Shown: positions 1-64,000 of the stretch, in pieces | How the letters are laid out: each line of letters starts with the position of its first letter | How positions within the stretch are numbered: position 1 is the first letter of the stretch | From: a virus | Length of the DNA: 64,000 nucleotides | Reading direction: 5' to 3' (one strand) | IMG/VR virus record: IMGVR_UViG_3300036715_001865 | Location: 96,001-160,000 of that record | The notes under the pieces: generated by a model | What the model saw: only the letters and a program-made list of their open reading frames with translations | Databases searched by the model: none | Told to the model about the DNA's origin: nothing | Translations under genes and position numbers: made by a program

Positions 1-1
1 T

Positions 2-1306
2 ATGATGGATGGATTTAATACCCTGGACTCAAGTGGTAAAGGGAACGTGGTTACCTCATATAACAGGGGTACCTATACCAATTCATCTTATGTTTTTGGG
101 GTGGGTAGAGATTTAGGGTCAGGGACTGTTGGGAATGCACAAACTATATTCCCCGAAACTTCAGATTTTAATTTTGGCGCAGGTGATTTTACTATTCGGT
201 TTAGGTTTGCGGTTACTAATTCTGCAGAGGGGCGGGTACATGGACTACTTAGTAACGGCTATGGTATTTCTGTTGATTGGACTTATGCAACAATTACTGT
301 ATCGTTATCATACGATGGCATAACCAATGCAGTAGTAACTAGTGGACCCTGTGCAATGTACGAATGGCAAGCTATCTCCATAGAAGTATACAATAGTACA
401 TTATACCTATACGTCAATGGAGCTTTGGTCAATACCCCAGTTATACTAACCGCTCCAATATACCATCAAGTTGGTAGGGTTATCGCTTTGGGTGCACGAT
501 GGGATAAAATAACATGGGCTTTAATGGATGAATTTATGATATACCGTGGAACATCATTGGCTCAAGGGGCTTCAAGTTATGCGGTTGAACTTGCACCATT
601 TCCAAGCTATACGTTTATTCCAGGTACCACCAATACTACATTCACATTTGCTGTTACAAGAGCTAATAGTATTGGAACATCTAGTGTTGATTATTCTGTT
701 ATTGGAGCAACCGATGGCACGCACTCTGCTGCATCCGCAAATGATTTTGCTGGTGGAGTATTTCCGTCTGGAACAGTAACATTCTTAGATGGTGAAAATA
801 CAAAAACACTTTCATTTGATGTTATTGGAGATTCAATTGTTGAGGCAGATGAGAGATTTAATGTGGTATTATCCAACCCTGTTAATGCAGTAATTGGTAA
901 TGGTGCTACCTACGGTTATATAATAAACGTTGATAACCAAACACTACCAACGTTTACTATTAGATCTCGAGTGGAATATCTACTATTAGAAAATAGTACT
1001 GAATTGCACAGCTTCAACATACATCGAAATATAGGGACTGGAACATCTAGTGTTGATTATTCCGTAGTAGGTGCTCCAGATAGCACACATACAGCGGCAG
1101 ATGCAACTGATTTTGTTGGTGGTGTATATCCATCAGGAACGGTAACATTTTTGGACGGAGAAACTGATAAGTTAATATACATTCCAATTGCTGATGATGC
1201 TACAGTTGAGGCAGACGAGAGATTTGATGTAATATTATCCAATCCTGTTAATGCTATTATTGGTATTGGTATGGATTATGGATATATTCGTAACAATGAC
1301 TTATGA
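2..1306 (+). CDS. LamG-like plus tandem Calx-beta domain protein (tail fibre/adhesin-like), probably 5'-truncated by the window
   Basis: Two ~122-aa Calx-beta repeats (GTVTFLDGE.K....I..D..VEADERF.V.LSNP); LamG-like MDEFMIYRG segment upstream. Confidence 0.75.
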   Translation: MMDGFNTLDSSGKGNVVTSYNRGTYTNSSYVFGVGRDLGSGTVGNAQTIFPETSDFNFGAGDFTIRFRFAVTNSAEGRVHGLLSNGYGISVDWTYATITVSLSYDGITNAVVTSGPCAMYEWQAISIEVYNSTLYLYVNGALVNTPVILTAPIYHQVGRVIALGARWDKITWALMDEFMIYRGTSLAQGASSYAVELAPFPSYTFIPGTTNTTFTFAVTRANSIGTSSVDYSVIGATDGTHSAASANDFAGGVFPSGTVTFLDGENTKTLSFDVIGDSIVEADERFNVVLSNPVNAVIGNGATYGYIINVDNQTLPTFTIRSRVEYLLLENSTELHSFNIHRNIGTGTSSVDYSVVGAPDSTHTAADATDFVGGVYPSGTVTFLDGETDKLIYIPIADDATVEADERFDVILSNPVNAIIGIGMDYGYIRNNDL

Positions 1307-1472
1307 TGCATTGGGGGTTGAGTGGGCATGTAAGGTTGATATAACAGATGGGTCTGTTATATCAATCTTATCTATCTCCACAAATGAACTAGGACTAATG
1401 TCTACTTCACTACGAGCCGTATCCATTCCTGAAACAGAAGACAATCGTGTTATAATAATAACATTCCCATAA
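1296..1472 (+). CDS. small hypothetical protein
   Basis: ATG at 1296 overlaps the end of the upstream gene and fills the gap to 1537; no motif. Confidence 0.35.
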   Translation: MTYDALGVEWACKVDITDGSVISILSISTNELGLMSTSLRAVSIPETEDNRVIIITFP

Positions 1473-1536
1473 CCAAAGTGGCAAAAGTGTATTAGTACTT
1501 TTGCCATATATATTAGACCCCATAGGAGAAAAATAA

Positions 1537-2745
1537 ATGTCAAATCTGAACGAAATATCACCAATAACCGTAAATGGACATTGTGTAATCACAGACGATA
1601 CTGGAGAGGTGTTGTTAGATAAACACAATGCAATTCACCCTCAAAATATGGCAAGAATATTCGCAAGAGCATTAGCCAATGAACAAAACTCATATATTAA
1701 CCGTATTGCATTTGGCAACGGTGGAACTATTGTAGATGCTGCATTAACTATTACTTACCGAACCCCAAATGATGGACAAAGTCCAGATATTGCTTCTTGG
1801 GATAGTCGGTTATACCACGAAACGTTTTCAAAAATTATTGACGACGGACAAGTAACATTAAATCCAAATATGGGAGTCGATCCAGGTTCAGCAGATTTGA
1901 ATACTGGAACACGTTCTGGGGGCGGATCAGTTCCATCAAGTGATCCAACAACAATTCCACATATTTCAGGACCTGGTGTTAGAAGTGTTGATCTTGGATT
2001 AACTTCAGAAGTTGTAATATCTGCAACTATTAATGCAGACGAACCAAAAAGTCAATATTTAATTGATACGTTTAATCCAACACAAAATACTGAATCTACT
2101 TTTGTGTTTGATGAGATTGGTTTATATACTGGTGGTTCTGTAGCGATTAATACTGGTGGATATCAGTATGTAGATGTCGGGAATAGAGTATCAACTGATA
2201 ATACCAGTTTGGTCTCTAACGCACCATATTCATTTGATATATCAGTGGATGGTGGAACTACTGTAACTATTAATTTCCACACACCTATAACTGGTGGGTC
2301 AGGAAGTGCTGGTGAAATTTTATATGGTGATTTGTGTCAAGCTATTAATACTGGAAATACTGCTTGGGGGATGTTAGGAACCAGTCCATTACCAAATGGA
2401 GCCATTATGACTATAACTGATCTAACAGGAGGAACATTCTCTTCTATAACAGGCGCAAATTCCTACGGGTTTTTGAAAGTAACTAGTGGTACAACTGGTA
2501 CAGCATCATCTGTGTCTATGTCAGGTGGTACTTTATTTGCTGCTTTGAATGCTCCAGTAGGTGGTGTAGTTCAACCAACTGTAAGTGGTACTGTAGCAGG
2601 ATTACAAAACGCTCCAACTCATGCCTCCACTGAAAGAGAACGATTATTAGCTCATTTAATATTTTCTCCTATTATAAAAACAGCCAACAGAACTCTAAAT
2701 ATCACATACACGCTTACTATATCTGTAGCTCGTACACCTAGATAA
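1537..2745 (+). CDS. probable virion structural protein (baseplate/tail)
   Basis: GGAG RBS; Gly/Thr/Ser-rich beta-type composition; RIAFGNGG and FDEIGLY motifs seen in phage tail/baseplate proteins; structural gene context. Confidence 0.5.
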   Translation: MSNLNEISPITVNGHCVITDDTGEVLLDKHNAIHPQNMARIFARALANEQNSYINRIAFGNGGTIVDAALTITYRTPNDGQSPDIASWDSRLYHETFSKIIDDGQVTLNPNMGVDPGSADLNTGTRSGGGSVPSSDPTTIPHISGPGVRSVDLGLTSEVVISATINADEPKSQYLIDTFNPTQNTESTFVFDEIGLYTGGSVAINTGGYQYVDVGNRVSTDNTSLVSNAPYSFDISVDGGTTVTINFHTPITGGSGSAGEILYGDLCQAINTGNTAWGMLGTSPLPNGAIMTITDLTGGTFSSITGANSYGFLKVTSGTTGTASSVSMSGGTLFAALNAPVGGVVQPTVSGTVAGLQNAPTHASTERERLLAHLIFSPIIKTANRTLNITYTLTISVARTPR

Positions 2746-2767
2746 CCATATCAAAAGGAATTAAATA

Positions 2768-3019
2768 ATGTCAAGAGTAGTAATAACTTCAAGATTTGCA
2801 TATGAGAAAACTGATCCTCCAGCAAATGTGTGGACTATTGTACATAAGTTAAATATAACTAGTCCGGTTGTTCGAGTTTGGGCAACTTCTAATGTTGATG
2901 GCCAGTATACACTATTAACTGTTGGCACTGATTATAATATGCATGTGCCGAATGCGTCAACCGTTACTATAACTTTTACAAATAATGCATTAGTTAAAGG
3001 CAATGCATTAGTAACATAA
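2768..3019 (+). CDS. small virion protein with W-x-I-x-H-x-L motif
   Basis: AAGGA RBS; WTIVHKLN..PVVRVW; paralogous to the next gene. Confidence 0.5.
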   Translation: MSRVVITSRFAYEKTDPPANVWTIVHKLNITSPVVRVWATSNVDGQYTLLTVGTDYNMHVPNASTVTITFTNNALVKGNALVT

Positions 3020-3028
3020 GGAAAAACT

Positions 3029-3244
3029 ATGTCATCATACAATCACAATCAACCAATAAGTGCCACAGTTTGGACAATTACACATGGGTTAACAAGCAAG
3101 TTCCTAGCGATTGATGTTTTGGAATTGGTAAGTGGAGGGATACATAGGAAAATAAAACCAGTATCAACTGAAATTATTGATTTTAATATTGTTGCAGTAC
3201 ATTTTGCAACTCCAATAGCTGGAGTTGCAAGAGTCGTAGCTTAA
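3029..3244 (+). CDS. small virion protein with W-x-I-x-H-x-L motif
   Basis: AAGGA RBS; WTITHGL motif. Confidence 0.5.
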   Translation: MSSYNHNQPISATVWTITHGLTSKFLAIDVLELVSGGIHRKIKPVSTEIIDFNIVAVHFATPIAGVARVVA

Positions 3245-4359
3245 TATTCTGTTTCCCACATAACAACAAGATTAAAACCTAATGATTGTATTAGGTTTTC
3301 TCTTTCTATCGTTTTTTGATATAACTCACCCATTGATTTTCCACTCACCTCATTAATTTCTTCAGGGGCATAAATTAGTGGATTTCCGTGCCAATAATCG
3401 CCATGAAATTCATAAATGGTATTTGTCTCTAAACAATATCCATCTGCTCTAAATCTGGTTCCTGGGATTTTCCATTCAGGTATTAAATCAGCTTCCTGTT
3501 GGTCTAGCCAAAGTTGGCATTTGTATGAACTCCAAAAATGTTGTTTGATTTCTATTTCGTGGTTCTTCAAATACCGCAATATAGTCGTTCCAACTATACC
3601 TAGTTCATCAGCTATCTGTGCAGCTGTTTTATTTTGTGTAATATATTGTTCAAATAACCAACTATAATCTTCTATTAATGGGAGAATATCAACCATATGA
3701 GATTGACTAGCACTACTTGTACCATATTTTTGTAGGTTGGTGGATTTTGTTCTAGTTGAAAAATCGATAGTTTTTGAATAGTGAGTCGCCCCATATTTGG
3801 ATTGTGAGGTATTAACACCTTTGTGTTTACATATATCGTGTTGCAATGCATGTATAGTTCCATACTTATTCAACATGGTATTAATACGTTTTTGGTTTAT
3901 GATAGGGTTTTCAAAACTCAAAGAATTACCGTATTTATTGATCATGGTAATAGTTCGTTTTGACTGTATAGTAGAACTATTAAATGGATAAGCTACTCCC
4001 AAATTCCTCATGTTGGTAGTTGTTACTTTTTTGTGAAATTCGGCAGTTTTGGAGAACGAGTCAACTCCATATCTATCCACACAGGTGTCTTTCTTTTTCT
4101 GTTGTACCTTAATATTACAAGCTGGTTGCCCCCCATATCTAATTAGGTTGGTTTGAATACGTTGCTGCTGTGCACACGTTGGACAACCATTGTTGTTTAA
4201 GTGGTTGCCCGGCTGTTGTGAAAACTGTCCATGAGTTGGACATATTATTATGACTTTGGTGGAATTATTGAGATATACCACCTTGCTATAATCATATTTG
4301 TTATTATGGATGATATTAGCTTTGGTGATAAATTGTTCAATAGTCTGTCTTGGTGGCAT
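3241..4359 (-). mobile_element. free-standing putative homing endonuclease (N-terminal zinc ribbon, YG repeats, HTH, C-terminal PD-(D/E)XK/Vsr-like nuclease)
   Basis: CPTHGQF...GCPTC; repeated KYG/RYG units; ADGYCLETNTIYEFHGDYWHGNP; opposite strand to the upstream structural genes. Confidence 0.7.
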
Positions 4360-4387
4360 AGAAACCTCTCATTCATAAGATTCTTAT

Positions 4388-4416
4388 ATTATAAAGAGGT
4401 TTCTAAATTGAATCAA
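4388..4416 (-). promoter_or_regulatory. sigma70-like promoter of the endonuclease gene
   Basis: TTGATT-N17-TATAAT. Confidence 0.6.
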
Positions 4417-4800
4417 CTATTGTGCAACTTGAGCGGTTTGGCCAGCAACAACAGCCCCACCCATTTGACCAGATCTAGGATCCATTACTTTACCATTTGG
4501 AGTAAGTTGACGGACAAGTTGGTGGAAATATGCCAATGCATTCATCCCATTACCCAAAGTTTTTTGTGCCATCAAATCATATAGCTCAAAACTTCTTGAG
4601 TTACGATCCATTAAAATACCAGCAAGGCGTTTTTTATCAATTTCATCCAAGTCATTTGTTTTGAAAAATAATACATTACCACTCGCATCACGTCTCATGA
4701 TTGCACACTCATGTAAAATTCCATCAGCATTTAATTCAATCCACTCAATGTGTGGAAATTCGCGTGACATTTCGTGTTTGTAACTTACTTCTGTTGCCAT
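4417..4800 (-). CDS. hypothetical protein
   Basis: Clean 127-aa ORF with RBS-like GAGA; no motif recognised. Confidence 0.7.
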   Translation of the reverse strand: MATEVSYKHEMSREFPHIEWIELNADGILHECAIMRRDASGNVLFFKTNDLDEIDKKRLAGILMDRNSRSFELYDLMAQKTLGNGMNALAYFHQLVRQLTPNGKVMDPRSGQMGGAVVAGQTAQVAQ

Positions 4801-4888
4801 TTTTTCATCTCTCTATAAGGTATGTGCATATATTTAGATAGTTTAAATGGTAGGGATTTTTGATGGAAATATTGGTCCCCCAATACAA

Positions 4889-5899
4889 TTAACTTGGAAT
4901 TGGACGTTGAACCCCATCTACTTTTATATCAATAACCTTCCGTAGGCTTTTTGTAACACTTCCAGCTCTACCTTGATTCCCACCAACAACATATATAGTT
5001 CCCGGGCGAGGCCCTGGACCATAATACATAGCTACGTGGCCTGTCCCTCCATCTCTATTAAACACAACAATATCTCCCTTTTGAGCATTTGAAATACCAC
5101 CAGATACTGGATTCCCATATCCTGTATAACTTCCAGCAGCAAGAGATTGGTTAAATTTAAAACAATTTCGCTTTAACATAGCTCCAGTGAACGCAGCACA
5201 CCAAGCTGTTTTATCACCACTTATATCAGGAAACCCCACATCTCCATATAGAGCATTTATATTTGGGTTGTTACCTGTTTCAGTCCACTGTCCAGTTTTT
5301 GCTTCAGCTAATACATTATCCAATGCAGTTCCTAAATCCCCACCAGATGAACAATTTGGATTAGATATAGCAGCAGCAACAGGTTGAACAGGTGGTGCGC
5401 TTGGATCATCCTCCATTTCTGGATGTCCAGCTACACCATTTTCAATGTTTGCTGGGGTGTTATACTTGCTGGTATTATTTAGATTGTGATTATATGTTTG
5501 TTGTTGATGGTGGGTAATTGTTACTTTTTGTTCTGGAGAATTCCCCACAAAGGTTGAGGTGGGTGGTGGTGGGTTGGTATTAGCGGTTGCTGGACTGCTA
5601 CTGCTCCCGCCACCCTCATTTGCAAATACGGTAAATTGTCCTAATACCATATTCAAATCCCCACATATTCGCAAATCTTTATCACGGTGCACTGCAATTC
5701 CTCCAACAAACACGTTAGGACTTCCTTGGACTGATAGAGGAACACAATGTATAAAATCATCTGGACAGTGGGAATCAGGACTTGCTAAATTCCCAATAAC
5801 TATTACGGGTTTGTTGTTTATTGATACAGTTGTTTGAGTAGCATGTATTTCACCATATCCAGCTGTATCTGGATCATTTTCTACGCTTATTAGTGGCAT
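4889..5899 (-). CDS. PAAR-like spike-tip domain fused to a CHAP/NlpC-P60-like (TIGR02594-type) peptidoglycan hydrolase
   Basis: N-term HCPDDFIHC...GSPNVFVGGIAVHR..D...CG; C-term AWCAAF, GDIVVF, GHVAMY, GGNQ. Confidence 0.75.
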   Translation of the reverse strand: MPLISVENDPDTAGYGEIHATQTTVSINNKPVIVIGNLASPDSHCPDDFIHCVPLSVQGSPNVFVGGIAVHRDKDLRICGDLNMVLGQFTVFANEGGGSSSSPATANTNPPPPTSTFVGNSPEQKVTITHHQQQTYNHNLNNTSKYNTPANIENGVAGHPEMEDDPSAPPVQPVAAAISNPNCSSGGDLGTALDNVLAEAKTGQWTETGNNPNINALYGDVGFPDISGDKTAWCAAFTGAMLKRNCFKFNQSLAAGSYTGYGNPVSGGISNAQKGDIVVFNRDGGTGHVAMYYGPGPRPGTIYVVGGNQGRAGSVTKSLRKVIDIKVDGVQRPIPS

Positions 5900-5904
5900 A
5901 TGTT

Positions 5905-5939
5905 GTACCTCATATTAAACTGGTATTTATATGAGGTAC
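5905..5939 (-). promoter_or_regulatory. T4-late-like promoter (TATAAATA, 5924-5931) within an RBS-sequestering hairpin
   Basis: 11-bp inverted repeat 5905-5915/5929-5939; the 3' arm contains the GAGG RBS. Confidence 0.7.
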
Positions 5940-5952
5940 TTCGTAATTTTCG

Positions 5953-6882
5953 TTACAAACTGAGCATGGGAACAAATAACTCTATACTTTCTCGTATTTT
6001 TACCAATTGAAACCGTCCAGTAAATTGTAAGATATGGAAGTAAGAGAATTTCTTCTTTGTTTGCTCGGCTGCATCTAATGTAGCATCCATTAGATGCCTA
6101 ATGTCTGGTGGCTGCTTTTCCAAATCTATTAAAATTTGGTTATGTTTGAACATTTGGTTTACAGTAAATTCTTCTTTATCTTGATTTGTCCATTTTTCAG
6201 CCATGAAGTTAATAAATTTATAACCATCTCCATCTAAAGCATCATTGTACACCTCTTTGATTCGAGTTGAACGAACCATAGGATATGCGGACTGTATATT
6301 ATCGGTGCTATCACCTCTAACACACTTATGAAATAAATAATATTCAGCATCATTATCAAAGTTCTCAAGGGTATTTTGAACCTTGTCAGTAATAGGAGAT
6401 ATTAATGTCACATTTGGAAATTTCATCAATTGGGCCAAATCACTATCAGCTGATACTAACACAATATCACTATCTAAATTTCGTTGAATAAACCCAGCCA
6501 ATAAATCATCTGCTTCCAGTTCATCATTAAATAATGTCACAACAGTAGTGTGATTTATAATCAACTCTTCAAATTCAGCCAAATGAGCAATAAATTGTTC
6601 ATATTTAAGCTGTTGACTTGGAGTCATATCTTTTCTTCTGTTGCCCTTATATGGTTTTAAATAAGGGTGGGCGGCTGTATATGTTTTCCTCCAACTAGAC
6701 CTATCAAAAGCCATAACGACTTTTTTTGGTCTATATTGTTTGAAATACTTATTAAGAGTGGTGAGCGCCATATGCATACTCATTCCACTAATAACAGACT
6801 CTTCTTCATTAGAATTAGCATAAAAAGACCGATACAACAAATTACTAATATCCAAACACAAATAATCACACGATTTTGCCAT
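5953..6882 (-). CDS. rnh: 5'-3' exonuclease / T4-type RNase H
   Basis: LDISNL, ELEADDL, SADSDLAQL, GDSTDNI motifs. Confidence 0.9.
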   Translation of the reverse strand: MAKSCDYLCLDISNLLYRSFYANSNEEESVISGMSMHMALTTLNKYFKQYRPKKVVMAFDRSSWRKTYTAAHPYLKPYKGNRRKDMTPSQQLKYEQFIAHLAEFEELIINHTTVVTLFNDELEADDLLAGFIQRNLDSDIVLVSADSDLAQLMKFPNVTLISPITDKVQNTLENFDNDAEYYLFHKCVRGDSTDNIQSAYPMVRSTRIKEVYNDALDGDGYKFINFMAEKWTNQDKEEFTVNQMFKHNQILIDLEKQPPDIRHLMDATLDAAEQTKKKFSYFHILQFTGRFQLVKIRESIELFVPMLSL

Positions 6883-6890
6883 ACTTCCTC

Positions 6891-7313
6891 CTATAGATAG
6901 TCACTTACAGTTTTCTTACTTGCAGTTTCAACAACTCGAGATTCGAATTTATCAACCAAATCTTGATACATTAGTGCAAGCCATTTCTGTACAGCAACAT
7001 CTTCATCCGAAGCTGATATCCCATTTTCTTTTAAATATTGAATAAACGCATCATTCCAATCCAAATTGATTACAATGCCCTTTATTTCATCAATAGATTC
7101 TCCTATAACTTCTACCCACGGATCAGGGCTATTTCGTTTATCGTCATATTTTTGTTGTTTCTCTCTCAGTATTGTTAGCTCTGATGAAGCCTCTTCTAAC
7201 CGAGCCTCCACAAGAGCCCTATCTTCTCGTTCAGCTGTTAGCAAATGCTCTAACTGATCCAATCTACTTTCAACTGATTGTTTTTTCTCTTTTGATTTGT
7301 TGAACCACCACAT
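6891..7313 (-). CDS. conserved phage hypothetical protein with coiled coil
   Basis: PWVEV...LDWNDAFIQYL motif resembles T4-like phage hypotheticals. Confidence 0.6.
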   Translation of the reverse strand: MWWFNKSKEKKQSVESRLDQLEHLLTAEREDRALVEARLEEASSELTILREKQQKYDDKRNSPDPWVEVIGESIDEIKGIVINLDWNDAFIQYLKENGISASDEDVAVQKWLALMYQDLVDKFESRVVETASKKTVSDYL

Positions 7314-7341
7314 AATAATATCCTTTTAATTATGTTTGTTT

Positions 7342-8094
7342 TTAATTTCGTGCCATAACATACACATCAAGTCCATTAACTGTAAATATTAATGTACCTT
7401 TGGCTGTTATAGAACATTTTCCTGTTTGATTTGTTTTAAAAATAGGTAACAATAAATCAATTGGATATTTGTAAGAGAATGATGCAGGGGTATCATCACC
7501 AATTGATTCCATAGTTGTGGCAAAATGATATTCCAAAGTATCCCCATTAATATCTGTGATGTCTAATGAAACACCTGATTTACTTCCATTAAATGATACC
7601 TCATCAGTCTTCATTGCTACTTTTCCTTTAGCTATCATATTGATTGCTTCTGGAGTGATGTTTATTTCGTAGGTACTTACTCCAGCCCTTACTTTAGGTG
7701 CTTTTATAGTCTGTGGACTAGCACACCTATAATCAATGGTAGTATTCCGGCCTTTCATCATTAAAGACTTAACCCACATAGGCGTTTCTGACGCAACTGT
7801 TCCCACTTTTCCAAACCCAATTAAATTGGAATTACCAGTTGTTACTGCTTCAATTGAAAACCCATCTTGAGATTTTGCAAGTTCCAGGCGAGCTATAAAC
7901 ACCTCAATTCTATTAAGTCCTAATGAACCACACGATAGCGGTGGGACACCCACATCTTGATAAAGCACTACGGTTTGTTCGTCGGACATTGCTCTAACTT
8001 TTCCTGGTTCAATAATTATATTGCTTATATTAACCAATTTTGCTGTAGTAATTACAAGCCGTATAAAGGCTATTTCTTCTGCTGTTAATGTCAT
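7342..8094 (-). CDS. probable DNA polymerase sliding clamp (gp45-like)
   Basis: 250 aa with alternating helix/strand pattern, located between polB and rnh; no diagnostic motif. Confidence 0.5.
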   Translation of the reverse strand: MTLTAEEIAFIRLVITTAKLVNISNIIIEPGKVRAMSDEQTVVLYQDVGVPPLSCGSLGLNRIEVFIARLELAKSQDGFSIEAVTTGNSNLIGFGKVGTVASETPMWVKSLMMKGRNTTIDYRCASPQTIKAPKVRAGVSTYEINITPEAINMIAKGKVAMKTDEVSFNGSKSGVSLDITDINGDTLEYHFATTMESIGDDTPASFSYKYPIDLLLPIFKTNQTGKCSITAKGTLIFTVNGLDVYVMARN

Positions 8095-8127
8095 ATTTAA
8101 TCCTTTATCTATGTAACATATATTATA

Positions 8128-8541
8128 CTAGAAAATAAACTCAGATTCAAGCGTTTCTGCCATTTTTGATATGGGGATATATTCCACTATATCATATCCA
8201 TGATTAGTTAACCATTGTGACACCAAATGTCTATGGCAGAATTGATGTGGCAACTCATAACACAAAAGTGTTGCTTCTTCTGTTAATTCATCTACTACTT
8301 GTTGTGGATTTAACTTATGTAATTGGTGATTGTATCGTTCAATATACACCTCCTTTGTTATAATACCTGACTTATACGGAGATACCATGGTATCCCAGCT
8401 AGGAGCTAAATTTGGATACCAATCATACCTCACCCCAAGATTAAACAAATATGTTCTCACTCTAGGGGTCAAACTGCAACTAATTGAGGTTAGTTTAGAT
8501 AGGTGTGTTATATCTGGTCCTTGGTAATAATAGGTATACAT
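8128..8541 (-). CDS. DUF488-like protein
   Basis: LLCYE...FCHRHLVSQWL motif; start reassigned to ATG 8541 behind GGGAG. Confidence 0.7.
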   Translation of the reverse strand: MYTYYYQGPDITHLSKLTSISCSLTPRVRTYLFNLGVRYDWYPNLAPSWDTMVSPYKSGIITKEVYIERYNHQLHKLNPQQVVDELTEEATLLCYELPHQFCHRHLVSQWLTNHGYDIVEYIPISKMAETLESEFIF

Positions 8542-8542
8542 A

Positions 8543-11263
8543 TTAAAACTCCCATTCTTCTTCAAAAACTAAGCTGTCCTTCGATGGAGGACGTTTATCC
8601 ACAGCTTTTAATATGTTTTGCAGTGGATTATCAACCAATTTTTCGACGTGCAATTTTCTATCAATTACAAAATTATCAGTAAACCAATCAGGAACAAATT
8701 CAGCATCAGTTGGTAACGCAATACTTTTAAATCTGCCACAAGGTACTTTCAAATTAAATACTTTGATCTTCATACCGGACATAATCGGAAAACTAACTTT
8801 ATCTCCATATTCAACCAGCATTTGATTATAATGAATTGCTGCGGCAACGTGTCCTGGTAATCTAGTTCTGTAATCTAGTTCAAACTTTTCCGTGTACTCA
8901 ACCACTCCTTTTATGCCTTTTGGTAGACCAATATCCATAATATCAGGTCTGGTTAATAAATCTTGTTTATAGTCAACGATAGAATATGAAATGTCGCTCC
9001 ACTCTTCCCCTTTTAGATATCGTTCAATAAACCTGTTCAACCGTTTAGATACTGCGACGGGCAAAGTTGTTTTCTTGGTATCTAGCCCCATAACCTTACA
9101 TTTGTCGACAGTTTTACCTTCCACGTCCACTAAATGTAATATGTACCGTTTTTTCTCAACAAATATACCTCTATCTGCAACAACTTCTCTACCACATTTC
9201 ACCAATGAGTCAAATTCTGGTTGACACAAAAATGATTTCTGCATAAATTCTTGATAAGAATTATTAACAACGTCAGCTACATAATCAGATGTTGCAATTG
9301 CCTCTGCAACATTGGTGGCATATGTTTTAAAATACGTACTATCAGTATCACCAGATACGATACAATCAGATTGAAACTTTCCGTTAAAAATAGGTCCATC
9401 TAAGGCTGCATCGGGGGAGTGACCTTTCTCTATAGCTACCTTAGTGGTAGCATACATCGGAATTTCAATATCATACTTTCCTTCAAATATTTGATTAACA
9501 GTGCGACATTGGTGTTTTAAAATCATTCGTGAAGTACCTGTGGTGCTTTCACCCATTCTAACATCAAAAAACCTAAAGTGTAAGTTTGCCAACGCTCCAT
9601 ATAGTGAGTTTAACTTGATTTTATATACATATTGCAACCTGTCATAATATGCTACCTTTTCCTCATCGTGAGCTATCTCAGCTTCTTTTTTCAGTTTTTG
9701 GTAGTATTTTCTTTGTGTAAACCAAGTGGTCAACACTGTTGGTATAATTCCAGGAGCATCTTGGTTAAATGCTGTTCCATAACCCGAAATAGCCCACTTC
9801 ATTGCTATAAAATATTCTTTCCACTCTGCTGCAGTTGCTGTTACTGATTCCTGTGTTTTTTCATACACAAAAGTCAATTCAACATCACTTCCTAATTTTA
9901 TTTCAGTATAAGCATCAACAGTTTCAATAAATTGTCCCATTAACTTCTCAGGAGATATATTGATACTTCTAATAGCTGTTGGATATAATGAATTTATATC
10001 AATAGAACCAATCATTTCATGCATGCCTATTTGAGGCAATAGAACTAACGCACCCTCAATTTGTCTATCAATTAAGGGCGTTTTTATGTTGTTTACAACT
10101 CGTTTAATAACATGATGACAATGATTAACAATAGCTAATTCAGCTAATTTCAATGTGCCACTAACATGTTGGAACAATCCACACGATAGGTGATACATTT
10201 GGTTTGCTAATTCAACATATGCCAACTTTTGTTCAAACCCGTGTAATATTTCACTATCTCGAATGTTGTATCGTACAAAAAAAGCAAAATCATTAATATA
10301 CAAAGAGTGCAATGACCCTTCATAGTGAAGTTTAGGCAACAAAGGAACATCATTCTCATCAACTAATACGTCTTCTGAGATTGTTTCTAATTTGTATGAT
10401 GGCTTCTCACTCATTTCATACTTTTTATATAAAAGCATATAATCAGCCAACATTCTACCACTTAACTCTAATTTAATAAAAGTTTGTAGTACAGCGTTTG
10501 GATCTTTTGATTTAAATTTATTGAAATTATCCTCAACTTCTACAAATGTTGTGTCACCACCATCATAAAACGATAAATCTCGCAATCTTGAAACGCCTAA
10601 TACAATTTCGATACGTTTGCCAATAAACGGAAAGTCAAACCGTTCTGAGTTCCAACCACACAATAAATCACTATCCTGTATCTCTGCTATGAACCATTCC
10701 AGTAGTTCTCGTTCATCTTTACAAATGTGGAATACTGTCTCATAAGACTTATCTAAGGGTACAATATCCTCACACGCCTGTCTTAACATCTCTTCAGTCC
10801 AATTAACTCCATCGTTTGGAGGTACAGCCAAAGCAATCATAGTTTGAGTATGTTCGTGGAATATTGACATAGCATTGATTGGAGCATATGGATTTTTTGG
10901 TCCACTAAATCCCTGATCAAGGTTGTAATCTACCTCGATATCAAGAAAAGATACGTGAAGTTTTGGTGCAGGTATTTTATGATAAGTGTTCGATAACACT
11001 CTAATTTCTGTAGGAATATCACTTTCCCACATTTGTACGCCATGAGAGGCGAATTGTTTGCGTTTCTTGTAAAATAAACTTCTATCCCGTCCACAGTCCA
11101 CTTTTGCAACTGAGGTATCGTATATAGTTTTATGTTTTCCATTTGGATCATCAACATAGAAATAATAAGGAGCATTATAATCAACAGTGGTTCTTTCGCC
11201 ATCTGCTCCACGCTCCCACACTCTAACTACATCATCTAAAGTAATTGCTGAAAGGTAACTCAT
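8543..11263 (-). CDS. polB: family B DNA polymerase with 3'-5' exonuclease
   Basis: FLDIEVD, GWNSERFD, DINSLYP, KIKLNSLYG, GDTDS. Confidence 0.97.
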   Translation of the reverse strand: MSYLSAITLDDVVRVWERGADGERTTVDYNAPYYFYVDDPNGKHKTIYDTSVAKVDCGRDRSLFYKKRKQFASHGVQMWESDIPTEIRVLSNTYHKIPAPKLHVSFLDIEVDYNLDQGFSGPKNPYAPINAMSIFHEHTQTMIALAVPPNDGVNWTEEMLRQACEDIVPLDKSYETVFHICKDERELLEWFIAEIQDSDLLCGWNSERFDFPFIGKRIEIVLGVSRLRDLSFYDGGDTTFVEVEDNFNKFKSKDPNAVLQTFIKLELSGRMLADYMLLYKKYEMSEKPSYKLETISEDVLVDENDVPLLPKLHYEGSLHSLYINDFAFFVRYNIRDSEILHGFEQKLAYVELANQMYHLSCGLFQHVSGTLKLAELAIVNHCHHVIKRVVNNIKTPLIDRQIEGALVLLPQIGMHEMIGSIDINSLYPTAIRSINISPEKLMGQFIETVDAYTEIKLGSDVELTFVYEKTQESVTATAAEWKEYFIAMKWAISGYGTAFNQDAPGIIPTVLTTWFTQRKYYQKLKKEAEIAHDEEKVAYYDRLQYVYKIKLNSLYGALANLHFRFFDVRMGESTTGTSRMILKHQCRTVNQIFEGKYDIEIPMYATTKVAIEKGHSPDAALDGPIFNGKFQSDCIVSGDTDSTYFKTYATNVAEAIATSDYVADVVNNSYQEFMQKSFLCQPEFDSLVKCGREVVADRGIFVEKKRYILHLVDVEGKTVDKCKVMGLDTKKTTLPVAVSKRLNRFIERYLKGEEWSDISYSIVDYKQDLLTRPDIMDIGLPKGIKGVVEYTEKFELDYRTRLPGHVAAAIHYNQMLVEYGDKVSFPIMSGMKIKVFNLKVPCGRFKSIALPTDAEFVPDWFTDNFVIDRKLHVEKLVDNPLQNILKAVDKRPPSKDSLVFEEEWEF

Positions 11264-11285
11264 GCATCCATCCTTGAATGTAAAT

Positions 11286-11308
11286 AAAAAGGGGCTTACG
11301 CCCCCTTT
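11286..11308 (-). terminator. intrinsic terminator
   Basis: GGGGC-GTAA-GCCCC followed by TTTTT on the minus strand. Confidence 0.75.
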
Positions 11309-11318
11309 CTTTGTGTTT

Positions 11319-11633
11319 TTAATCTTCGTCTTCTAGGGGGTCAGTAACAGTTAATCTCCCACCTGAGAGTGCTTCATACATCAATTCAAAATGTTCTTGT
11401 TCTTCTTGTAAGTCTGCATAATTGCCCTTAAACATAGAGTTGGCAATTTTTCTAACAATTTTCTTATCCACACTAAAAACTGTTGCAGCTTCAGCAATTG
11501 TTTCACTGATTGCTTCTCTACTATCTTCCATTTGTTGCAAATAATGAGTAACAGTTACTATCATTTGCTTGAATTTCTTCAGTTCATCTGGATTGGTAAG
11601 AACGTTTACTGCTTCCTTTTGTTTTTTCGCCAT
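11319..11633 (-). CDS. T4 DsbA-like double-stranded DNA-binding protein
   Basis: Helical pattern ..VDKKIVRKIANSMFKGNY..QEEQEHFELMYEAL; start at 11633 behind GGAG, with a TTGATT-N17-TATAAT promoter upstream. Confidence 0.65.
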   Translation of the reverse strand: MAKKQKEAVNVLTNPDELKKFKQMIVTVTHYLQQMEDSREAISETIAEAATVFSVDKKIVRKIANSMFKGNYADLQEEQEHFELMYEALSGGRLTVTDPLEDED

Positions 11634-11751
11634 TGTAAATCTCCTTTTTGATGGTTTGTATTGTAAACATATATTATACGAGGAATATAGTTTAAAATCA
11701 ACACAATGTTTGTAGATAGGATATCCCACCATTTATAGGTGGGACATACAT

Positions 11752-12279
11752 TTATAACACTTCAATATGGACCATTGATGCTCCATTTTTACCGGGTGAT
11801 AATTTGATATATTCAGCAGCTCCTTGTGACAAATCCAACACTCTATTGGCAATATATGGACCTCGATCGGTAATTGTAACTATCACAGATTTTTTATTCT
11901 GTAAATTTGTTACTCTTACTCGAGCAAATAGTGGTAAAGATTTGTGTGCAGCAGTTAATGCATACATATCAAAAATTTGTCCACTGGCTGTGCGCTTACC
12001 ATGATGTTTTGCACCATAAAATGATGCTAACCCCGTGGTTGAATACCCTTTAAATTTAGCAATCCTTGCTTCAATTGCTTTTTTTCTAGCAGCAACTTTT
12101 TTGGCCTTATTGGCCTTTTTGTCTGTGCTATTATTTGAATGTACTGATACATTCCCCTTATTGTGCGGTTTCTCTTTGGCCTGAGCCATACCACAACCTA
12201 ACAACACCGCTAACATCGTTACAGCAGTGAACTGAGTTAAATGATTTTGTTTTATCATACTCATTTTCTCCTTGTTCAA
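11752..12279 (-). CDS. rlpA: RlpA-family septal ring lytic transglycosylase (DPBB fold) with N-terminal signal
   Basis: GLASFYG, HGKRTASG..FDMYALTAAHKSLP, VTITDRGPY..RVLDLS. Confidence 0.9.
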   Translation of the reverse strand: MNKEKMSMIKQNHLTQFTAVTMLAVLLGCGMAQAKEKPHNKGNVSVHSNNSTDKKANKAKKVAARKKAIEARIAKFKGYSTTGLASFYGAKHHGKRTASGQIFDMYALTAAHKSLPLFARVRVTNLQNKKSVIVTITDRGPYIANRVLDLSQGAAEYIKLSPGKNGASMVHIEVL

Positions 12280-12572
12280 TGATTTGAACGTTTTATTACT
12301 TACTCATTGATCTATAAAGAACATAGTTAATATTCTCGAAATCAGTATTAAACACAGGATAGACACATCATTATGTCACAACTTGTGTATATACATAATG
12401 GTTACAACTATAAGCTGTATAACAATGATACCATTAAGTATACTTTAATAATGCACACCAATTTAATATGGTGTTGTTTTTTCATAATTAGGTTCTCCAT
12501 AAAAAATGCTCATTAATATATTATTAACGTAAGAAGTATATTATCATCATTTTCAATAATAAAGTCAACATA

Positions 12573-13181
12573 CTAAAACCAACTGAGATAATTCCCAGGA
12601 AATTTACTTGGATCGTATAGATACATAGATTGAGCAGATATGTGTATTCTAGCTTGTACTAAACTGCCAGCATTAACATTTGCTGTCACGTTTATAAAAT
12701 GAGGATCACTTGGGTATACAATTAATGTTCCACGTTGTGGATTAAACCCAAAATGATGTTGTGGAAATTCTAACTTCCCACCATATACCTCATATTCAGG
12801 ATCGAACTCCTGTTCATCTTGATAATCATTTAAAAATAAAATAGCAGATAAGTCTCTTGATCTGGTTCTTAACCATTTCCCTCTAACAAATACACTATTT
12901 TCAACTCCCATAGTTCCCTTACAACCTTCTGTATACCACTCAAATAATATAGGTTCTGTTCCTTTATAATGAATATCATAGTGAGCTTGTATCGAATGCA
13001 TATGTAATTGCAGCTGTTCGTATATGATTTCTTCTGCTCTGTCATTAGATGTGATAGTTACCACATTTTTACCAGATGCGTCCACATTTGGTACTGTGAA
13101 ATTGCACATTTCCAACAATTCTTCACACAATAATGGGGATACAAAATCTTCAATAACATAAAAAGGTGAGGTTTTTTTCAT
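12573..13181 (-). CDS. 2OG-Fe(II) oxygenase-fold protein, iron ligands apparently missing
   Basis: LSAILFLND...GGKLEFP...PQRGTLIVYPS; no HxD or distal His at the expected positions. Confidence 0.7.
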   Translation of the reverse strand: MKKTSPFYVIEDFVSPLLCEELLEMCNFTVPNVDASGKNVVTITSNDRAEEIIYEQLQLHMHSIQAHYDIHYKGTEPILFEWYTEGCKGTMGVENSVFVRGKWLRTRSRDLSAILFLNDYQDEQEFDPEYEVYGGKLEFPQHHFGFNPQRGTLIVYPSDPHFINVTANVNAGSLVQARIHISAQSMYLYDPSKFPGNYLSWF

Positions 13182-13184
13182 ATT

Positions 13185-13757
13185 TTACTCCGTAATACTA
13201 ATTTTATCAAAATGGGTTAATAACTCTTGGAGAGTAATATTATGGCGAACCAGAATTTTCACAGCTTCTTGTACCACTGCACTTCTGTCCACAATTGGTT
13301 CTTGGGAAGGTTGTTCTGTATGTTCTGACTCATCAGCATCTTTATTAACATCAATAACAAAATTTCCTACCTTTAATGCATTTTGGCCGATAAGCACTTG
13401 ACTGTCCATTTTGCTTCTATCATTCAGATTAAAGGATACAGCCTCCATCGGTTGTCCATTAATTTCAATATCTAATTTAATCATTGGACGAGTATTTCCA
13501 CCTGCATCTGCTGACACAATTGTAGTGCTACCATCTAGTTCAGTGGTAATAACACCATCCGAAATAGCTGGACAACGAAATGAAATACTATTATTTGATT
13601 GATTTGGTTGTAAGTCAGTAGCATGCAAGGAGCATATTGTTGCTCCTGTGTCTACTTTACCTTCCACACTTTTATTGAAAGTTGTAAAATTTACTACAAC
13701 TTCATTACCTATAACATTAGGTGTTTGATTTTCTTGGTTCATATTATTTGTCCTCAA
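13185..13757 (-). CDS. retropepsin-like protease (RimK-associated 'Zn protease' family)
   Basis: KVDTGATICSLHA, FNLNDRSKM...VLIGQN. Confidence 0.8.
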   Translation of the reverse strand: MRTNNMNQENQTPNVIGNEVVVNFTTFNKSVEGKVDTGATICSLHATDLQPNQSNNSISFRCPAISDGVITTELDGSTTIVSADAGGNTRPMIKLDIEINGQPMEAVSFNLNDRSKMDSQVLIGQNALKVGNFVIDVNKDADESEHTEQPSQEPIVDRSAVVQEAVKILVRHNITLQELLTHFDKISITE

Positions 13758-13800
13758 TAAGCACTATTATTTATAACAATGTAAAAAGGACAATTTACTA

Positions 13801-14103
13801 TTATACGCCAGGAGTAGAATTGCCAGTACTTCCAGGGGTCGTTACGCCTGGTTGAACTTGTGGGTTTTGTTGATTTTGTTGGTTTTGTTGTTTATTAGCA
13901 ACAGTATCATCGGCTTGTTTTCTCTTTAACAACGGTGCCAATCTTTTTTGTAGTTGTTGCTTTTGTGCAATTAATGGTTGGGTTCGTTGATTAATTTGAA
14001 TTTCTAAGTTAGCCAAAGCTGTTTGCATATCAGTAATCATCTTATCTGTATTTGCATCCTCTGCTAATATATCCACAAACACCTTGAACGTAAATTGTTT
14101 CAT
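13801..14103 (-). CDS. Gln-rich coiled-coil protein, probably late/virion
   Basis: AGGA RBS; CATAAATA at 14133-14140 upstream. Confidence 0.6.
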   Translation of the reverse strand: MKQFTFKVFVDILAEDANTDKMITDMQTALANLEIQINQRTQPLIAQKQQLQKRLAPLLKRKQADDTVANKQQNQQNQQNPQVQPGVTTPGSTGNSTPGV

Positions 14104-14171
14104 AGTTTATTGTCCTATAATCATTGGTATAGTATTTATGAGTTGGTTAGTTGACCAACTCATATCTTACG

Positions 14172-15317
14172 TTATTTGGAGCGAGACATAATAAATTTTG
14201 CAATATCTGATGGGGCCACTCGTCCTCTCAATGGCTGCTGTTTCTTAGTTGGTGCTGGTGAAGCATAAGTACGCTCCTCCTCTTCATGTGAGGTCCCACC
14301 TTTATTGTTATATTGATTGTCGTACTCAGCAGGACTAAAATCATATTGTGGTTCTTGAGCTGGACGTTCATTTTCTTTTCCACTTTCCATATCATGTCCC
14401 CACTTAGCTAATTGAGCCAACCGCTTAGCTTCTTTTTCTTTAATTGTCTGAGCTTTTTGTTGTTCTTCCATATCCAAAAACTGCTCTTCTTGTCTCACTC
14501 TTGCCATTGCTTGATTTTTTGCTTCAGATGCTTGTTTAGTATTTGCTTCAGCTTCTCTTGCCTGTGCTTCAGCCTTGCGGGCCTGGGCATCTGCTCTCAT
14601 CATATCAATAACTTGGGTTAAAAGAGTAGTAACTTGGCCCGTATCCTCAGCTGGAGGTAGTGGATCTTCTGGTGGTAAATCACCTTCTGGAGGTAAATCA
14701 CCTTCTGGGGCAGCTTCGTCACCTTCTGGTGGGACTCCACCCGCAAGTTCTTGCCCCTCCTCATCATCTTCTTCAAGAGCTGGCCAATCCACATCCACAA
14801 TAGTATATCTGTCTTTCAACTTAAACAACACTTCTGCTATTTCAGGACCTACATCATGTGTATCCTTATCACCTAATAGATGTTGGATATCTTGTTCAAA
14901 CCCTTGGGATTGGTCTGTTGGAATTGTTACTTTTACAATTCCACCATTAGCATCGACAAGTCCGAAGGTGGTGGTATCTCGATGATCAACACTTTCTTTA
15001 TCTTCAAGAGATTTTAATTTTGCAATGGCCCCAGTAGTATCAAACGTTGTGGTGGCTCCAGGAATAGCCAAATCCTCAAACATAGCACTAAAGGCTTCTT
15101 TGAGGCCAATTGTTTTCTTTTTCTTTTGAAACTTGCTTGCTTGTTTAGCCGTGTATTTTATAACTTGGGGCTTTGCAGATGCAGAAATTGTTCGTTTGAT
15201 GGCAGATGCAAATAATGGCATACTGCAAGATGCTACACATCCTGCACCTACAGCCCCACCAGCATCATCTTCTGAAAGAAGGTTTCTTAATTTGATTTGT
15301 TCTATGTGTTTGTTCAT
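14172..15317 (-). CDS. acidic coiled-coil protein, possible head scaffold/internal protein
   Basis: EGDLPP repeats, long charged helix; TATAAATA at 15352-15359 upstream. Confidence 0.5.
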   Translation of the reverse strand: MNKHIEQIKLRNLLSEDDAGGAVGAGCVASCSMPLFASAIKRTISASAKPQVIKYTAKQASKFQKKKKTIGLKEAFSAMFEDLAIPGATTTFDTTGAIAKLKSLEDKESVDHRDTTTFGLVDANGGIVKVTIPTDQSQGFEQDIQHLLGDKDTHDVGPEIAEVLFKLKDRYTIVDVDWPALEEDDEEGQELAGGVPPEGDEAAPEGDLPPEGDLPPEDPLPPAEDTGQVTTLLTQVIDMMRADAQARKAEAQAREAEANTKQASEAKNQAMARVRQEEQFLDMEEQQKAQTIKEKEAKRLAQLAKWGHDMESGKENERPAQEPQYDFSPAEYDNQYNNKGGTSHEEEERTYASPAPTKKQQPLRGRVAPSDIAKFIMSRSK

Positions 15318-15390
15318 ATTGTTAACCTATTGAAAACTTATTTGATAAGTGTATTTATAGGTTAACAACTAAACCAGTATTGATTATTTT

Positions 15391-15636
15391 TTACTCAACA
15401 GTTGTTGGTTCTTCTGTTAGTAGTGGAGCTACACTTGTTTGAATGTCTTGTAATAATTTATTTTGAAAATCAGCCAATGCTGCCCTTGCTTTCATAAGTG
15501 CAGCATAGGCTTCCACTTCATCTTGACGAGCACTGTCAATCAACTGAACGATATATTGTGATTCAGGTGATAAACTAGAAACTTCATAGTTGGTATCTTC
15601 AATTGTGATAGATGTGGTTTGTGTAACAGGTAACAT
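15391..15636 (-). CDS. small coiled-coil hypothetical protein
   Basis: AGGAG RBS; clean ORF. Confidence 0.65.
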   Translation of the reverse strand: MLPVTQTTSITIEDTNYEVSSLSPESQYIVQLIDSARQDEVEAYAALMKARAALADFQNKLLQDIQTSVAPLLTEEPTTVE

Positions 15637-15683
15637 AATATCTCCTTATATTTTAATTTATTTATCGTTAGTGTTTTTGGGTA

Positions 15684-16976
15684 CTAAATTAAGTCTGCCA
15701 ATGACTTTCGTTTGCCTGGTACTAATACAGGCACAGATTCCACCAACTTTTGTGTTTTGCTAGCTGGTTGGTTTAAAATCCGCAAGTTTTTATTGTCCCA
15801 CACAAGATCGACAGTTTGCCCTACAGCATCACTACTACGGGACTTCGTAAAAATCCACATCATGTCACCAGCAGCCTTCATCGGAGGAGTCATAACAATA
15901 TAAATCATCCAATCTACTGTATTTACTTTTGTTAATCCACCAGCAATATGACTATGATTTAAACTTTCCGCCTCCACTGCTTGTCTATTTAACTGAGATG
16001 CTGTTGCTCCCATCATATTATAATCCAATAATATGTCCCGCAATTGTTCTGTGGAGCGTTTATCTTTTTCTGACACGTTGTCTGCTGATACTTTCTCATT
16101 AGGTGACATAAGATCTAAATAATCAACGATCAATAATGTTGGTAGACTTTTATTTTTAAGCTCATATTCTTTTAAATATGCACGAATTGCGTTAGCATTC
16201 GTACCAATAGGCATACGCTTGATTGTTATCTTACCATTTGTTCCTTTGAGTTTGACTACTCCATCAACAATTTTAGGAATATGATGATCCCAATTTACCG
16301 AAGACACTCCAGTAAACATAGTATCAAACCGTTGAGATACCAACTGTTCTGACATTTCTAAAGTTAGATACAGTACCTCGATTCCTTGGTTAGACATATT
16401 CACTGCTAAATTAGCTAATGATATAGATTTACCACCGCCTGAATTAGCTGCTAATAATAACATTTCAGTTAAGGCTAATCCACCACCCATTGCATCATCA
16501 ACTTCTGTCCACCCAGTTGATATTCTAGGTGGGGTTTTGGCGAATTCTGTAAGTCGAGCTTCTGGATCAGCAAAATAGTCAACGCCTAAATCAGCATCTA
16601 ATGATACTTGAACTGCATTTTTAATTAATTGTTCAATTTGGTCTTGTTTATCAGTACCAATGAGTGCTGCTGATTCAATTACTGCCAACTCAAGAGCTTT
16701 TACCTTACAGAATTGTTCGATTTCATCTGAACAATACGATATTTGGTCTCGAGTAATTATAGGAGCGTCTAACTGTATCCCCGTTTCAGCAAAAATCTGA
16801 TTTGTATTTGGTGTATTATTATACTTGGTATAGTAATCCTGTAGAAAGGCAACTACCTTTCTATATTCAGGATTAAAATAAGTTGATTGTATTATTGATC
16901 TACATACTGCAAAGGTATCTGCAGAAGATACCAAATACTCCAATAGTAGTTTTTGTTTATTCCCTGTTATAATCAC
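15684..16976 (-). CDS. DnaB/gp41-like replicative helicase
   Basis: Walker A ANSGGGKS, LTLEMS, IVDYLDL, TASQLNR. Confidence 0.93.
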   Translation of the reverse strand: MIITGNKQKLLLEYLVSSADTFAVCRSIIQSTYFNPEYRKVVAFLQDYYTKYNNTPNTNQIFAETGIQLDAPIITRDQISYCSDEIEQFCKVKALELAVIESAALIGTDKQDQIEQLIKNAVQVSLDADLGVDYFADPEARLTEFAKTPPRISTGWTEVDDAMGGGLALTEMLLLAANSGGGKSISLANLAVNMSNQGIEVLYLTLEMSEQLVSQRFDTMFTGVSSVNWDHHIPKIVDGVVKLKGTNGKITIKRMPIGTNANAIRAYLKEYELKNKSLPTLLIVDYLDLMSPNEKVSADNVSEKDKRSTEQLRDILLDYNMMGATASQLNRQAVEAESLNHSHIAGGLTKVNTVDWMIYIVMTPPMKAAGDMMWIFTKSRSSDAVGQTVDLVWDNKNLRILNQPASKTQKLVESVPVLVPGKRKSLADLI

Positions 16977-17023
16977 ACTATATCTCCATTAGTATAAAGT
17001 TATTATACTATGATTTATATGAT

Positions 17024-18028
17024 TTATACAACAAGAATTTGAGGGTGTGTGGTTTTAATAGAAGTATCTCTTACGTATACTTTCCCGTAATTATACATAA
17101 TTCCATTTGAAGTTGCGCTTTCACTACTAAAGTCAACATACTTATCATATATTCTGTCAACTGCACCATATGGAGGATTTGCCCCCAAAATTAATACCGA
17201 ACCAGGGTCTATATTAATATAATTTGTATGTGTCAGATAAAAGAATCCACCAGCAGGAGGAATTTGTCCCGACAAAAATAGAGCTGTTACTTTGGGATTG
17301 TTGACGATGTCAATGCTCCGAACGTGGTAATTTTTGCCATTCAAAAACACTTGACCAACACCAGCCCAAGGTGAAGTAGCTGTTGGAACAATTGTGATTC
17401 CTTCGTATAGTACAGTTATTGGCGATCCATTTGGAACAATAAAAGTTATTGATATATTGACAACAGGTGCATCTGATAATGTGCAGATTGTTAACACACC
17501 GGTATTGGTTGATGCTTGAGTGGATGCAGTGGTATCAACTACAACAGGTATTGGCATTGGATTAGTTACATTTTGTGACGCCATTGCTACACACTGTGCT
17601 ATTCCTTTCTCAACCTTTGGAAATGTTAGGATGGTGGTATATGGATTTACAGTATTTCGATCAAATATCCCTGTGTATGGGACTAATTGAGACACACCAT
17701 CAATATCTCGATACACAGAGATATTTAAATTTGGTTGACATTGTAAATTGTGTGGTATTGACCACTGTAATGAATCAATATACTGAATATGGTCATATAC
17801 CAATTGGTGCACAACCCAATCTTGCAAATTAGGCACAGAGGGGGTTAATGTTGGAGTATCCATGATATCTTTAGTAAGAGTAACTCTATTCAGCCTACCA
17901 TTACAGTTGGCAGTAATAGTACAACGAGATAATACATCTATTCCTTTTCTGTTAGTCGGCACCCTACACTTGCGGTTGCACACACTACACTGATATACTG
18001 AGTCTCCTCGTACTATTACCTTAGGCAT
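17024..18028 (-). CDS. hypothetical protein with N-terminal Cys cluster, probably structural
   Basis: CSVC..C...C....C; WSIPHNL motif shared with the 2768 and 3029 proteins. Confidence 0.55.
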   Translation of the reverse strand: MPKVIVRGDSVYQCSVCNRKCRVPTNRKGIDVLSRCTITANCNGRLNRVTLTKDIMDTPTLTPSVPNLQDWVVHQLVYDHIQYIDSLQWSIPHNLQCQPNLNISVYRDIDGVSQLVPYTGIFDRNTVNPYTTILTFPKVEKGIAQCVAMASQNVTNPMPIPVVVDTTASTQASTNTGVLTICTLSDAPVVNISITFIVPNGSPITVLYEGITIVPTATSPWAGVGQVFLNGKNYHVRSIDIVNNPKVTALFLSGQIPPAGGFFYLTHTNYINIDPGSVLILGANPPYGAVDRIYDKYVDFSSESATSNGIMYNYGKVYVRDTSIKTTHPQILVV

Positions 18029-18029
18029 T

Positions 18030-18317
18030 TTAGATACCTACAATTTGTATTTTAGACGTACGTTTGTAATATGCCTTTTCGATCTCTGACGGAATGGTAA
18101 CACACTCAGAACAAATTGCATGTTTATAAAAAATGTGGTCACCTGTTGCATTACAGGCACTCATGGGAACCAAGATTAAACCATAGGTATCAGGACCTGT
18201 TTGTTGTGGTTGAATACCTAGTGGTTCAGATAGAACATAACTTTCCTCTGTTTCTTTTTTTAAACTGCCAATTAGTTCATATCCGTTAACCAATGTAAAT
18301 GCTTTTAATGTGCTCAT
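18030..18317 (-). CDS. small beta-barrel (Sm-like) hypothetical protein
   Basis: TLVNGYELIG pattern; AAGGA RBS. Confidence 0.55.
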   Translation of the reverse strand: MSTLKAFTLVNGYELIGSLKKETEESYVLSEPLGIQPQQTGPDTYGLILVPMSACNATGDHIFYKHAICSECVTIPSEIEKAYYKRTSKIQIVGI

Positions 18318-18347
18318 GTGTTTCCTTGTTAGGTTGTATTATTTATG

Positions 18348-18893
18348 TTAGTGGAACAGGTGTTTGTAGTCCGGCAATACACTTGCCCGAATTACGTAGT
18401 AATAAGGTATACCATAAAAGATTATTTCAGCAGTAGAATACAATCCCCAATATAAATTGGATGTAGAGTATGTATACTTGAGTAGGTCTGTCACAATATC
18501 TATTACTTTGTTGTTATCATGGAACATTTCAAATAAGGTATCCATAACATGCTGGTAATCTTTACTTGAATTTGTAACTTCAGTACTGTACAAAAATTTA
18601 TACGAGTTAATTGGAAACACGTAAAATAAATCTAAGTCGGCAGTATACGCAGTAGGGGAGGGATAAGCAAATACTGCTCTCTGTCTTAACATTGGTACAC
18701 TAGGTTCAAATGCTTTATTAAAGTAGGAAGAAACTTCATCTACCTCCTTCTTTAATCTAACCTTAACCTTTTGCACATCCTGATAAGTTGACGGCAATGC
18801 TTTATATAATGGAATTTCACCAGACTCTTCTAAAAATATAGAACAATCTCGTTTAATTATATTGATGTGGTGTGATAGCGTTTGTTCATCCAT
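18348..18893 (-). CDS. hypothetical protein, late-promoter associated
   Basis: Clean ORF; CATAAATA at 18939-18946. Confidence 0.65.
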   Translation of the reverse strand: MDEQTLSHHINIIKRDCSIFLEESGEIPLYKALPSTYQDVQKVKVRLKKEVDEVSSYFNKAFEPSVPMLRQRAVFAYPSPTAYTADLDLFYVFPINSYKFLYSTEVTNSSKDYQHVMDTLFEMFHDNNKVIDIVTDLLKYTYSTSNLYWGLYSTAEIIFYGIPYYYVIRASVLPDYKHLFH

Positions 18894-18971
18894 ATATTAT
18901 AAAGTATCCACAGACAGTAATGTTCCCCTTTGATTGGGTATTTATGTCTGTGGATGCTTACAGAAAACTAC

Positions 18972-19256
18972 TTAATCAGCTTGGTTGATAAGTTGTACTA
19001 CTTCATCAATAAACTCATTACACTCAGCAATGTTTTTTTGCAGGATGCTTGGGTGACACATCATCACCTCATTTAATTTGTATGCAAACTCTGTTTGCAA
19101 CAGATATGCCCGATTTGGCCCACTTTTTTCTGTTCTAGCTGCTCGCTCAAGTGAGCTGCAAGCCATATTAAAAGTTTTGCACAGATATCGCACGATTGCA
19201 CTGATATCTTTAATAGGTGCTTGTGGTTTTGGTGCTTTGTTGTATGGTTCAGCCAT
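18972..19256 (-). CDS. hypothetical protein
   Basis: AAGGA RBS; clean ORF. Confidence 0.65.
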   Translation of the reverse strand: MAEPYNKAPKPQAPIKDISAIVRYLCKTFNMACSSLERAARTEKSGPNRAYLLQTEFAYKLNEVMMCHPSILQKNIAECNEFIDEVVQLINQAD

Positions 19257-19479
19257 GTTGTTTGTCCTTATTTAGAGGATTGAAAGAAATTGTGGTGTCA
19301 ATATTTACTTAATTGACTCGACATATTATACACAAAAAATTTTATTTTACAACGCATCGGTAATATCTATACTTTATAATATATAATGCTTTACGATAAC
19401 ACATGTTGGTTGTCCTGGGAAGTTGTATTTTTTTCTGTAAAAAGTTACAATTATTAAATACTTTTTATAGAAAAAATAC

Positions 19480-19899
19480 ATGAAAGTTACAGAACAAATA
19501 GCATACATGAACATGGCACACATCATATCAACATTGTCCCATTGTCACAAACGAAAGGTGGGATGTGTAATCGTAACAGTATCAAACCGATTAGTTGTTG
19601 GATATAATGGTTCAGCACCAGGTGACTGTAACTGCTGCGAAGATCCGGCTGGGAATACATTGCCCAATATAATACATGCTGAACTTAATGCCTTGAATAA
19701 GGTTGATACAGGAGATGTGACAGGAGCTACTCTATTTGTCACATATTGTCCATGTATTCCATGTATGAAGCAAATTATACAACATGGAATTAAAGAAGTA
19801 TTTTTTGGGTCATATCCAACAAAACAATCAGAGATTGATTTTATGAACAATAGTGGGATTATTTGTTCATACCTTGCCCCCACCATTATAGGAGTTTAA
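19480..19899 (+). CDS. dCMP deaminase
   Basis: HAELNAL and PCIPC zinc motifs. Confidence 0.92.
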   Translation: MKVTEQIAYMNMAHIISTLSHCHKRKVGCVIVTVSNRLVVGYNGSAPGDCNCCEDPAGNTLPNIIHAELNALNKVDTGDVTGATLFVTYCPCIPCMKQIIQHGIKEVFFGSYPTKQSEIDFMNNSGIICSYLAPTIIGV

Positions 19900-20075
19900 C
19901 TTAACTATACTTGGGATTTCAACCATTGTAAGTAAATATAATCCCAGGCAGTCAACCCAAATTATTTTTAATTGGGGATTTACAAATTACAAAAATGGGG
20001 ACTGGTGACAGTAGAATAGGATTTATTCTTTTTACCCCTCTTAAATACACAACCAACAAATGGAGTTAGGAAATA

Positions 20076-21893
20076 ATGTCGAAGGAACAGACAGTTTTAC
20101 ACGGAATCACAGTTGATTATTCAAGAGATAACAACTATGACATTATCGGGCTTGAACGGTTGCGTGATTCATACATGCAACAAGGTGAAGTAAGTCCACA
20201 AGAACGGTTAGCATACGTTAGTTACAAATTTTCCAGCAACCCCGAACATGCACAACGACTATATGATTATTCAAGCAAATTTTGGTTTGGATATGCGACT
20301 CCCATTTTATCATTTGGTAGAAACGGGTACGGTTTACCCATCTCATGCTTTTTAAATACCGTCACTGATAGTAAAGAAGGATTAGTGGACACCCAATCTG
20401 AAACTAATTGGTTAAGTATGATGGGCGGTGGTGTTGGAGTGTATTGGGGCATCCGTGGCCAAGACGAAAAATCAGTTGGTGTCATCCCCCATATGAAAAT
20501 ATATGACGATTCAACCTTAGCATACAAGCAAGGAACAACTCGTCGTGGCAGCTATGCTATGTATTTAGATATTAGCCACCCAGATATTATTGAATTCTTG
20601 GAGATGCGCAAAGAAACTGGTGACCCTAGAAGAAAGTGTCTTAATTTACACTATGGGGTTAATATCCCAAACACTTTCATGCAAATAATAGAAAACAGCA
20701 TGAAAGACCTCAACTTTGACGACTCGTGGGAACTAAAAGACCCTTCCACAGGAAAGGTTCATGATGTTGTCAGTGCTAGGTATTTATGGGAAAAGGTGTT
20801 AGAACTTCGTGCTGGACAAGGTAGGGGCGAACCATATATTCACTATATCGATAACAGCAACGATGCGCTTGATCCACACTTAAAAGCTCAAGGGTACAAA
20901 ATTAAACAATCAAACCTGTGTTCAGAAATTTTATTACACACAGATGAGTTTAAAACCGCTGTGTGTTGTTTAAGTTCTATCAATTTGGATCATTGGGATG
21001 AATACTGTGATAATTATCAATTCTTCAAAGATATTATGGAGATGTTGGACAACGTATTGCAATATTTTATTGATACTGCCTCACCTCGTATTAGTAGAGC
21101 AGTTCTATCTGCTGTGGAAGAAAGAAGTATTGGGTTAGGAGTAATGGGATTCCATTCTTACTTACAACAAAATGGTATTCCTTTTGATGGCGTGATGGCA
21201 AAAGTTGCAAATCTGCGAATATTCAAACAATTTCAACAAATGAGAGACAGAGCCAATCTTGAACTGGGAGCTGAAAGAGGCTCACCAAAACTGATGGAAG
21301 GTACAGGGAAGCGATTTGCCCACACTTGTGCATTAGCTCCAACTGCAAGTAATGCACTTATTTGTGGTAATGTTAGTGCTAGTGCTGAAATGTGGAGAGC
21401 TAACGCTTTTAGACAAGATACGATGAGTGGAACATTTATTCAAAAGAACACATATTTGGATAAGTTGATACATGAAAAAGTAGCAGCATCTTCTGATAAG
21501 TTGGACTATGATGAAATTTGGATTAATATAGTTCAAGACGAAGGTAGTATCCAAAATATTGATATTTTCACTGAATTGGAAAAAGACATTTTCAAAACTG
21601 CAGCCGAAGCTGATTCTATGTGGGCAGTTGAGCACGTAACAGATAGACAACCTTTTATTGATCAAGGACAGAGCTTTAATATATTCATTAGACCAGATAT
21701 AAGTATCAAAAGGTTGCATGCTATTCACTTTAGTGCTTGGAAGAAAGGAGCAAAGACGATGTATTATGTACGAGCAGAGAAACTTGCAAACACTGAGAAA
21801 GTATCACAACGGATTGAACGCCGAAGAATTGAAGATGATATCGATTTAGTGGCTATCGTAAACGACGAAGAATGTCTTTCTTGTCATGGTTAA
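20076..21893 (+). CDS. nrdA: class Ia ribonucleotide reductase alpha subunit, short form without ATP cone
   Basis: PISCFL, QSNLCSEI, ALAPTAS, TMYYVR, C-terminal CLSCHG. Confidence 0.96.
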   Translation: MSKEQTVLHGITVDYSRDNNYDIIGLERLRDSYMQQGEVSPQERLAYVSYKFSSNPEHAQRLYDYSSKFWFGYATPILSFGRNGYGLPISCFLNTVTDSKEGLVDTQSETNWLSMMGGGVGVYWGIRGQDEKSVGVIPHMKIYDDSTLAYKQGTTRRGSYAMYLDISHPDIIEFLEMRKETGDPRRKCLNLHYGVNIPNTFMQIIENSMKDLNFDDSWELKDPSTGKVHDVVSARYLWEKVLELRAGQGRGEPYIHYIDNSNDALDPHLKAQGYKIKQSNLCSEILLHTDEFKTAVCCLSSINLDHWDEYCDNYQFFKDIMEMLDNVLQYFIDTASPRISRAVLSAVEERSIGLGVMGFHSYLQQNGIPFDGVMAKVANLRIFKQFQQMRDRANLELGAERGSPKLMEGTGKRFAHTCALAPTASNALICGNVSASAEMWRANAFRQDTMSGTFIQKNTYLDKLIHEKVAASSDKLDYDEIWINIVQDEGSIQNIDIFTELEKDIFKTAAEADSMWAVEHVTDRQPFIDQGQSFNIFIRPDISIKRLHAIHFSAWKKGAKTMYYVRAEKLANTEKVSQRIERRRIEDDIDLVAIVNDEECLSCHG

Positions 21894-21956
21894 ACAATAA
21901 TACACACATAAGATGGTGGACACGATGTCCACCATCACTACCCAAAGGAATAACAA

Positions 21957-23006
21957 ATGACCAAAAAGAAAATTAAATTAACAGACAGTAGAGATGCTTT
22001 TAAACCTTTTCAATACCCTGAATTTTATGATTTGTGGCTTAAACATGAACAAATTCATTGGAGCCATTCTGTTGTGGCAATGCAACAAGATATCAGAGAT
22101 TGGAAAAATGCTCCGGATAACCAGAGAAATTTCTTAACTCAAATTTTGCGATTGTTTACCCAAGGGGACATCGATGTTGCAGGTGCTTATATTGATAATT
22201 ACCTTCCAATCTTCCCACAACCTGAAATTAGAATGATGTTGTTAGGGTTTGCAGCAAGAGAGGCAGTTCACATTGCAGCATATAGTCACCTGATGGAAAG
22301 TTTGGGTTTTGAAGACTCTGTTTACACAGATTTCTTTCAATATCAAGAAATGGCAGCAAAGCATGATTTTTTCAAACAAATTTCTGGAACAGATCATAAC
22401 CAAATCGTTCAACAAATGTGTGCTGTTAGTTCGTTTACTGAAGGTATGCAATTATTCAGCTCATTTGCAATGCTATTAAACTTTGGTCGTAATAATATGT
22501 TTCCTGGTATGACAAAAATTGTTACTTGGAGTATTATTGATGAAAGTTGTTTAATTAAGGATACAGAGGTATTAACCCCTACAGGGTGGAAACCAATTCA
22601 ACACCTTTCACTATCAGACCAGTTGCTACAATTTGACATCAATACTGGAAATACTGAATTTGTACACCCCACTAATCTAACACACACTACTAGAACAGAG
22701 TCATACGTGTTTGAGTCTGATGATATCTACCAACATACAACATCTGATCACAGGATGATAACAAAGAGTGGTGAAAAATTTGTGGATATTACAGCAGATA
22801 TGATAAATGAGGATAATAACCTATTGATAATATCTGGCTCTAAGTTATCAGGAGATGATATATTAACAGATGAGGACAAGGCAACTATTGAATTAATCAT
22901 AACTGCCCAATATCCTGTTCAATGGATTTATGACAAAATTCCATTTGTATCATCTGAATGGGCCCATTCAGCAGTAGAATATTATTTAATGTTGACAACT
23001 CGTTAA
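21957..23006 (+). CDS. nrdB: NrdB N-extein (197 aa) fused to the N-half of a split intein (152 aa)
   Basis: NrdB motifs up to WSIIDES; intein block A CLIKDTEVLTPTGW from 22548 and block B TTSDHRM. Confidence 0.9.
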   Translation: MTKKKIKLTDSRDAFKPFQYPEFYDLWLKHEQIHWSHSVVAMQQDIRDWKNAPDNQRNFLTQILRLFTQGDIDVAGAYIDNYLPIFPQPEIRMMLLGFAAREAVHIAAYSHLMESLGFEDSVYTDFFQYQEMAAKHDFFKQISGTDHNQIVQQMCAVSSFTEGMQLFSSFAMLLNFGRNNMFPGMTKIVTWSIIDESCLIKDTEVLTPTGWKPIQHLSLSDQLLQFDINTGNTEFVHPTNLTHTTRTESYVFESDDIYQHTTSDHRMITKSGEKFVDITADMINEDNNLLIISGSKLSGDDILTDEDKATIELIITAQYPVQWIYDKIPFVSSEWAHSAVEYYLMLTTR

Positions 23007-23068
23007 TTGGAGTATCATCGTCCAGTAATATAAATACATACACAAACCAAGTTACCACAGGAGAGTGT

Positions 23069-23917
23069 ATGCATTACATAATATACAAGACAACAAATAC
23101 TACTAATGGAAAGATTTATATTGGGTTACACAAACAACTTGCGTTAGATTTTGATGGATATTATGGAAGTGGAACAATATTAAAACGAAGTATTGATAAA
23201 CACGGAATTGATAATTTTAAAAGGGAGACATTGTTTGTGTTTGATACCTTAGCTGAAGTAAGAGCCAAGGAGAAAGAATTGGTAACTGAGGAGTTTTGTA
23301 CCAGGTCAGATAATTATAATATTTCTGTTGGTGGAACAGGAGGTAACACCACAGCAGGTTTAACACCACAACAGAAGATGCTCATAAGCGAAAAAACCAA
23401 ACAGGTAAAATTAGAAAAAGGCTCCAACATTTATAGTGGTGAGAAGTTAAAAAATGCCCAAATTAGAATGAAAAATATACGAATTCAACCTGATAATAGA
23501 GGGTTATGTAGGTCCCAGGAATTAAAGGATAGGTGGTCAACTACCAAAAAAGACAAACACCTAAAGTGGATTACAGATGGTGACACATCTAGGTTGATTC
23601 ACTCAACTGATATCATACCAAATAGTTGGAACATTGGTCGAGATCCTAACTATAAACGGTTTACTGCTCACACACAAGAATCTAAAAATATTATATCTAA
23701 AAAAATTAAAGGAGACAAATGTTATAATAATGGGATAGTCAATTTAAAGTTAAAAGTAGGACAATCACCTCCAGATGGGTTTAAATTAGGTATGATACAA
23801 CACCATCTTCCCAAACATTGGATAACCAATGGTACAATAAATAAAAAACATTTAACCAACACCTCTATACCAACCGGTTGGTATAGAGGTCGAACCATAG
23901 GAAAAAAATATGAATAA
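23069..23917 (+). mobile_element. GIY-YIG homing endonuclease between the intein halves
   Basis: YIIYKTTNTTNGKIYIGLH, YYGSG, YNISVGGTGG; WITDG/YNNG/WITNG repeats; GGAG RBS; start reassigned to ATG 23069; TATAAATA at 23029-23036. Confidence 0.9.
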
Positions 23918-24515
23918 CACAATTTTAGAAGCATTCAATACACTCGCCAATGTAGCAGGTGGTACAATAAAGGACAATCAGCTTATTAAAACCCCTACTA
24001 CTAAATTTAATAAACAACACATTACCCACGAGCCTTTAGAGTTCTATTGTGCTACTGTGCCTGGTACTGCATTTGTAATTAGGTCAAAAGGAAAAATATC
24101 AGTAACTGGTAATTGCCACTGTGAAGGTATGACCAAATTATTCAGAACATTCATCAAAGAAAATAGAGAAATTTGGACAGATGAACTAAAAGCACAGTTA
24201 TATGGCATCGCTGAAAAAATGGTCGAATTGGAAGATGGATTTATTAATTTGGCATATGGGGTAATGGACGGAAGTGAGTTTAAACTCCCCCTTTATAAAG
24301 AGGACATGCACAAATATATCAGATATATTGCTGATAGACGACTAATTGCTTTGGGGTTGAAAGGTATCTTCAAACACAAAAAGAATCCTCTGCCTTGGAT
24401 TGACGAAATGTTAGTGTTACCTTCACATAGTAACTTTTTTGAACAAGAAGAGAGCTCCTATAGCAAGGGCGCTCTTACAGGCAACTGGGATGACGTGTGG
24501 GGTACTGTGTCATAA
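23910..24515 (+). CDS. nrdB: C-half of split intein (68 aa) fused to NrdB C-extein (133 aa)
   Basis: FYCATVP..FVIR..GKISVTGN ending at 24113, then Cys +1 and HCEGMTKLF...NFFE of NrdB. Confidence 0.9.
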   Translation: MNNTILEAFNTLANVAGGTIKDNQLIKTPTTKFNKQHITHEPLEFYCATVPGTAFVIRSKGKISVTGNCHCEGMTKLFRTFIKENREIWTDELKAQLYGIAEKMVELEDGFINLAYGVMDGSEFKLPLYKEDMHKYIRYIADRRLIALGLKGIFKHKKNPLPWIDEMLVLPSHSNFFEQEESSYSKGALTGNWDDVWGTVS

Positions 24516-24543
24516 CTCGTTGATTTATTGACACGAATATAGT

Positions 24544-24580
24544 AAAATCCCAGTTAATACAAATTAACTGGGATTTTTTT
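24544..24580 (+). terminator. intrinsic terminator of the nrd operon, abutting the next start codon
   Basis: 15-bp perfect stem with T-tract; overlaps the -10 of TTGATT-N17-TAAAAT (24520-24548). Confidence 0.75.
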
Positions 24581-25663
24581 ATGGCTACAAAAACAGAAGC
24601 ATTCATCGGCAAGGCGTCAGCTATTCATCAACACAAATATGATTATACATTAGTTGAGTATATTAACAATTCGACTAATGTGATAATTATATGTCCCATC
24701 CACGGAAGATTTACTCAACGTCCAGGAAACCATTTAAGCGGTGCTCAATGTAAGGAGTGCTCAAAGCTCAATAGAGCCGCTACAAATTTAGAAAAATATG
24801 GCCATCCAAATATTGCTCACGGCACAAAGAAAGATAAAATATCAACTACCAATATCGAGCGGTATGGTGTATCACAATCTGCTGCAAGTTCAAATAACAT
24901 CAAAAAACGAAAACAAACATTGTTGGGTAGATATGGGGTAGATAATCCATCTAAAATCTTACAATTTCAAGAAAAACGAAAACAAACCTTTTTAGATAGA
25001 TATGGAGCTGATAACCCATCTAATGTATTGTTGTTTCAAGAAAAACGAAAGCAAACTTTTTTAGATAGATATGGAGTACCAAGCTCATTTAAACGTTTAG
25101 ATAGCATAGAAAAGAGTCGCAACACTTGTATACAACAATACGGAGTGCCACACCACACCCAACGAAATATTAGTCCAACAATTTTAAATAATATATCTGA
25201 TTTTGATTGGTTATATGACCAATATATCACTCAACAAAAATCAGCTACAAAAATAGCAATCGAGCTAGGGGTGACAACAAAAACAATATGCACTTACCTG
25301 AAGAGACAAGAAATAACATTACGAAGAATGGTTAAATTCTCGTGGATGTGCATTGATTGGTTGGATTCTATAATGGACAAAGATAACATATTAATTGTAC
25401 ATTCTCTCAACAGTGGAGAATACAATATACCAAATACCAAACTACATGTGGACGGGTTTTGTGAAGCAACAAATACTGTGTATGAATTTCACGGGGATTA
25501 TTGGCACGGAAATCCAACTAAGTACCACCCTGATAGACTTAATACTACTACAAATTCCACAATGGGTGAGCTATACAAAAAAACCATTGAACGGGAAGAA
25601 AAAATTCGAGAACTTGGATATGAATTGGTGATTATGTGGGAATCTGATTTTAACAACCACTAA
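24581..25663 (+). mobile_element. free-standing putative homing endonuclease, paralogue of 3241-4359
   Basis: CPIHGRF...CKEC; RYGVDNPS repeats; HTH; VDGFCEATNTVYEFHGDYWHGNP. Confidence 0.72.
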
Positions 25664-25686
25664 ATAAACCCCAATTGGGTTTTATT

Positions 25687-26518
25687 TTACCCCCTCTTCC
25701 AATAAAAGCCAATATATAACTTGTTGGCTTTTATTGCTCCAGATATCGCTCCACTATATAACCCAAACTGTTTTTTCAATTTCTCCCATAGTATTCCAAA
25801 CTTTAACAAGTTCACCATCTATTGTTAGTTGTTGAACTTGTTTTCCACTCCTTTTAGATGGAGTTAATCTAATATCATTTAACTCTTTTATGTTGATTAA
25901 TTTATTATCTAGTACATCCAAATCACCAACCAATCTCCAATAAAACCTCCAACAGTTTGATACTTATATTTTCTAACTGCTACGCTAATATTTCTCCAAG
26001 ATTTTATCTCCAAATCAATGCCTGCTTGTCTCGACGATTTCCATTCTTTTATAACTTCTCCTGTTATAGCATCTATTTGATAGATTTGTTTATCAGTAGC
26101 GTTTCCACCAGGGTTATTTTCTTTCATCTTTTGTTGATGTTGTTCTGTGTGTTTAGTAGGAATAATTTCTCCTGCTTGGATTAGTGCTTTTCTTGTTTGA
26201 CTTATTCTTTGTTGGAAGGTTCGTTATATTTGTGTTTATATCCTCTTCCCCCTGCCTCTAAATTTAAACACATTTTATCATTTAAGATATCTTCTGTTAG
26301 TATTTGATTTTCAACCAAAAATGCTTCTTCTCTTGTCAGACACATTTGTAGTATTTCCCTGGAAAAACATCTCTACCATATTTTTTGATGTAGTTTAACA
26401 TTTTAATACCAGAACCGAGGTAATTATCAGTTAGAATGTTGGTGGAATGAACCGCAATATAAAAATGTTGGGTTAATATACAAGTTGTTTTGTACACACA
26501 ATGGTATTGTTTAGTCAT
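25687..26518 (-). pseudogene. frameshifted GIY-YIG/NUMOD homing endonuclease
   Basis: VYKTTC..FYIAVHST...YLGSG; a continuous protein can be rebuilt with four single-base indels in homopolymer runs, ending ...GFYWKRG*. Confidence 0.8.
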
Positions 26519-26583
26519 TGTTGATTTAATTTAAAATATATATTATAATATATTTTTACACAACAATCAACAAGGAACCAAAA

Positions 26584-27121
26584 ATGATAATCAGAGATAG
26601 AATAGAGGAGGAAGGTTCACATAAATTTAAAATTTATGTGGACCTTTGAAAAACTTGATGGAGTAATGGTTGACTTTAGCAAATTTGCTGAAGAAGTGAT
26701 CGGACACCATCCCAAAGATTGGGAGATGGACAGAAACGTAAAAAAATCATTTTGGAAAGGAGTGGACAAGTGGGTTAAGGATGGTAATAAGTTTTTTGAA
26801 CTTATGGATCCAATGCCAGATGCTTTTCATTTGTGGGCATATATTGAAAAATATCACCCTACTATATTATCAGCTACTGGACACACCAGACACGCTGAAA
26901 TAGAGAAAAGAAATTGGGTACACAATCATTTAGGACCATCTGTTCCAGTTATTTTAACTGTTGCTGCTGCAGATAAGGCTAATTACATAACACATGACAA
27001 GTGTATATTGATTGACGACCGTATGAAAGCAATTGCGCCTTGGAGAGACAGAGGCGGAATTGGTATTTTACACACAAGTGCACTAGATACAATTGCACAG
27101 CTTATTGAATTGGGATTATAG
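26584..27121 (+). pseudogene. HAD-family 5'(3')-deoxyribonucleotidase interrupted in motif I
   Basis: MIIRDR...KIYVDL-[TGAAAAACTT]-DGVMVDF; later LIDDR motif. Confidence 0.7.
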
Positions 27122-27122
27122 C

Positions 27123-27512
27123 ATGGGATATATAGCGTTTGAATTAGATGAACAATCCAGAACTAAAATATTGGACTATTTTGCCCCAGCTCATCCAGAT
27201 GTTATAGGTCACCACATTACACTTGAGTTTGGAGTGCCTGAACCAACTAAGGAAAAGTGGAAGGAACTACACAAAAAATACGCAACAGCTAAGATCACTG
27301 GGGTTGCACAAAATGAAAAGGCAAAAGCATTAACCGTGTCATTTGACGGAAATGAGCGTAGGGATGATGGGAAATATTTTCACATCACACTTTCAATTGA
27401 TAGATCATCGGGAGTTAAACCAGTATATTCCAACCAATTATTGGTGGATGAACCAATATGGAATGTTGGATTAATTGTTTTTGTTACTGGAACTGTTAAA
27501 TTTTTCAAATAA
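27123..27512 (+). CDS. 2H phosphoesterase (tRNA-ligase CPDase-like)
   Basis: Two HxT motifs, GHHITL and FHITLS. Confidence 0.75.
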   Translation: MGYIAFELDEQSRTKILDYFAPAHPDVIGHHITLEFGVPEPTKEKWKELHKKYATAKITGVAQNEKAKALTVSFDGNERRDDGKYFHITLSIDRSSGVKPVYSNQLLVDEPIWNVGLIVFVTGTVKFFK

Positions 27513-27536
27513 AAAGGGGGCCTAGGCCCCCTTTTT
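27511..27536. terminator. bidirectional terminator
   Basis: Perfect 26-bp palindrome AAAAAGGGGGCCTAGGCCCCCTTTTT between convergent genes. Confidence 0.85.
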
Positions 27537-28879
27537 TAATACTTTCCTTTGGTGTATTTCTGTAGTACTTCATTCAACTCTTGCATGTATATTTCTCGTT
27601 GCCTATCTTTGCTTCCAATGATATTTTCATATTCTAGCTTAAGAGTATTTGCTTCCTCTAATAACCTTAATGTTTTAGTATATTCATCTTTTGTAAATCT
27701 GTACACCGGCAAATCTGCAATATAATCAATATACACCACACCAATTTCTACAAGAAGTTCTTTCAATTCAGACCGAGATTGGGTCTTTTTTGATATCCCT
27801 CCTATGTTATTATCGATAGCAGTAATTATGTCTTTATATTTTTGAATATCTACTTCTAATAGCGATAATAAGCGTAAATATCTGTCTACATAGAATGCCA
27901 ATCTCCATTTTGTAAATCTAGCTAATAAATCTAAAGGCGTTAAATTTAACACCGCTGAATGATTAAAATCTAACACATTAAGATTCTCAATGTGTCGCAC
28001 AGTCAACCCTAATAACAGTAGTAATGATTCATTGGTATGAGTAGCCAAATATCCTTTGTGGAATTTTACAGTAATGTTAACAGTGTCTCGTGAACCATCT
28101 GTATAGTCCACAATATTACCTTTTTCGTATTCACTTTCGAGTTTTGAAATTACTTTTTTGTGAGTTTGTCCATATGGTATCTTGTCAATTAATACTGTGG
28201 TAGCTGTTAATATTTTTACATTCCCACTAAAATAATACGCAATACCTCCATCGGTAATTATAGAATCATGAGCAGTGTTATCTGATGGAGTAAACTCTGG
28301 AAATATTTCATCCAAGTCTTCAACACTCGTCCCTTGTAATATTTTTAATTGAGCTCGGATAATATCTCCCAAGTCTCTAGGTAAAATATTTGTGGCAAAT
28401 CCAACTGCAATACCTTCTGCTGGATTTACCAACGCTAGTGGTACTAGTGGTAGAAAATGTTTTGGTTCTTTTTCTGTACTATCGTAGTTATCCACCATTG
28501 GAACAATTTCAATATCTCGCATTACAACATCTTTAGTGAAAGCAGATAATGTTACAGAGGTATATCTGGATGCACCATAAGCAGTGGCATCCAATAAAGT
28601 TCCAAATGCACCAGTTCCTTTAAATAAAGGTATATTATTACCATACGGTGCAGTAATTGTGTTTATTGAACCATCAGGGGCATCATGTGGATGAATCGGC
28701 AAGGTAGCTCCTGCTAATGTAGCAGATTTCCATTTGTGTCTATCTCTAGCTGTCCATAGCACTCTTCTTGCTCCTGATTTTAATCCATCAGTAATAGATG
28801 GAATTGCTCTCATTTGCATTACAAAGAGTGCATATTCTCTTCGTTGTTGGTTAATATATTCTGAACTTGTCCCTGTCAT
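27536..28879 (-). CDS. type II topoisomerase, breakage-reunion subunit (gp52/GyrA-like)
   Basis: DGLKSGARR, HPHD, ASRYT active-site Tyr, GIAVGFATNILP. Confidence 0.93.
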   Translation of the reverse strand: MTGTSSEYINQQRREYALFVMQMRAIPSITDGLKSGARRVLWTARDRHKWKSATLAGATLPIHPHDAPDGSINTITAPYGNNIPLFKGTGAFGTLLDATAYGASRYTSVTLSAFTKDVVMRDIEIVPMVDNYDSTEKEPKHFLPLVPLALVNPAEGIAVGFATNILPRDLGDIIRAQLKILQGTSVEDLDEIFPEFTPSDNTAHDSIITDGGIAYYFSGNVKILTATTVLIDKIPYGQTHKKVISKLESEYEKGNIVDYTDGSRDTVNITVKFHKGYLATHTNESLLLLLGLTVRHIENLNVLDFNHSAVLNLTPLDLLARFTKWRLAFYVDRYLRLLSLLEVDIQKYKDIITAIDNNIGGISKKTQSRSELKELLVEIGVVYIDYIADLPVYRFTKDEYTKTLRLLEEANTLKLEYENIIGSKDRQREIYMQELNEVLQKYTKGKY

Positions 28880-28889
28880 ATTACACCTA

Positions 28890-29591
28890 TTATAAATTAG
28901 TTTGATTTTTTGGGTTTAGATACGCATGGGCAACATCCACAACATCTTTCATATTTTTTGGTGTATAATTAGTGTGTTCCACACATACATTTATATTCCA
29001 TGGCATTAAAGTGTGTTGATGAATATGACCATGAACATTAACACAACCAGGAGGGACATTGTCCAATGGATAATGTGTCAATAATAATTGATAGTCCACA
29101 TCAACATCTTGAACTGTAATAGTCATACATGAAAATTGTTCATCAAATTTCAAATTGTTTAATTTTCCTTTATTGTCCATATCATGATTGCCAATCACAT
29201 GAATCTTGTGTCCTGGAATTTTTTGCAAGATTTGATTCATACCAGACACGTCACCAAATGTAATATCTCCACACCAAATAACAATATCATTTGCTTGAAC
29301 TGTATTGATATAATTACCTATCAAACACTTGTTCATTAAATCCACTGATGGAAATGGTCGCCCCGAATACTTAATAATATTCTTGTGGTTAATATGAATG
29401 TCACTCCAAATCCAAACCTGTCTTCCGTCTGTTGTTTTTCCGTTGTTATCGATGATAAGGGGTACATCTGTTATTGGTGGTATATTCCAATGTTCTGGGT
29501 TCCTTGCTTTTCGTCTTCCACCGTGTGTTACATCAGGAAGTTCTAAATCCAAAATATAATGAGCCAATAGTGTAGTATTTGTAAATTTCAT
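28890..29591 (-). CDS. calcineurin-like metallophosphoesterase
   Basis: WSDIH, GD, GNHD, THYP, HGHIH. Confidence 0.9.
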   Translation of the reverse strand: MKFTNTTLLAHYILDLELPDVTHGGRRKARNPEHWNIPPITDVPLIIDNNGKTTDGRQVWIWSDIHINHKNIIKYSGRPFPSVDLMNKCLIGNYINTVQANDIVIWCGDITFGDVSGMNQILQKIPGHKIHVIGNHDMDNKGKLNNLKFDEQFSCMTITVQDVDVDYQLLLTHYPLDNVPPGCVNVHGHIHQHTLMPWNINVCVEHTNYTPKNMKDVVDVAHAYLNPKNQTNL

Positions 29592-29608
29592 GTTTTAATT
29601 CCTCTATT

Positions 29609-31513
29609 TTATTCTATAATAGTTGTGAGCCACGCTTTTCTTAAATCGGCATTTTTACCAAATAACAATTCCATTACCTCTTTCATTTTGCCATCATCCA
29701 CAAACGGTATGACTGATTTCTCGATGTCTCCTAGTATCATTTCCCAATCTACTTTTGACATACTACCCAAACCTTTCATGTATGTAATTTCCCAACCCTT
29801 GTACTTGGTTTTTACTTTTTCATAATCAGATTGTGTTGTAAAATGTATTCTTTTTCCACCCTTTGAAGCAACAACGTTTGGTGCAACTAATCTATAAAAG
29901 ATAGGAGGGCAGTTTGGGTCAAATAATTCAGGCCAAAATTTAAAAAACAAACAAGCAAGTAGTGTAAAAATATCGTCACCATCTCTATCAGCATCTGTTG
30001 CAGGGATAATATATCCATAGTTTAACTTACTTCTATCAGCAGGTTTTCCTGGTGTAAGACCTATTACTGCTAATAACTCTGTAATTTTGCCCATCTTCAA
30101 TGCTTGAGCTGGTGTACAATCCCACACATTGTTGATCTTCCCTGTCAATGCGAATGCTGCAATTGTGTTTGGGTCTCTTGCTTCTGATATTTGAGATTTT
30201 GCTGACAACCCTTCCGTAATTAACAGTCTACATAGTTTGCGGTCAGTGCTAGTAGCATCCAACAATCCATCAACTTTAATGCGTTTGCGTAGTTGTTTTT
30301 CATGAGCGCCAATAGCTTTTGAATTTTCATTAAGGTGATGTCGGTCATTAGCTCGAGCTAACACCTCTTCTAACCAAACATTGGTTGTTTTTGCAAACGT
30401 TTTCCAACTAGAATCCACAGCACTTGTGAATTCTTTTCTCATATCAGGACCAGTTAATCTAGTCTTTGATTGACTGTCATACTCAGGGTTTTTAACCTTC
30501 AAATTAGCCAACACCAACAACCCTTTTCGAATATCATTTCTGGTAATTTCAGCTTTTAATTTTTTAGCTTCTTTTAATAAATGATTTCCTACTCTATCAA
30601 ATAGAACATTGAAAAATTGTGTGTTACACTTTCCACCATCAAATAACAATGAACTATTGACCCAAGTAAACATTTGCTCATCAATCCCATCATGGCCATT
30701 GCATATAATATAAATATCCCCGTGAACATTTTCATCATTTACACTAAAAGTAAAAGTATCTTTTCCTACTGCAATCCTATCAATATACTCTTGTACACCT
30801 CGTTTATAACGAAACTTTTCTCCATTGTATTCAACACTTATATTTGGATTTGTCATCGCAATTTCAACTGCTCTATTGCGAATTAAATTGTCCGGTAGTG
30901 ATATATCCGAAAACACCAACGGATCTAGTTGAAAGCTTAATTCTGTTCCTGTGGTCTTTGCAACCAACTCAGTAATTTTAGGCCTTGATGCTTTATTTGC
31001 ACCATCAACAAATTTCTGGTAGTATTTTTTATTGTCTCGATGTATGGTAATATCTAATTCAGAGCAACAAAAGTTTGTACAAGCTGCGCCCACTCCATTC
31101 ATACCCTGGACACCTATTTGCTTATCTTCAGTAAAGTTTCTACCCGAACGTAATGAACTAAACACTACTTCTGGAGTAAATTTCCCAGAACTATGCTTAT
31201 CAATAGGTACACCTCGACCATTATCACCAATTGTGTATTTTCCTGTTTCAGGTGATGCTTGAATTTTCAACAACTTAACCTTGGAAGAAATCTGGGCAAA
31301 TTCATCCAAACTATTATCAACGATTTCACCGAATGCCTTATACACCGCTGGTATAAATGTAACATCTTCAATTTGTAATACTGGGCTAGATAACAATGGT
31401 ATAGAAAATGTGGTTGGATTGCCACTACCGAAGTATACAGGGTTGCGTAATCTAACATGCTCTCTATCGGTTAATATTTTTATATCTTCTGATGTATATG
31501 TTTTTTCTTTCAT
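29609..31513 (-). CDS. type II topoisomerase, ATPase/TOPRIM subunit (gp39+60/GyrB-like)
   Basis: EIVDNSLDE, DNGRGVP, GMNGVG, TEGLSA, TDADRDG, KGLG. Confidence 0.95.
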   Translation of the reverse strand: MKEKTYTSEDIKILTDREHVRLRNPVYFGSGNPTTFSIPLLSSPVLQIEDVTFIPAVYKAFGEIVDNSLDEFAQISSKVKLLKIQASPETGKYTIGDNGRGVPIDKHSSGKFTPEVVFSSLRSGRNFTEDKQIGVQGMNGVGAACTNFCCSELDITIHRDNKKYYQKFVDGANKASRPKITELVAKTTGTELSFQLDPLVFSDISLPDNLIRNRAVEIAMTNPNISVEYNGEKFRYKRGVQEYIDRIAVGKDTFTFSVNDENVHGDIYIICNGHDGIDEQMFTWVNSSLLFDGGKCNTQFFNVLFDRVGNHLLKEAKKLKAEITRNDIRKGLLVLANLKVKNPEYDSQSKTRLTGPDMRKEFTSAVDSSWKTFAKTTNVWLEEVLARANDRHHLNENSKAIGAHEKQLRKRIKVDGLLDATSTDRKLCRLLITEGLSAKSQISEARDPNTIAAFALTGKINNVWDCTPAQALKMGKITELLAVIGLTPGKPADRSKLNYGYIIPATDADRDGDDIFTLLACLFFKFWPELFDPNCPPIFYRLVAPNVVASKGGKRIHFTTQSDYEKVKTKYKGWEITYMKGLGSMSKVDWEMILGDIEKSVIPFVDDGKMKEVMELLFGKNADLRKAWLTTIIE

Positions 31514-31527
31514 CTAGTTTTATTCTC

Positions 31528-31764
31528 CTAATTGCGGGAAGTGGCTTGTTGAGCTGCTATTAGCCTCTCAACATCATCCATTGCAAAATTTAAAGCACTT
31601 AATAATTGCAATACTGTTTGCCCAGCAGGCATCTGCCGGAGTATATTAAGTTTATCCAGAATTAAACCTTGTTGAGTACCAAGTTGTGTAACATTCATAG
31701 TATCCCACAAATCTGTTCTTATATTAACTTCCCAATCTTCTTTTTTTATTTGTTCATATTCCAT
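31528..31764 (-). CDS. hypothetical protein
   Basis: AAGGA RBS; coupled to primase. Confidence 0.6.
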   Translation of the reverse strand: MEYEQIKKEDWEVNIRTDLWDTMNVTQLGTQQGLILDKLNILRQMPAGQTVLQLLSALNFAMDDVERLIAAQQATSRN

Positions 31765-31766
31765 TA

Positions 31767-32798
31767 TTATGTTCCTTTTTCACAATATAAATTTATTACT
31801 ACCTTGGCTAAATTACCCGAAACAGTATTCTGCATAATGGTACGTAATGTGTATAATAATCCATGCTTTCGAATAGAATCATTAACATCTTTGCAATCGT
31901 CACTTTTATCTAATGTACTTATACTCCACCCCAAGTCAATTGCTTGTTCAGCTAAAATATGCCCTGACCCATACCTATCCGGTATTACTACTTTAGGTCT
32001 TCGAGATTTGTTTAACCACGTGATTTGGGATTTTGTTAATTTGTTGCCAAAAATTGCGACTCCTGATAATGCAGATGCATCAAACCAACCTTCTACAACA
32101 TATAATGGATCCGTGTTGTACCCTTGTATTTGATCATACCCATACATTACATTATCCCTAGCTACTGATGCACTCAAATATTTCTTTTGGTGCAAATCTG
32201 TTAAATCCCTACCTTGATAGAATATTAATTTGTTGTCTTTATATATTGGAATGATTAGTCGTCCGTACCATCTGGCATTAAGAACATGCTGTTGGTGCTT
32301 TACACAATGAAATGGATAAGTTTTCCAATCGATCCCTCTGTTGGCTAAGTATTCAATAGAATACTGACACCAATCATCATCGGGATCATCCACTAATGGA
32401 TAAAAGAAAGGTAGTAACGGGATTTCATCCGGCTCAATAGATTGATAAACAGATACAGCTTTAGAATATTCACCTGTAAGGGCGTCGAGAGTTAGTTTCC
32501 CCCAATCCACCTTAAGGATACCAAATGATTCAAATACTTCCACCATATTTTTTGATGGATTTTTATTTTCAGTTGGCTCATATACTGCAACATGTCCACA
32601 ATTAAAACAATTATATGTTCCACCATGTTCTGTAAACACAAATGCAGCTCGTTTACCTTTTTTACCATGGTCATTGCATACCTTACACAATACAGGATAC
32701 CATCCCTTAGCACTTGGAGGGTCTAAGTGTATATGTTGAGTGATTATTTGTTCAAATAGATTATTAGAAGAATCAACTGTTGACGGCTTCCTATCCAT
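31767..32798 (-). CDS. DNA primase (gp61-like)
   Basis: Zn finger CKVC...CFNC; TOPRIM VVEGWFDA; PD motif. Confidence 0.88.
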   Translation of the reverse strand: MDRKPSTVDSSNNLFEQIITQHIHLDPPSAKGWYPVLCKVCNDHGKKGKRAAFVFTEHGGTYNCFNCGHVAVYEPTENKNPSKNMVEVFESFGILKVDWGKLTLDALTGEYSKAVSVYQSIEPDEIPLLPFFYPLVDDPDDDWCQYSIEYLANRGIDWKTYPFHCVKHQQHVLNARWYGRLIIPIYKDNKLIFYQGRDLTDLHQKKYLSASVARDNVMYGYDQIQGYNTDPLYVVEGWFDASALSGVAIFGNKLTKSQITWLNKSRRPKVVIPDRYGSGHILAEQAIDLGWSISTLDKSDDCKDVNDSIRKHGLLYTLRTIMQNTVSGNLAKVVINLYCEKGT

Positions 32799-32863
32799 AC
32801 GCTCTCCAATATTGATATAAAATACAATTATACATCAATATTGAATAAACTTCAACTTTCTTA

Positions 32864-33805
32864 CTATTCTGATGAATTGTTCTCTATATAATCCATTAGT
32901 TTTGTGTATATCAACCGTTGATATCTTTTCCACTGTTGAAGTTTGTATTTTTGGAATTTTGGATTGTCAGTTGGAGCTAGTAACACCGATTTCATTTTAT
33001 CAAACCGTTGAACTATGCCAAAACTTTTGTTAAGACCTAACGTGCCTTTGGTGCTAATATTATTCAATACCTGTTTAATAATATCTGTTGGATGGCCTCT
33101 ATCCTCTGCCCACCAAATTAAACCAGATACAATATTTTGCGAATGTGCTTCAATCTCCACTTGCTGACTTAAGTATTTTTCCTGATCACCACTCCCCCCT
33201 GCTGACTTTATAAGGTGCTTATCTGTTGAGGTGAGGGTGTGTTGGTTGTTGCTGCGTTGGGACTGTATTATGTGGGTTAGTTCATGCTCCACTGTTCCAA
33301 CCCAATTAGGTACTAATAAAGCCGCTCGGTTTACCTGGTGAATCAACTTAAATGGATAGTATAGGTCAATTAATGCAACATTCATGTATGGACCAGTTTT
33401 TTTAGTAACCTCCTCAGATGAACCAACAAAAATTCTACGAAATCCTGTTGCAGTGCCGTGGTGAGCCATTTTTTCCACAATATGAACCCCTACTCTTATT
33501 GAGGTGCCTTGATAGTTATCTTTATCATACTTGACCCGTGTTGCTACTGGTTGATTTGTTTTTATGTTGTCAGGTGTACCATAAAATGGTGTTTTAATTT
33601 GAGAATTTAAAAGGTTATTGATAACAGGGGTTAACATTTTTTTTAACTTGTCCTCCAGTACCTTAACCATATCCACTGTGTTTAGATTAAGGTCTTCACT
33701 GGTTAAGTCCACAAACTTAAGCCAATCATTAAATATCTTGGTTAGTTGTTTATTCGCAGTGGGCGGCAATGCTATTTTTTCCACTAATAATTTTTGAGTT
33801 GACAT
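32864..33805 (-). CDS. HExxH (zincin-like) hypothetical protein, probably late
   Basis: EHELTHIIQ...EIEA; GATAAATA at 33830-33837. Confidence 0.6.
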   Translation of the reverse strand: MSTQKLLVEKIALPPTANKQLTKIFNDWLKFVDLTSEDLNLNTVDMVKVLEDKLKKMLTPVINNLLNSQIKTPFYGTPDNIKTNQPVATRVKYDKDNYQGTSIRVGVHIVEKMAHHGTATGFRRIFVGSSEEVTKKTGPYMNVALIDLYYPFKLIHQVNRAALLVPNWVGTVEHELTHIIQSQRSNNQHTLTSTDKHLIKSAGGSGDQEKYLSQQVEIEAHSQNIVSGLIWWAEDRGHPTDIIKQVLNNISTKGTLGLNKSFGIVQRFDKMKSVLLAPTDNPKFQKYKLQQWKRYQRLIYTKLMDYIENNSSE

Positions 33806-33844
33806 AAAAATATCCATTAATTGATATTTTATTTATCACCCACA

Positions 33845-33870
33845 AACAAAAAACCACCCGAAGGTGGTTT
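33845..33870 (-). terminator. tmRNA terminator
   Basis: AAACCACC-TTCG-GGTGGTTT followed by a T-tract. Confidence 0.85.
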
Positions 33871-34140
33871 ATGTGAAGGTGTTTCTGTTTCCAAGTGTAC
33901 CTCCAATACTCATACCTACTTAGTTGCCTAAGCGGCTAGTGCATAATTTTCTGAATTTGCAGTTATATTTTTTATGCCATTAGATATTACTATCCAGAAG
34001 GTCATCTCTCTAGTTGCCGATCAAACTTATTCTACCCCAATCGATACCATGACATCCCCATAATTAGTTATTTGTGGAGATGGTGGGAGTCGAACCCACG
34101 TCTTGAAGCCTTTAATTTGATAGGAATTACAACCATTCAA
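33845..34140 (-). ncRNA. ssrA: circularly permuted (two-piece) tmRNA, tag ANSENYALAA
   Basis: T-arm GTGGG-TTCGACT-CCCAC and CATCTCC-A (34099-34075) precede GGGGATG (34059-34053); G3:U70 pair; tag ORF 33960-33928. Confidence 0.92.
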
Positions 34141-34146
34141 CTTTTG

Positions 34147-34154
34147 TATTTATA
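34147..34154 (-). promoter_or_regulatory. T4-late-like promoter of the tmRNA
   Basis: Exact TATAAATA just upstream of the acceptor piece. Confidence 0.7.
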
Positions 34155-34503
34155 CTATTCGAGTTTTATGTGCCTTAATATACTCATTTGTGAAATACTT
34201 TACTCTACCATCTACCATTTCACACAAGGTAGTAGGATGTATTCCCGAACCTACTGCAATAGTAAATTGAATATCAACCAATTGCTCATCGATATCATCA
34301 GTGGGCCGAACATAATCCATACCGGATACAAATATCCTATAAGCTTCAGTGGCTAAATTATATGCCAATTGATCTATAGCAATTTTTGTTTGGTTGGCAT
34401 CAATAGCTTGAATGGTACCATCTTTGATAATTTCTGTACACAATTCTTCCCAAGATTGTAACTCTTGATTGCTAATTTTAGTTGGTGTAGATGTATTGTT
34501 CAT
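34150..34503 (-). CDS. hypothetical protein
   Basis: ATGA-type coupling to the upstream gene; clean ORF. Confidence 0.65.
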   Translation of the reverse strand: MNNTSTPTKISNQELQSWEELCTEIIKDGTIQAIDANQTKIAIDQLAYNLATEAYRIFVSGMDYVRPTDDIDEQLVDIQFTIAVGSGIHPTTLCEMVDGRVKYFTNEYIKAHKTRIV

Positions 34504-35009
34504 TTATGTCCTTTTGTTGAGGCCCAATCCAAATCCAAGTCTTCTTGATACTCTTTTGCAATGTGAATTACAGGAAGTGTATCTAAAATACTTGGTAGTT
34601 TATCAATATCCATATCCCCAATATTATATGATAGGGTAATATGTGGGGTAAAATCAGGAAAGTCAAATGTAGCATCATGTTTTTTCATTAGATATTCATG
34701 TCGTTCTTTCAATTCTGGACAATCATATTTTATAACCAAACAATTGCTACTACTTCCATCTTCACTGGTTGACTTCCATACATCAAAAGTTGTTGGAGTT
34801 CCAGTAAACATTGGATCTATATTACCCAATGCTTCATATTCAGGTAAAAACTTTCTACTATATAACAACGTAGAATGCATATCTTTTGGCAATAATCCAT
34901 TGGGAATATCATTATCTTTAATGTACTTCAATACTGCTGTGGTTGTGGGTGTATCAAACTTTACACCTGCATACGTTCCTTTATTCGTTTGTAGTTCCGT
35001 TAATAACAT
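34500..35009 (-). CDS. acb1: Acb1-like (T4 57B) 2H phosphoesterase, anti-CBASS nuclease candidate
   Basis: MHSTLLYSR and ATFDFPDFTPHITLSY, C-terminal EDLDLDWA; same layout as T4 57B. Confidence 0.85.
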   Translation of the reverse strand: MLLTELQTNKGTYAGVKFDTPTTTAVLKYIKDNDIPNGLLPKDMHSTLLYSRKFLPEYEALGNIDPMFTGTPTTFDVWKSTSEDGSSSNCLVIKYDCPELKERHEYLMKKHDATFDFPDFTPHITLSYNIGDMDIDKLPSILDTLPVIHIAKEYQEDLDLDWASTKGHK

Positions 35010-35307
35010 TTAACTTCCTTGATATTGATTTATCTCTGAATCTTGACGCTTTTGCCATATCAGAGTGATTACCGCATTTATCTTCCATCCGCAACATATG
35101 TGCAAATGCTAGTCCTATTTCATCTCGGACACGAACTTTAACTTCCTGATTTACTCGTCCATTCAAATACACTCTACAGTGCCACCAATTAAGTATCTTA
35201 GTGACGTTTGTAAAGTGAGTACATTCACCAGTGGCAATATTCTGTATAGGTAGTACTGGTTTGATACTGTTTGGCTTGATACTGTTTGGCTTGATACTGT
35301 TTGGCAT
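34981..35307 (-). CDS. hypothetical protein with N-terminal PNSIK repeats
   Basis: In operon order; repeat in frame. Confidence 0.55.
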   Translation of the reverse strand: MPNSIKPNSIKPNSIKPVLPIQNIATGECTHFTNVTKILNWWHCRVYLNGRVNQEVKVRVRDEIGLAFAHMLRMEDKCGNHSDMAKASRFRDKSISRKLNVINGTTNE

Positions 35308-35313
35308 GATACT
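35263..35313. repeat. 15-bp tandem repeat, 3.4 copies
   Basis: GATACTGTTTGGC(T/A)T x3 plus GATACT. Confidence 0.9.
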
Positions 35314-35929
35314 ACTTCCGTTTATATTTCACAAAAACTAATTCTTTGTTTTCAGCTGGTGTTACACTCACCACATCGAATTGTTTTTTAATACTCTTTA
35401 TCGGAAAATACATATCACATTCTACATCTTTATCAACAAAAGTCAACAATAGTTCATCTGCGAATGCAATAGCTTCTACAAATATTCTTCCACCACCAAT
35501 AATAAATACTGGATTATCTAATTCATCAGTGTGATATTCCACAGCTCTAATATTTGGAATAACAGTAGCATTTGGCAAAGATGTAAGTGTCCTTGAGACT
35601 ACAAAACACTTACGATTTGGCAACACACTTTCAATTGCCTTATCTCCCAATCGCTTGTTAATGTCTTCATAAGTATGCCTACCCATTACACAGCAATGTC
35701 CCATCGTGTGCTCCTTGAAGAATTTAAAATCTTCAGAGTAATACCAAGGAATTTCCCCCTTGTTTGAGAATCCACCAAAGTTCTTCTCAATTGCAGCAAT
35801 AATGGTGTACTTTTGTTGTGGGATGGGTTCAAATTGAAACTGTGGTTGACCCATAGCTGCTCGTATTTGAGCTTCCTGCTGCATTCGAGCTTGTTCCGCA
35901 AACATTTTTTGCACTTCTTCCGGATTCAT
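35312..35929 (-). CDS. folA: dihydrofolate reductase with Gln-rich N-terminal extension
   Basis: IPW..SEDFKFFK, VMGRHT, LPNR, IIGGGRIF. Confidence 0.93.
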   Translation of the reverse strand: MNPEEVQKMFAEQARMQQEAQIRAAMGQPQFQFEPIPQQKYTIIAAIEKNFGGFSNKGEIPWYYSEDFKFFKEHTMGHCCVMGRHTYEDINKRLGDKAIESVLPNRKCFVVSRTLTSLPNATVIPNIRAVEYHTDELDNPVFIIGGGRIFVEAIAFADELLLTFVDKDVECDMYFPIKSIKKQFDVVSVTPAENKELVFVKYKRK

Positions 35930-36375
35930 ACTAATATTGCTCCCAACCGTTGAACTGTTAATGGAATGTTTCGAGTGTCGCTATACAACAGCAACGAGAG
36001 GTCTTGGTCAAAAAATACCTTTTCGGCCCGTAATCCTGCCAACGAAAATCCATCTATCATTCTAGTGATTGAAACAAACTTAAATACTTGGTGTTCAGTT
36101 GTAACAGTCAGTTTTACCATACAATAAGTAATAGGTGTGTTACCATCGCTAATCAACAAATCGATGAACTCCGCCATAACTCTTTTAGCATCCTGTGAGT
36201 TTTTCCCCACATATAGGCGGGTCACTCCTCTATTTCCAACCCACACTTCACCTAACATGAGGTACAGGAATGCAGTGGTAATTCTTCTGCGACGGTGCTG
36301 ATAGCTTGAAAACGTGCCATTTAAAATGTGTGCCGTAGCAGTGTGCAACGTGTCAATATCCAACTCTCTAATCAT
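35926..36375 (-). CDS. hypothetical protein, possibly a degenerate P-loop domain
   Basis: RRRRITT and GLRAEKVFFD loosely resemble Walker A/B. Confidence 0.5.
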   Translation of the reverse strand: MIRELDIDTLHTATAHILNGTFSSYQHRRRRITTAFLYLMLGEVWVGNRGVTRLYVGKNSQDAKRVMAEFIDLLISDGNTPITYCMVKLTVTTEHQVFKFVSITRMIDGFSLAGLRAEKVFFDQDLSLLLYSDTRNIPLTVQRLGAILV

Positions 36376-38333
36376 AACATCTCCTTAATATCCGAAATAC
36401 CTACAATTGGTATATTCAATTCCCGAGCTTTATCCAACTTACTAGAAGCCCCATCTGGATTATTAGTAACTACTAAACTGGTTTTTGAACTAATAGAGCT
36501 ACCAATTTTTCCACCAGCCTGTTCAATTAATTTTTGCAAATTAGCATCACGAAATCCAGTAAACACTACAATTTTTCCACTAAAATTACCAGAAGCAGGT
36601 GGCATATATGGTGCAATCACTACTACTTTTTGTACTTCTCTTAAAAAATTTAAAAATTGTGGATATCCTGTTTGCACTTTTGTGGCTGTTTTGTGTTCAA
36701 ATCCTTTAACATCTAGGATTTTACTGTAACTTTCACACAGTGACATATCTCCATTGAATGCATCATACAGAGCTTTCATTTTCCGAACTCCAACTCCTCT
36801 ACCAAATGCGTTATGAGCACCCATCAATAGATATAATGGGATATTGGTTAATTTTTCACGGAGGCCATTGAAAATCTTTTTTGCATTTACTTTTGAGTTT
36901 AGTAAACTACTTAAATCTTCTTGGGTCAACATAATAACACTTTCAGGTGTTTCAAATCCCATATCAAATATTTTTTGTAGATTACCTTCGCCTAAGTGAG
37001 GTGCTTTAATGGCATCAAAAAAGTCAACTAATTGTCCATATAATGCCTCTTTACTGTTAGCATCGTCCAACACCAAATCAACACCAGTTTCTGTCCAATG
37101 AGTATATCCATATTGGAGAGTCTTCTCAGTAAACCATTCATCATAATCAGCTACTGTTGATGGATGCAAAACTTCCATAATAAATGGCACAACATCACCA
37201 CTTCTGGTTACTTTTACTTTAGACCCTGGACCAATTTTGTTTTCACAAATAAACTTCATATTGAAGCCTGTTGCCCACGTAACTGTTACTCCAACCAATT
37301 CAACTGGAGAAATTTCCACTCTTGGTTTTAGATAACCATGTTTACTAATGTTGATTTCGACGTCCACAACAGTAGCAATTACAACATTGGAGGCATCTGT
37401 AATTTTATATTTGATTGCGTATGCTGGATTCAAAGTAGAGCTGGTTGGATTCATTTCAGCACGTTTGGCAGCTGAATCAACTTCCAGTACAATACCATCT
37501 AACTCATATGCAGAATATTGTTTCCGGTTTTTAACTTCTGCAACTAACAGACCATCATTAATGTTATCCAATTTCCAACGGCGGTAGGATACAACATTAA
37601 AACCTAACTCTTCCAGTAACTGAAGCTGTGCTGTTTTTCCTAATTTGGAACCTACTATTTCGTAGACAACAAAATCAACATATTGATATACACCAACTGG
37701 ATTAACACTAGCATTCATTAAACCAGATACCATATTTCGGGCATTTTTATATGGTGTTCCATTTCTTGTTTTTAAAGTTTTGATAATTGGAAAGTTTCTA
37801 ATTGAAATAATGTTCTCACCACGGACAGCTAACGGCTGCCCATTGTGGTTGATTTTCTTAGGAACAGATGGCATTTGTGATAAATGTCTGGAAATGTCGG
37901 CACCTTGTGTACCATTTCCTCTACTATAACCTATTTGAAAATTACCATCTGCATCATATACAACAAGACCACTAGTGCCATCTAATTTATCAGATTCCAC
38001 AGCACTATATGACTCTAGGCTCCACTTTTTGACCCAAGCTTCAATTTCACCGTCATATACTTGGTCCAACGAGCCCATTTGGAATGGTAAAGTAACCTTT
38101 CCGCCACGGACATCACTACCAATGCCTAAGAAATAAGCATTGGTTGGATCAGTGTTTTTTGCATATTTAGATAGGGCATCATACTCACTATCTTCCATCA
38201 GAGGTTCTTCGTCATTGAAATATAACTCATCTGCTAATTCAAGTACGGATATGATTTGAGCGGTTGAATACCCACCAAATCCAATCTCAAAGAAAGCCGC
38301 CGCCAATAATTTACCTTCATCTGTAGTAATCAT
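36372..38333 (-). CDS. ligA: NAD-dependent DNA ligase with C-terminal BRCT
   Basis: KLDGTS, YSRGNG, VRGE, DGIVL, AIKY, VVFTGFRD. Confidence 0.95.
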   Translation of the reverse strand: MITTDEGKLLAAAFFEIGFGGYSTAQIISVLELADELYFNDEEPLMEDSEYDALSKYAKNTDPTNAYFLGIGSDVRGGKVTLPFQMGSLDQVYDGEIEAWVKKWSLESYSAVESDKLDGTSGLVVYDADGNFQIGYSRGNGTQGADISRHLSQMPSVPKKINHNGQPLAVRGENIISIRNFPIIKTLKTRNGTPYKNARNMVSGLMNASVNPVGVYQYVDFVVYEIVGSKLGKTAQLQLLEELGFNVVSYRRWKLDNINDGLLVAEVKNRKQYSAYELDGIVLEVDSAAKRAEMNPTSSTLNPAYAIKYKITDASNVVIATVVDVEINISKHGYLKPRVEISPVELVGVTVTWATGFNMKFICENKIGPGSKVKVTRSGDVVPFIMEVLHPSTVADYDEWFTEKTLQYGYTHWTETGVDLVLDDANSKEALYGQLVDFFDAIKAPHLGEGNLQKIFDMGFETPESVIMLTQEDLSSLLNSKVNAKKIFNGLREKLTNIPLYLLMGAHNAFGRGVGVRKMKALYDAFNGDMSLCESYSKILDVKGFEHKTATKVQTGYPQFLNFLREVQKVVVIAPYMPPASGNFSGKIVVFTGFRDANLQKLIEQAGGKIGSSISSKTSLVVTNNPDGASSKLDKARELNIPIVGISDIKEML

Positions 38334-38416
38334 ATTTTTCTCCGTTATTCAATAATAATGATATTATATACGAATTTTAGTATTTGTCAACTTAACGGGA
38401 ATCTAAATTATACAGC

Positions 38417-39280
38417 CTATACTGCTACGGTAGCTTTAATTGTAGGGTGACTTTCATAACCAATGATTTCGAAATCTTCAAATTTAAAATCATCAATATC
38501 ATTAATCGACCTATTAAACATAAATTTTGGTGATTTAAATGGAGTTCGAGATAACTGTTCAATACATTGATCTACGTGGTTTTCGTAGATATGAACATTA
38601 CCACCATTCCAAATCAATTCACCAGGGTTTAAACCGGTTACTTCTGCTAACATTCTCAACAATAATGAATACTGTACAACATTGAATGGAACACCCAAAA
38701 ATACATCACAGCTACGTTGATTTAATATCATTGAAAGTTCACCATCCACAACATTACACTGAAACGAATAATGACATGGGGGCAATTTCATATTTGACAA
38801 ATCACCAACATTCCATGCAGTTACAATCATTCTTCTATCTGTTGGATTGTGTAACAACTTATCAATCAAAATAGCAATTTGGTCAATCTCATACGACTTA
38901 AAAATAGGAGCACCATGTATCTCACTACTTTGAACATCCAGTTCATGAGTTAACCACCTTCTCCACTGGTATCCGTACACTGGCCCCAACTCTCCATGTT
39001 CATCTGCCCATTCGTCCCAAATACGAACATTATGGTCTTGTAAATATTTAATGTTGGTGCTACCAGTCAAGTACCATAACAATTCACGAACAATTGATCT
39101 GATGTGCATATGTTTTGTGGTCAATAGTGGAATACTACCATCTCTCAAATCAAAACACATTTGAGGACCAAAAATACTTTTGGTTCGAATTCCTGTTCTA
39201 TTTTGACTCCAAGTACCTTCAGTTAATACTCGTTGTACGAGGTGTAAATATTCCTTATCGTGAAACGATATTTCTTCCAT
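38417..39280 (-). CDS. thyA: thymidylate synthase
   Basis: NRTG, LPPCH, QRSCDVFLGVPFN, HIYENH. Confidence 0.97.
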   Translation of the reverse strand: MEEISFHDKEYLHLVQRVLTEGTWSQNRTGIRTKSIFGPQMCFDLRDGSIPLLTTKHMHIRSIVRELLWYLTGSTNIKYLQDHNVRIWDEWADEHGELGPVYGYQWRRWLTHELDVQSSEIHGAPIFKSYEIDQIAILIDKLLHNPTDRRMIVTAWNVGDLSNMKLPPCHYSFQCNVVDGELSMILNQRSCDVFLGVPFNVVQYSLLLRMLAEVTGLNPGELIWNGGNVHIYENHVDQCIEQLSRTPFKSPKFMFNRSINDIDDFKFEDFEIIGYESHPTIKATVAV

Positions 39281-39292
39281 GAAATCTCCTTT

Positions 39293-39475
39293 TTATTGTT
39301 CAACTACATACAGATCACTATCTCTAACCCATTTCTTCCATGACCCAACCATTCTATCTGATGGGGTGATTTCATACAAGGTGTCGATTTTTTTACTTGC
39401 TAATTCTTTAGCGGCCTTTTTTCCAGTTTTAATAACTTCCACCCCTTCGTATACGTATACAGGCTTATCATCCAT
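39293..39475 (-). CDS. small hypothetical protein
   Basis: AAGGA RBS; fills the gap in the operon. Confidence 0.6.
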   Translation of the reverse strand: MDDKPVYVYEGVEVIKTGKKAAKELASKKIDTLYEITPSDRMVGSWKKWVRDSDLYVVEQ

Positions 39476-39487
39476 CTAATTTTTTCC

Positions 39488-40240
39488 TTATGTTAAATAT
39501 TGTTCGATATAGTCCCGATCTTGTGTAAAAATCGGGATATTACGTTCTATTCCTTTTGTTTGTCGATCGCCACCTAGCCGCGTGGTATAGCAACTTCCTC
39601 TTTTTTTCCAGGTATGTAGATTGTTCCAATTTACACATTTTTCCAACATCAACATATCTTGCACCTGGCTTGTGTTTTTCTTATGCAATTGGTTATGACT
39701 GAAGTGGTGTTGTCCCAACATGTTTATTGAATTTCTTGTTGCATCCTGTTGTCTCCATACAAAATAATTGGCCACTTCAGACATGGGTACGTTAAATACT
39801 CTACTGTCAAATAATGCAAAATTTGCTGGAGTATATGGGATGTCTGGGAACAATTGTCCAATGTGGAAATTGAAATTAGCAGTTGCGATTGCTGCTGATA
39901 CTGATACAGTTTTCTGAATATTGCCACCGTACCAAGGGTCTGTTGTTAGTTTATCCCAATCACACAACAATATTGAAATTTCATCTGATTGTGTATACCC
40001 AAATTTAGCATTTTGAATTTGTGAACCTAATGCTTCCATAGTGAGACACATCGCTGTATGTAATTTTTCACTAAATGGATCATTGATCATACTAGGATCA
40101 TTTTCTTTGTTGATTTTTCTGGTATATGTATGGAACGCTTTACCATCTAACCTAATAATGGTAGCAGATCTACCTAAAAGAGAAGACTGAGTGGTCTTCT
40201 CATATTTCTTCATTCTGTCGCCCAATGTGTCCTTTGACAT
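39488..40240 (-). CDS. thg1: tRNA(His) guanylyltransferase Thg1-like 3'-5' polymerase
   Basis: RLDGKAFH, YTQSDEIS, FDSR, WRQQDATRN. Confidence 0.93.
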   Translation of the reverse strand: MSKDTLGDRMKKYEKTTQSSLLGRSATIIRLDGKAFHTYTRKINKENDPSMINDPFSEKLHTAMCLTMEALGSQIQNAKFGYTQSDEISILLCDWDKLTTDPWYGGNIQKTVSVSAAIATANFNFHIGQLFPDIPYTPANFALFDSRVFNVPMSEVANYFVWRQQDATRNSINMLGQHHFSHNQLHKKNTSQVQDMLMLEKCVNWNNLHTWKKRGSCYTTRLGGDRQTKGIERNIPIFTQDRDYIEQYLT

Positions 40241-40319
40241 ACAAATCTCCTTATATTAAGCTGCAAATGTATTATACGGAGATTATCTATCAATATCAAC
40301 TGGTGGACTAATACATGGA

Positions 40320-41789
40320 TTAGCGCTTTCTTCTTCTAACACGGTTATTAACTAATGTTCCAGATGAAACTGCTGGATCTCCTGCTAGTTCATTCAAATA
40401 CTCTTCAACTGCTGTGTATCCATTATTGTTAGCATCACTGTTTCTATCACTACTATTATTTGGATTCAAAGAATGTGTTGTTTCCCAATCATCTGGCATT
40501 CCATCATGATCAGTATCAACAGAAGCAGTTCCTACAGCTAATGTGGGCCAATTATTTTGGTCTTGTCCTACAGTACCTGTTCCATTTATAATATCATCCA
40601 TTATACGAGAATCAATAATATCTCTAGTTGGTAATTTTGCTCCTGCACTTGGTAACACATTGGTTAAAACTAAACTTGTAGAATAGGTGGTTACAAATGG
40701 TGTGGTAACTGGTGAAGATAGTAAATTAATACCTGAATTGCCACCATAAATGTTACCTGGATTGAAGTCATTTACTGTTCCAGTTGGATATAGTGGAGAA
40801 TAGTTGCCAGTTATATAAATGCGAGTTTGTGAATCCACATCAAGTATTGTATTGTAACTACCAGCATCACCCAAATCTAATGGATTCTTTTTGTATACGT
40901 TGTTTACAAAATTAGCTTGGGTGGTATTAAAATTGACTGGATAAAGATTGGTAGCCTTTTGCATTCGGATGTTACCCGAATTATATGTTGGGTAATAGTA
41001 AATTACATTATTACGGAAGTCAAAAATACTAGGGTCATCTACACGAGGATTACGTTCTTGGTTGTGAGCAAATACTGTGTGATGAATGGATATAGATCTC
41101 GGATGAACGGTGTCAACACCAATATCACCACCAGCTAAAAATCCCATACTGTGAGAGCCTTTAGAGTGACCTGAAGTTGCTCCAGATGCAATAATACAGT
41201 TTTGAATAGTGACATCACTTACTGAGTCCCAAACTGTTGCATTCTGATCAACAGACCATTGAATAGACAAATGATCCAACACAACATTATAAACTCTGTT
41301 TGGGATATCCACACCCCACATTTCAACACCACTATTATAGTCACATGAGTTTAATCCTTTGGCAATACATGCATCACTACCTGGTCGAATTCTTAAATAT
41401 CGAATTACAACATCATGAGCCCCATCTTGAATATAGAATCCCCAATTTTTGATTTGGATACCATCCCCAGGAGCTGTTTGTCCTGCAATAGTAATATAAC
41501 TATGTGCTGCATTTATGATAATATCATTAGCTAATGATATAGTTCCACCTGTTTTGAATACAACAGTTCTTGCTCCTGTTATACCTTCAACACAGTTTCT
41601 AAGTGAACCAACTCCAGAATCGTCTAAATTGGTTACTTCACATATAACTCCACCTCTTCCTCCAACAGTCTGAGTACCATACCCTTCGGCAGTTGGAAAC
41701 GCTTTTGGAGGAATTGCGGAAGCAGGGGTAATAAAGGAAAATAGCAATAATGCTATTAAGGTTGAAGCAAATAAAGATAGTTTTTGCAT
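40320..41789 (-). CDS. secreted pectate lyase-like beta-helix polysaccharide lyase
   Basis: Signal peptide; AFPTAEGYG..GGRGG, TIAGQTAPG, DHLSIQWSVDQ, RNPR, DTDHDGMPDDWE. Confidence 0.88.
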   Translation of the reverse strand: MQKLSLFASTLIALLLFSFITPASAIPPKAFPTAEGYGTQTVGGRGGVICEVTNLDDSGVGSLRNCVEGITGARTVVFKTGGTISLANDIIINAAHSYITIAGQTAPGDGIQIKNWGFYIQDGAHDVVIRYLRIRPGSDACIAKGLNSCDYNSGVEMWGVDIPNRVYNVVLDHLSIQWSVDQNATVWDSVSDVTIQNCIIASGATSGHSKGSHSMGFLAGGDIGVDTVHPRSISIHHTVFAHNQERNPRVDDPSIFDFRNNVIYYYPTYNSGNIRMQKATNLYPVNFNTTQANFVNNVYKKNPLDLGDAGSYNTILDVDSQTRIYITGNYSPLYPTGTVNDFNPGNIYGGNSGINLLSSPVTTPFVTTYSTSLVLTNVLPSAGAKLPTRDIIDSRIMDDIINGTGTVGQDQNNWPTLAVGTASVDTDHDGMPDDWETTHSLNPNNSSDRNSDANNNGYTAVEEYLNELAGDPAVSSGTLVNNRVRRRKR

Positions 41790-41844
41790 AATAAATACCA
41801 GTTTTTAAATTGTCTGGTATTTATTACTACTAACTTTACATCTA

Positions 41845-41940
41845 TTAATCCATATTGCTAATCTTATGAGTTTCTAAGATAGCTCGTTCAGTGTCGAGGT
41901 TTCTTGTAATGGCAGCTTCTGTGGTAAACTTATTTGGAAG
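41845..41940 (-). pseudogene. orphan 3' end of the MazG-like gene
   Basis: LPNKFTTEAAITRNLDTERAILET aligns with YPDKFTVDSAIHRDVDKERSILES. Confidence 0.8.
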
Positions 41941-41995
41941 AACTAGGAGACACTATCATAAATATCTTCACCAAATTAATAAGTGAGTAGTCTCC

Positions 41996-42889
41996 ATGCA
42001 GCAACAGTTTTATGTATATGAATTAATTGACCCAAGAACAAATATTCCGTTTTATGTGGGAAAGGGATGTGGCAATCGAATACACCAACACATATTAGAA
42101 GCTAACAAACCAAGAGATAAACAAGTTAATAAGTTTAAATGTGCAGTTATTAACAATATACTGAGCAACCATAGAGTGGTGGTTGAATCAATCATACAGG
42201 ATAAATTATCAGAACAACAAGCATTTGAGTTAGAAATAGAATTAATAGCTAAATACGGAAAAAGGTGGGATGGCACTGGATCATTAACCAACTTTCACGA
42301 TGGTGGAATAGGAGGAACTGGATATCCAAAAGAAATAGAACAATATAGCATAACAGGATCATTTATAAAATCCCACTCATCGATTACATTAGCAGCTATG
42401 GAGCATAATATTCATAAAAGCTCAATATGTGCGGCACTTAATGGGAGAACCTTGTTGGCTGGTGGATATAGATGGGGATATGTTGGAGATATATTAACAC
42501 CATATACCAACATGAAATATACTCCTGTATCTTGTTATAATATGGATGGAACCATTAGATGCAGCTTTAATAGTATTAAATCTGCAGCAAAAAGTTGTAA
42601 TATTATATACACCAATATTATTGATGCTATAGCTGGAAGGCACCATACTGCAGGTGGATATAGATGGGCGTACCTTGGGGAAATTCCAAATTCCATCCCA
42701 GATGGCTATAATATTCCAGGTACTAGAAAGTTTGCATGTTATGATAATAACATGCAACTAATAAAAGTGTATGATAATCTGGCAGATGCTGTATTAGAAA
42801 CTGGCGCAGTATCCTCTGGTATAGTAGATAGGTGCGCCGGCCGTGTTAAATATAAATCAGGGGGATTTTATTGGAAATATTATTCATAA
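41996..42889 (+). mobile_element. GIY-YIG (LEM-3-like) endonuclease with NUMOD1 repeats
   Basis: YVYELIDPRTNIPFYVGKG; three AGGY/GGF-(R/Y)W repeats; CATAAATA at 41957-41964. Confidence 0.88.
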
Positions 42890-43461
42890 CTCTCCAAAAT
42901 AGACCGTTCCTTGTCCACATCACGGTGGATAGCACTATCTACTGTGAATTTATCTGGATATCTATGTCTAAGTTTTTCAAATCCCATATCTAATGTTTCA
43001 TTTAAGGATTTACCAAGTGCATCATGGCCTATTAAGATATACCACATAACATCAAACATCTCCTCCCTAACATTAACCTGATCGATATCAGTTCCATTTT
43101 CAACGGCTTTTACAATTGCCTCAATTAATTCAGTACTTTCAGTAGCAATACCAATTAAAGCATGAAACAATCTAGGGTCAATTGGAAGATCCACAACATT
43201 AGAAGTATTGGTAGTACTTGCTAATGCAGTATGTGTATTAATAACAGTTCCTAATTGAGAATTCCAACCGTTATTATCAATTGGTTTTCCATAAAACACA
43301 TTTTTCTTAATTGCATCTAACATATTACCAGCAGCAATAAACATTTGCATTACCTGTAATAATTTATCGTAGTCAGTATGAACTACTTCGAGGTGACTTT
43401 CAGTGCGAATAGCATCTTTGATATATTGAGCCAAATCCGTGGTATCTTGTGAATTATTCAT
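42880..43461 (-). CDS. MazG-like nucleotide pyrophosphohydrolase
   Basis: ATESTELIEAI...VREEMFDVMWY all-alpha motif. Confidence 0.8.
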   Translation of the reverse strand: MNNSQDTTDLAQYIKDAIRTESHLEVVHTDYDKLLQVMQMFIAAGNMLDAIKKNVFYGKPIDNNGWNSQLGTVINTHTALASTTNTSNVVDLPIDPRLFHALIGIATESTELIEAIVKAVENGTDIDQVNVREEMFDVMWYILIGHDALGKSLNETLDMGFEKLRHRYPDKFTVDSAIHRDVDKERSILESYE

Positions 43462-43491
43462 ATAATCTCCTTTTGTATGAATTCATTACAT

Positions 43492-43520
43492 ATTATACAG
43501 ATGTTTTGTTTTAATGTCAA
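43492..43520 (-). promoter_or_regulatory. consensus sigma70-like promoter
   Basis: TTGACA-N17-TATAAT. Confidence 0.85.
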
Positions 43521-43617
43521 CGTAATGGTGTTTTTCAAAATACTTCAAACGTTAATATGATTATAGTATAATAAATGTTTACAAAATAAATAAACTCACA
43601 ATACCACTGGAGATTAT

Positions 43618-44361
43618 ATGAAAACACATTACCGTACTATATGGCTATCAGATATACACTTGGGAACGAGAGATTGTCAAGCTGATGCACTTTTAAATTT
43701 TCTAAAAGATACTGAATCAGATAATCTTATTTTGGTTGGCGATATTATTGACTTTTGGGCAATTAAGAGAACTCCATACTGGCCAACATCTCACAACACA
43801 ATTATACAAAAAGTTCTTAAAAAAGTAAGACACGGAACTAAAGTAATTTTCATCGCTGGAAATCATGACGAGTCCCTTAGAGAGCACGTAGGGTTATCAT
43901 TTGGTGGAGTGGAAATACATGAAAATTATACTCATACCCTCACAGATGGTAGAACAATATTTTGTGTACATGGTGACATTTATGATGTAATTACCAGATA
44001 CCATAGATGGTTGGCTATTTTAGGTGATGTTGGATACACTGGACTACTGTGGTTAAATCGAATTCAAAACAAAATCAGAGCTTCTATCGGGTTTGGACAT
44101 TGGTCTTTATCAGCATACGTTAAATCTCGAGTTAAGGACGCTGTTAGTTTTATTAGTGATTATGAAGCTAATGTGGTGAAAGAGGCTAAGCAATTAGGTG
44201 TAACAGGTGTGCTATGTGGACACATCCACCACGCAGAAATGCGAACAATTGATGGGGTTCTTTATTTAAATACAGGAGACTGGGTGGAAAGTTGCACTGC
44301 TATTGTGGAACATTTAGATGGTAGTTTGGAATTAATTAAATGGATGGAACATAACAGATGA
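43618..44361 (+). CDS. PlcP-like metallophosphoesterase (usually annotated LpxH-like)
   Basis: SDIHLG, GDIIDFW, AGNHDE, HGD, CGHIHH, NTGDWVESCTA. Confidence 0.85.
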   Translation: MKTHYRTIWLSDIHLGTRDCQADALLNFLKDTESDNLILVGDIIDFWAIKRTPYWPTSHNTIIQKVLKKVRHGTKVIFIAGNHDESLREHVGLSFGGVEIHENYTHTLTDGRTIFCVHGDIYDVITRYHRWLAILGDVGYTGLLWLNRIQNKIRASIGFGHWSLSAYVKSRVKDAVSFISDYEANVVKEAKQLGVTGVLCGHIHHAEMRTIDGVLYLNTGDWVESCTAIVEHLDGSLELIKWMEHNR

Positions 44362-44405
44362 AGATTTTCATGGCGTTCAAGGTACAGGAAACGGTCATAT
44401 CACAG
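44358..44405 (+). pseudogene. orphan 5' end of the glycosyltransferase gene
   Basis: MKIF-(1-nt deletion)-GVQGTGNGHIT, coupled by ATGA overlap to the upstream stop. Confidence 0.8.
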
Positions 44406-44449
44406 TACTCCATCATAAATACTAATACCAAAACAATTATGGTAATATT

Positions 44450-45601
44450 ATGGATGATAAATGGACCATGGAATGGTTTATTGGTATGGGGGTTATCTTG
44501 GTTGCTGTAGGTGGTAGCTTACGAATAGTAAAAAGTAAAATTTCTGATGAAATTAGGAATGATATTATAAGTGCTACCCCAAAATGTAGAGATAATTTAT
44601 CAGAGCGGATATATTGGTTGCTAAATGATATAACGGATTATCCTTACTGTGTTGGATGTGGTGTTTATATTCAGCCCATTTTTTACAAGTTAAAAAATGG
44701 ATACAAAAATTCCAGATTTTGTTCTCCGGCTTGTTCAAGCAGGTCTGATGATATAAAACAAACTAAAAAATATAATTTTAAAGAGATACATGGTGTGTAC
44801 CACCACATGCAGCTATCTTCAACGAAAAGTAAGATTAAGCAAACAAATTTAGATAGATATGGTGTGGAAAATACATTTCAATCTGATGAAATTAAAGATA
44901 AAATTAAACAAAATAGATTAGAACAAACTGGATATGAATATGCTTCACAAAATCCAGAAATTAGGAAAAAAATACAACAAACAAATTTAGATAGATATGG
45001 AGTGGATAATCCACGGAAATCTAATGTAACCGTAGATAAAATAAAACAGACCAACCAAGAACGATATGGATATGATTCGTTCTTAATTTCTCCAGAGGGA
45101 CAACAACAAAGATTACAAACCACTTTAGAAAAATATGGGGTGGAATATGCTTTACAAAGCCCCGAAATACAACAAAATAAAAACCAAACCTGTTTAGCTA
45201 AGTATGGAGTAAACCATCCTATGCAAACTACTACTGTTTTTGAAAAATGTGGTAAGTACAAGAATAAACAATTGAATCTACCATCTGGTAAATCAATTCG
45301 ATACCAAGGATACGAAAACGTGGCAATCACGCATTTATTATTAGAGGTAGGAGAAGAAGATATTAAAAACCAACGAGGAGAAGTTCCTTCTATTTGGTAT
45401 ATAATAGATGACACAACACATAGGTATTATCCAGATATTTATATTCCCAGTAAGAATTTAATAGTGGAAGTAAAATCAACCTGGACATATAAAAAACATT
45501 TTGATATTAACCAATTAAAGAAACAAACTTGTATTGAACAAGGATATAATTTTGAATTTTGGATATGTTCAAATAAGAAAATTTTAGAAATAATACGATA
45601 A
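44450..45601 (+). mobile_element. putative homing endonuclease (Zn finger, YG repeats, PD-(D/E)XK)
   Basis: CVGC...CSPAC; RYGVEN repeats; YYPDIYIPSKNLIVEVKSTWT; CATAAATA at 44414-44421. Confidence 0.72.
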
Positions 45602-45612
45602 GGGATATATTT

Positions 45613-46653
45613 ATGAAGATATGGTACGCTGTAAACGCCACGGGGAATGGACATATCACACGTGGAAGAGTGATGGCAAAAGAATTAAAATCAGCTGGCA
45701 TTGAGGTTGATTTTATGTTTTCAGGTAGACCACCAGATAAACTTTTTGACATGGAAGTGTTTGGAAACTACCAAACAAGGAAAGGGGTAACTTTTAATAT
45801 ACACAAGGGGAAAGTTGATTCATACAAAACCATCATAGAAATGGATGTATCCACTATGTGGAAAGATATAGCTAATTTACAACTAAGTTCGTATGATCTG
45901 GTTATTAGTGATTACGAGCCTGTAACAGCGTGGGCAGCAAAACAACAAGAAATACCTGTTATAGGTATTGGCCACCAATATGCATTTAATTATGACATTC
46001 CAATCAAGGGCGGTAATTGTATTACTAAAGGGATAATGAAGAATTTTGCACCAGTTACAACTGGGGTTGGTTTACATTGGCACCACTTTAACCAACCAAT
46101 ACTTCCTCCCATAATCGACCTACCACATCTTCCAGAATATACAACAAAAACTATAATTGTGTATTTGCCCTTTGAAGATCAACAAGAGGTAATTCAGATG
46201 TTATCAAAGATCAGAGGATTTGAATTTCATGTGTATACATCTGAAAATATAAAATCTACATATGATCACATTAAGCATTATACACCTTCGCGTGATGGAT
46301 TTCAAAATGATTTGTTACACAGTGTTGGAGTTATTTGCAATGCAGGATTTGAATTAGTAAGTGAGGCGTTACAACTTGGAAAGAAAATACTAGTAAAGCC
46401 TGTACAAGCTCAAATGGAACAGTTATCTAATGCAGAAGCACTGACACAATTACAATATGGATATTCAATGATATGGTTAGATAGGGAGATGGTTAAGTAT
46501 TGGTTATATGATACCAAAGCTACTATAATATCATATCCAAATACTGCTAAAATGTTGGTTGAAAAAATGCAAAGCGGTGGATTAGATTTATCCACCGCTG
46601 AAATTATTAAATTTTGGGAAAATGTTACCGTCTCGGACCTTTCTTGCTATTAA
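45613..46653 (+). CDS. MJ1255/VC2487-family glycosyltransferase (GT-B)
   Basis: MKIWYAVNATGNGHITR, VISDYEP, CNAGFEL.SEAL, QMEQLSNA. Confidence 0.85.
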   Translation: MKIWYAVNATGNGHITRGRVMAKELKSAGIEVDFMFSGRPPDKLFDMEVFGNYQTRKGVTFNIHKGKVDSYKTIIEMDVSTMWKDIANLQLSSYDLVISDYEPVTAWAAKQQEIPVIGIGHQYAFNYDIPIKGGNCITKGIMKNFAPVTTGVGLHWHHFNQPILPPIIDLPHLPEYTTKTIIVYLPFEDQQEVIQMLSKIRGFEFHVYTSENIKSTYDHIKHYTPSRDGFQNDLLHSVGVICNAGFELVSEALQLGKKILVKPVQAQMEQLSNAEALTQLQYGYSMIWLDREMVKYWLYDTKATIISYPNTAKMLVEKMQSGGLDLSTAEIIKFWENVTVSDLSCY

Positions 46654-47119
46654 ACAATTGTTTTTTAGCAAGTAGTACTGTGGTAGCAGGGGCGCGTTCT
46701 GTAAACACTACACCATTTAAGTGATCTACTTCATGTTGAATAACAGTAGCTTCCAGATTCTTAAATTCTTGTGTGTGTTCTTCTCCTGTTTGATCTTGCC
46801 AAGTTACCGTTATATCTTTTGACCGTTTAACATTAAAAAACAAACCAGGAAAAGATAAACATCCTTCTTTAATTGTTTGTGTTCCTTCAGTTTTTTCGAT
46901 CTTGGGATTTATCATTGTAAATGGAAAAAATTCAAGAACTAGAATTTGTTGAGAAATATTAACTTGTGGAGCAGCTAAACCTGCTCCATTCCGTTCCTGT
47001 AAAATAACAGCCATATTTTGAACAATATGAACTAAATTACGATCAAACACTTCAACACGTTCTGCTGGAGTTGCTAAAATAAAGCTACCATCATATTGAA
47101 ATTTAAAATCTGGAGTCAT
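46625..47119 (-). CDS. def: peptide deformylase
   Basis: GAGLAAPQ, EGCLSFP, QHEVDHLNG. Confidence 0.96.
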   Translation of the reverse strand: MTPDFKFQYDGSFILATPAERVEVFDRNLVHIVQNMAVILQERNGAGLAAPQVNISQQILVLEFFPFTMINPKIEKTEGTQTIKEGCLSFPGLFFNVKRSKDITVTWQDQTGEEHTQEFKNLEATVIQHEVDHLNGVVFTERAPATTVLLAKKQLFNSKKGPRR

Positions 47120-47132
47120 ACAAAGTCACCTA

Positions 47133-47726
47133 CTAATTTAATTGGTTATGGGCCAACAAGCGGCTATCCTTTCCAACTTTCGTCATCAAAAAATCCATTT
47201 GATCTTGTAATATATTTCTATTTGTTAAAATTAAATGTTCATAAATTGATGGAACATATGGTAAATACAACAATTTCATACCTGCTTCTTCAGGTGTGTT
47301 ATCATCTTTACGTCTATTGCATCCAGCACACGCAGTAACAACATTCATCCAGACATTTTTCCCTTGTCTTGAACTTGGTAAAATATGATCTCTGGTTAGT
47401 TTTGCTGTGGTAAATTCAATTCCACAATATGCACATAAATTATGATCTCGTCTAAACAATGTTTTGTTTGTCAAAGACGGAGTCCGAAACACGTGTTTTG
47501 ACCCAATTTCACCTTTAATAGCAATAATGGTATTTAATTCCATTGTTGATTGGGTCTGAGTAATACGGTTAGTACCACCGTGGATAACATACAATTCATC
47601 ACTTGGTGTCCAGGCAATTAAATTTTTTGCTTGATAGTATGCTGCCGTCTGAAAATCAATCCAACGCGATGGTGTTCCAGACATATCTAACTGGAGGATT
47701 AATGGGTGTTGTTGAGTATGTTCCAT
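47133..47726 (-). CDS. HNH endonuclease (McrA-like)
   Basis: CAYCG, TRDHILP, NVVTACAGCN. Confidence 0.88.
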   Translation of the reverse strand: MEHTQQHPLILQLDMSGTPSRWIDFQTAAYYQAKNLIAWTPSDELYVIHGGTNRITQTQSTMELNTIIAIKGEIGSKHVFRTPSLTNKTLFRRDHNLCAYCGIEFTTAKLTRDHILPSSRQGKNVWMNVVTACAGCNRRKDDNTPEEAGMKLLYLPYVPSIYEHLILTNRNILQDQMDFLMTKVGKDSRLLAHNQLN

Positions 47727-47826
47727 ATTTCACCTTAATAATTTACTATACTTACCGTATTTACTATAAGATATATTATACAGCATTTAATAAATTTGTC
47801 AACTATTAAGGGGAATAAGGGATATA

Positions 47827-48582
47827 CTACATTTGTATTCCTCTACTATTCAATTCTTGTTGTAAAACTAACAATTTATTATCTGTTTTTGCTAATTTCA
47901 TTCGTATTTCATGAGCGACTTTTTTATCCAAATCTCCCAATACTTGGTTGATTATCATATCAGCTTGTGATAATTGTTGTCCCATAGATGGAGCTTTTTG
48001 TTTTGCTTTAGATTCAGGGGCCTTTTTACCCCAGTCTCTATCAAACGCTTCTTGCAATTTTAGCCACATATTTTCAAATGCATTTACTGCATTTTCTAGT
48101 CTACTAGCAGCAACTTTTAATCTGTTTTGTTGATCTAATGGGGCATCACTGGCCATAGATTTTAGTAACATAGGTAACTCACCAGCAAATATATCTACAT
48201 ACTTACTATATGATATTCCTTTTTCTTGTCTTACAGCAACGTCCATATTAATTTCAACACCACCCAATTCTTTTAATTGTGAAGCATTTTTTTTGTATCT
48301 ACTATCTTTTGATAGGGTGATTAAAGCATTTTTCATACCTGTTGTTGGATTTATTCTTCGTGAAGATGTGCTTAAGAAATTTTCTGCAAACCATCTACCT
48401 TTTTGTTGACCTGCAACTTTTTTTGTGGTTCTCCACATATCTTCGTGGTTTCCCTCAGCATACATATTTTTGATAATACCAGGTAGGGTATCAGAGTGTA
48501 ACATGGTTAATAAATTTACGTTGTATAATAATTGATCTACAGCATTTATGCTCATATCTTCAAATAGGTCTTGTAATAACAT
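47827..48582 (-). CDS. hypothetical protein, probably late/virion
   Basis: Starts MLLQDLFED; late promoter upstream. Confidence 0.65.
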   Translation of the reverse strand: MLLQDLFEDMSINAVDQLLYNVNLLTMLHSDTLPGIIKNMYAEGNHEDMWRTTKKVAGQQKGRWFAENFLSTSSRRINPTTGMKNALITLSKDSRYKKNASQLKELGGVEINMDVAVRQEKGISYSKYVDIFAGELPMLLKSMASDAPLDQQNRLKVAASRLENAVNAFENMWLKLQEAFDRDWGKKAPESKAKQKAPSMGQQLSQADMIINQVLGDLDKKVAHEIRMKLAKTDNKLLVLQQELNSRGIQM

Positions 48583-48612
48583 GGTGGGATTCCTTAGTAA
48601 TGTATATTACAT

Positions 48613-48624
48613 TATTTATAAATA
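48613..48624. promoter_or_regulatory. palindromic bidirectional late promoter
   Basis: TATTTATAAATA gives TATAAATA on both strands between divergent genes. Confidence 0.65.
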
Positions 48625-48649
48625 TATGTAAACTATACGGAATAACCCT

Positions 48650-49093
48650 ATGCACATTACATTTAAACAATTTTTAATCGAAACCTTAGATAACCCTGTT
48701 CCATATAGTTGGATTGGAAAATATGACGACCAGTGGACAGCTAAATTCCAAATTGATGAGCTCATCTATCACGTAATTTTTAGTCAGGATGACGAAAATC
48801 TTAGTAAATGGGAATGTGTTTTTACAATTGTAAACCAAACTAATGATCAAGGTATGTTTGCTCTTACTGGAACAGGAAATGCAATGACAGTTTTCAGCAC
48901 TATTACAAAAATTGCAGTTGATTTCATTAAAAACAACTCTACTGTTAATATGTTTGTATTCACAGCTGATGGTGACTCACGAAAACGTTTTTATGATAGA
49001 TGGGCTAAACAATTAGCCCATCTATTTGGAGGGTGGGATATCCGTATTATTGACAGGGGAGTTCGTAAGTATATTTTACGAAGACCTATGTAG
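48650..49093 (+). CDS. hypothetical protein, probably late/virion
   Basis: Starts MHITFKQFLIE. Confidence 0.65.
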   Translation: MHITFKQFLIETLDNPVPYSWIGKYDDQWTAKFQIDELIYHVIFSQDDENLSKWECVFTIVNQTNDQGMFALTGTGNAMTVFSTITKIAVDFIKNNSTVNMFVFTADGDSRKRFYDRWAKQLAHLFGGWDIRIIDRGVRKYILRRPM

Positions 49094-49098
49094 GTCAA

Positions 49099-58578: not shown

Positions 58579-59766
58579 ATGAGTACAGTACAGTGTGTAA
58601 TTGGGGCGATGTATGGTGACGAAGGCAAGGGCCTAATGGTTGATTACTTTGCCTCACAAAAACCTCTCAACAAAGTTGTTGTTAGATACAACGGCTCAAG
58701 TCAAGCAGGGCATACTGTTGTATGCCCTAATTCAACTCGACATATTTTTTCTCACTTTAGTTCTGGCACGTTCGTTCAGTGTGAGACACTATTAAGTGAA
58801 GATTTTGTTGTTCACCCAATTTTGTTCAAAAAAGAGTTCCTTGAACTGACATCTAAGGGACTTAGGCCATTGGTGTATGCACACGAAGATTGTTTGGTAA
58901 CCACCCCGTATGATATGTTAATCAACCAAATTATTGAATCTCGTCGTGGTAAATTCCGACATGGTTCAGTGGGTGTAGGATTTGGTGAGACTTTTGAGCG
59001 GGATTGTTATATGTCTATCAAAGTTTCTGACTTGTTTGGTAACCGCGATTCTCTCAAAGAAAGATTGATGCTAATCCGAGATCGTTGGGTTCCATCAAGA
59101 ATTCAGCGGTGTGAAGGTGAGCATGAGAAGTCTATGTTTGATGCAATCAAAAGTGATGCTCTTCTTAATAACTTTTTGTCTGATTGTAAGTTTTTTACAG
59201 ATAGAGCTAACATATTGTATTATGATAAATGGACACACAAAGATTTGATTTTTGAAGGGGCACAAGGTTTGATGTTGGATCAAACCTTTGGTTTCTTTCC
59301 ACATGTGACTAGATCTAATACTGGGTTAAAAAACATTATTAAAGTATTGGACCATTTTAAAGTGGAAGAATTGAGAGTAAACCATATCTCGAGAGCGTAC
59401 ACTACCAGACATGGCGCAGGTCCATTAGAATTTGAACAAGATTTTCCTGATAATATCATTGATAACACTAACCACGCGCATGTTTTTCAGGGTAATTTGC
59501 GTTACTCTCCATTAAATTTGGATGATATGCAAAATGTGATAAGTCAAGATTATGATAGTGTTCATGAGTTGCATAAGTATGACCTAGTTGAAGAAACCAC
59601 TATTACCTGTATGGATCAAGTTAAAGTAAATGACACAGTCCCACTTATTTTTAATGGTAGAATGCAACAAATACCAACCAAAGAATTTGAAGAAGGTATT
59701 AAAAACTCAGCAACCTATATGAGCTATGGGCCAACTCGTGACCATGTGTGGAGAGTGGTAGGATGA
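58579..59766 (+). CDS. purA: adenylosuccinate synthetase-like protein (PurA type)
   Basis: GDEGKG with Asp retained, QAGHT, FEGAQG, YTTRHGAGP. Confidence 0.88.
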   Translation: MSTVQCVIGAMYGDEGKGLMVDYFASQKPLNKVVVRYNGSSQAGHTVVCPNSTRHIFSHFSSGTFVQCETLLSEDFVVHPILFKKEFLELTSKGLRPLVYAHEDCLVTTPYDMLINQIIESRRGKFRHGSVGVGFGETFERDCYMSIKVSDLFGNRDSLKERLMLIRDRWVPSRIQRCEGEHEKSMFDAIKSDALLNNFLSDCKFFTDRANILYYDKWTHKDLIFEGAQGLMLDQTFGFFPHVTRSNTGLKNIIKVLDHFKVEELRVNHISRAYTTRHGAGPLEFEQDFPDNIIDNTNHAHVFQGNLRYSPLNLDDMQNVISQDYDSVHELHKYDLVEETTITCMDQVKVNDTVPLIFNGRMQQIPTKEFEEGIKNSATYMSYGPTRDHVWRVVG

Positions 59767-60047
59767 TAGACATCACACCAATAAACACCGTCAATTTTTT
59801 TGAAGTTACACAATACTTACAACAACAAACTGGTGATGACAAAATTCAACACCGGCTGTATGAATTATTAAAAAATGCCCAATATGGTAATCAAGATTTC
59901 TGTAACGATTCTTATTTTATTTATTGTGTGCCAGAATGTGAGGAATTGTTGAGTCCAGATGAATTGTTGTTGAAAAACACTTGTGTGGAGGCATTGGACA
60001 TGAAACACTCAGATTTTGGAACTATTGTGTTTTATGTAGAGTGGTAA
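59763..60047 (+). CDS. hypothetical protein
   Basis: ATGA overlap with the purA stop. Confidence 0.65.
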   Translation: MIDITPINTVNFFEVTQYLQQQTGDDKIQHRLYELLKNAQYGNQDFCNDSYFIYCVPECEELLSPDELLLKNTCVEALDMKHSDFGTIVFYVEW

Positions 60048-60048
60048 A

Positions 60049-60297
60049 ATGGCCAAAATAAAAAGAATTCATATTAATCAACACCACATTAAACACAACA
60101 AGCATCCTGAGGATATAAAACCAGTAATGACTATAAAATGTTCTGGCAAAACATTCATTGGGCAGGAAGTTGTTATATCTGGTGAGTCAAAAGTAGTGTA
60201 TAGACCAGAACACCCATTATCATGTGGTGCACATGTGTGGATTGAAACCAAATCAGATGTATATTTGGATGGTAAATTAGTACCATTCATAATTTAA
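60049..60297 (+). CDS. conserved phage hypothetical protein
   Basis: IHINQH..., PLSCGAHVWIET. Confidence 0.7.
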   Translation: MAKIKRIHINQHHIKHNKHPEDIKPVMTIKCSGKTFIGQEVVISGESKVVYRPEHPLSCGAHVWIETKSDVYLDGKLVPFII

Positions 60298-60319
60298 TTT
60301 TATTATAAGGAATACCACC

Positions 60320-61354
60320 ATGCTAAAAATGCAATGGGTTGCAATCATACTAATGCTAGTATCACATATATCAATAGCTGATGAAGATAATAGCAATTTT
60401 ATTGCTAGAAATCCAGGGAAGTGTACCTATCAAAATAGTACATTTTTGTCTCAACATAGTAGAGAGATTGAGTTGTATGCTGATTTATACAGTGTGCCAG
60501 TATTAATAGCATACCAATTAATTCAAATTGAAAATATTGAAAACCTACCCAAATGGGGTGATTGTCCAGTTGTTAAGATGAAATCTAGTACAGCAAGTGA
60601 CCTGGGGTTAGATATTACCGTTCCAGTTCAACATATTGAAGGTAGTATAAAGTATCTATCTATCAACTATAAAAAATTTAATGATTGGCCACAATCATTA
60701 GCAGGATACCATGCTGGCTCTAATAATAAAGCTGTAATAACAAAAAATTGGGATGTTTTGCCAGAAGAAACTAAGAAATTTGTATATAGTTTTGGTGGCA
60801 ATTTAATACCTGTACTAACCATTTCTCAATCTAATATTCCGAGATTTACTACTGATGGCAATGGCAATTTAATACCTGTACCAACCATTTCTCAATCTAA
60901 TATTCTGAGATTTACTACTGATGGCAATGGCAATTTAATACCTGTATCGGAGGAGCCCAAACCTGAACAACAGATAAAAAGTACAAACCAATCAAATATT
61001 CCTAAATTTACAAGAAAACCACCACCAGAAGTAGCTTCAAATCCAGAAGCTGCCTCAAATATTCCCGAATTTACAGAAAATCCATCCCCGGAGGCAAACT
61101 CAAGTATTCCCGAATTTACAAGAAATAAACAACCAGAAGTTCCCAATTATAGGTTTATTCAGAATGACCTACCACTTGGAGTAATAATATCCATTGTGTA
61201 TTTGTTCTTGTCTAATATAAGTATTAGGTTTTATGGGTGGGTAAGTAATTACGTACCATTTTTGCCAAAGGTTGCTCCACAGGTTTGGTGGGGGTTGTTT
61301 ATAGGTATCCCTTGCTATTTTATGGTAGTAAATTACATTGTCCCACAGGTATAA
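60320..61354 (+). CDS. SLT-like lytic transglycosylase domain with signal peptide, repeat stalk and C-terminal membrane anchor
   Basis: QIE.., IEGSIKYL, AGYHAG; SNIPxFT repeats; two C-terminal hydrophobic segments. Confidence 0.6.
   Translation: MLKMQWVAIILMLVSHISIADEDNSNFIARNPGKCTYQNSTFLSQHSREIELYADLYSVPVLIAYQLIQIENIENLPKWGDCPVVKMKSSTASDLGLDITVPVQHIEGSIKYLSINYKKFNDWPQSLAGYHAGSNNKAVITKNWDVLPEETKKFVYSFGGNLIPVLTISQSNIPRFTTDGNGNLIPVPTISQSNILRFTTDGNGNLIPVSEEPKPEQQIKSTNQSNIPKFTRKPPPEVASNPEAASNIPEFTENPSPEANSSIPEFTRNKQPEVPNYRFIQNDLPLGVIISIVYLFLSNISIRFYGWVSNYVPFLPKVAPQVWWGLFIGIPCYFMVVNYIVPQV
60796..60946 (+). repeat. 66-bp tandem repeat, 2.3 copies, in frame
   Basis: Units start at 60796, 60862 and 60928; encode GNLIPVxTISQSNIxRFTTDGN. 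Confidence 0.9.
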
Positions 61355-61358
61355 ATAA

Positions 61359-61395
61359 AAATAAAGAGCGGGTATACCACCCCCGCTCTTTATTT
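61359..61395. terminator. bidirectional terminator
   Basis: AAATAAAGAGCGGG / CCCGCTCTTTATTT between convergent genes. Confidence 0.8.
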
Positions 61396-62241
61396 GTTTA
61401 TTTTTTCAATCCTCCACCCCTTCCAACAACCTCTCTCCAATGGATTCCCGTGTCTAGCAGCTAATAAAAATTTATCAAACGGTAACTCTAAATCTTTACA
61501 AACTCCCCGTAAATATCCAGCTCCTATTAAGTCTCCACTTGGATTAAATACTTTACAGAACACAGCATTGCCATTTTTTTCACCTTGTCCACGCTTGTTC
61601 TTCTGCCATGTGGCTTTGCGCTTATCTATTAGGTCTGGTTGTTGTAGTGGGTGGGTATTAGATGTAAACATATCTGATAGTTGTTGTTTTCGTTCGAGTG
61701 TGTGAATATGCTTACCAGTTCTGGTTATAGCTCCTTTCTGGTGAGTTTCTGGGGTTGGTAGTGGAGGTCTGCAACCGGAAGCTAATGCTCTTTGTCTATA
61801 CTCGTCCCGAAGAGAGGGGTTGTTTTGAAATATTTGTTTCCTTATTGTGGACAGTTTTTCCTTGTGTTCATCTGATAGAGTTCGTCCAGATCTTTGAACT
61901 GACCACAATAATCTTGTATTAGATGTTGGTTGCCACCCTAAATTGGATTCTCCTCCTCGTGTGAGGTTATATCCATGTTCTGTTATAAAAGATTGATATT
62001 GAGTAATAAAATGAGCTTCCATTGTTTTTAGGGTGTGCTCTCCATCCAACGAACAATATATCACGTTAAATTCAAAGTTATCTATTCCATATTTTCGAAT
62101 TGCTTTATACAATGGACGATTATTTGTTTTTGATACCGTAATATGTTGATTCCATCTGGATATTGGGTTTTTTCTGTTAGTGTACCCAACATATAGCTTA
62201 CCATTAACTTTGTTGATAATCTTGTAAATATAATGTATCAT
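61390..62241 (-). mobile_element. GIY-YIG homing endonuclease with NUMOD3-like motif
   Basis: YIYKIINKVNGKLYVG, GYNLTRGG, LSDEHKEKLS; CATAAATA at 62269-62276. Confidence 0.88.
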
Positions 62242-62273
62242 TACTTCTCCTACTAATACTATTGAGGTTATTT

Positions 62274-63404
62274 ATGAATATAACAAACACAGAATACCAA
62301 ACCATGTTAAAAATTTGTCAGGATGGCACTTTTTATTTTAATGACCAGTCTATAGGAGCTAACTTATTCAGAATGTTTAATTATAGATTGGCTAGTTATA
62401 CAGATTGGTTAGTTGACCCTATCACGTTTGAGATGCGTGGATTGATGGTAGAGATTGATAGTAATGGGGAATTTTTACGAGTTGCATCTAGGCCACCAGC
62501 TAAATTCTTTAATCTAAATGAAACCCCATTTGTGCAAAATGTTGATTTGTCTGTTGGTGGTGTTGTCAATGATAAGTTGGATGGCTCTCTAATGAGTACG
62601 TTTTGGTACATGGATATAAATGGAGTTATCCAACTTGGGGTGAAATCCAAAATGTCTTTGATTTCAGACCAGTGTGTACAAACAACAGAGTATCTCCAAC
62701 AACATCCAATATTGAGACAAGAATTGTTGGATTTAGCCCGTAAAGGATTTACAGTATATTGTGAAATTTGTGGTCCAGATAACCGTATTGTTGTTGGATA
62801 CCAAGAGCGAAAGCTAACAGCATTGGGCATTCGTGATAATATAACTGGGGAAGAATTACCTCCAACAACATCCTCTATATTATCAAATGGTCATTGGGTC
62901 AATCATTTTTATTCAGATGATATAGCAAGTGTTGTATCAGGGATAGATGATTTGGTGGGAATTGAGGGGTATGTAATACAGTTAAATAGTGGAATTCGAT
63001 TCAAAATTAAATCTAACTGGTATCTATCTTTGCATCACTGTAAAGATTCGGTGAATAACCCTCGTAGACTATTTGAGGCTATTGTTGATGAAGGTGTGGA
63101 TGACATCCGTAGTATGTTTCATGATGATGCTTGGTTAATCAATCAAATTGATGAAATGCAAGTAACAGTGGATAAATTGTACAATGATATGGTTTCTGAA
63201 GTGGAACACTTTTATGAAGTGCATAAAGATTTAGACCGGAAAACTTATGCTATTTTGGGGCAAGAATTAGTTACCAAGATGTATTTTTGTTTAGTTATGG
63301 TAAAATATGCCGGTAAAATTCCAGACTATAAAACGTTCCTCAAATCAAAATACAAAGAGTTGGGATTTGTGGATAAGGCTATCAAAGAAACAGTTGAAGA
63401 ATGA
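62274..63404 (+). CDS. rnlA: T4 Rnl1-like RNA ligase
   Basis: RGL, PPAKFFNLNE, KLDGSL, EGYV, FKIKS.WY...H. Confidence 0.9.
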   Translation: MNITNTEYQTMLKICQDGTFYFNDQSIGANLFRMFNYRLASYTDWLVDPITFEMRGLMVEIDSNGEFLRVASRPPAKFFNLNETPFVQNVDLSVGGVVNDKLDGSLMSTFWYMDINGVIQLGVKSKMSLISDQCVQTTEYLQQHPILRQELLDLARKGFTVYCEICGPDNRIVVGYQERKLTALGIRDNITGEELPPTTSSILSNGHWVNHFYSDDIASVVSGIDDLVGIEGYVIQLNSGIRFKIKSNWYLSLHHCKDSVNNPRRLFEAIVDEGVDDIRSMFHDDAWLINQIDEMQVTVDKLYNDMVSEVEHFYEVHKDLDRKTYAILGQELVTKMYFCLVMVKYAGKIPDYKTFLKSKYKELGFVDKAIKETVEE

Positions 63405-63652
63405 AAAAACAAACTATTGCGGTTAAGGTGGAGGGATTTCCTCCACCTATTAATAAGCACAATCGTGAGATGTTTAGGAAATTTCATGAAAGCCATTTCC
63501 TATCAGCTCATCCACTACCTTCTTCCCCGTCGGTGCAATATAGTGGTGCAGATGAAGATGATGTTTCATTAATTGTGAAAATGACAATATCATTAATAGT
63601 TGGGGGGTTATTTGGATTATATTTGTATGTTGCCCAAATAGGAAGTATATAA
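63401..63652 (+). CDS. small membrane protein
   Basis: ATGA overlap; C-terminal hydrophobic helix. Confidence 0.6.
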   Translation: MKKQTIAVKVEGFPPPINKHNREMFRKFHESHFLSAHPLPSSPSVQYSGADEDDVSLIVKMTISLIVGGLFGLYLYVAQIGSI

Positions 63653-63717
63653 CTCAGTTGATTTTACTATACAATGATGTATAATATGATTTTTAATTAT
63701 TACAAATAGAGGTAAAC

Positions 63718-64000
63718 ATGAAAAAACTCACAACATTAATTACAAGCTGCATTTTTGTAGTATTGTTCCTATTATCATCATTAGCTGATGCCAAAGGTGG
63801 TAGTTTTGGGGGGCGGTCATCTAGTTCTTCATTCTCATCATCACGGTCATCTAGTTCTTCATTCTCATCCCGACCATCAATTTCAGTAAAAAGCTCGGCC
63901 ACTTCAGCCTCAACAGCCCACACATCGAAGCCAATCACTGTAACTCGGGACAATGTGATGAGTTCAATTGGCAAGCGGGGTGCAACGGGTGATGCAGCTG
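63718..64000 (+). CDS. exported Gly/Ser/Arg-rich protein, 3'-truncated (absent from the ORF track)
   Basis: GAGG RBS; MKKLTTLITSCIFVVLFLLSSLADA-KGGSFGGRSSSSSF; 30-bp-period repeat at 63814-63869. Confidence 0.75.
   Translation, partial: MKKLTTLITSCIFVVLFLLSSLADAKGGSFGGRSSSSSFSSSRSSSSSFSSRPSISVKSSATSASTAHTSKPITVTRDNVMSSIGKRGATGDAA

Follow-up and report, generated by a model that had tools for sequence, protein, structure and literature searches.

To our knowledge, no class 3 split intein has been characterised apart from that of AceL NrdHF. This intein is naturally split, its crystal structure is available (PDB 6ZGQ; Hoffmann, Terhorst, Singh, Kuemmel, Pietrokovski and Mootz 2020, ChemBioChem; PMC7891396), and it resides in a ribonucleotide reductase (RNR) beta gene in which a GIY-YIG gene separates the two intein halves; these trans-splice in vitro within minutes (PMC7891396). 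Fractured genes were described more broadly for gp41, IMPDH, NrdA, NrdJ and DnaE, among others, by Dassa, London, Stoddard, Schueler-Furman and Pietrokovski (2009, NAR; PMC2677866); NrdB is absent from their hosts. In these genes a GIY-YIG or Vsr-like endonuclease lies between the halves, its 3' end runs 6-69 bp into the gene for the C-terminal intein half (IntC), and a late-promoter element TATAAATA and a hairpin precede the endonuclease (PMC2677866).

Here we describe a fractured nrdB of a large T4-like phage, known from a metagenome-derived virus record of 190 kb (IMG/VR IMGVR_UViG_3300036715_001865, about 54% complete by estimate). The window analysed is a stretch of 64,000 nucleotides, positions 96,001 to 160,000 of that record; all coordinates below are those of the window and all features lie on its + strand. 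The sequence supports a naturally split intein that fractures nrdB, its halves separated by a free-standing GIY-YIG gene, because both halves are homologous to the validated split intein 6ZGQ, the splicing residues are conserved and no Rfam intron family matches. At a probability of roughly 85%, we read the locus as a functional fractured nrdB with a trans-splicing intein of the AceL NrdHF family, a mobile GIY-YIG cassette and a LAGLIDADG vestige.

Locus organization

The gene for the partner subunit, nrdA (RNR alpha, 605 aa, 20076..21893; Pfam Ribonuc_red_lgC, E 3e-94, and Ribonuc_red_lgN), lies directly 5' of the fractured nrdB on the same strand. The spacer between the two genes contains an 11-bp hairpin without a U run (21912..21936; fold dG -18.8 kcal/mol, z -4.9). 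An ORF of 349 aa (21957..23006) follows, composed of NrdB residues 1-197 and a further 152 aa beginning CLIKDTEV; the remainder of NrdB is encoded by an ORF of 201 aa (23910..24515), in which 68 aa ending in SVTGN precede CHCEG. The N-extein (21957..22547, 197 aa, C-terminus TWSIIDES; PDB 9DWS, E 6e-46) supplies the radical Tyr, the whole of the first ExxH motif and the Glu of the second, and the C-extein (24114..24515, 133 aa) opens with Cys(+1)-His, whose His completes the second ExxH.

Between the exteins lie the intein N-half (IntN, 22548..23006, 152 aa and a TAA stop), a Seg-like GIY-YIG homing endonuclease gene (23069..23917, 282 aa) and IntC (23910..24113, 68 aa). ORFs and Pfam matches thus bear out the first-pass annotation, which had described the order nrdB-IntN, GIY-YIG gene and IntC-nrdB. 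Its gap of about 60 nt between IntN and the endonuclease measures 62 nt, counted from stop codon to ATG, and its placement of the IntC start within the last codons of the endonuclease corresponds to an 8-nt overlap (ATGAATAA, 23910-23917) in which the endonuclease gene ends and IntC begins. Adjacent same-strand genes, each pairing a host-protein part with an intein half, with a free-standing endonuclease between them, are also the layout of the fractured genes of Dassa et al.

A terminator-like hairpin with a perfect 15-bp stem and a U run (24538..24583; fold dG -21.7, z -5.2) closes the nrdA-nrdB unit. A weak, sub-threshold Rfam match to NsiR1 at the same position is probably just this terminator hairpin. 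No Ribonuc_red_sm match beyond the two halves was found in the 190-kb record, which at about 54% completeness leaves room for a second nrdB elsewhere.

Predicted splice product

Against the 281-position Ribonuc_red_sm profile of Pfam, the N-part matches positions 4-194 (E 2e-40) and the C-part positions 188-281 (E 5e-17). The predicted splice product has 330 aa and 38.5 kDa, with the second ExxH iron motif formed from DES and CH, as had been proposed from the sequence. The closest intein-free NrdB (P0012), 89% identical across the shared part, reads IIDESLHCEGMTKLF at the junction; IIDES plus CHCEGMTKLF matches it residue for residue, and the product is colinear with intein-free NrdB.

Homing endonucleases sometimes destroy genes, and the record is incomplete, so nrdB might have been inactivated by endonuclease invasion and be decaying in a phage that relies on the host RNR. 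We regard this as very improbable. Both ORFs are intact, and all metal and radical residues of NrdB are present; identity to relatives is 85-91% in the exteins (85-90% to intein-free NrdB for the C-extein), and the same arrangement occurs in many diverged lineages. Clusters from independent metagenomes that are broken at the same place number about 45 for IntC with the NrdB C-part and more than 10 for the NrdB N-part with IntN.

The split intein

IntN is placed directly after the N-extein. It starts with Cys1-Leu-Ile-Lys-Asp-Thr-Glu-Val and contains block B (Thr65-Ser-Asp-His68) and Met70. It aligns to 6ZGQ (phmmer E 3e-13, about 35% identity by hand count from the alignment) and has tblastn matches in the inteins of many phage proteins, with further support from alignments and hhalign. 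IntC consists of an N-terminal helix, block F with Cys47 (EFYCATVPG) and block G (Thr66-Gly67-Asn68) ahead of CH. Its match to 6ZGQ over blocks F and G (phmmer E 0.04) is weak on its own; homologous IntC halves joined to the NrdB C-part number about 45.

The intein keeps the functional residues of AceL, with the numbering unchanged: His68 and Met70, the block-F Cys (C124, equivalent to IntC Cys47), the Thr-Gly-Asn terminus and the +1 nucleophile. Both inteins have the unusual Met-Cys-Thr triplet, with Met70, IntC Cys47 and IntC Thr66 aligned to AceL M70, C124 and T144 (positions N3:12, C2:4 and C1:5, respectively), and both end in Gly-Asn, the penultimate residue being Gly instead of the customary His; AceL is nevertheless active. 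The two halves are of complementary charge (IntN -14, IntC +3). In the AlphaFold2 (AF2) model of the contiguous relative P0002, whose intein is 60% identical, the intein has a pLDDT of 85-94, and the best Foldseek match is 6ZGQ (TM 0.84 on the target), followed by many other inteins. By this model, the two halves in the window would form a HINT fold.

Homology to AceL NrdHF is accordingly seen in the sequence, and in the fold of P0002. Also common to the two systems are the RNR beta host protein, the ExxH iron-ligand motif, a phage-like source and the fractured layout with a GIY-YIG gene. They differ in four respects. AceL has Ala1 and no N-terminal nucleophile, whereas the intein described here has Cys1. 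AceL is inserted at DE/SMH (DE/SxH, the slash marking the insertion point) with Ser at +1, the present intein one codon downstream at DES/CH with Cys at +1. AceL comprises 98+48 aa without an insert, in contrast to 152+68 aa with a four-helix insert shared 3+1. Finally, the host protein of AceL is fused to an NrdH/glutaredoxin-like domain, found also in the relatives P0110 and P0133, which is lacking in the NrdB of the window. A comparison of the insertion site with known inteins, which the first-pass annotation had called for, therefore finds the motif shared with AceL and the codon not. The claim that NrdB-site examples were lacking does not hold: AceL NrdHF occupies the same ExxH motif of RNR beta (PMC7891396), and split halves are common in metagenomes. 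With a homologous case published, tested and crystallised, a claim of novelty is not supported.

Inteins of relatives at 50-70% identity keep all splicing-essential residues (Cys1, TxxH, block-F Cys, terminal Asn and +1 Cys), as does the intein in the window. This bears on a reading in which the gene functions in pieces without splicing, the intein halves being mere interaction domains of a non-covalent NrdB, as for nrdA-a/nrdA-b of Aeh1. A phage RNR subunit that is made in fragments and assembles non-covalently is on record (PMC3045599), but here the break falls between the Glu and the His of a single metal-binding ExxH, with about 220 intein residues intervening. Together with the retained splicing residues, this makes assembly without splicing hard to credit.

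The family is varied. Ala1 is found in relatives P0003, P0004, P0125, P0128 and P0129, as against Cys1 in the window. Among the IntC-bearing relatives listed, the insertion register is N/TxH in 24, N/SxH in four, N/CxH in one and N/CH, like the window, in about 11. Contiguous relatives without a GIY-YIG gene exist, P0002 being an example. P0002 is nested among split forms in a midpoint-rooted tree based mostly on extein columns, which does not give the polarity (ancestral or re-fused). One of the family alignments set the tails of IntN wrongly against the C-terminus of NrdB; it was kept out of the folding, contributed nothing but its IntC part and was otherwise replaced by another alignment. 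A scan of viral contigs with the IntN protein returned no relative. The back-translated pattern QWIYDKIP had 14 hits among metagenome contigs and 0 among viral contigs, none of the 14 encoding a relative by tblastn.

Extra helices in both intein halves

The last 51 aa or so of IntN form three extra helices, and the first 24 aa or so of IntC a fourth. The length of the halves had been read as consistent with a recent split. We reject this cause, since diverged relatives conserve the extra residues to about the same degree as the splicing core and the same break point is widespread. As the extra residues can also be aligned (motifs, hhalign) to LAGLIDADG helices in the larger, cis-splicing relatives, they appear to be an old, retained vestige. 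The four-helix insert looks like the remnant of a LAGLIDADG endonuclease domain, split 3+1 by the GIY-YIG gene, which is positioned in the loop between the third and fourth helices.

In the cis-splicing NrdB relatives (P0132, P0137, P0139, P0140 and others), of about 630-660 aa, the intein at this ExxH site includes a LAGLIDADG domain. The domain was assigned from motifs, hhalign and a fold search of the AF2 model of P0140, whose fold matches TliVMA, PI-PfuI and PI-SceI. A Pfam scan of the relatives of about 650 aa did not recognise the LAGLIDADG domain, and a PDB profile search with one of the alignments was dominated by NrdB matches. Homologous splicing blocks and the block-F Cys are common to these inteins and the one in the window, and both registers occur among them (DE/C or DE/A, and DEx/C); they are, however, contiguous with a full LAGLIDADG-fold domain, whereas the window retains four helices only. 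Unlike the fractured genes of Dassa et al., the intein invaded here evidently carried what was left of an earlier LAGLIDADG domain lying in frame.

The GIY-YIG endonuclease and its leader

The endonuclease ORF matches Pfam SegE_GIY-YIG (PF19835, E 8e-6) and phrog_314 'homing endonuclease' (E 2e-32), is preceded by a GGAGAG ribosome-binding site and is about 30% identical to Seg-like genes of T4-like phages. Its C-terminal half contains repeated P-x-G-W/F-x-x-G motifs of a DNA-binding type. PDB sequence searches with the endonuclease and the downstream ORF as queries gave nothing useful. About 40 full-length relatives were found in metagenomes, several on contigs shared with split nrdB halves; endonuclease and split nrdB pairs with equal contig sizes are P0276/P0006 (4379 bp), P0289/P0003 (81363 bp) and P0283/P0073 (3318 bp). 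In P0315, a relative of the endonuclease is fused in frame to IntC and the NrdB C-part.

The T4-type late-promoter consensus TATAAATA is found at 23029..23036, 33 nt 5' of the endonuclease ATG; its total in the window is not above chance, and most copies lie just 5' of ORF starts. The adjoining hairpin (23037..23071, from a fold of 23036-23085; dG -8.3, z -2.4, one of 200 shuffles equally good) pairs its 3' arm with the endonuclease start codon and is a candidate translational block in read-through early transcripts. Judged by consensus, the two elements would serve as promoter and hairpin in the manner of the fractured genes of Dassa et al., with which the locus has in common this element, a hairpin at the AUG and the overlap with IntC. 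A perfect 30-bp palindrome near the 3' end of the endonuclease gene (23861..23890; repeat search, 15+15 nt, 100% complementary; RNA fold dG -19.7, z -4.7) lies just 5' of the AGGA Shine-Dalgarno sequence of the IntC gene.

Group I introns that contain GIY-YIG ORFs do occur in nucleotide-metabolism genes of T4-like phages, a precedent for placing the endonuclease ORF in such an intron within the intein-coding sequence, with one mRNA and a contiguous, cis-splicing precursor; IntN and IntC share a frame (21957 and 23910 being multiples of 3), excision of 23004-23909 would be in frame, and contiguous intein relatives exist. This is the least probable of the readings considered, since an Rfam scan of 21000-26000 (E <= 1, permissive filters) gave no intron family match, the 62 nt 5' of the ORF and 0 nt 3' before homology to contiguous inteins resumes leave no room for P3-P9, in line with the little space for a group I core remarked on in the first-pass annotation, IntN has its own stop and IntC its own AGGA and an ATG over the endonuclease stop, and the homologous AceL arrangement works by protein trans-splicing (PMC7891396).

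Proposed mechanism and significance

In the favoured reading of a trans-spliced, fractured nrdB, the two nrdB pieces would be translated separately, each with one intein half; the halves would associate into a HINT domain and splice in trans to give the 330-aa NrdB with the Glu...His motif (DES-CH) restored. The GIY-YIG endonuclease would maintain the mobility of the cassette, and, by way of the 8-nt overlap, its gene would supply the ATG from which the downstream half is translated, as in fractured genes generally. A LAGLIDADG domain would formerly have resided inside the intein, with the GIY-YIG gene now in its helix 3/helix 4 loop. Trans-splicing in this phage, the activity and regulation of the endonuclease and any docking role of the vestige are what we infer from these comparisons.

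Because Cys1 and the block-F Cys are both present, the chemistry would allow a class 1 route or a class 3 route, the latter by a branched thioester on the block-F Cys. It is conceivable, if rather unlikely, that within an otherwise class 3 AceL NrdHF lineage this intein is a mechanistic intermediate, reacting through Cys1 (class 1) or the block-F Cys (class 3), and that the vestige has been co-opted as a docking module. If so, one intein would hold a natural record of an in-frame LAGLIDADG endonuclease succeeded by a free-standing GIY-YIG one.

The locus adds a well-preserved, complete phage example to the AceL NrdHF family and opens no new class. The family is common and diverse, with Ala1 or Cys1, two registers, inserts that range from a complete LAGLIDADG domain through a four-helix vestige to none, and contiguous as well as split forms, a series useful for studying the interconversion of class 1 and class 3 chemistry and the origins of split inteins. 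A member with Cys1, +1 Cys and helical extensions could plausibly serve as a further ligation tool, orthogonal to those already in use. In the phage itself, deoxynucleotide supply would hinge on protein trans-splicing.

Structure of the nrdB locus

The nrdB gene, encoding the small (beta) subunit of ribonucleotide reductase, is broken into two parts separated by an endonuclease gene, the three ORFs being consecutive and all on the plus strand of the window. The first (21957..23006, 349 aa), with nrdA directly upstream, consists of NrdB residues 1-197 (Ribonuc_red_sm profile 4-194, Pfam E 2e-40) followed by 152 aa starting Cys-Leu-Ile-Lys-Asp-Thr-Glu-Val. The second (23069..23917, 282 aa, GGAGAG 5' of its ATG) encodes a GIY-YIG endonuclease. 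The third (23910..24515, 201 aa) begins with 68 aa ending in Ser-Val-Thr-Gly-Asn, followed by Cys-His-Cys-Glu-Gly and the remaining NrdB (profile 188-281, Pfam E 5e-17). The intein halves were delimited by script to nt 22548-23003 (IntN) and nt 23910-24113 (IntC), with net charges of -14 and +3, respectively (script); the spliced NrdB is predicted to have 330 aa and 38.5 kDa (script). The three-ORF arrangement claimed in the first-pass annotation was confirmed, with exact coordinates, by ORF calls, Pfam and the boundary script. A perfect 11-bp hairpin without a U run in the nrdA-nrdB spacer (21912-21936, plus strand, dG -18.8, z -4.9) may serve in RNA processing or stability, and a strong terminator-like hairpin lies 3' of the C-terminal part.

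The break falls between Glu and His of the second ExxH iron-ligand motif. P0012, the nearest intein-free NrdB among the collected proteins (89% identity in the part they have in common), has IIDESLHCEGMTKLF here, and therefore IIDES plus CHCEGMTKLF rebuilds NrdB residue for residue, the +1 Cys standing in place of a Leu. No Ribonuc_red_sm match other than these two pieces occurs in the 190-kb virus record, which is an incomplete metagenomic contig.

Identity of the intein and splicing

A PDB sequence search with the N-terminal ORF retrieved NrdB structures and 6ZGQ, the 'AceL NrdHF-1-1 intein'. IntN alone matches 6ZGQ at E 3e-13 over 114 residues, flanking extein included, and IntC aligns with blocks F and G of that intein at E 0.04; that both halves match this intein supports the proposal that nrdB is broken by a split intein. 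In tblastn, IntN also matches inteins carried by terminases, polymerases, RtcB and RNRs from many cultured phages. AceL NrdHF is a natural split intein from a phage-like Ace Lake contig, with an IntN of 98 aa, an IntC of 48 aa, native flanks SIRDE and SMHVE, an unusual Met-Cys-Thr triplet (M70, C124, T144), no penultimate His and efficient trans-splicing in vitro (Hoffmann et al. 2020, PMC7891396). Like AceL, the window's intein has His68 and Met70 in identical numbering, the Cys of block F (IntC Cys47) and a terminal Thr-Gly-Asn; the Met-Cys-Thr triplet, Gly-Asn end, host motif and intervening GIY-YIG gene are all shared. Unlike AceL, it has Cys1 instead of Ala1, its insertion point is not DE^SxH (^ marks the junction), and it carries extra helical length. 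Judged by sequence, AceL NrdHF is the closest known system and belongs to the same homologous family. The first-pass annotation named no NrdB-site example, which is explained by the absence of NrdB from the host proteins of the earlier study of fractured genes (Dassa et al. 2009); AceL NrdHF, published in 2020, is already such a case.

The favored reading, with a probability of roughly 0.85, is that the two nrdB halves would be translated separately, the intein halves would associate, and protein trans-splicing would join the NrdB parts and restore the di-iron site. Because both cysteines are present, the sequence does not discriminate between class 1, in which the first splicing step would proceed via Cys1, and class 3, in which it would use the internal Cys as in AceL. 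Three alternatives are unlikely. Non-covalent assembly of the NrdB pieces, with no splicing, has a very low probability, and the idea that nrdB is a decaying gene is just as improbable. Least probable is an intron with the endonuclease ORF inside: Rfam intron models gave no match in 21000-26000, even at E <= 1, which agrees with the earlier view that a group I intron is disfavored.

Relatives and insertion registers

Word-indexed searching with the IntN region yielded three split relatives and a single contiguous one. With the IntC ORF as query, about 45 clusters of IntC plus NrdB C-terminal halves (185-215 aa) appeared, as did many intein-free NrdB proteins. A profile search covering 1.8 billion representatives added further split N-halves, together with contiguous proteins of two sizes. 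Those of about 550 aa (P0127, P0261) contain a 222-aa intein; the many of about 630-660 aa have a large one in the same position. Insertion follows one of two registers throughout these relatives: DE^(Ala or Cys)...N^(Thr/Ser/Cys)-x-His, which is AceL's, and DE-x^Cys...N^Cys-His, which is the window's. Among the matches listed, IntC junctions were N^TxH (24), N^SxH (4), N^CxH (1) and N^CH (about 11). Ala1 pairs with the AceL-type register (P0003, P0004, P0125, P0129), and Cys1 with the other (window, P0001, P0002). In a midpoint-rooted tree of IntC plus C-extein, built mostly from extein columns, the window falls within a well-supported clade (100/99) of six split N^CH sequences, and the register label switches several times. 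Among the metagenomic NrdB relatives P0147, P0168, P0169, P0192, P0131, P0154 and P0184, some have an intein at a second site near NrdB residue ~100, in the first ExxH region, and some, of 849-1037 aa, carry two inteins.

Origin of the long intein halves

In the contiguous relative P0002 (intein 60% identical), as in P0082 and P0127, the equivalents of the IntN tail (last ~51 aa) and IntC head (first ~24 aa) are directly joined. Fold evidence comes from models of P0002 and the ~650-aa relative P0140, the window's two chains being read by homology to them. The AF2 model of P0002 built with the relatives' alignment A3 (intein pLDDT 85-94; top structural match 6ZGQ, TM 0.84 on target) contains a four-helix insert (residues 212-222, 229-237, 240-252, 261-273), and the break in the window corresponds to the loop joining helices three and four. 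The ~650-aa relatives contain two LAGLIDADG-like motifs (...LIALQADG..., ...E-x-x-x-WDGH...), and the AF2 model of P0140 matches the LAGLIDADG intein endonucleases TliVMA (E 3e-11), PI-PfuI and PI-SceI. Profile-profile alignment places window-type helix 1 on motif 1, helices 2-3 on the stretch running up to and through motif 2, and helix 4 on the final helix of the endonuclease domain, a placement that is supportive, not proof, because the alignment is anchored by the flanking splicing blocks. Mean pairwise identity is 0.40 in the tail versus 0.43 in the adjacent splicing core, and 0.62 in the head versus 0.64, and the break point is identical in all split relatives. The extra length therefore appears from these comparisons to be an old, constrained vestige, contrary to the suggestion that long halves indicate a recent split.

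Endonucleases and expression signals

The GIY-YIG product has SegE-type domains (Pfam; phrog_314 'homing endonuclease', E 2e-32) and shows ~30% identity to Seg-like genes from T4-like coliphages and Klebsiella phages. Among metagenomic proteins, about 40 full-length relatives are 40-57% identical to it; three lie on contigs of 4379, 81363 and 3318 bp, the sizes of contigs bearing split nrdB halves. In the 491-aa metagenomic protein P0315, a GIY-YIG relative, IntC and the NrdB C-part share one frame with no stop, either as a natural endonuclease-IntC fusion or as a read-through gene call. The matching contigs and P0315 indicate that the nuclease family travels with the fractured locus.

The T4 late-promoter consensus TATAAATA (23029-23036, plus strand) lies 5' of the endonuclease ORF, and a hairpin (23037-23071, plus strand, z -2.4) pairs with its start codon. 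The endonuclease stop and IntC ATG overlap by 8 nt, with AGGA 9 nt upstream. T4 and Aeh1 provide established precedent for early/late control of such endonuclease genes. By analogy, early read-through transcripts would express both nrdB halves with the endonuclease start masked, and the endonuclease would be made from late transcripts initiated within the hairpin. Exactly this combination of late-promoter element, hairpin and overlap is given for fractured genes by Dassa et al. 2009. A perfect 30-bp palindrome (23861-23890, plus strand, dG -19.7, z -4.7) lies at the endonuclease 3' end, just 5' of the IntC Shine-Dalgarno sequence. A 12-nt sequence, TGGTACAATAAA, is repeated exactly and in direct orientation toward the 3' end of the endonuclease gene (23830-23841) and in the IntC head (23960-23971); it is part of a 38-nt repeat (71%) and could reflect chance or microhomology from insertion.

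Just 3' of the nrdB C-part, a 360-aa ORF (24581-25663, plus strand) has DUF7487 repeats (Pfam E 1e-23), a phrog_3339 'homing endonuclease' match (E 4e-18) and a C-terminal ...FHGDYWHGNP... motif of the type typical of Vsr-like/PD-(D/E)xK homing endonucleases; it had no match in a PDB sequence search and probably encodes another free-standing homing endonuclease, next to the RNR operon. A second Seg-like GIY-YIG gene (61390-62241, minus strand, phrog_314 E 3e-33) is distant from the nrdB-internal one (33% identity over 96 aa). Elsewhere in the window, ARAGORN called a permuted tmRNA gene (33837-34164, minus strand; tag peptide ANSENYALAA), and a PurA/PurZ-like adenylosuccinate-synthetase homologue (58579-59766, plus strand, phrog_1211 E 1e-53) sits in the T4-like replication module, raising the question of a 2-aminoadenine (Z-base) pathway.

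The fractured nrdB locus is real and well preserved and of a kind already known, and the variant features of its intein are moderately interesting for intein specialists.

Follow-up and report, generated by a model that had tools for sequence, protein, structure and literature searches.

A circularly permuted two-piece tmRNA gene with a late-type promoter element in an uncultured jumbo phage related to XacN1 and RsoM2USA

The window analysed here is a 64,000-nucleotide stretch of DNA that corresponds to bases 96001-160000 of a 190,391-bp IMG/VR record (IMGVR_UViG_3300036715_001865), estimated by CheckV to be ~54% complete; unless stated otherwise, positions are those of the window. The contig has a GC content of 36%, carries 17 tRNA genes and represents a phage whose DNA was found in microbial mat and sediment metagenomes. 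An intact gene for a circularly permuted two-piece tmRNA is located on the minus strand, in a region that encodes topoisomerase II, primase, DHFR, an NAD-dependent ligase and ThyA. From 5' to 3' the gene consists of a TATAAATA box, the acceptor piece, a spacer, the coding piece and a terminator (Table 1). The portal protein of the phage is 50% identical to that of the Xanthomonas phage XacN1, 49% to that of Xoo-sp13, 42% to that of the Ralstonia phage RsoM2USA and 49% to those of the Stenotrophomonas phages CM1 and RAS14, and these cultured relatives are all jumbo myophages with genomes of 309-385 kb. By sequence comparison the carrier is a T4-like jumbo myophage, with XacN1 and RsoM2USA as its closest cultured relatives.

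Table 1. Elements of the permuted tmRNA gene (33841-34154), in the order in which they follow each other 5' to 3' on the minus strand
Feature	Position	Strand	Basis or remark
TATAAATA box, T4-type late promoter -10 element	34147-34154	-	Positional enrichment, gp55 homologue
Acceptor piece	34075-34134	-	ARAGORN, Rfam, fold; pairs covary in relatives
P2 5' strands	34103-34134	-	Acceptor piece
T-arm GTGGG/TTCGACT/CCCAC	34083-34099	-	Acceptor piece
Acceptor 3' strand CATCTCC	34076-34082	-	
Discriminator A	34075	-	
Intervening spacer, 15 nt	34060-34074	-	Removed on maturation (predicted)
Coding piece	33871-34059	-	ARAGORN, Rfam, fold
Acceptor 5' strand GGGGATG	34053-34059	-	G3 at 34057
D-loop analogue GGTATCGA	within 33871-34059	-	Coding piece
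P2 3' strands	34012-34040	-	
Small hairpin and possible PK1	~33975-34011	-	PK1 by manual inspection
Tag frame GCA..GCT and TAG, ANSENYALAA and stop	33928-33960	-	ARAGORN, Rfam
Resume codon GCA, preceded by ATAACT	33958-33960	-	
Stop codon TAG	33928-33930	-	
Two 3' hairpins	33875-33927	-	Coding piece
Intrinsic terminator, 8-bp stem, UUCG loop, then T run	33841-33870	-	Terminator scan
Terminator hairpin itself	33851-33870	-	Terminator scan

The locus had been read in a first-pass annotation as a circularly permuted two-piece tmRNA gene in a phage, and ARAGORN as well as two Rfam covariance models accepted the permuted fold. ARAGORN called a permuted tmRNA (tmRNA*) at 33837-34164(-) with the tag ANSENYALAA followed by a stop. 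The model tmRNA_permuted (RF04321) matched with 115.6 bits at model positions 1-213 (cut-off 47), and beta_tmRNA (RF01850) matched with 95.2 bits (cut-off 84), the top score within the clan; the two matches span the full models, with E-values of 7.5e-22 and 1.4e-27. Every part that had been listed for the gene, namely the acceptor piece, the spacer, the coding piece and the UUCG terminator, was found on the minus strand. The proposed P2 pairing was recovered by the free-energy fold and by the covariance-model alignment, the G3:U70 pair is intact (G3 pairs with the U at 34078), and CCA is indeed not encoded, the discriminator A being followed by CAA. Contigs from two additional public runs, which derive from other samples, contain the identical tmRNA sequence without any difference, and the tmRNA is therefore not an assembly artefact. 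Another run, presumably of RNA, covers only 34301-34614 and gives no coverage at the tmRNA.

The tRNA-like domain of a tmRNA is present, with a 7-bp acceptor stem containing G3:U70, a T-arm and the discriminator A, and its halves are arranged in reversed order: on one strand, the 3' acceptor half comes first and the spacer links it to the 5' acceptor half that follows. In the free-energy fold the spacer closes the acceptor stem, and the T-arm and P2 helices are formed as well; the minimum-free-energy z-score of -1.5 is unremarkable. The tag frame has an alanine resume codon, a hydrophobic end of the ALAA type and a stop. A hairpin at ~33990-34011 offers a candidate PK1 loop pairing, AGAUG/UAUCU, seen by eye. 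When P2 strands were combined with those of other genes in a cross-partner duplex test, the own partner of this copy performed better than 21 of 22 foreign partners, but the results for the lineage as a whole were noisy.

One ORF upstream of the tmRNA, a 169-aa gene at 34500-35009(-) encodes an Acb1 anti-CBASS phosphodiesterase (PF23474, E 4.4e-33), which PHROGs labels 'RNA ligase'. An Acb1 homologue is found directly upstream of the tmRNA in ~20 related contigs. ORF117, which is located beside the tmRNA, was considered as a hidden SmpB and rejected; it has no Pfam or Atlas match, and its single-sequence model is all-helical and poor (pLDDT 41). Downstream of the tmRNA, ORF317 groups solely with viral clusters of unknown function, and a search for related loci via this ORF found none.

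Scanning IMG/VR with the primase yielded 47 related loci. In 26 of 32 loci (primases 41-65% identical to that of this phage), ARAGORN or Rfam detected a permuted tmRNA 5' of the primase gene and on its strand, and five of the six loci without a tmRNA contain less than 1.3 kb of upstream DNA. The order DHFR, Acb1, tmRNA, variable ORFs, primase is kept across contigs with GC contents from 31% to 50%. Judged from this gene order, the permuted tmRNA is a syntenic, lineage-wide trait of XacN1/RsoM2USA-like phages. In an alignment of nine lineage members, compensatory changes were observed in nine of the 13 pairs of the T-arm and acceptor stem and none of the pairs is broken, while G1:C72, G2:C71 and G3:U70 are invariant in all nine. 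In all relatives the tag frame is open; it starts with AN, in most cases AND, and its last two residues are mostly AA. Covariation and the conserved tag frame argue for a working, alanine-charged tmRNA in this lineage. The spacer is the shortest in the phage lineage, those of the relatives ranging from ~20 to ~190 nt, and most relatives also have a GC-rich hairpin 3' of the gene, usually with a loop of the UUCG type, which is likewise part of RF01850.

Neither in IMG/VR nor in the JGI metagenomes was the exact tag ANSENYALAA found in another record, and a search with the 5' domain in the same two collections found nothing. No near-identical tmRNA was present in IMG/VR, the JGI metagenomes or GenBank phages. 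A scan with a 23-mer covering T-arm and acceptor sequence detected ~30 more viral contigs with permuted tmRNAs, the tags of which include ANDSVYALAA and ANDESYALAA; none of these tmRNAs is close to the one described here beyond the tRNA-like domain. The bacterial genome contigs matched in the 23-mer scan contain mostly one-piece tmRNAs from many phyla and are uninformative.

The cultured relatives were searched as well. XacN1 (AP018399) contains two tmRNA copies, one per terminal repeat, at positions 37231-37530 and 356026-356325 of its genome (123 bits on RF04321). RsoM2USA (MG752970) has one copy at ~331.7-331.9 kb (96.7 bits) and Xoo-sp13 (MN047793) one copy at 39.0 kb (65.7 bits), and no permuted tmRNA was found in RAS14 and PA5oct. 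The tmRNA is annotated in none of the GenBank records of XacN1, Xoo-sp13 and RsoM2USA and is not mentioned in the phage papers on XacN1 and RsoM2USA. These three phages are thus cultured carriers of an unannotated tmRNA that can be used for experiments. The tag that ARAGORN reports for RsoM2USA is wrong; the Rfam alignment gives ANDSRYAVAA. A full-length GOLLD RNA (RF02032, 227 bits, cut-off 150) is encoded at ~38.6 kb in XacN1, ~1 kb 3' of the tmRNA and within a gap that has no annotation.

The tmRNA had been proposed to be late-promoter driven, and this proposal is supported by a T4-type box directly before the gene. Thirty of the 41 TATAAATA boxes in the contig (73%) sit 5-45 nt 5' of an ORF start on the same strand; other permutations of its eight bases are so placed in 10% of cases and positions overall in 2.3%, and TATAAATA ranks first among the permutations of its bases for this placement. 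The raw number of boxes in the window matches chance expectation (10 observed, 11.5 expected), and therefore only the box positions are informative. Other TATAAATA boxes precede the genes for the baseplate hub, tail fiber, tail tube, head-tail adaptor and portal, and a gene for a protein homologous to gp55, the late sigma factor of T4, is also present in the contig (E 1e-11). No acceptable -35 element was found before the tmRNA box, the best candidate having three of six matches. The transcript is predicted to start ~6 nt past the box, near 34141 and ~7 nt before P2. Elsewhere in the window, two overlapping TATAAATA boxes on opposite strands (48613-48624) are located between the divergent genes 47827-48582(-) and 48650-49093(+), which looks like a bidirectional late promoter.

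Upstream sequence is available for 24 tmRNA genes of the lineage including this one; the exact box is present in 13 of them and a variant with one mismatch in three. In most of the 12 relatives that have the exact box it ends 4-8 nt before P2. On this comparison the TATAAATA box is a conserved promoter element of the tmRNA genes of the lineage. A -35 element of the TTGAC type is joined to the box at a distance of 17-18 nt in 13 of the 16 box-bearing genes (this copy counted among the 16), which is the arrangement of a sigma-70 promoter. Most relatives look able to use the host sigma-70 too, whereas this copy looks late-type only. The combination of box and TTGAC-type -35 element in the relatives could form a composite promoter that serves both the host sigma-70 and the late sigma factor.

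Expression of this copy may also start further upstream. The stop codon of ORF 34150-34503 falls inside the TATAAATA box of the tmRNA and the terminator scan detected no terminator between this ORF and the tmRNA, so that read-through from Acb1/ORF117 is possible and the tmRNA may be made outside the late phase too. A stronger version of this argument holds that the tmRNA is not specifically late at all and is transcribed mainly by such read-through or, as in the relatives with their sigma-70 arrangement, by the host sigma-70. We regard this as a real though minority possibility, since this copy lacks an acceptable -35 element and boxes of the same form stand before virion genes. The reading of the tmRNA box as a late-type promoter is retained for this phage.

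The resemblance of the tag to that of E. coli had been taken to suggest an independent permutation or an unusual host. This conclusion was not supported, since such tags are normal here: the form AND..[YF]A.AA prevails among the phages of this lineage and is also that of the Rfam consensus of betaproteobacterial two-piece tmRNAs, and the gene is syntenic. The tag therefore says little about the origin of the gene. The top score of RF01850 is likewise weak evidence of origin, because the syntenic relatives split between the models: the best clade model is beta for 14 genes (this one and 13 relatives) and alpha (RF01849) for five, and neither passes for six. In the 3' domain one hairpin is present in place of PK2-PK4, and its loop motif CUUGGAAACAGAA aligns with the alpha consensus ACCuGGCAACAGAA and the beta consensus CCUUGuuACcaAA of the two-piece families. 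As a beta-specific marker this loop motif was rejected, the alpha consensus having it also. We take these comparisons to mean that the gene shares an ancestor with the known permuted genes and that the phage copies have since diverged over a long period.

A permutation that arose independently in the phage lineage from a one-piece gene would be the fourth origin of two-piece tmRNAs. The unstable assignment of the syntenic relatives to the beta, alpha or neither model would fit such an event, as would the rarity of the form among bacterial genomes sampled from the class of one gammaproteobacterial genome, where one of 151 had a permuted tmRNA above the cut-off; this single genome stands alone in its family and order. 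We nevertheless consider an independent permutation unlikely, since PK2-PK4 are missing and the single 3' hairpin aligns with both the alpha and the beta two-piece consensus.

Recent capture of ssrA from an unusual host whose own tmRNA is two-piece and carries a tag like that of E. coli would agree with the betaproteobacterial model being the best clade-specific Rfam match and with the frequent resemblance of phage tmRNAs to those of their hosts (PMC9004378). Such a capture is very unlikely given the synteny across contigs whose primases and GC contents differ as widely as described above, the lack of a near-identical tmRNA in the three collections searched, and the hosts of the tmRNA-bearing cultured relatives, which are Xanthomonas and Ralstonia. 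Finally, the gene could be degenerating, or its RNA could inhibit host trans-translation as a decoy instead of taking part in it. The non-encoded CCA and the frame-less tmRNA-like RNA of mycobacteriophage DS6A (cited in PMC11915505 as an inhibitor of host tmRNA) could be put forward for this reading, which is highly improbable with all functional modules intact, stems that covary and a conserved tag frame with a degron-like end.

Taken together, we are confident that this is a functional two-piece tmRNA gene that has been inherited within the XacN1/RsoM2USA-like jumbo myophages and constitutes a separate transcription unit, bounded by a TATAAATA late-type promoter and an intrinsic terminator. 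With more doubt than belief we add the suggestion that these phages could harbour an old, vertically inherited two-piece clade of their own, which is not cleanly alpha, beta or cyanobacterial, is kept beside acb1 and uses host SmpB even in Xanthomonas and Ralstonia. The tmRNA of Xanthomonas and Ralstonia themselves is one-piece. If this suggestion were true, the gene would be a phage-owned arm of ribosome rescue and not a recently borrowed host gene.

No SmpB was found in this contig (~54% complete) or in four complete relatives, and SmpB is therefore probably supplied by the host, although the part of the genome that the contig lacks could encode partners of the tmRNA. A CCA-adding enzyme was not found in the 190 kb of this ~54%-complete genome. 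All three tmRNA-bearing cultured relatives encode a PF01743 nucleotidyltransferase of 357-376 aa that is absent from the tmRNA-less RAS14, a very small sample; the PF01743 family includes CCA-adding enzymes and poly(A) polymerases.

The sequences show the anatomy of the gene, its conservation, the covariation and the promoter context; for the steps after transcription we infer processing, charging, SmpB dependence and benefit from established tmRNA biology. Transcription from the late-type box, perhaps together with read-through, would stop at the terminator and yield a precursor of ~290 nt, which would fold with the 15-nt spacer closing the acceptor stem. Host RNase P would cleave 5' of G34059, and trimming of the 3' trailer would make A34075 the last base of the acceptor piece, to which a CCA-adding enzyme would attach CCA; helix P2 would keep the two RNA pieces joined. 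The host AlaRS would charge the tmRNA via G3:U70, and host SmpB and EF-Tu would carry it to ribosomes that have come to a halt on broken mRNAs. Translation would resume at GCA and append (A)ANSENYALAA, a degron of the ClpXP type. The phage would probably benefit by keeping ribosomes free late in infection, while host and phage mRNAs are cut. In the first-pass annotation, late expression had been proposed as a possible means of rescuing ribosomes that stall when host defences cleave RNA.

Two-piece tmRNAs of phages have been catalogued before: 53 distinct two-piece forms were reported among 18,146 phage genomes, with XacN1 entered as 'Permuted' in Table S1 (PMC9004378), and a tmRNA database lists 79 phage sequences (PMC11915505). 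Since two-piece phage tmRNAs including that of XacN1 were already contained in the former study, the novelty of the gene had been overrated, and knowledge of the permuted form itself is unchanged by this case. The gene adds a clean example of a phage tmRNA with a late-type promoter, and it adds evidence that the tmRNA is a stable syntenic trait in one jumbo-phage lineage. New here are the synteny within the lineage, the conserved adjacency to Acb1, the comparison of the promoter with those of the relatives and the annotation gap in three cultured phages.

Betaproteobacterial two-piece tmRNA was reportedly described by Sharkady and Williams in 2004. The gene shares with beta_tmRNA (RF01850) a match over the full model, one 3' hairpin and a terminator, and the tag consensus of this family, ANDE.FA.AA, resembles ANSENYALAA. 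It differs from beta_tmRNA in being phage-borne and in its spacer, which is 15 nt long compared to ~26 nt in the consensus. The RF01850 model has a built-in -35/-10 promoter, whereas a late-type box is present in this phage, and the syntenic relatives of the gene at times score higher on the alpha model.

The tmRNA of XacN1 is alike in that it belongs to the same group of jumbo phages, has the permuted architecture, is matched best by the beta clade model and encodes a tag of the same style, ANANTFDYALAA. In contrast to the gene described here, it is located in the tRNA region of the terminal repeat and not beside Acb1 and primase, its spacer is longer than 15 nt, and no TATAAATA box is present within 60 nt 5' of the tmRNA.

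A permuted ssrA without a phage SmpB, as found here, is also known from the OM43 phage Melnitz, pelagimyophages, cyanophages and Caulobacter phages (PMC9004378); their tmRNAs are of the alpha or cyanobacterial type (PMC9004378), unlike the one described here. Rfam detected no riboswitch at this tmRNA. The tmRNA of Melnitz is expressed from an early promoter and associated with a glutamine riboswitch (PMC9004378), whereas this phage has a late-type box.

Follow-up and report, generated by a model that had tools for sequence, protein, structure and literature searches.

The closest described counterparts of the locus analysed here belong to the bacterial PlcP-Agt pathway, whose members include Sinorhizobium meliloti SMc00171, Phaeobacter sp. 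MED193 MED193_17359, SAR11 HTCC7211 PB7211_983/960, P. aeruginosa PA3219/PA3218 and Methylosinus trichosporium OB3b (PMC4796936, PMC8528852, PMC9239053). Published operons take the forms plcP-agt and plcP-btaAB (PMC4796936) and plcP-agt-dagK, the last represented by BCAL2364-2366 of Burkholderia cenocepacia (PMC13691135). Table S2 of PMC4796936 lists Thalassospira (with Agt) and Cytophaga hutchinsonii (with an "uncharacterised glycosyltransferase") among PlcP carriers. The criterion used in the PlcP papers is a BLASTP E value below 1e-40 to MED193_17359, and the characterised PlcPs are 46-51% identical to one another.

The locus described here lies in a 190-kb IMG/VR virus record that is about 54% complete and belongs to a jumbo phage with a genome of about 350 kb, and the distant relatives of this phage are XacN1-like jumbo phages of Xanthomonas, Stenotrophomonas and Ralstonia. 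We analysed a stretch of 64,000 nucleotides of this record, referred to below as the window. As in the PlcP-Agt pathway, an LpxH-like metallophosphoesterase gene is followed by a glycosyltransferase gene that originally overlapped it, and homologues of the phage phosphoesterase (43-59% identity) occupy such operons in bacteria. Unlike the bacterial systems, the pair is phage-borne, its glycosyltransferase is a GT-B enzyme of the MJ1255/VC2487 family and not a GT4 Agt, no Pho box accompanies it, and a homing-endonuclease-like gene sits between the two genes. The features of the locus are as follows.

43544 to 43572, plus strand: sigma-70-like promoter candidate, TTCAAA-17 nt-TATAAT, with 10 of 12 matches, upstream of the phosphoesterase gene
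43618 to 44361, plus strand: intact gene for a PlcP-family metallophosphoesterase of 247 aa with a GGAG ribosome-binding site, a predicted Mn-dependent phospholipase C releasing diacylglycerol
44358 to 44404, plus strand: remnant of the 5' end of a former glycosyltransferase allele, in ATGA overlap with the phosphoesterase stop and carrying a 1-nt deletion
44450 to 45601, plus strand: free-standing DUF7487 homing-endonuclease-like gene, 383 aa, with Pfam and PHROG matches
45613 to 46653, plus strand: intact gene for an MJ1255/VC2487-family (TIGR00661, PF13528) GT-B glycosyltransferase of 346 aa with its own AAGGGA ribosome-binding site, a predicted diacylglycerol glycosyltransferase

The original prediction had placed the pair at 43618-46653, and open reading frames for the phosphoesterase and the glycosyltransferase are indeed present on the plus strand at 43618-44361 and 45613-46653, respectively. 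With GC contents of 36.4% and 35.4%, respectively, against a window mean of 35.4%, both lipid genes match the phage in composition, as resident genes would. The order phosphoesterase-endonuclease-glycosyltransferase recurs letter for letter on contigs from other samples, and the closest homologues are 73-77% identical.

Several lines of evidence support the assignment of the 43618-44361 product to the PlcP (phospholipase C) family rather than to LpxH. The protein matches Pfam Metallophos at 53 bits (cut-off 21.5), and its metal-binding motifs DxH, GD, GNHD/E, HGD and GHxH are all intact, with D12, H14, D42, N82, H83, H118, H202 and H204 invariant in an alignment of 22 family sequences. The four motifs on which a PlcP identity had first been proposed (SDIHLG, WPTSHNTIIQKVLKKVRHGT, WSLSAYVKSRVKDAVSFI and NTGDWVESCTA) are present in the translation and map to invariant or near-invariant columns of that alignment. 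The scores against the NCBIfam LpxH equivalogs are 41.3 bits for NF003743 (cut-off 134) and 35.7 bits for TIGR01854 (cut-off 190), with 40.6 bits in the search of the phage's own genome, and the phage protein shares 26% of 117 aligned residues with E. coli LpxH. In a tree of 170 sequences, the two true LpxH rows separate from the phosphoesterase with 100% local support. Moreover, the Methylomonas fluvii genome has a homologue of the phage protein (55% identity) alongside a distinct gene whose product shares 48% identity with E. coli LpxH. Alphaproteobacteria are rich in homologues, and among 121 genomes from the family to which a Methylobacterium genome belongs, 99 have one strong match each. 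The predicted structure has a high-pLDDT core with a helical insert at residues 124-193; each of the 24 best PDB matches is an LpxH (17-23% identity), with no PlcP structure among them, and these matches place the modelled enzyme in the lipid-binding branch of the fold. LpxH shares the fold and metal centre of the phage enzyme but differs in its low identity (~20-26%), in the sub-cut-off scores, and in clade and neighbourhood. The proposed PlcP assignment is supported by the missed LpxH cut-offs, the separate clade, the coexistence with LpxH and the synteny.

Gene neighbourhoods point in the same direction. A glycosyltransferase or BtaA lies beside the phosphoesterase homologue in 63 of 87 bacterial loci, surveyed through homologues 43-59% identical to the phage phosphoesterase, and in 75 of 83 viral loci. 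In the bacterial set, a GT4 Agt-type gene is directly downstream in 50 loci, BtaA (DUF3419) is found in eight, an MJ1255-type glycosyltransferase in eight and a DAGK_cat lipid kinase in 12. These loci match the published plcP operons and tie the phosphoesterase family to diacylglycerol metabolism, and comparative genomics supports such a link for both phage gene families. The phage phosphoesterase shares 53% identity with a Thalassospira gene located ahead of a GT4 and 46% with a Cytophaga gene, and both loci reproduce the arrangements of the published table (PMC4796936). We infer PlcP orthology from this synteny and from these genus-level matches.

The pairing of PlcP with a glycosyltransferase is not unique to this phage. 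At least 528 viral contig stretches carry a PlcP homologue, and the usual partner is a GT2 or a GT4 (40 and 35, respectively, of the 83 viral loci), the GT2 partner having a weaker GT21-family match. Two cultured phages, Mosig, where the gene is beside pstS, and S-SRM01, also carry homologues. Bacterial contamination was considered as a source of the IMG/VR matches and cannot explain all of them, since many are flanked on both sides by RNR genes or belong to contigs 160-480 kb long, and the gene is also present in two cultured phages. Our literature search found no paper on a phage PlcP and no functional study of lpxH, the name under which surveys file the gene, as a viral auxiliary gene; nor does lipid renovation appear among phage auxiliary functions in the searchable literature.

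Taken together, we consider it probable, on the strength of gene families and gene linkage, that this jumbo phage carries a two-enzyme lipid-renovation module that would convert phospholipid to phosphorus-free glycolipid and free membrane phosphorus. Judging from its family, the PlcP-type enzyme would cut host glycerophospholipids to diacylglycerol and a phosphorylated head group. The MJ1255/VC2487-family glycosyltransferase, for which gene linkage provides the only guide, would then move the sugar of a nucleotide-sugar onto diacylglycerol, yielding a phosphorus-free glycolipid and preventing the accumulation of diacylglycerol. What the phage would probably gain is membrane phosphorus freed for nucleotide and DNA synthesis. 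Phosphate harvesting is nevertheless the least secure step of this scheme, a conjecture that, like superinfection exclusion, finds no direct support here. PlcP would free a phospho-head group and not free phosphate, and thus a further phosphatase would be required; none is evident near the pair.

Among the alternatives, the one that survives best accepts both reactions and places the benefit not in phosphorus but in an altered host envelope, whose ends could be phage exclusion, a change in receptors or permeability, membrane stability in a long-lived infected cell, or denial of substrate to phospholipase-type defence effectors. We regard this as unlikely, though with an appreciable chance of being correct. 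Several observations favour it. A search of the record, which is about half a genome, for the PhoH and PstS families detected neither phoH nor pstS. In line with the original prediction, in which no convincing Pho box was seen, no match to the Pho-box sequence CTGTCATNNNNCTGTCAT lies near the phosphoesterase gene at up to three mismatches, and the window holds five matches against 8.5 expected, although the host's own Pho box may differ; such control characterises the bacterial system and not the PlcP enzyme family as such. The candidate promoter, being host sigma-70-like, would be constitutive or early. The -10 element predicted at 43567-43572 does read TATAAT, and TTCAAA lies 17 nt before it, but sites of this kind are no more frequent than chance would give (21 in the region versus 21.5 +/- 4.3 in shuffles). 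The upstream region is a 156-nt divergent intergenic space, in which a perfect minus-strand TTGACA-17-TATAAT (43520 to 43492) faces the MazG gene. Furthermore, published work reports that remodelling through PlcP alters how susceptible cells are to antibiotics, to grazers and to the attachment of phages (PMC8528852, PMC9457565, PMC9938194).

Against a purely envelope-directed benefit, bacterial homologues occur in phosphate-starvation contexts, namely with pstS, pstC and porin O/P in Cytophaga and with PhoU in Methylomonas. The genes pstS and phoH are the classic phosphate auxiliary genes of marine T4-like phages. This record, with neither gene detected, differs from those phages. In Pelagibacter phage Mosig, pstS and the PlcP homologue are back-to-back neighbours. 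The phosphorus demand of a genome of about 350 kb is also heavy, and the neighbouring phage genes for MazG, PRPP synthetase and RNR serve nucleotide supply.

A second alternative concerns the acceptor of the glycosyltransferase. Membership of this enzyme in its family is firm: it matches Glyco_trans_1_3 (Pfam PF13528) at 119 bits (cut-off 25) and, over its full length, NCBIfam TIGR00661 (MJ1255/VC2487) at 232 bits (cut-off 195.9), is 57-60% identical to Methylobacter proteins named MJ1255/VC2487, and retains all family-invariant residues, including T10, G11, N12, G13 and H14 of the N-terminal TGNGH loop. The GT-B fold proposed at the outset is confirmed by a confident model (pLDDT 89.5) whose GT-B matches reach Z values of 17-23. 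The comparison with an adjacent Agt did not hold, as the phage partner belongs to the MJ1255/VC2487 family and not to GT4. An Agt identity was rejected, there being no match to the GT4 Pfam families Glyco_transf_4 and Glycos_transf_1; BLASTP against an Agt-type gene gave an E value of 0.045, with no significant similarity. A literature search found no functional study of any TIGR00661/MJ1255/VC2487 member, and diacylglycerol is the predicted acceptor, proposed from gene linkage only.

It is conceivable, but in our view improbable, that the acceptor is another lipophile, such as a polyprenyl-linked sugar, a lipid A or LPS precursor, a sterol- or hopanoid-like lipid or a small molecule, in which case the phosphoesterase may supply or trim a different substrate. 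Indeed, the fold matches of the modelled glycosyltransferase do not single out diacylglycerol, since the best are GT1 enzymes whose acceptors are small and lipophilic (Z 22.8 for YojK and 21.3 for the sterol glucosyltransferase UGT51), with MurG (Z 19.4) and the diacylglycerol enzyme MGD1 (Z 17.6) lower. In M. fluvii, the MJ1255-type gene is ATGA-coupled to a PAP2 lipid phosphatase and is not beside plcP; PAP2 phosphatases also act on undecaprenyl pyrophosphate and lipid A. What weighs against another acceptor is the tight and recurrent linkage of this glycosyltransferase to PlcP and a diacylglycerol-kinase-type gene in unrelated bacteria. A Nitrosomonas operon of the form plcP-patatin-glycosyltransferase-dagK contains a member of the phage family (52-54% identical to the phage enzyme), and a Burkholderiales genome also pairs an MJ1255/VC2487-family enzyme with PlcP. 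These operons, in which the two phage genes have their nearest bacterial pairings, share the logic of the Burkholderia cenocepacia operon (plcP, glycosyltransferase, DAGK_cat kinase), from which the phage differs in having no dagK beside the pair and a different glycosyltransferase family. Cytophaga, a representative of the Bacteroidetes in Table S2 of PMC4796936, likewise has PlcP with the same MJ1255-type family (29-31% identical to the phage enzyme), but there the gene is divergent from plcP-porinO/P-pstS-pstC. In an alignment-based scan, PlcP adjoined the MJ1255/VC2487-type gene in seven of the eight viral contigs carrying the latter, with a gap of ~8 nt in six; scans of viral contigs and a phage database with the single glycosyltransferase protein gave no matches. 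Elsewhere, the slot beside PlcP holds proven or likely users of diacylglycerol, namely Agt, BtaA and GT2 (PMC4796936).

A bolder reading, which we consider a long shot, holds that the module is mainly a non-phosphorus device, with a glycolipid membrane that would resist phospholipase-type abortive-infection effectors or exclude competing phages, and that the MJ1255/VC2487 enzymes, which phages and bacteria would both have recruited, might form a third class of diacylglycerol glycosyltransferases that has so far gone unrecognised.

The intervening gene raises the further question of whether the module is decaying. The former ATGA coupling that had been predicted is borne out, in that a 47-nt glycosyltransferase vestige begins with an ATG at 44358, which overlaps the phosphoesterase stop codon (TGA, 44359-44361). 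Read through its 1-nt deletion, the vestige (44358-44404) gives MK(I)FHGVQGTGNGHIT, identical to the bacterial family consensus at 15 of 16 positions, with a BLOSUM62 score of 44, whereas the runner-up across the six frames of the whole window scores 25; the similarity stops just past the conserved GNGHIT motif. Downstream, the endonuclease reading frame matches DUF7487 (PF24308) at 217 bits (cut-off 27) and PHROG homing endonuclease families, so that the gene between the two lipid genes is predicted to be homing-endonuclease-like. At least six DUF7487 copies occur in the record. In T4-like phages, free-standing homing endonucleases invade or split genes, as does mobE in nrdA of Aeromonas phage Aeh1. 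The present case resembles these in that a multi-copy gene lies where a metabolic gene encodes a strongly conserved motif (GNGHIT), but differs from mobE/nrdA in that the glycosyltransferase gene is unsplit, the cassette bringing a full substitute 5' end and leaving the old one as a frameshifted stub. The DUF7487 endonuclease came with the replacement 5' end of the glycosyltransferase gene. In the proposed sequence of events, the two lipid genes would once have been translationally coupled by the ATGA overlap, and the cassette would later have inserted right after glycosyltransferase codon 16; because it brought a replacement 5' end, both enzymes would remain intact. An endonuclease travelling with its own replacement 5' end would be a selfish element that enters a gene and yet keeps that gene whole. 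Among sequencing-run contigs, which are short pieces, none joins phosphoesterase to glycosyltransferase without the endonuclease; reported joints in these contigs had short sides and low likeness and were taken as homologues from other organisms.

The insertion may have decoupled expression of the two genes, and a selfish element between them together with a persisting frameshifted fragment is what one would expect had the endonuclease broken operon expression and left relics without a role. We nonetheless judge such decay very improbable, given that both reading frames are full length with every family-invariant residue kept, each gene has a separate ribosome-binding site, their composition fits the phage, and contigs from other samples show an arrangement identical to the letter. 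Finally, that the phosphoesterase is a true LpxH (UDP-2,3-diacylglucosamine diphosphatase) boosting or altering host lipid A synthesis is close to refuted, for although source annotations label its homologues LpxH and LpxH provides the nearest solved structures, both equivalog cut-offs are missed by far, the clade is separate with full support, a homologue shares one genome with a real LpxH, homologues abound in Alphaproteobacteria, and the neighbours are diacylglycerol-using enzymes and not lpx genes.

The lipid-renovation module thus remains our preferred reading, and it has consequences for annotation as well as for phage biology. Hundreds of viral contigs, together with Mosig and S-SRM01, file a PlcP-type gene as the lipid A gene lpxH, a systematic mislabel that is corrected here. 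The recurrent pairing with PlcP also offers a testable function for the MJ1255/VC2487 glycosyltransferase family. If the two enzymes work as proposed, then large phages would rewrite host lipids and free phosphorus bound in membranes, a store that ranks among the larger ones for this element in bacterial cells. This would represent a new viral auxiliary function, with a bearing on phosphorus cycling in mats, sediments and lakes.

The source record (190,391 bases, about 54% complete according to CheckV), of which the window spans bases 96001-160000, is clearly that of a large phage, since it encodes a T4-type DNA polymerase, both topoisomerase II subunits, an NAD-dependent ligase, RNR and a DnaB-type helicase, together with a tmRNA and tRNA-Met. 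Its DNA polymerase shares 37-42% identity with its counterparts in the jumbo phages Xoo-sp13, XacN1, CM1/RAS14 and RsoM2USA. The tmRNA (33837-34164, minus strand) specifies a proteobacterial-type tag peptide, ANSENYALAA, which may be a hint at the host. A 489-aa protein (40320-41789, minus strand) with a signal-peptide-like N-terminus has no Pfam hit; its match to a PHROG family of pectate lyases (E = 2e-41) makes it a possible polysaccharide depolymerase. At the site of interest, three plus-strand ORFs lie beyond a divergent intergenic region of 156 nt; the first encodes a phosphoesterase and the third a glycosyltransferase (GT). Both genes have the base composition of the phage, and a peptide deformylase gene is also among their neighbors.

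Features of the region and DUF7487 paralogues (window positions unless stated)
41996-42889, GIY-YIG endonuclease, flanks the lipid genes
42880-43461, MazG-like gene, neighbor
43618-44361, plus strand, phosphoesterase ORF, 247 aa (Pfam/NCBIfam: Metallophos)
44450-45601, plus strand, ORF, 383 aa (Pfam/NCBIfam: DUF7487)
45613-46653, plus strand, GT ORF, 346 aa (Pfam/NCBIfam: Glyco_trans_1_3 / TIGR00661 'MJ1255/VC2487 family glycosyltransferase')
47133-47726, HNH endonuclease, flanks the lipid genes
49099-50094, minus strand, ribose-phosphate pyrophosphokinase candidate, from direct reading of the translation rather than a family search
54113-54188, tRNA-Met
3241-4359, minus strand, DUF7487 paralogue
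24581-25663, plus strand, DUF7487 paralogue
around 32874, 35280, 39635 and 77287 of the phage record itself (G000:C1), DUF7487 paralogues

The phosphoesterase is assigned to the type of PlcP, the phospholipase C of bacterial lipid renovation, through its gene neighborhoods, and sequence comparisons set it apart from the lipid A enzyme LpxH. Against a true LpxH stand sub-cut-off scores with the equivalog models (41 and 36 bits versus 134 and 190), a FastTree phylogeny of 170 sequences in which the two LpxH rows separate from all else with 100% local support, and the coexistence in Methylomonas fluvii of a phosphoesterase homologue (55% identity) with a distinct gene that shares 48% identity with E. 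coli LpxH. The phage protein itself is 26% identical to E. coli LpxH in an alignment confined to the N-terminal half. All motif strings quoted in the original prediction are present, on invariant or nearly invariant family columns. Database matches exceed 8000 proteins; identity is 73-77% for the nearest and 52-59% for those from named Alpha-, Beta- and Gammaproteobacteria, which come next. The sole PDB sequence match is H. influenzae LpxH (E = 5e-6). With the AlphaFold model (core pLDDT >85; helical insert 124-180 of low confidence), the top 24 structure matches are LpxH at about 20% identity, followed by unrelated phosphoesterases five orders of magnitude weaker. The model thus points to a lipid-handling LpxH-like branch, yet to another family than LpxH. 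Two Methylobacterium-family genomes (L181 in G026 and L182 in G124) carry a second phosphoesterase paralogue, 35-38% identical.

Gene neighborhoods link the phosphoesterase family to diacylglycerol. We searched 87 bacterial and 83 viral loci with representatives of Pfam-typed neighboring genes. DUF3419, whose function Pfam gives as not known and which we take to be the BtaA family, occurs in 8 of the 87 bacterial loci, as does an MJ1255-type transferase. An Agt-type GT4 gene lies on the same strand, a median of 66 nt downstream, in 50 bacterial loci; a DAGK_cat lipid kinase is found in 12, and pstS/pstC, porin O/P or PhoU in several. These arrangements match the published bacterial operons, which comprise plcP-agt, plcP-btaAB, plcP with other glycosyltransferases and plcP-agt-dagK (PMC4796936, PMC8528852, PMC13691135). 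PlcP carriers in Table S2 of PMC4796936 include Thalassospira species (Agt) and Cytophaga hutchinsonii ('uncharacterised glycosyltransferase'), and the fetched Thalassospira and Cytophaga loci show those arrangements. The M. fluvii plcP has as neighbors a gene with a PhoU domain and one for a large, secreted protein of the Exo_endo_phos type. Among the viral loci, 40 of 83 have a small GT2 gene starting a median of 20 nt past the phosphoesterase, and 35 have GT4. In 11 of them (including L056, L079 and L028) the PlcP-GT2 pair sits between the genes for the large and small RNR subunits, and the lipid renovation genes are part of a nucleotide-supply cluster.

The phage GT belongs to a different family. 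It scores 232 bits with TIGR00661 (cut-off 195.9), and its closest relatives, at 57-60% identity, come from Methylobacter and Methylococcaceae and are annotated as members of the MJ1255/VC2487 family, on which a literature search found no paper. No homologue was found among 50,697 phage records. An Agt identity was rejected, as the protein lacks a GT4 domain and comparison with the Agt-type gene of a Rhodospirillales locus gave no significant similarity. The predicted GT-B fold is supported by a confident model (pLDDT 89.5), whose best structural matches are GT1 enzymes that act on lipophilic acceptors (YojK, Z 22.8; sterol glucosyltransferase UGT51, Z 21.3). MurG (Z 19.4) and MGD1, a galactolipid synthase of plants (Z 17.6), score lower; these matches are compatible with a lipid acceptor but do not single it out. 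The argument for diacylglycerol as the predicted acceptor is gene linkage. Nitrosomonas MAGs (L101 5971-9935, L104 5971-10112) carry plcP, a patatin-like phospholipase, an MJ1255-type GT and a DAGK_cat kinase on one strand; one Burkholderiales genome has plcP-GT-dagK; in six Cytophagaceae genomes the transferase is divergent from plcP-porinO/P-pstS-pstC; and in M. fluvii (L176 7375-8936), far from plcP, a PAP2 lipid phosphatase gene overlaps an MJ1255-type GT via ATGA. A PlcP homologue adjoins the GT in seven of eight viral contigs encoding this family, with a spacing of about 8 nt in six. The phage GT and convergent peptide deformylase genes overlap by 29 nt at their 3' ends (46625-46653), and a strong terminator-like hairpin (46599-46573, minus strand) lies within the GT coding region.

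The two genes were originally predicted to have been ATGA-coupled, and this is borne out by a GT vestige at the phosphoesterase stop codon and the DUF7487 insertion behind it. ATG 44358 overlaps that stop, and the 47 nt from there, with one base missing after ATGAAGAT, give MK(I)FHGVQGTGNGHIT. This vestige agrees with the bacterial consensus GT N-terminus at 15 of 16 residues, versus 11 of 16 with the present phage GT, and no other place in the window comes near it as a match to the GT N-terminus (score 44 versus 25). Similarity ends directly past the GNGHIT motif, where a 45-nt stretch leads to the DUF7487 gene, behind which lie a ribosome-binding site and an entire new GT 5' end. Old and new codons 4-16 share just 24 of 39 nucleotides, with many silent differences, so the source of the new end was a diverged allele and not a recent duplication on the spot. 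The GT gene is invaded, not split: within 44358-45660, a DUF7487 cassette entered directly behind the conserved GNGHIT codons, bringing codons 1-16 of the diverged allele as a replacement and leaving the old 5' end as a frameshifted stub. Stub and endonuclease are identical letter for letter in contigs from two other sediment samples, and no insert-free form was seen among the sequencing-run contigs. At least six DUF7487 genes, matching PHROG homing endonuclease families, occur in the record, and the genome is heavily colonized by selfish nucleases.

The sigma70-like -10 predicted before the phosphoesterase is present (TTCAAA-17-TATAAT, 43544-43572), but such sites occur at chance frequency in this AT-rich DNA. 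Back to back with it, a perfect sigma-70 consensus (TTGACA-17-TATAAT, 12/12; 43492-43520, minus strand) faces the MazG-like gene. Consistent with the original prediction, our search found no Pho box; pstS and phoH were not found in the record, about half the genome. The papers searched describe PlcP in bacteria only, phage copies appearing just as 'lpxH' in gene lists. Two features are particular to this window: an XacN1-like jumbo phage has an MJ1255-type partner for the phosphoesterase, and the GT 5' end was replaced by an endonuclease. By analogy with the bacterial system, and with phage Mosig, in which a phosphoesterase homologue abuts pstS, it is a reasonable inference that the pair would serve in phosphate harvesting.
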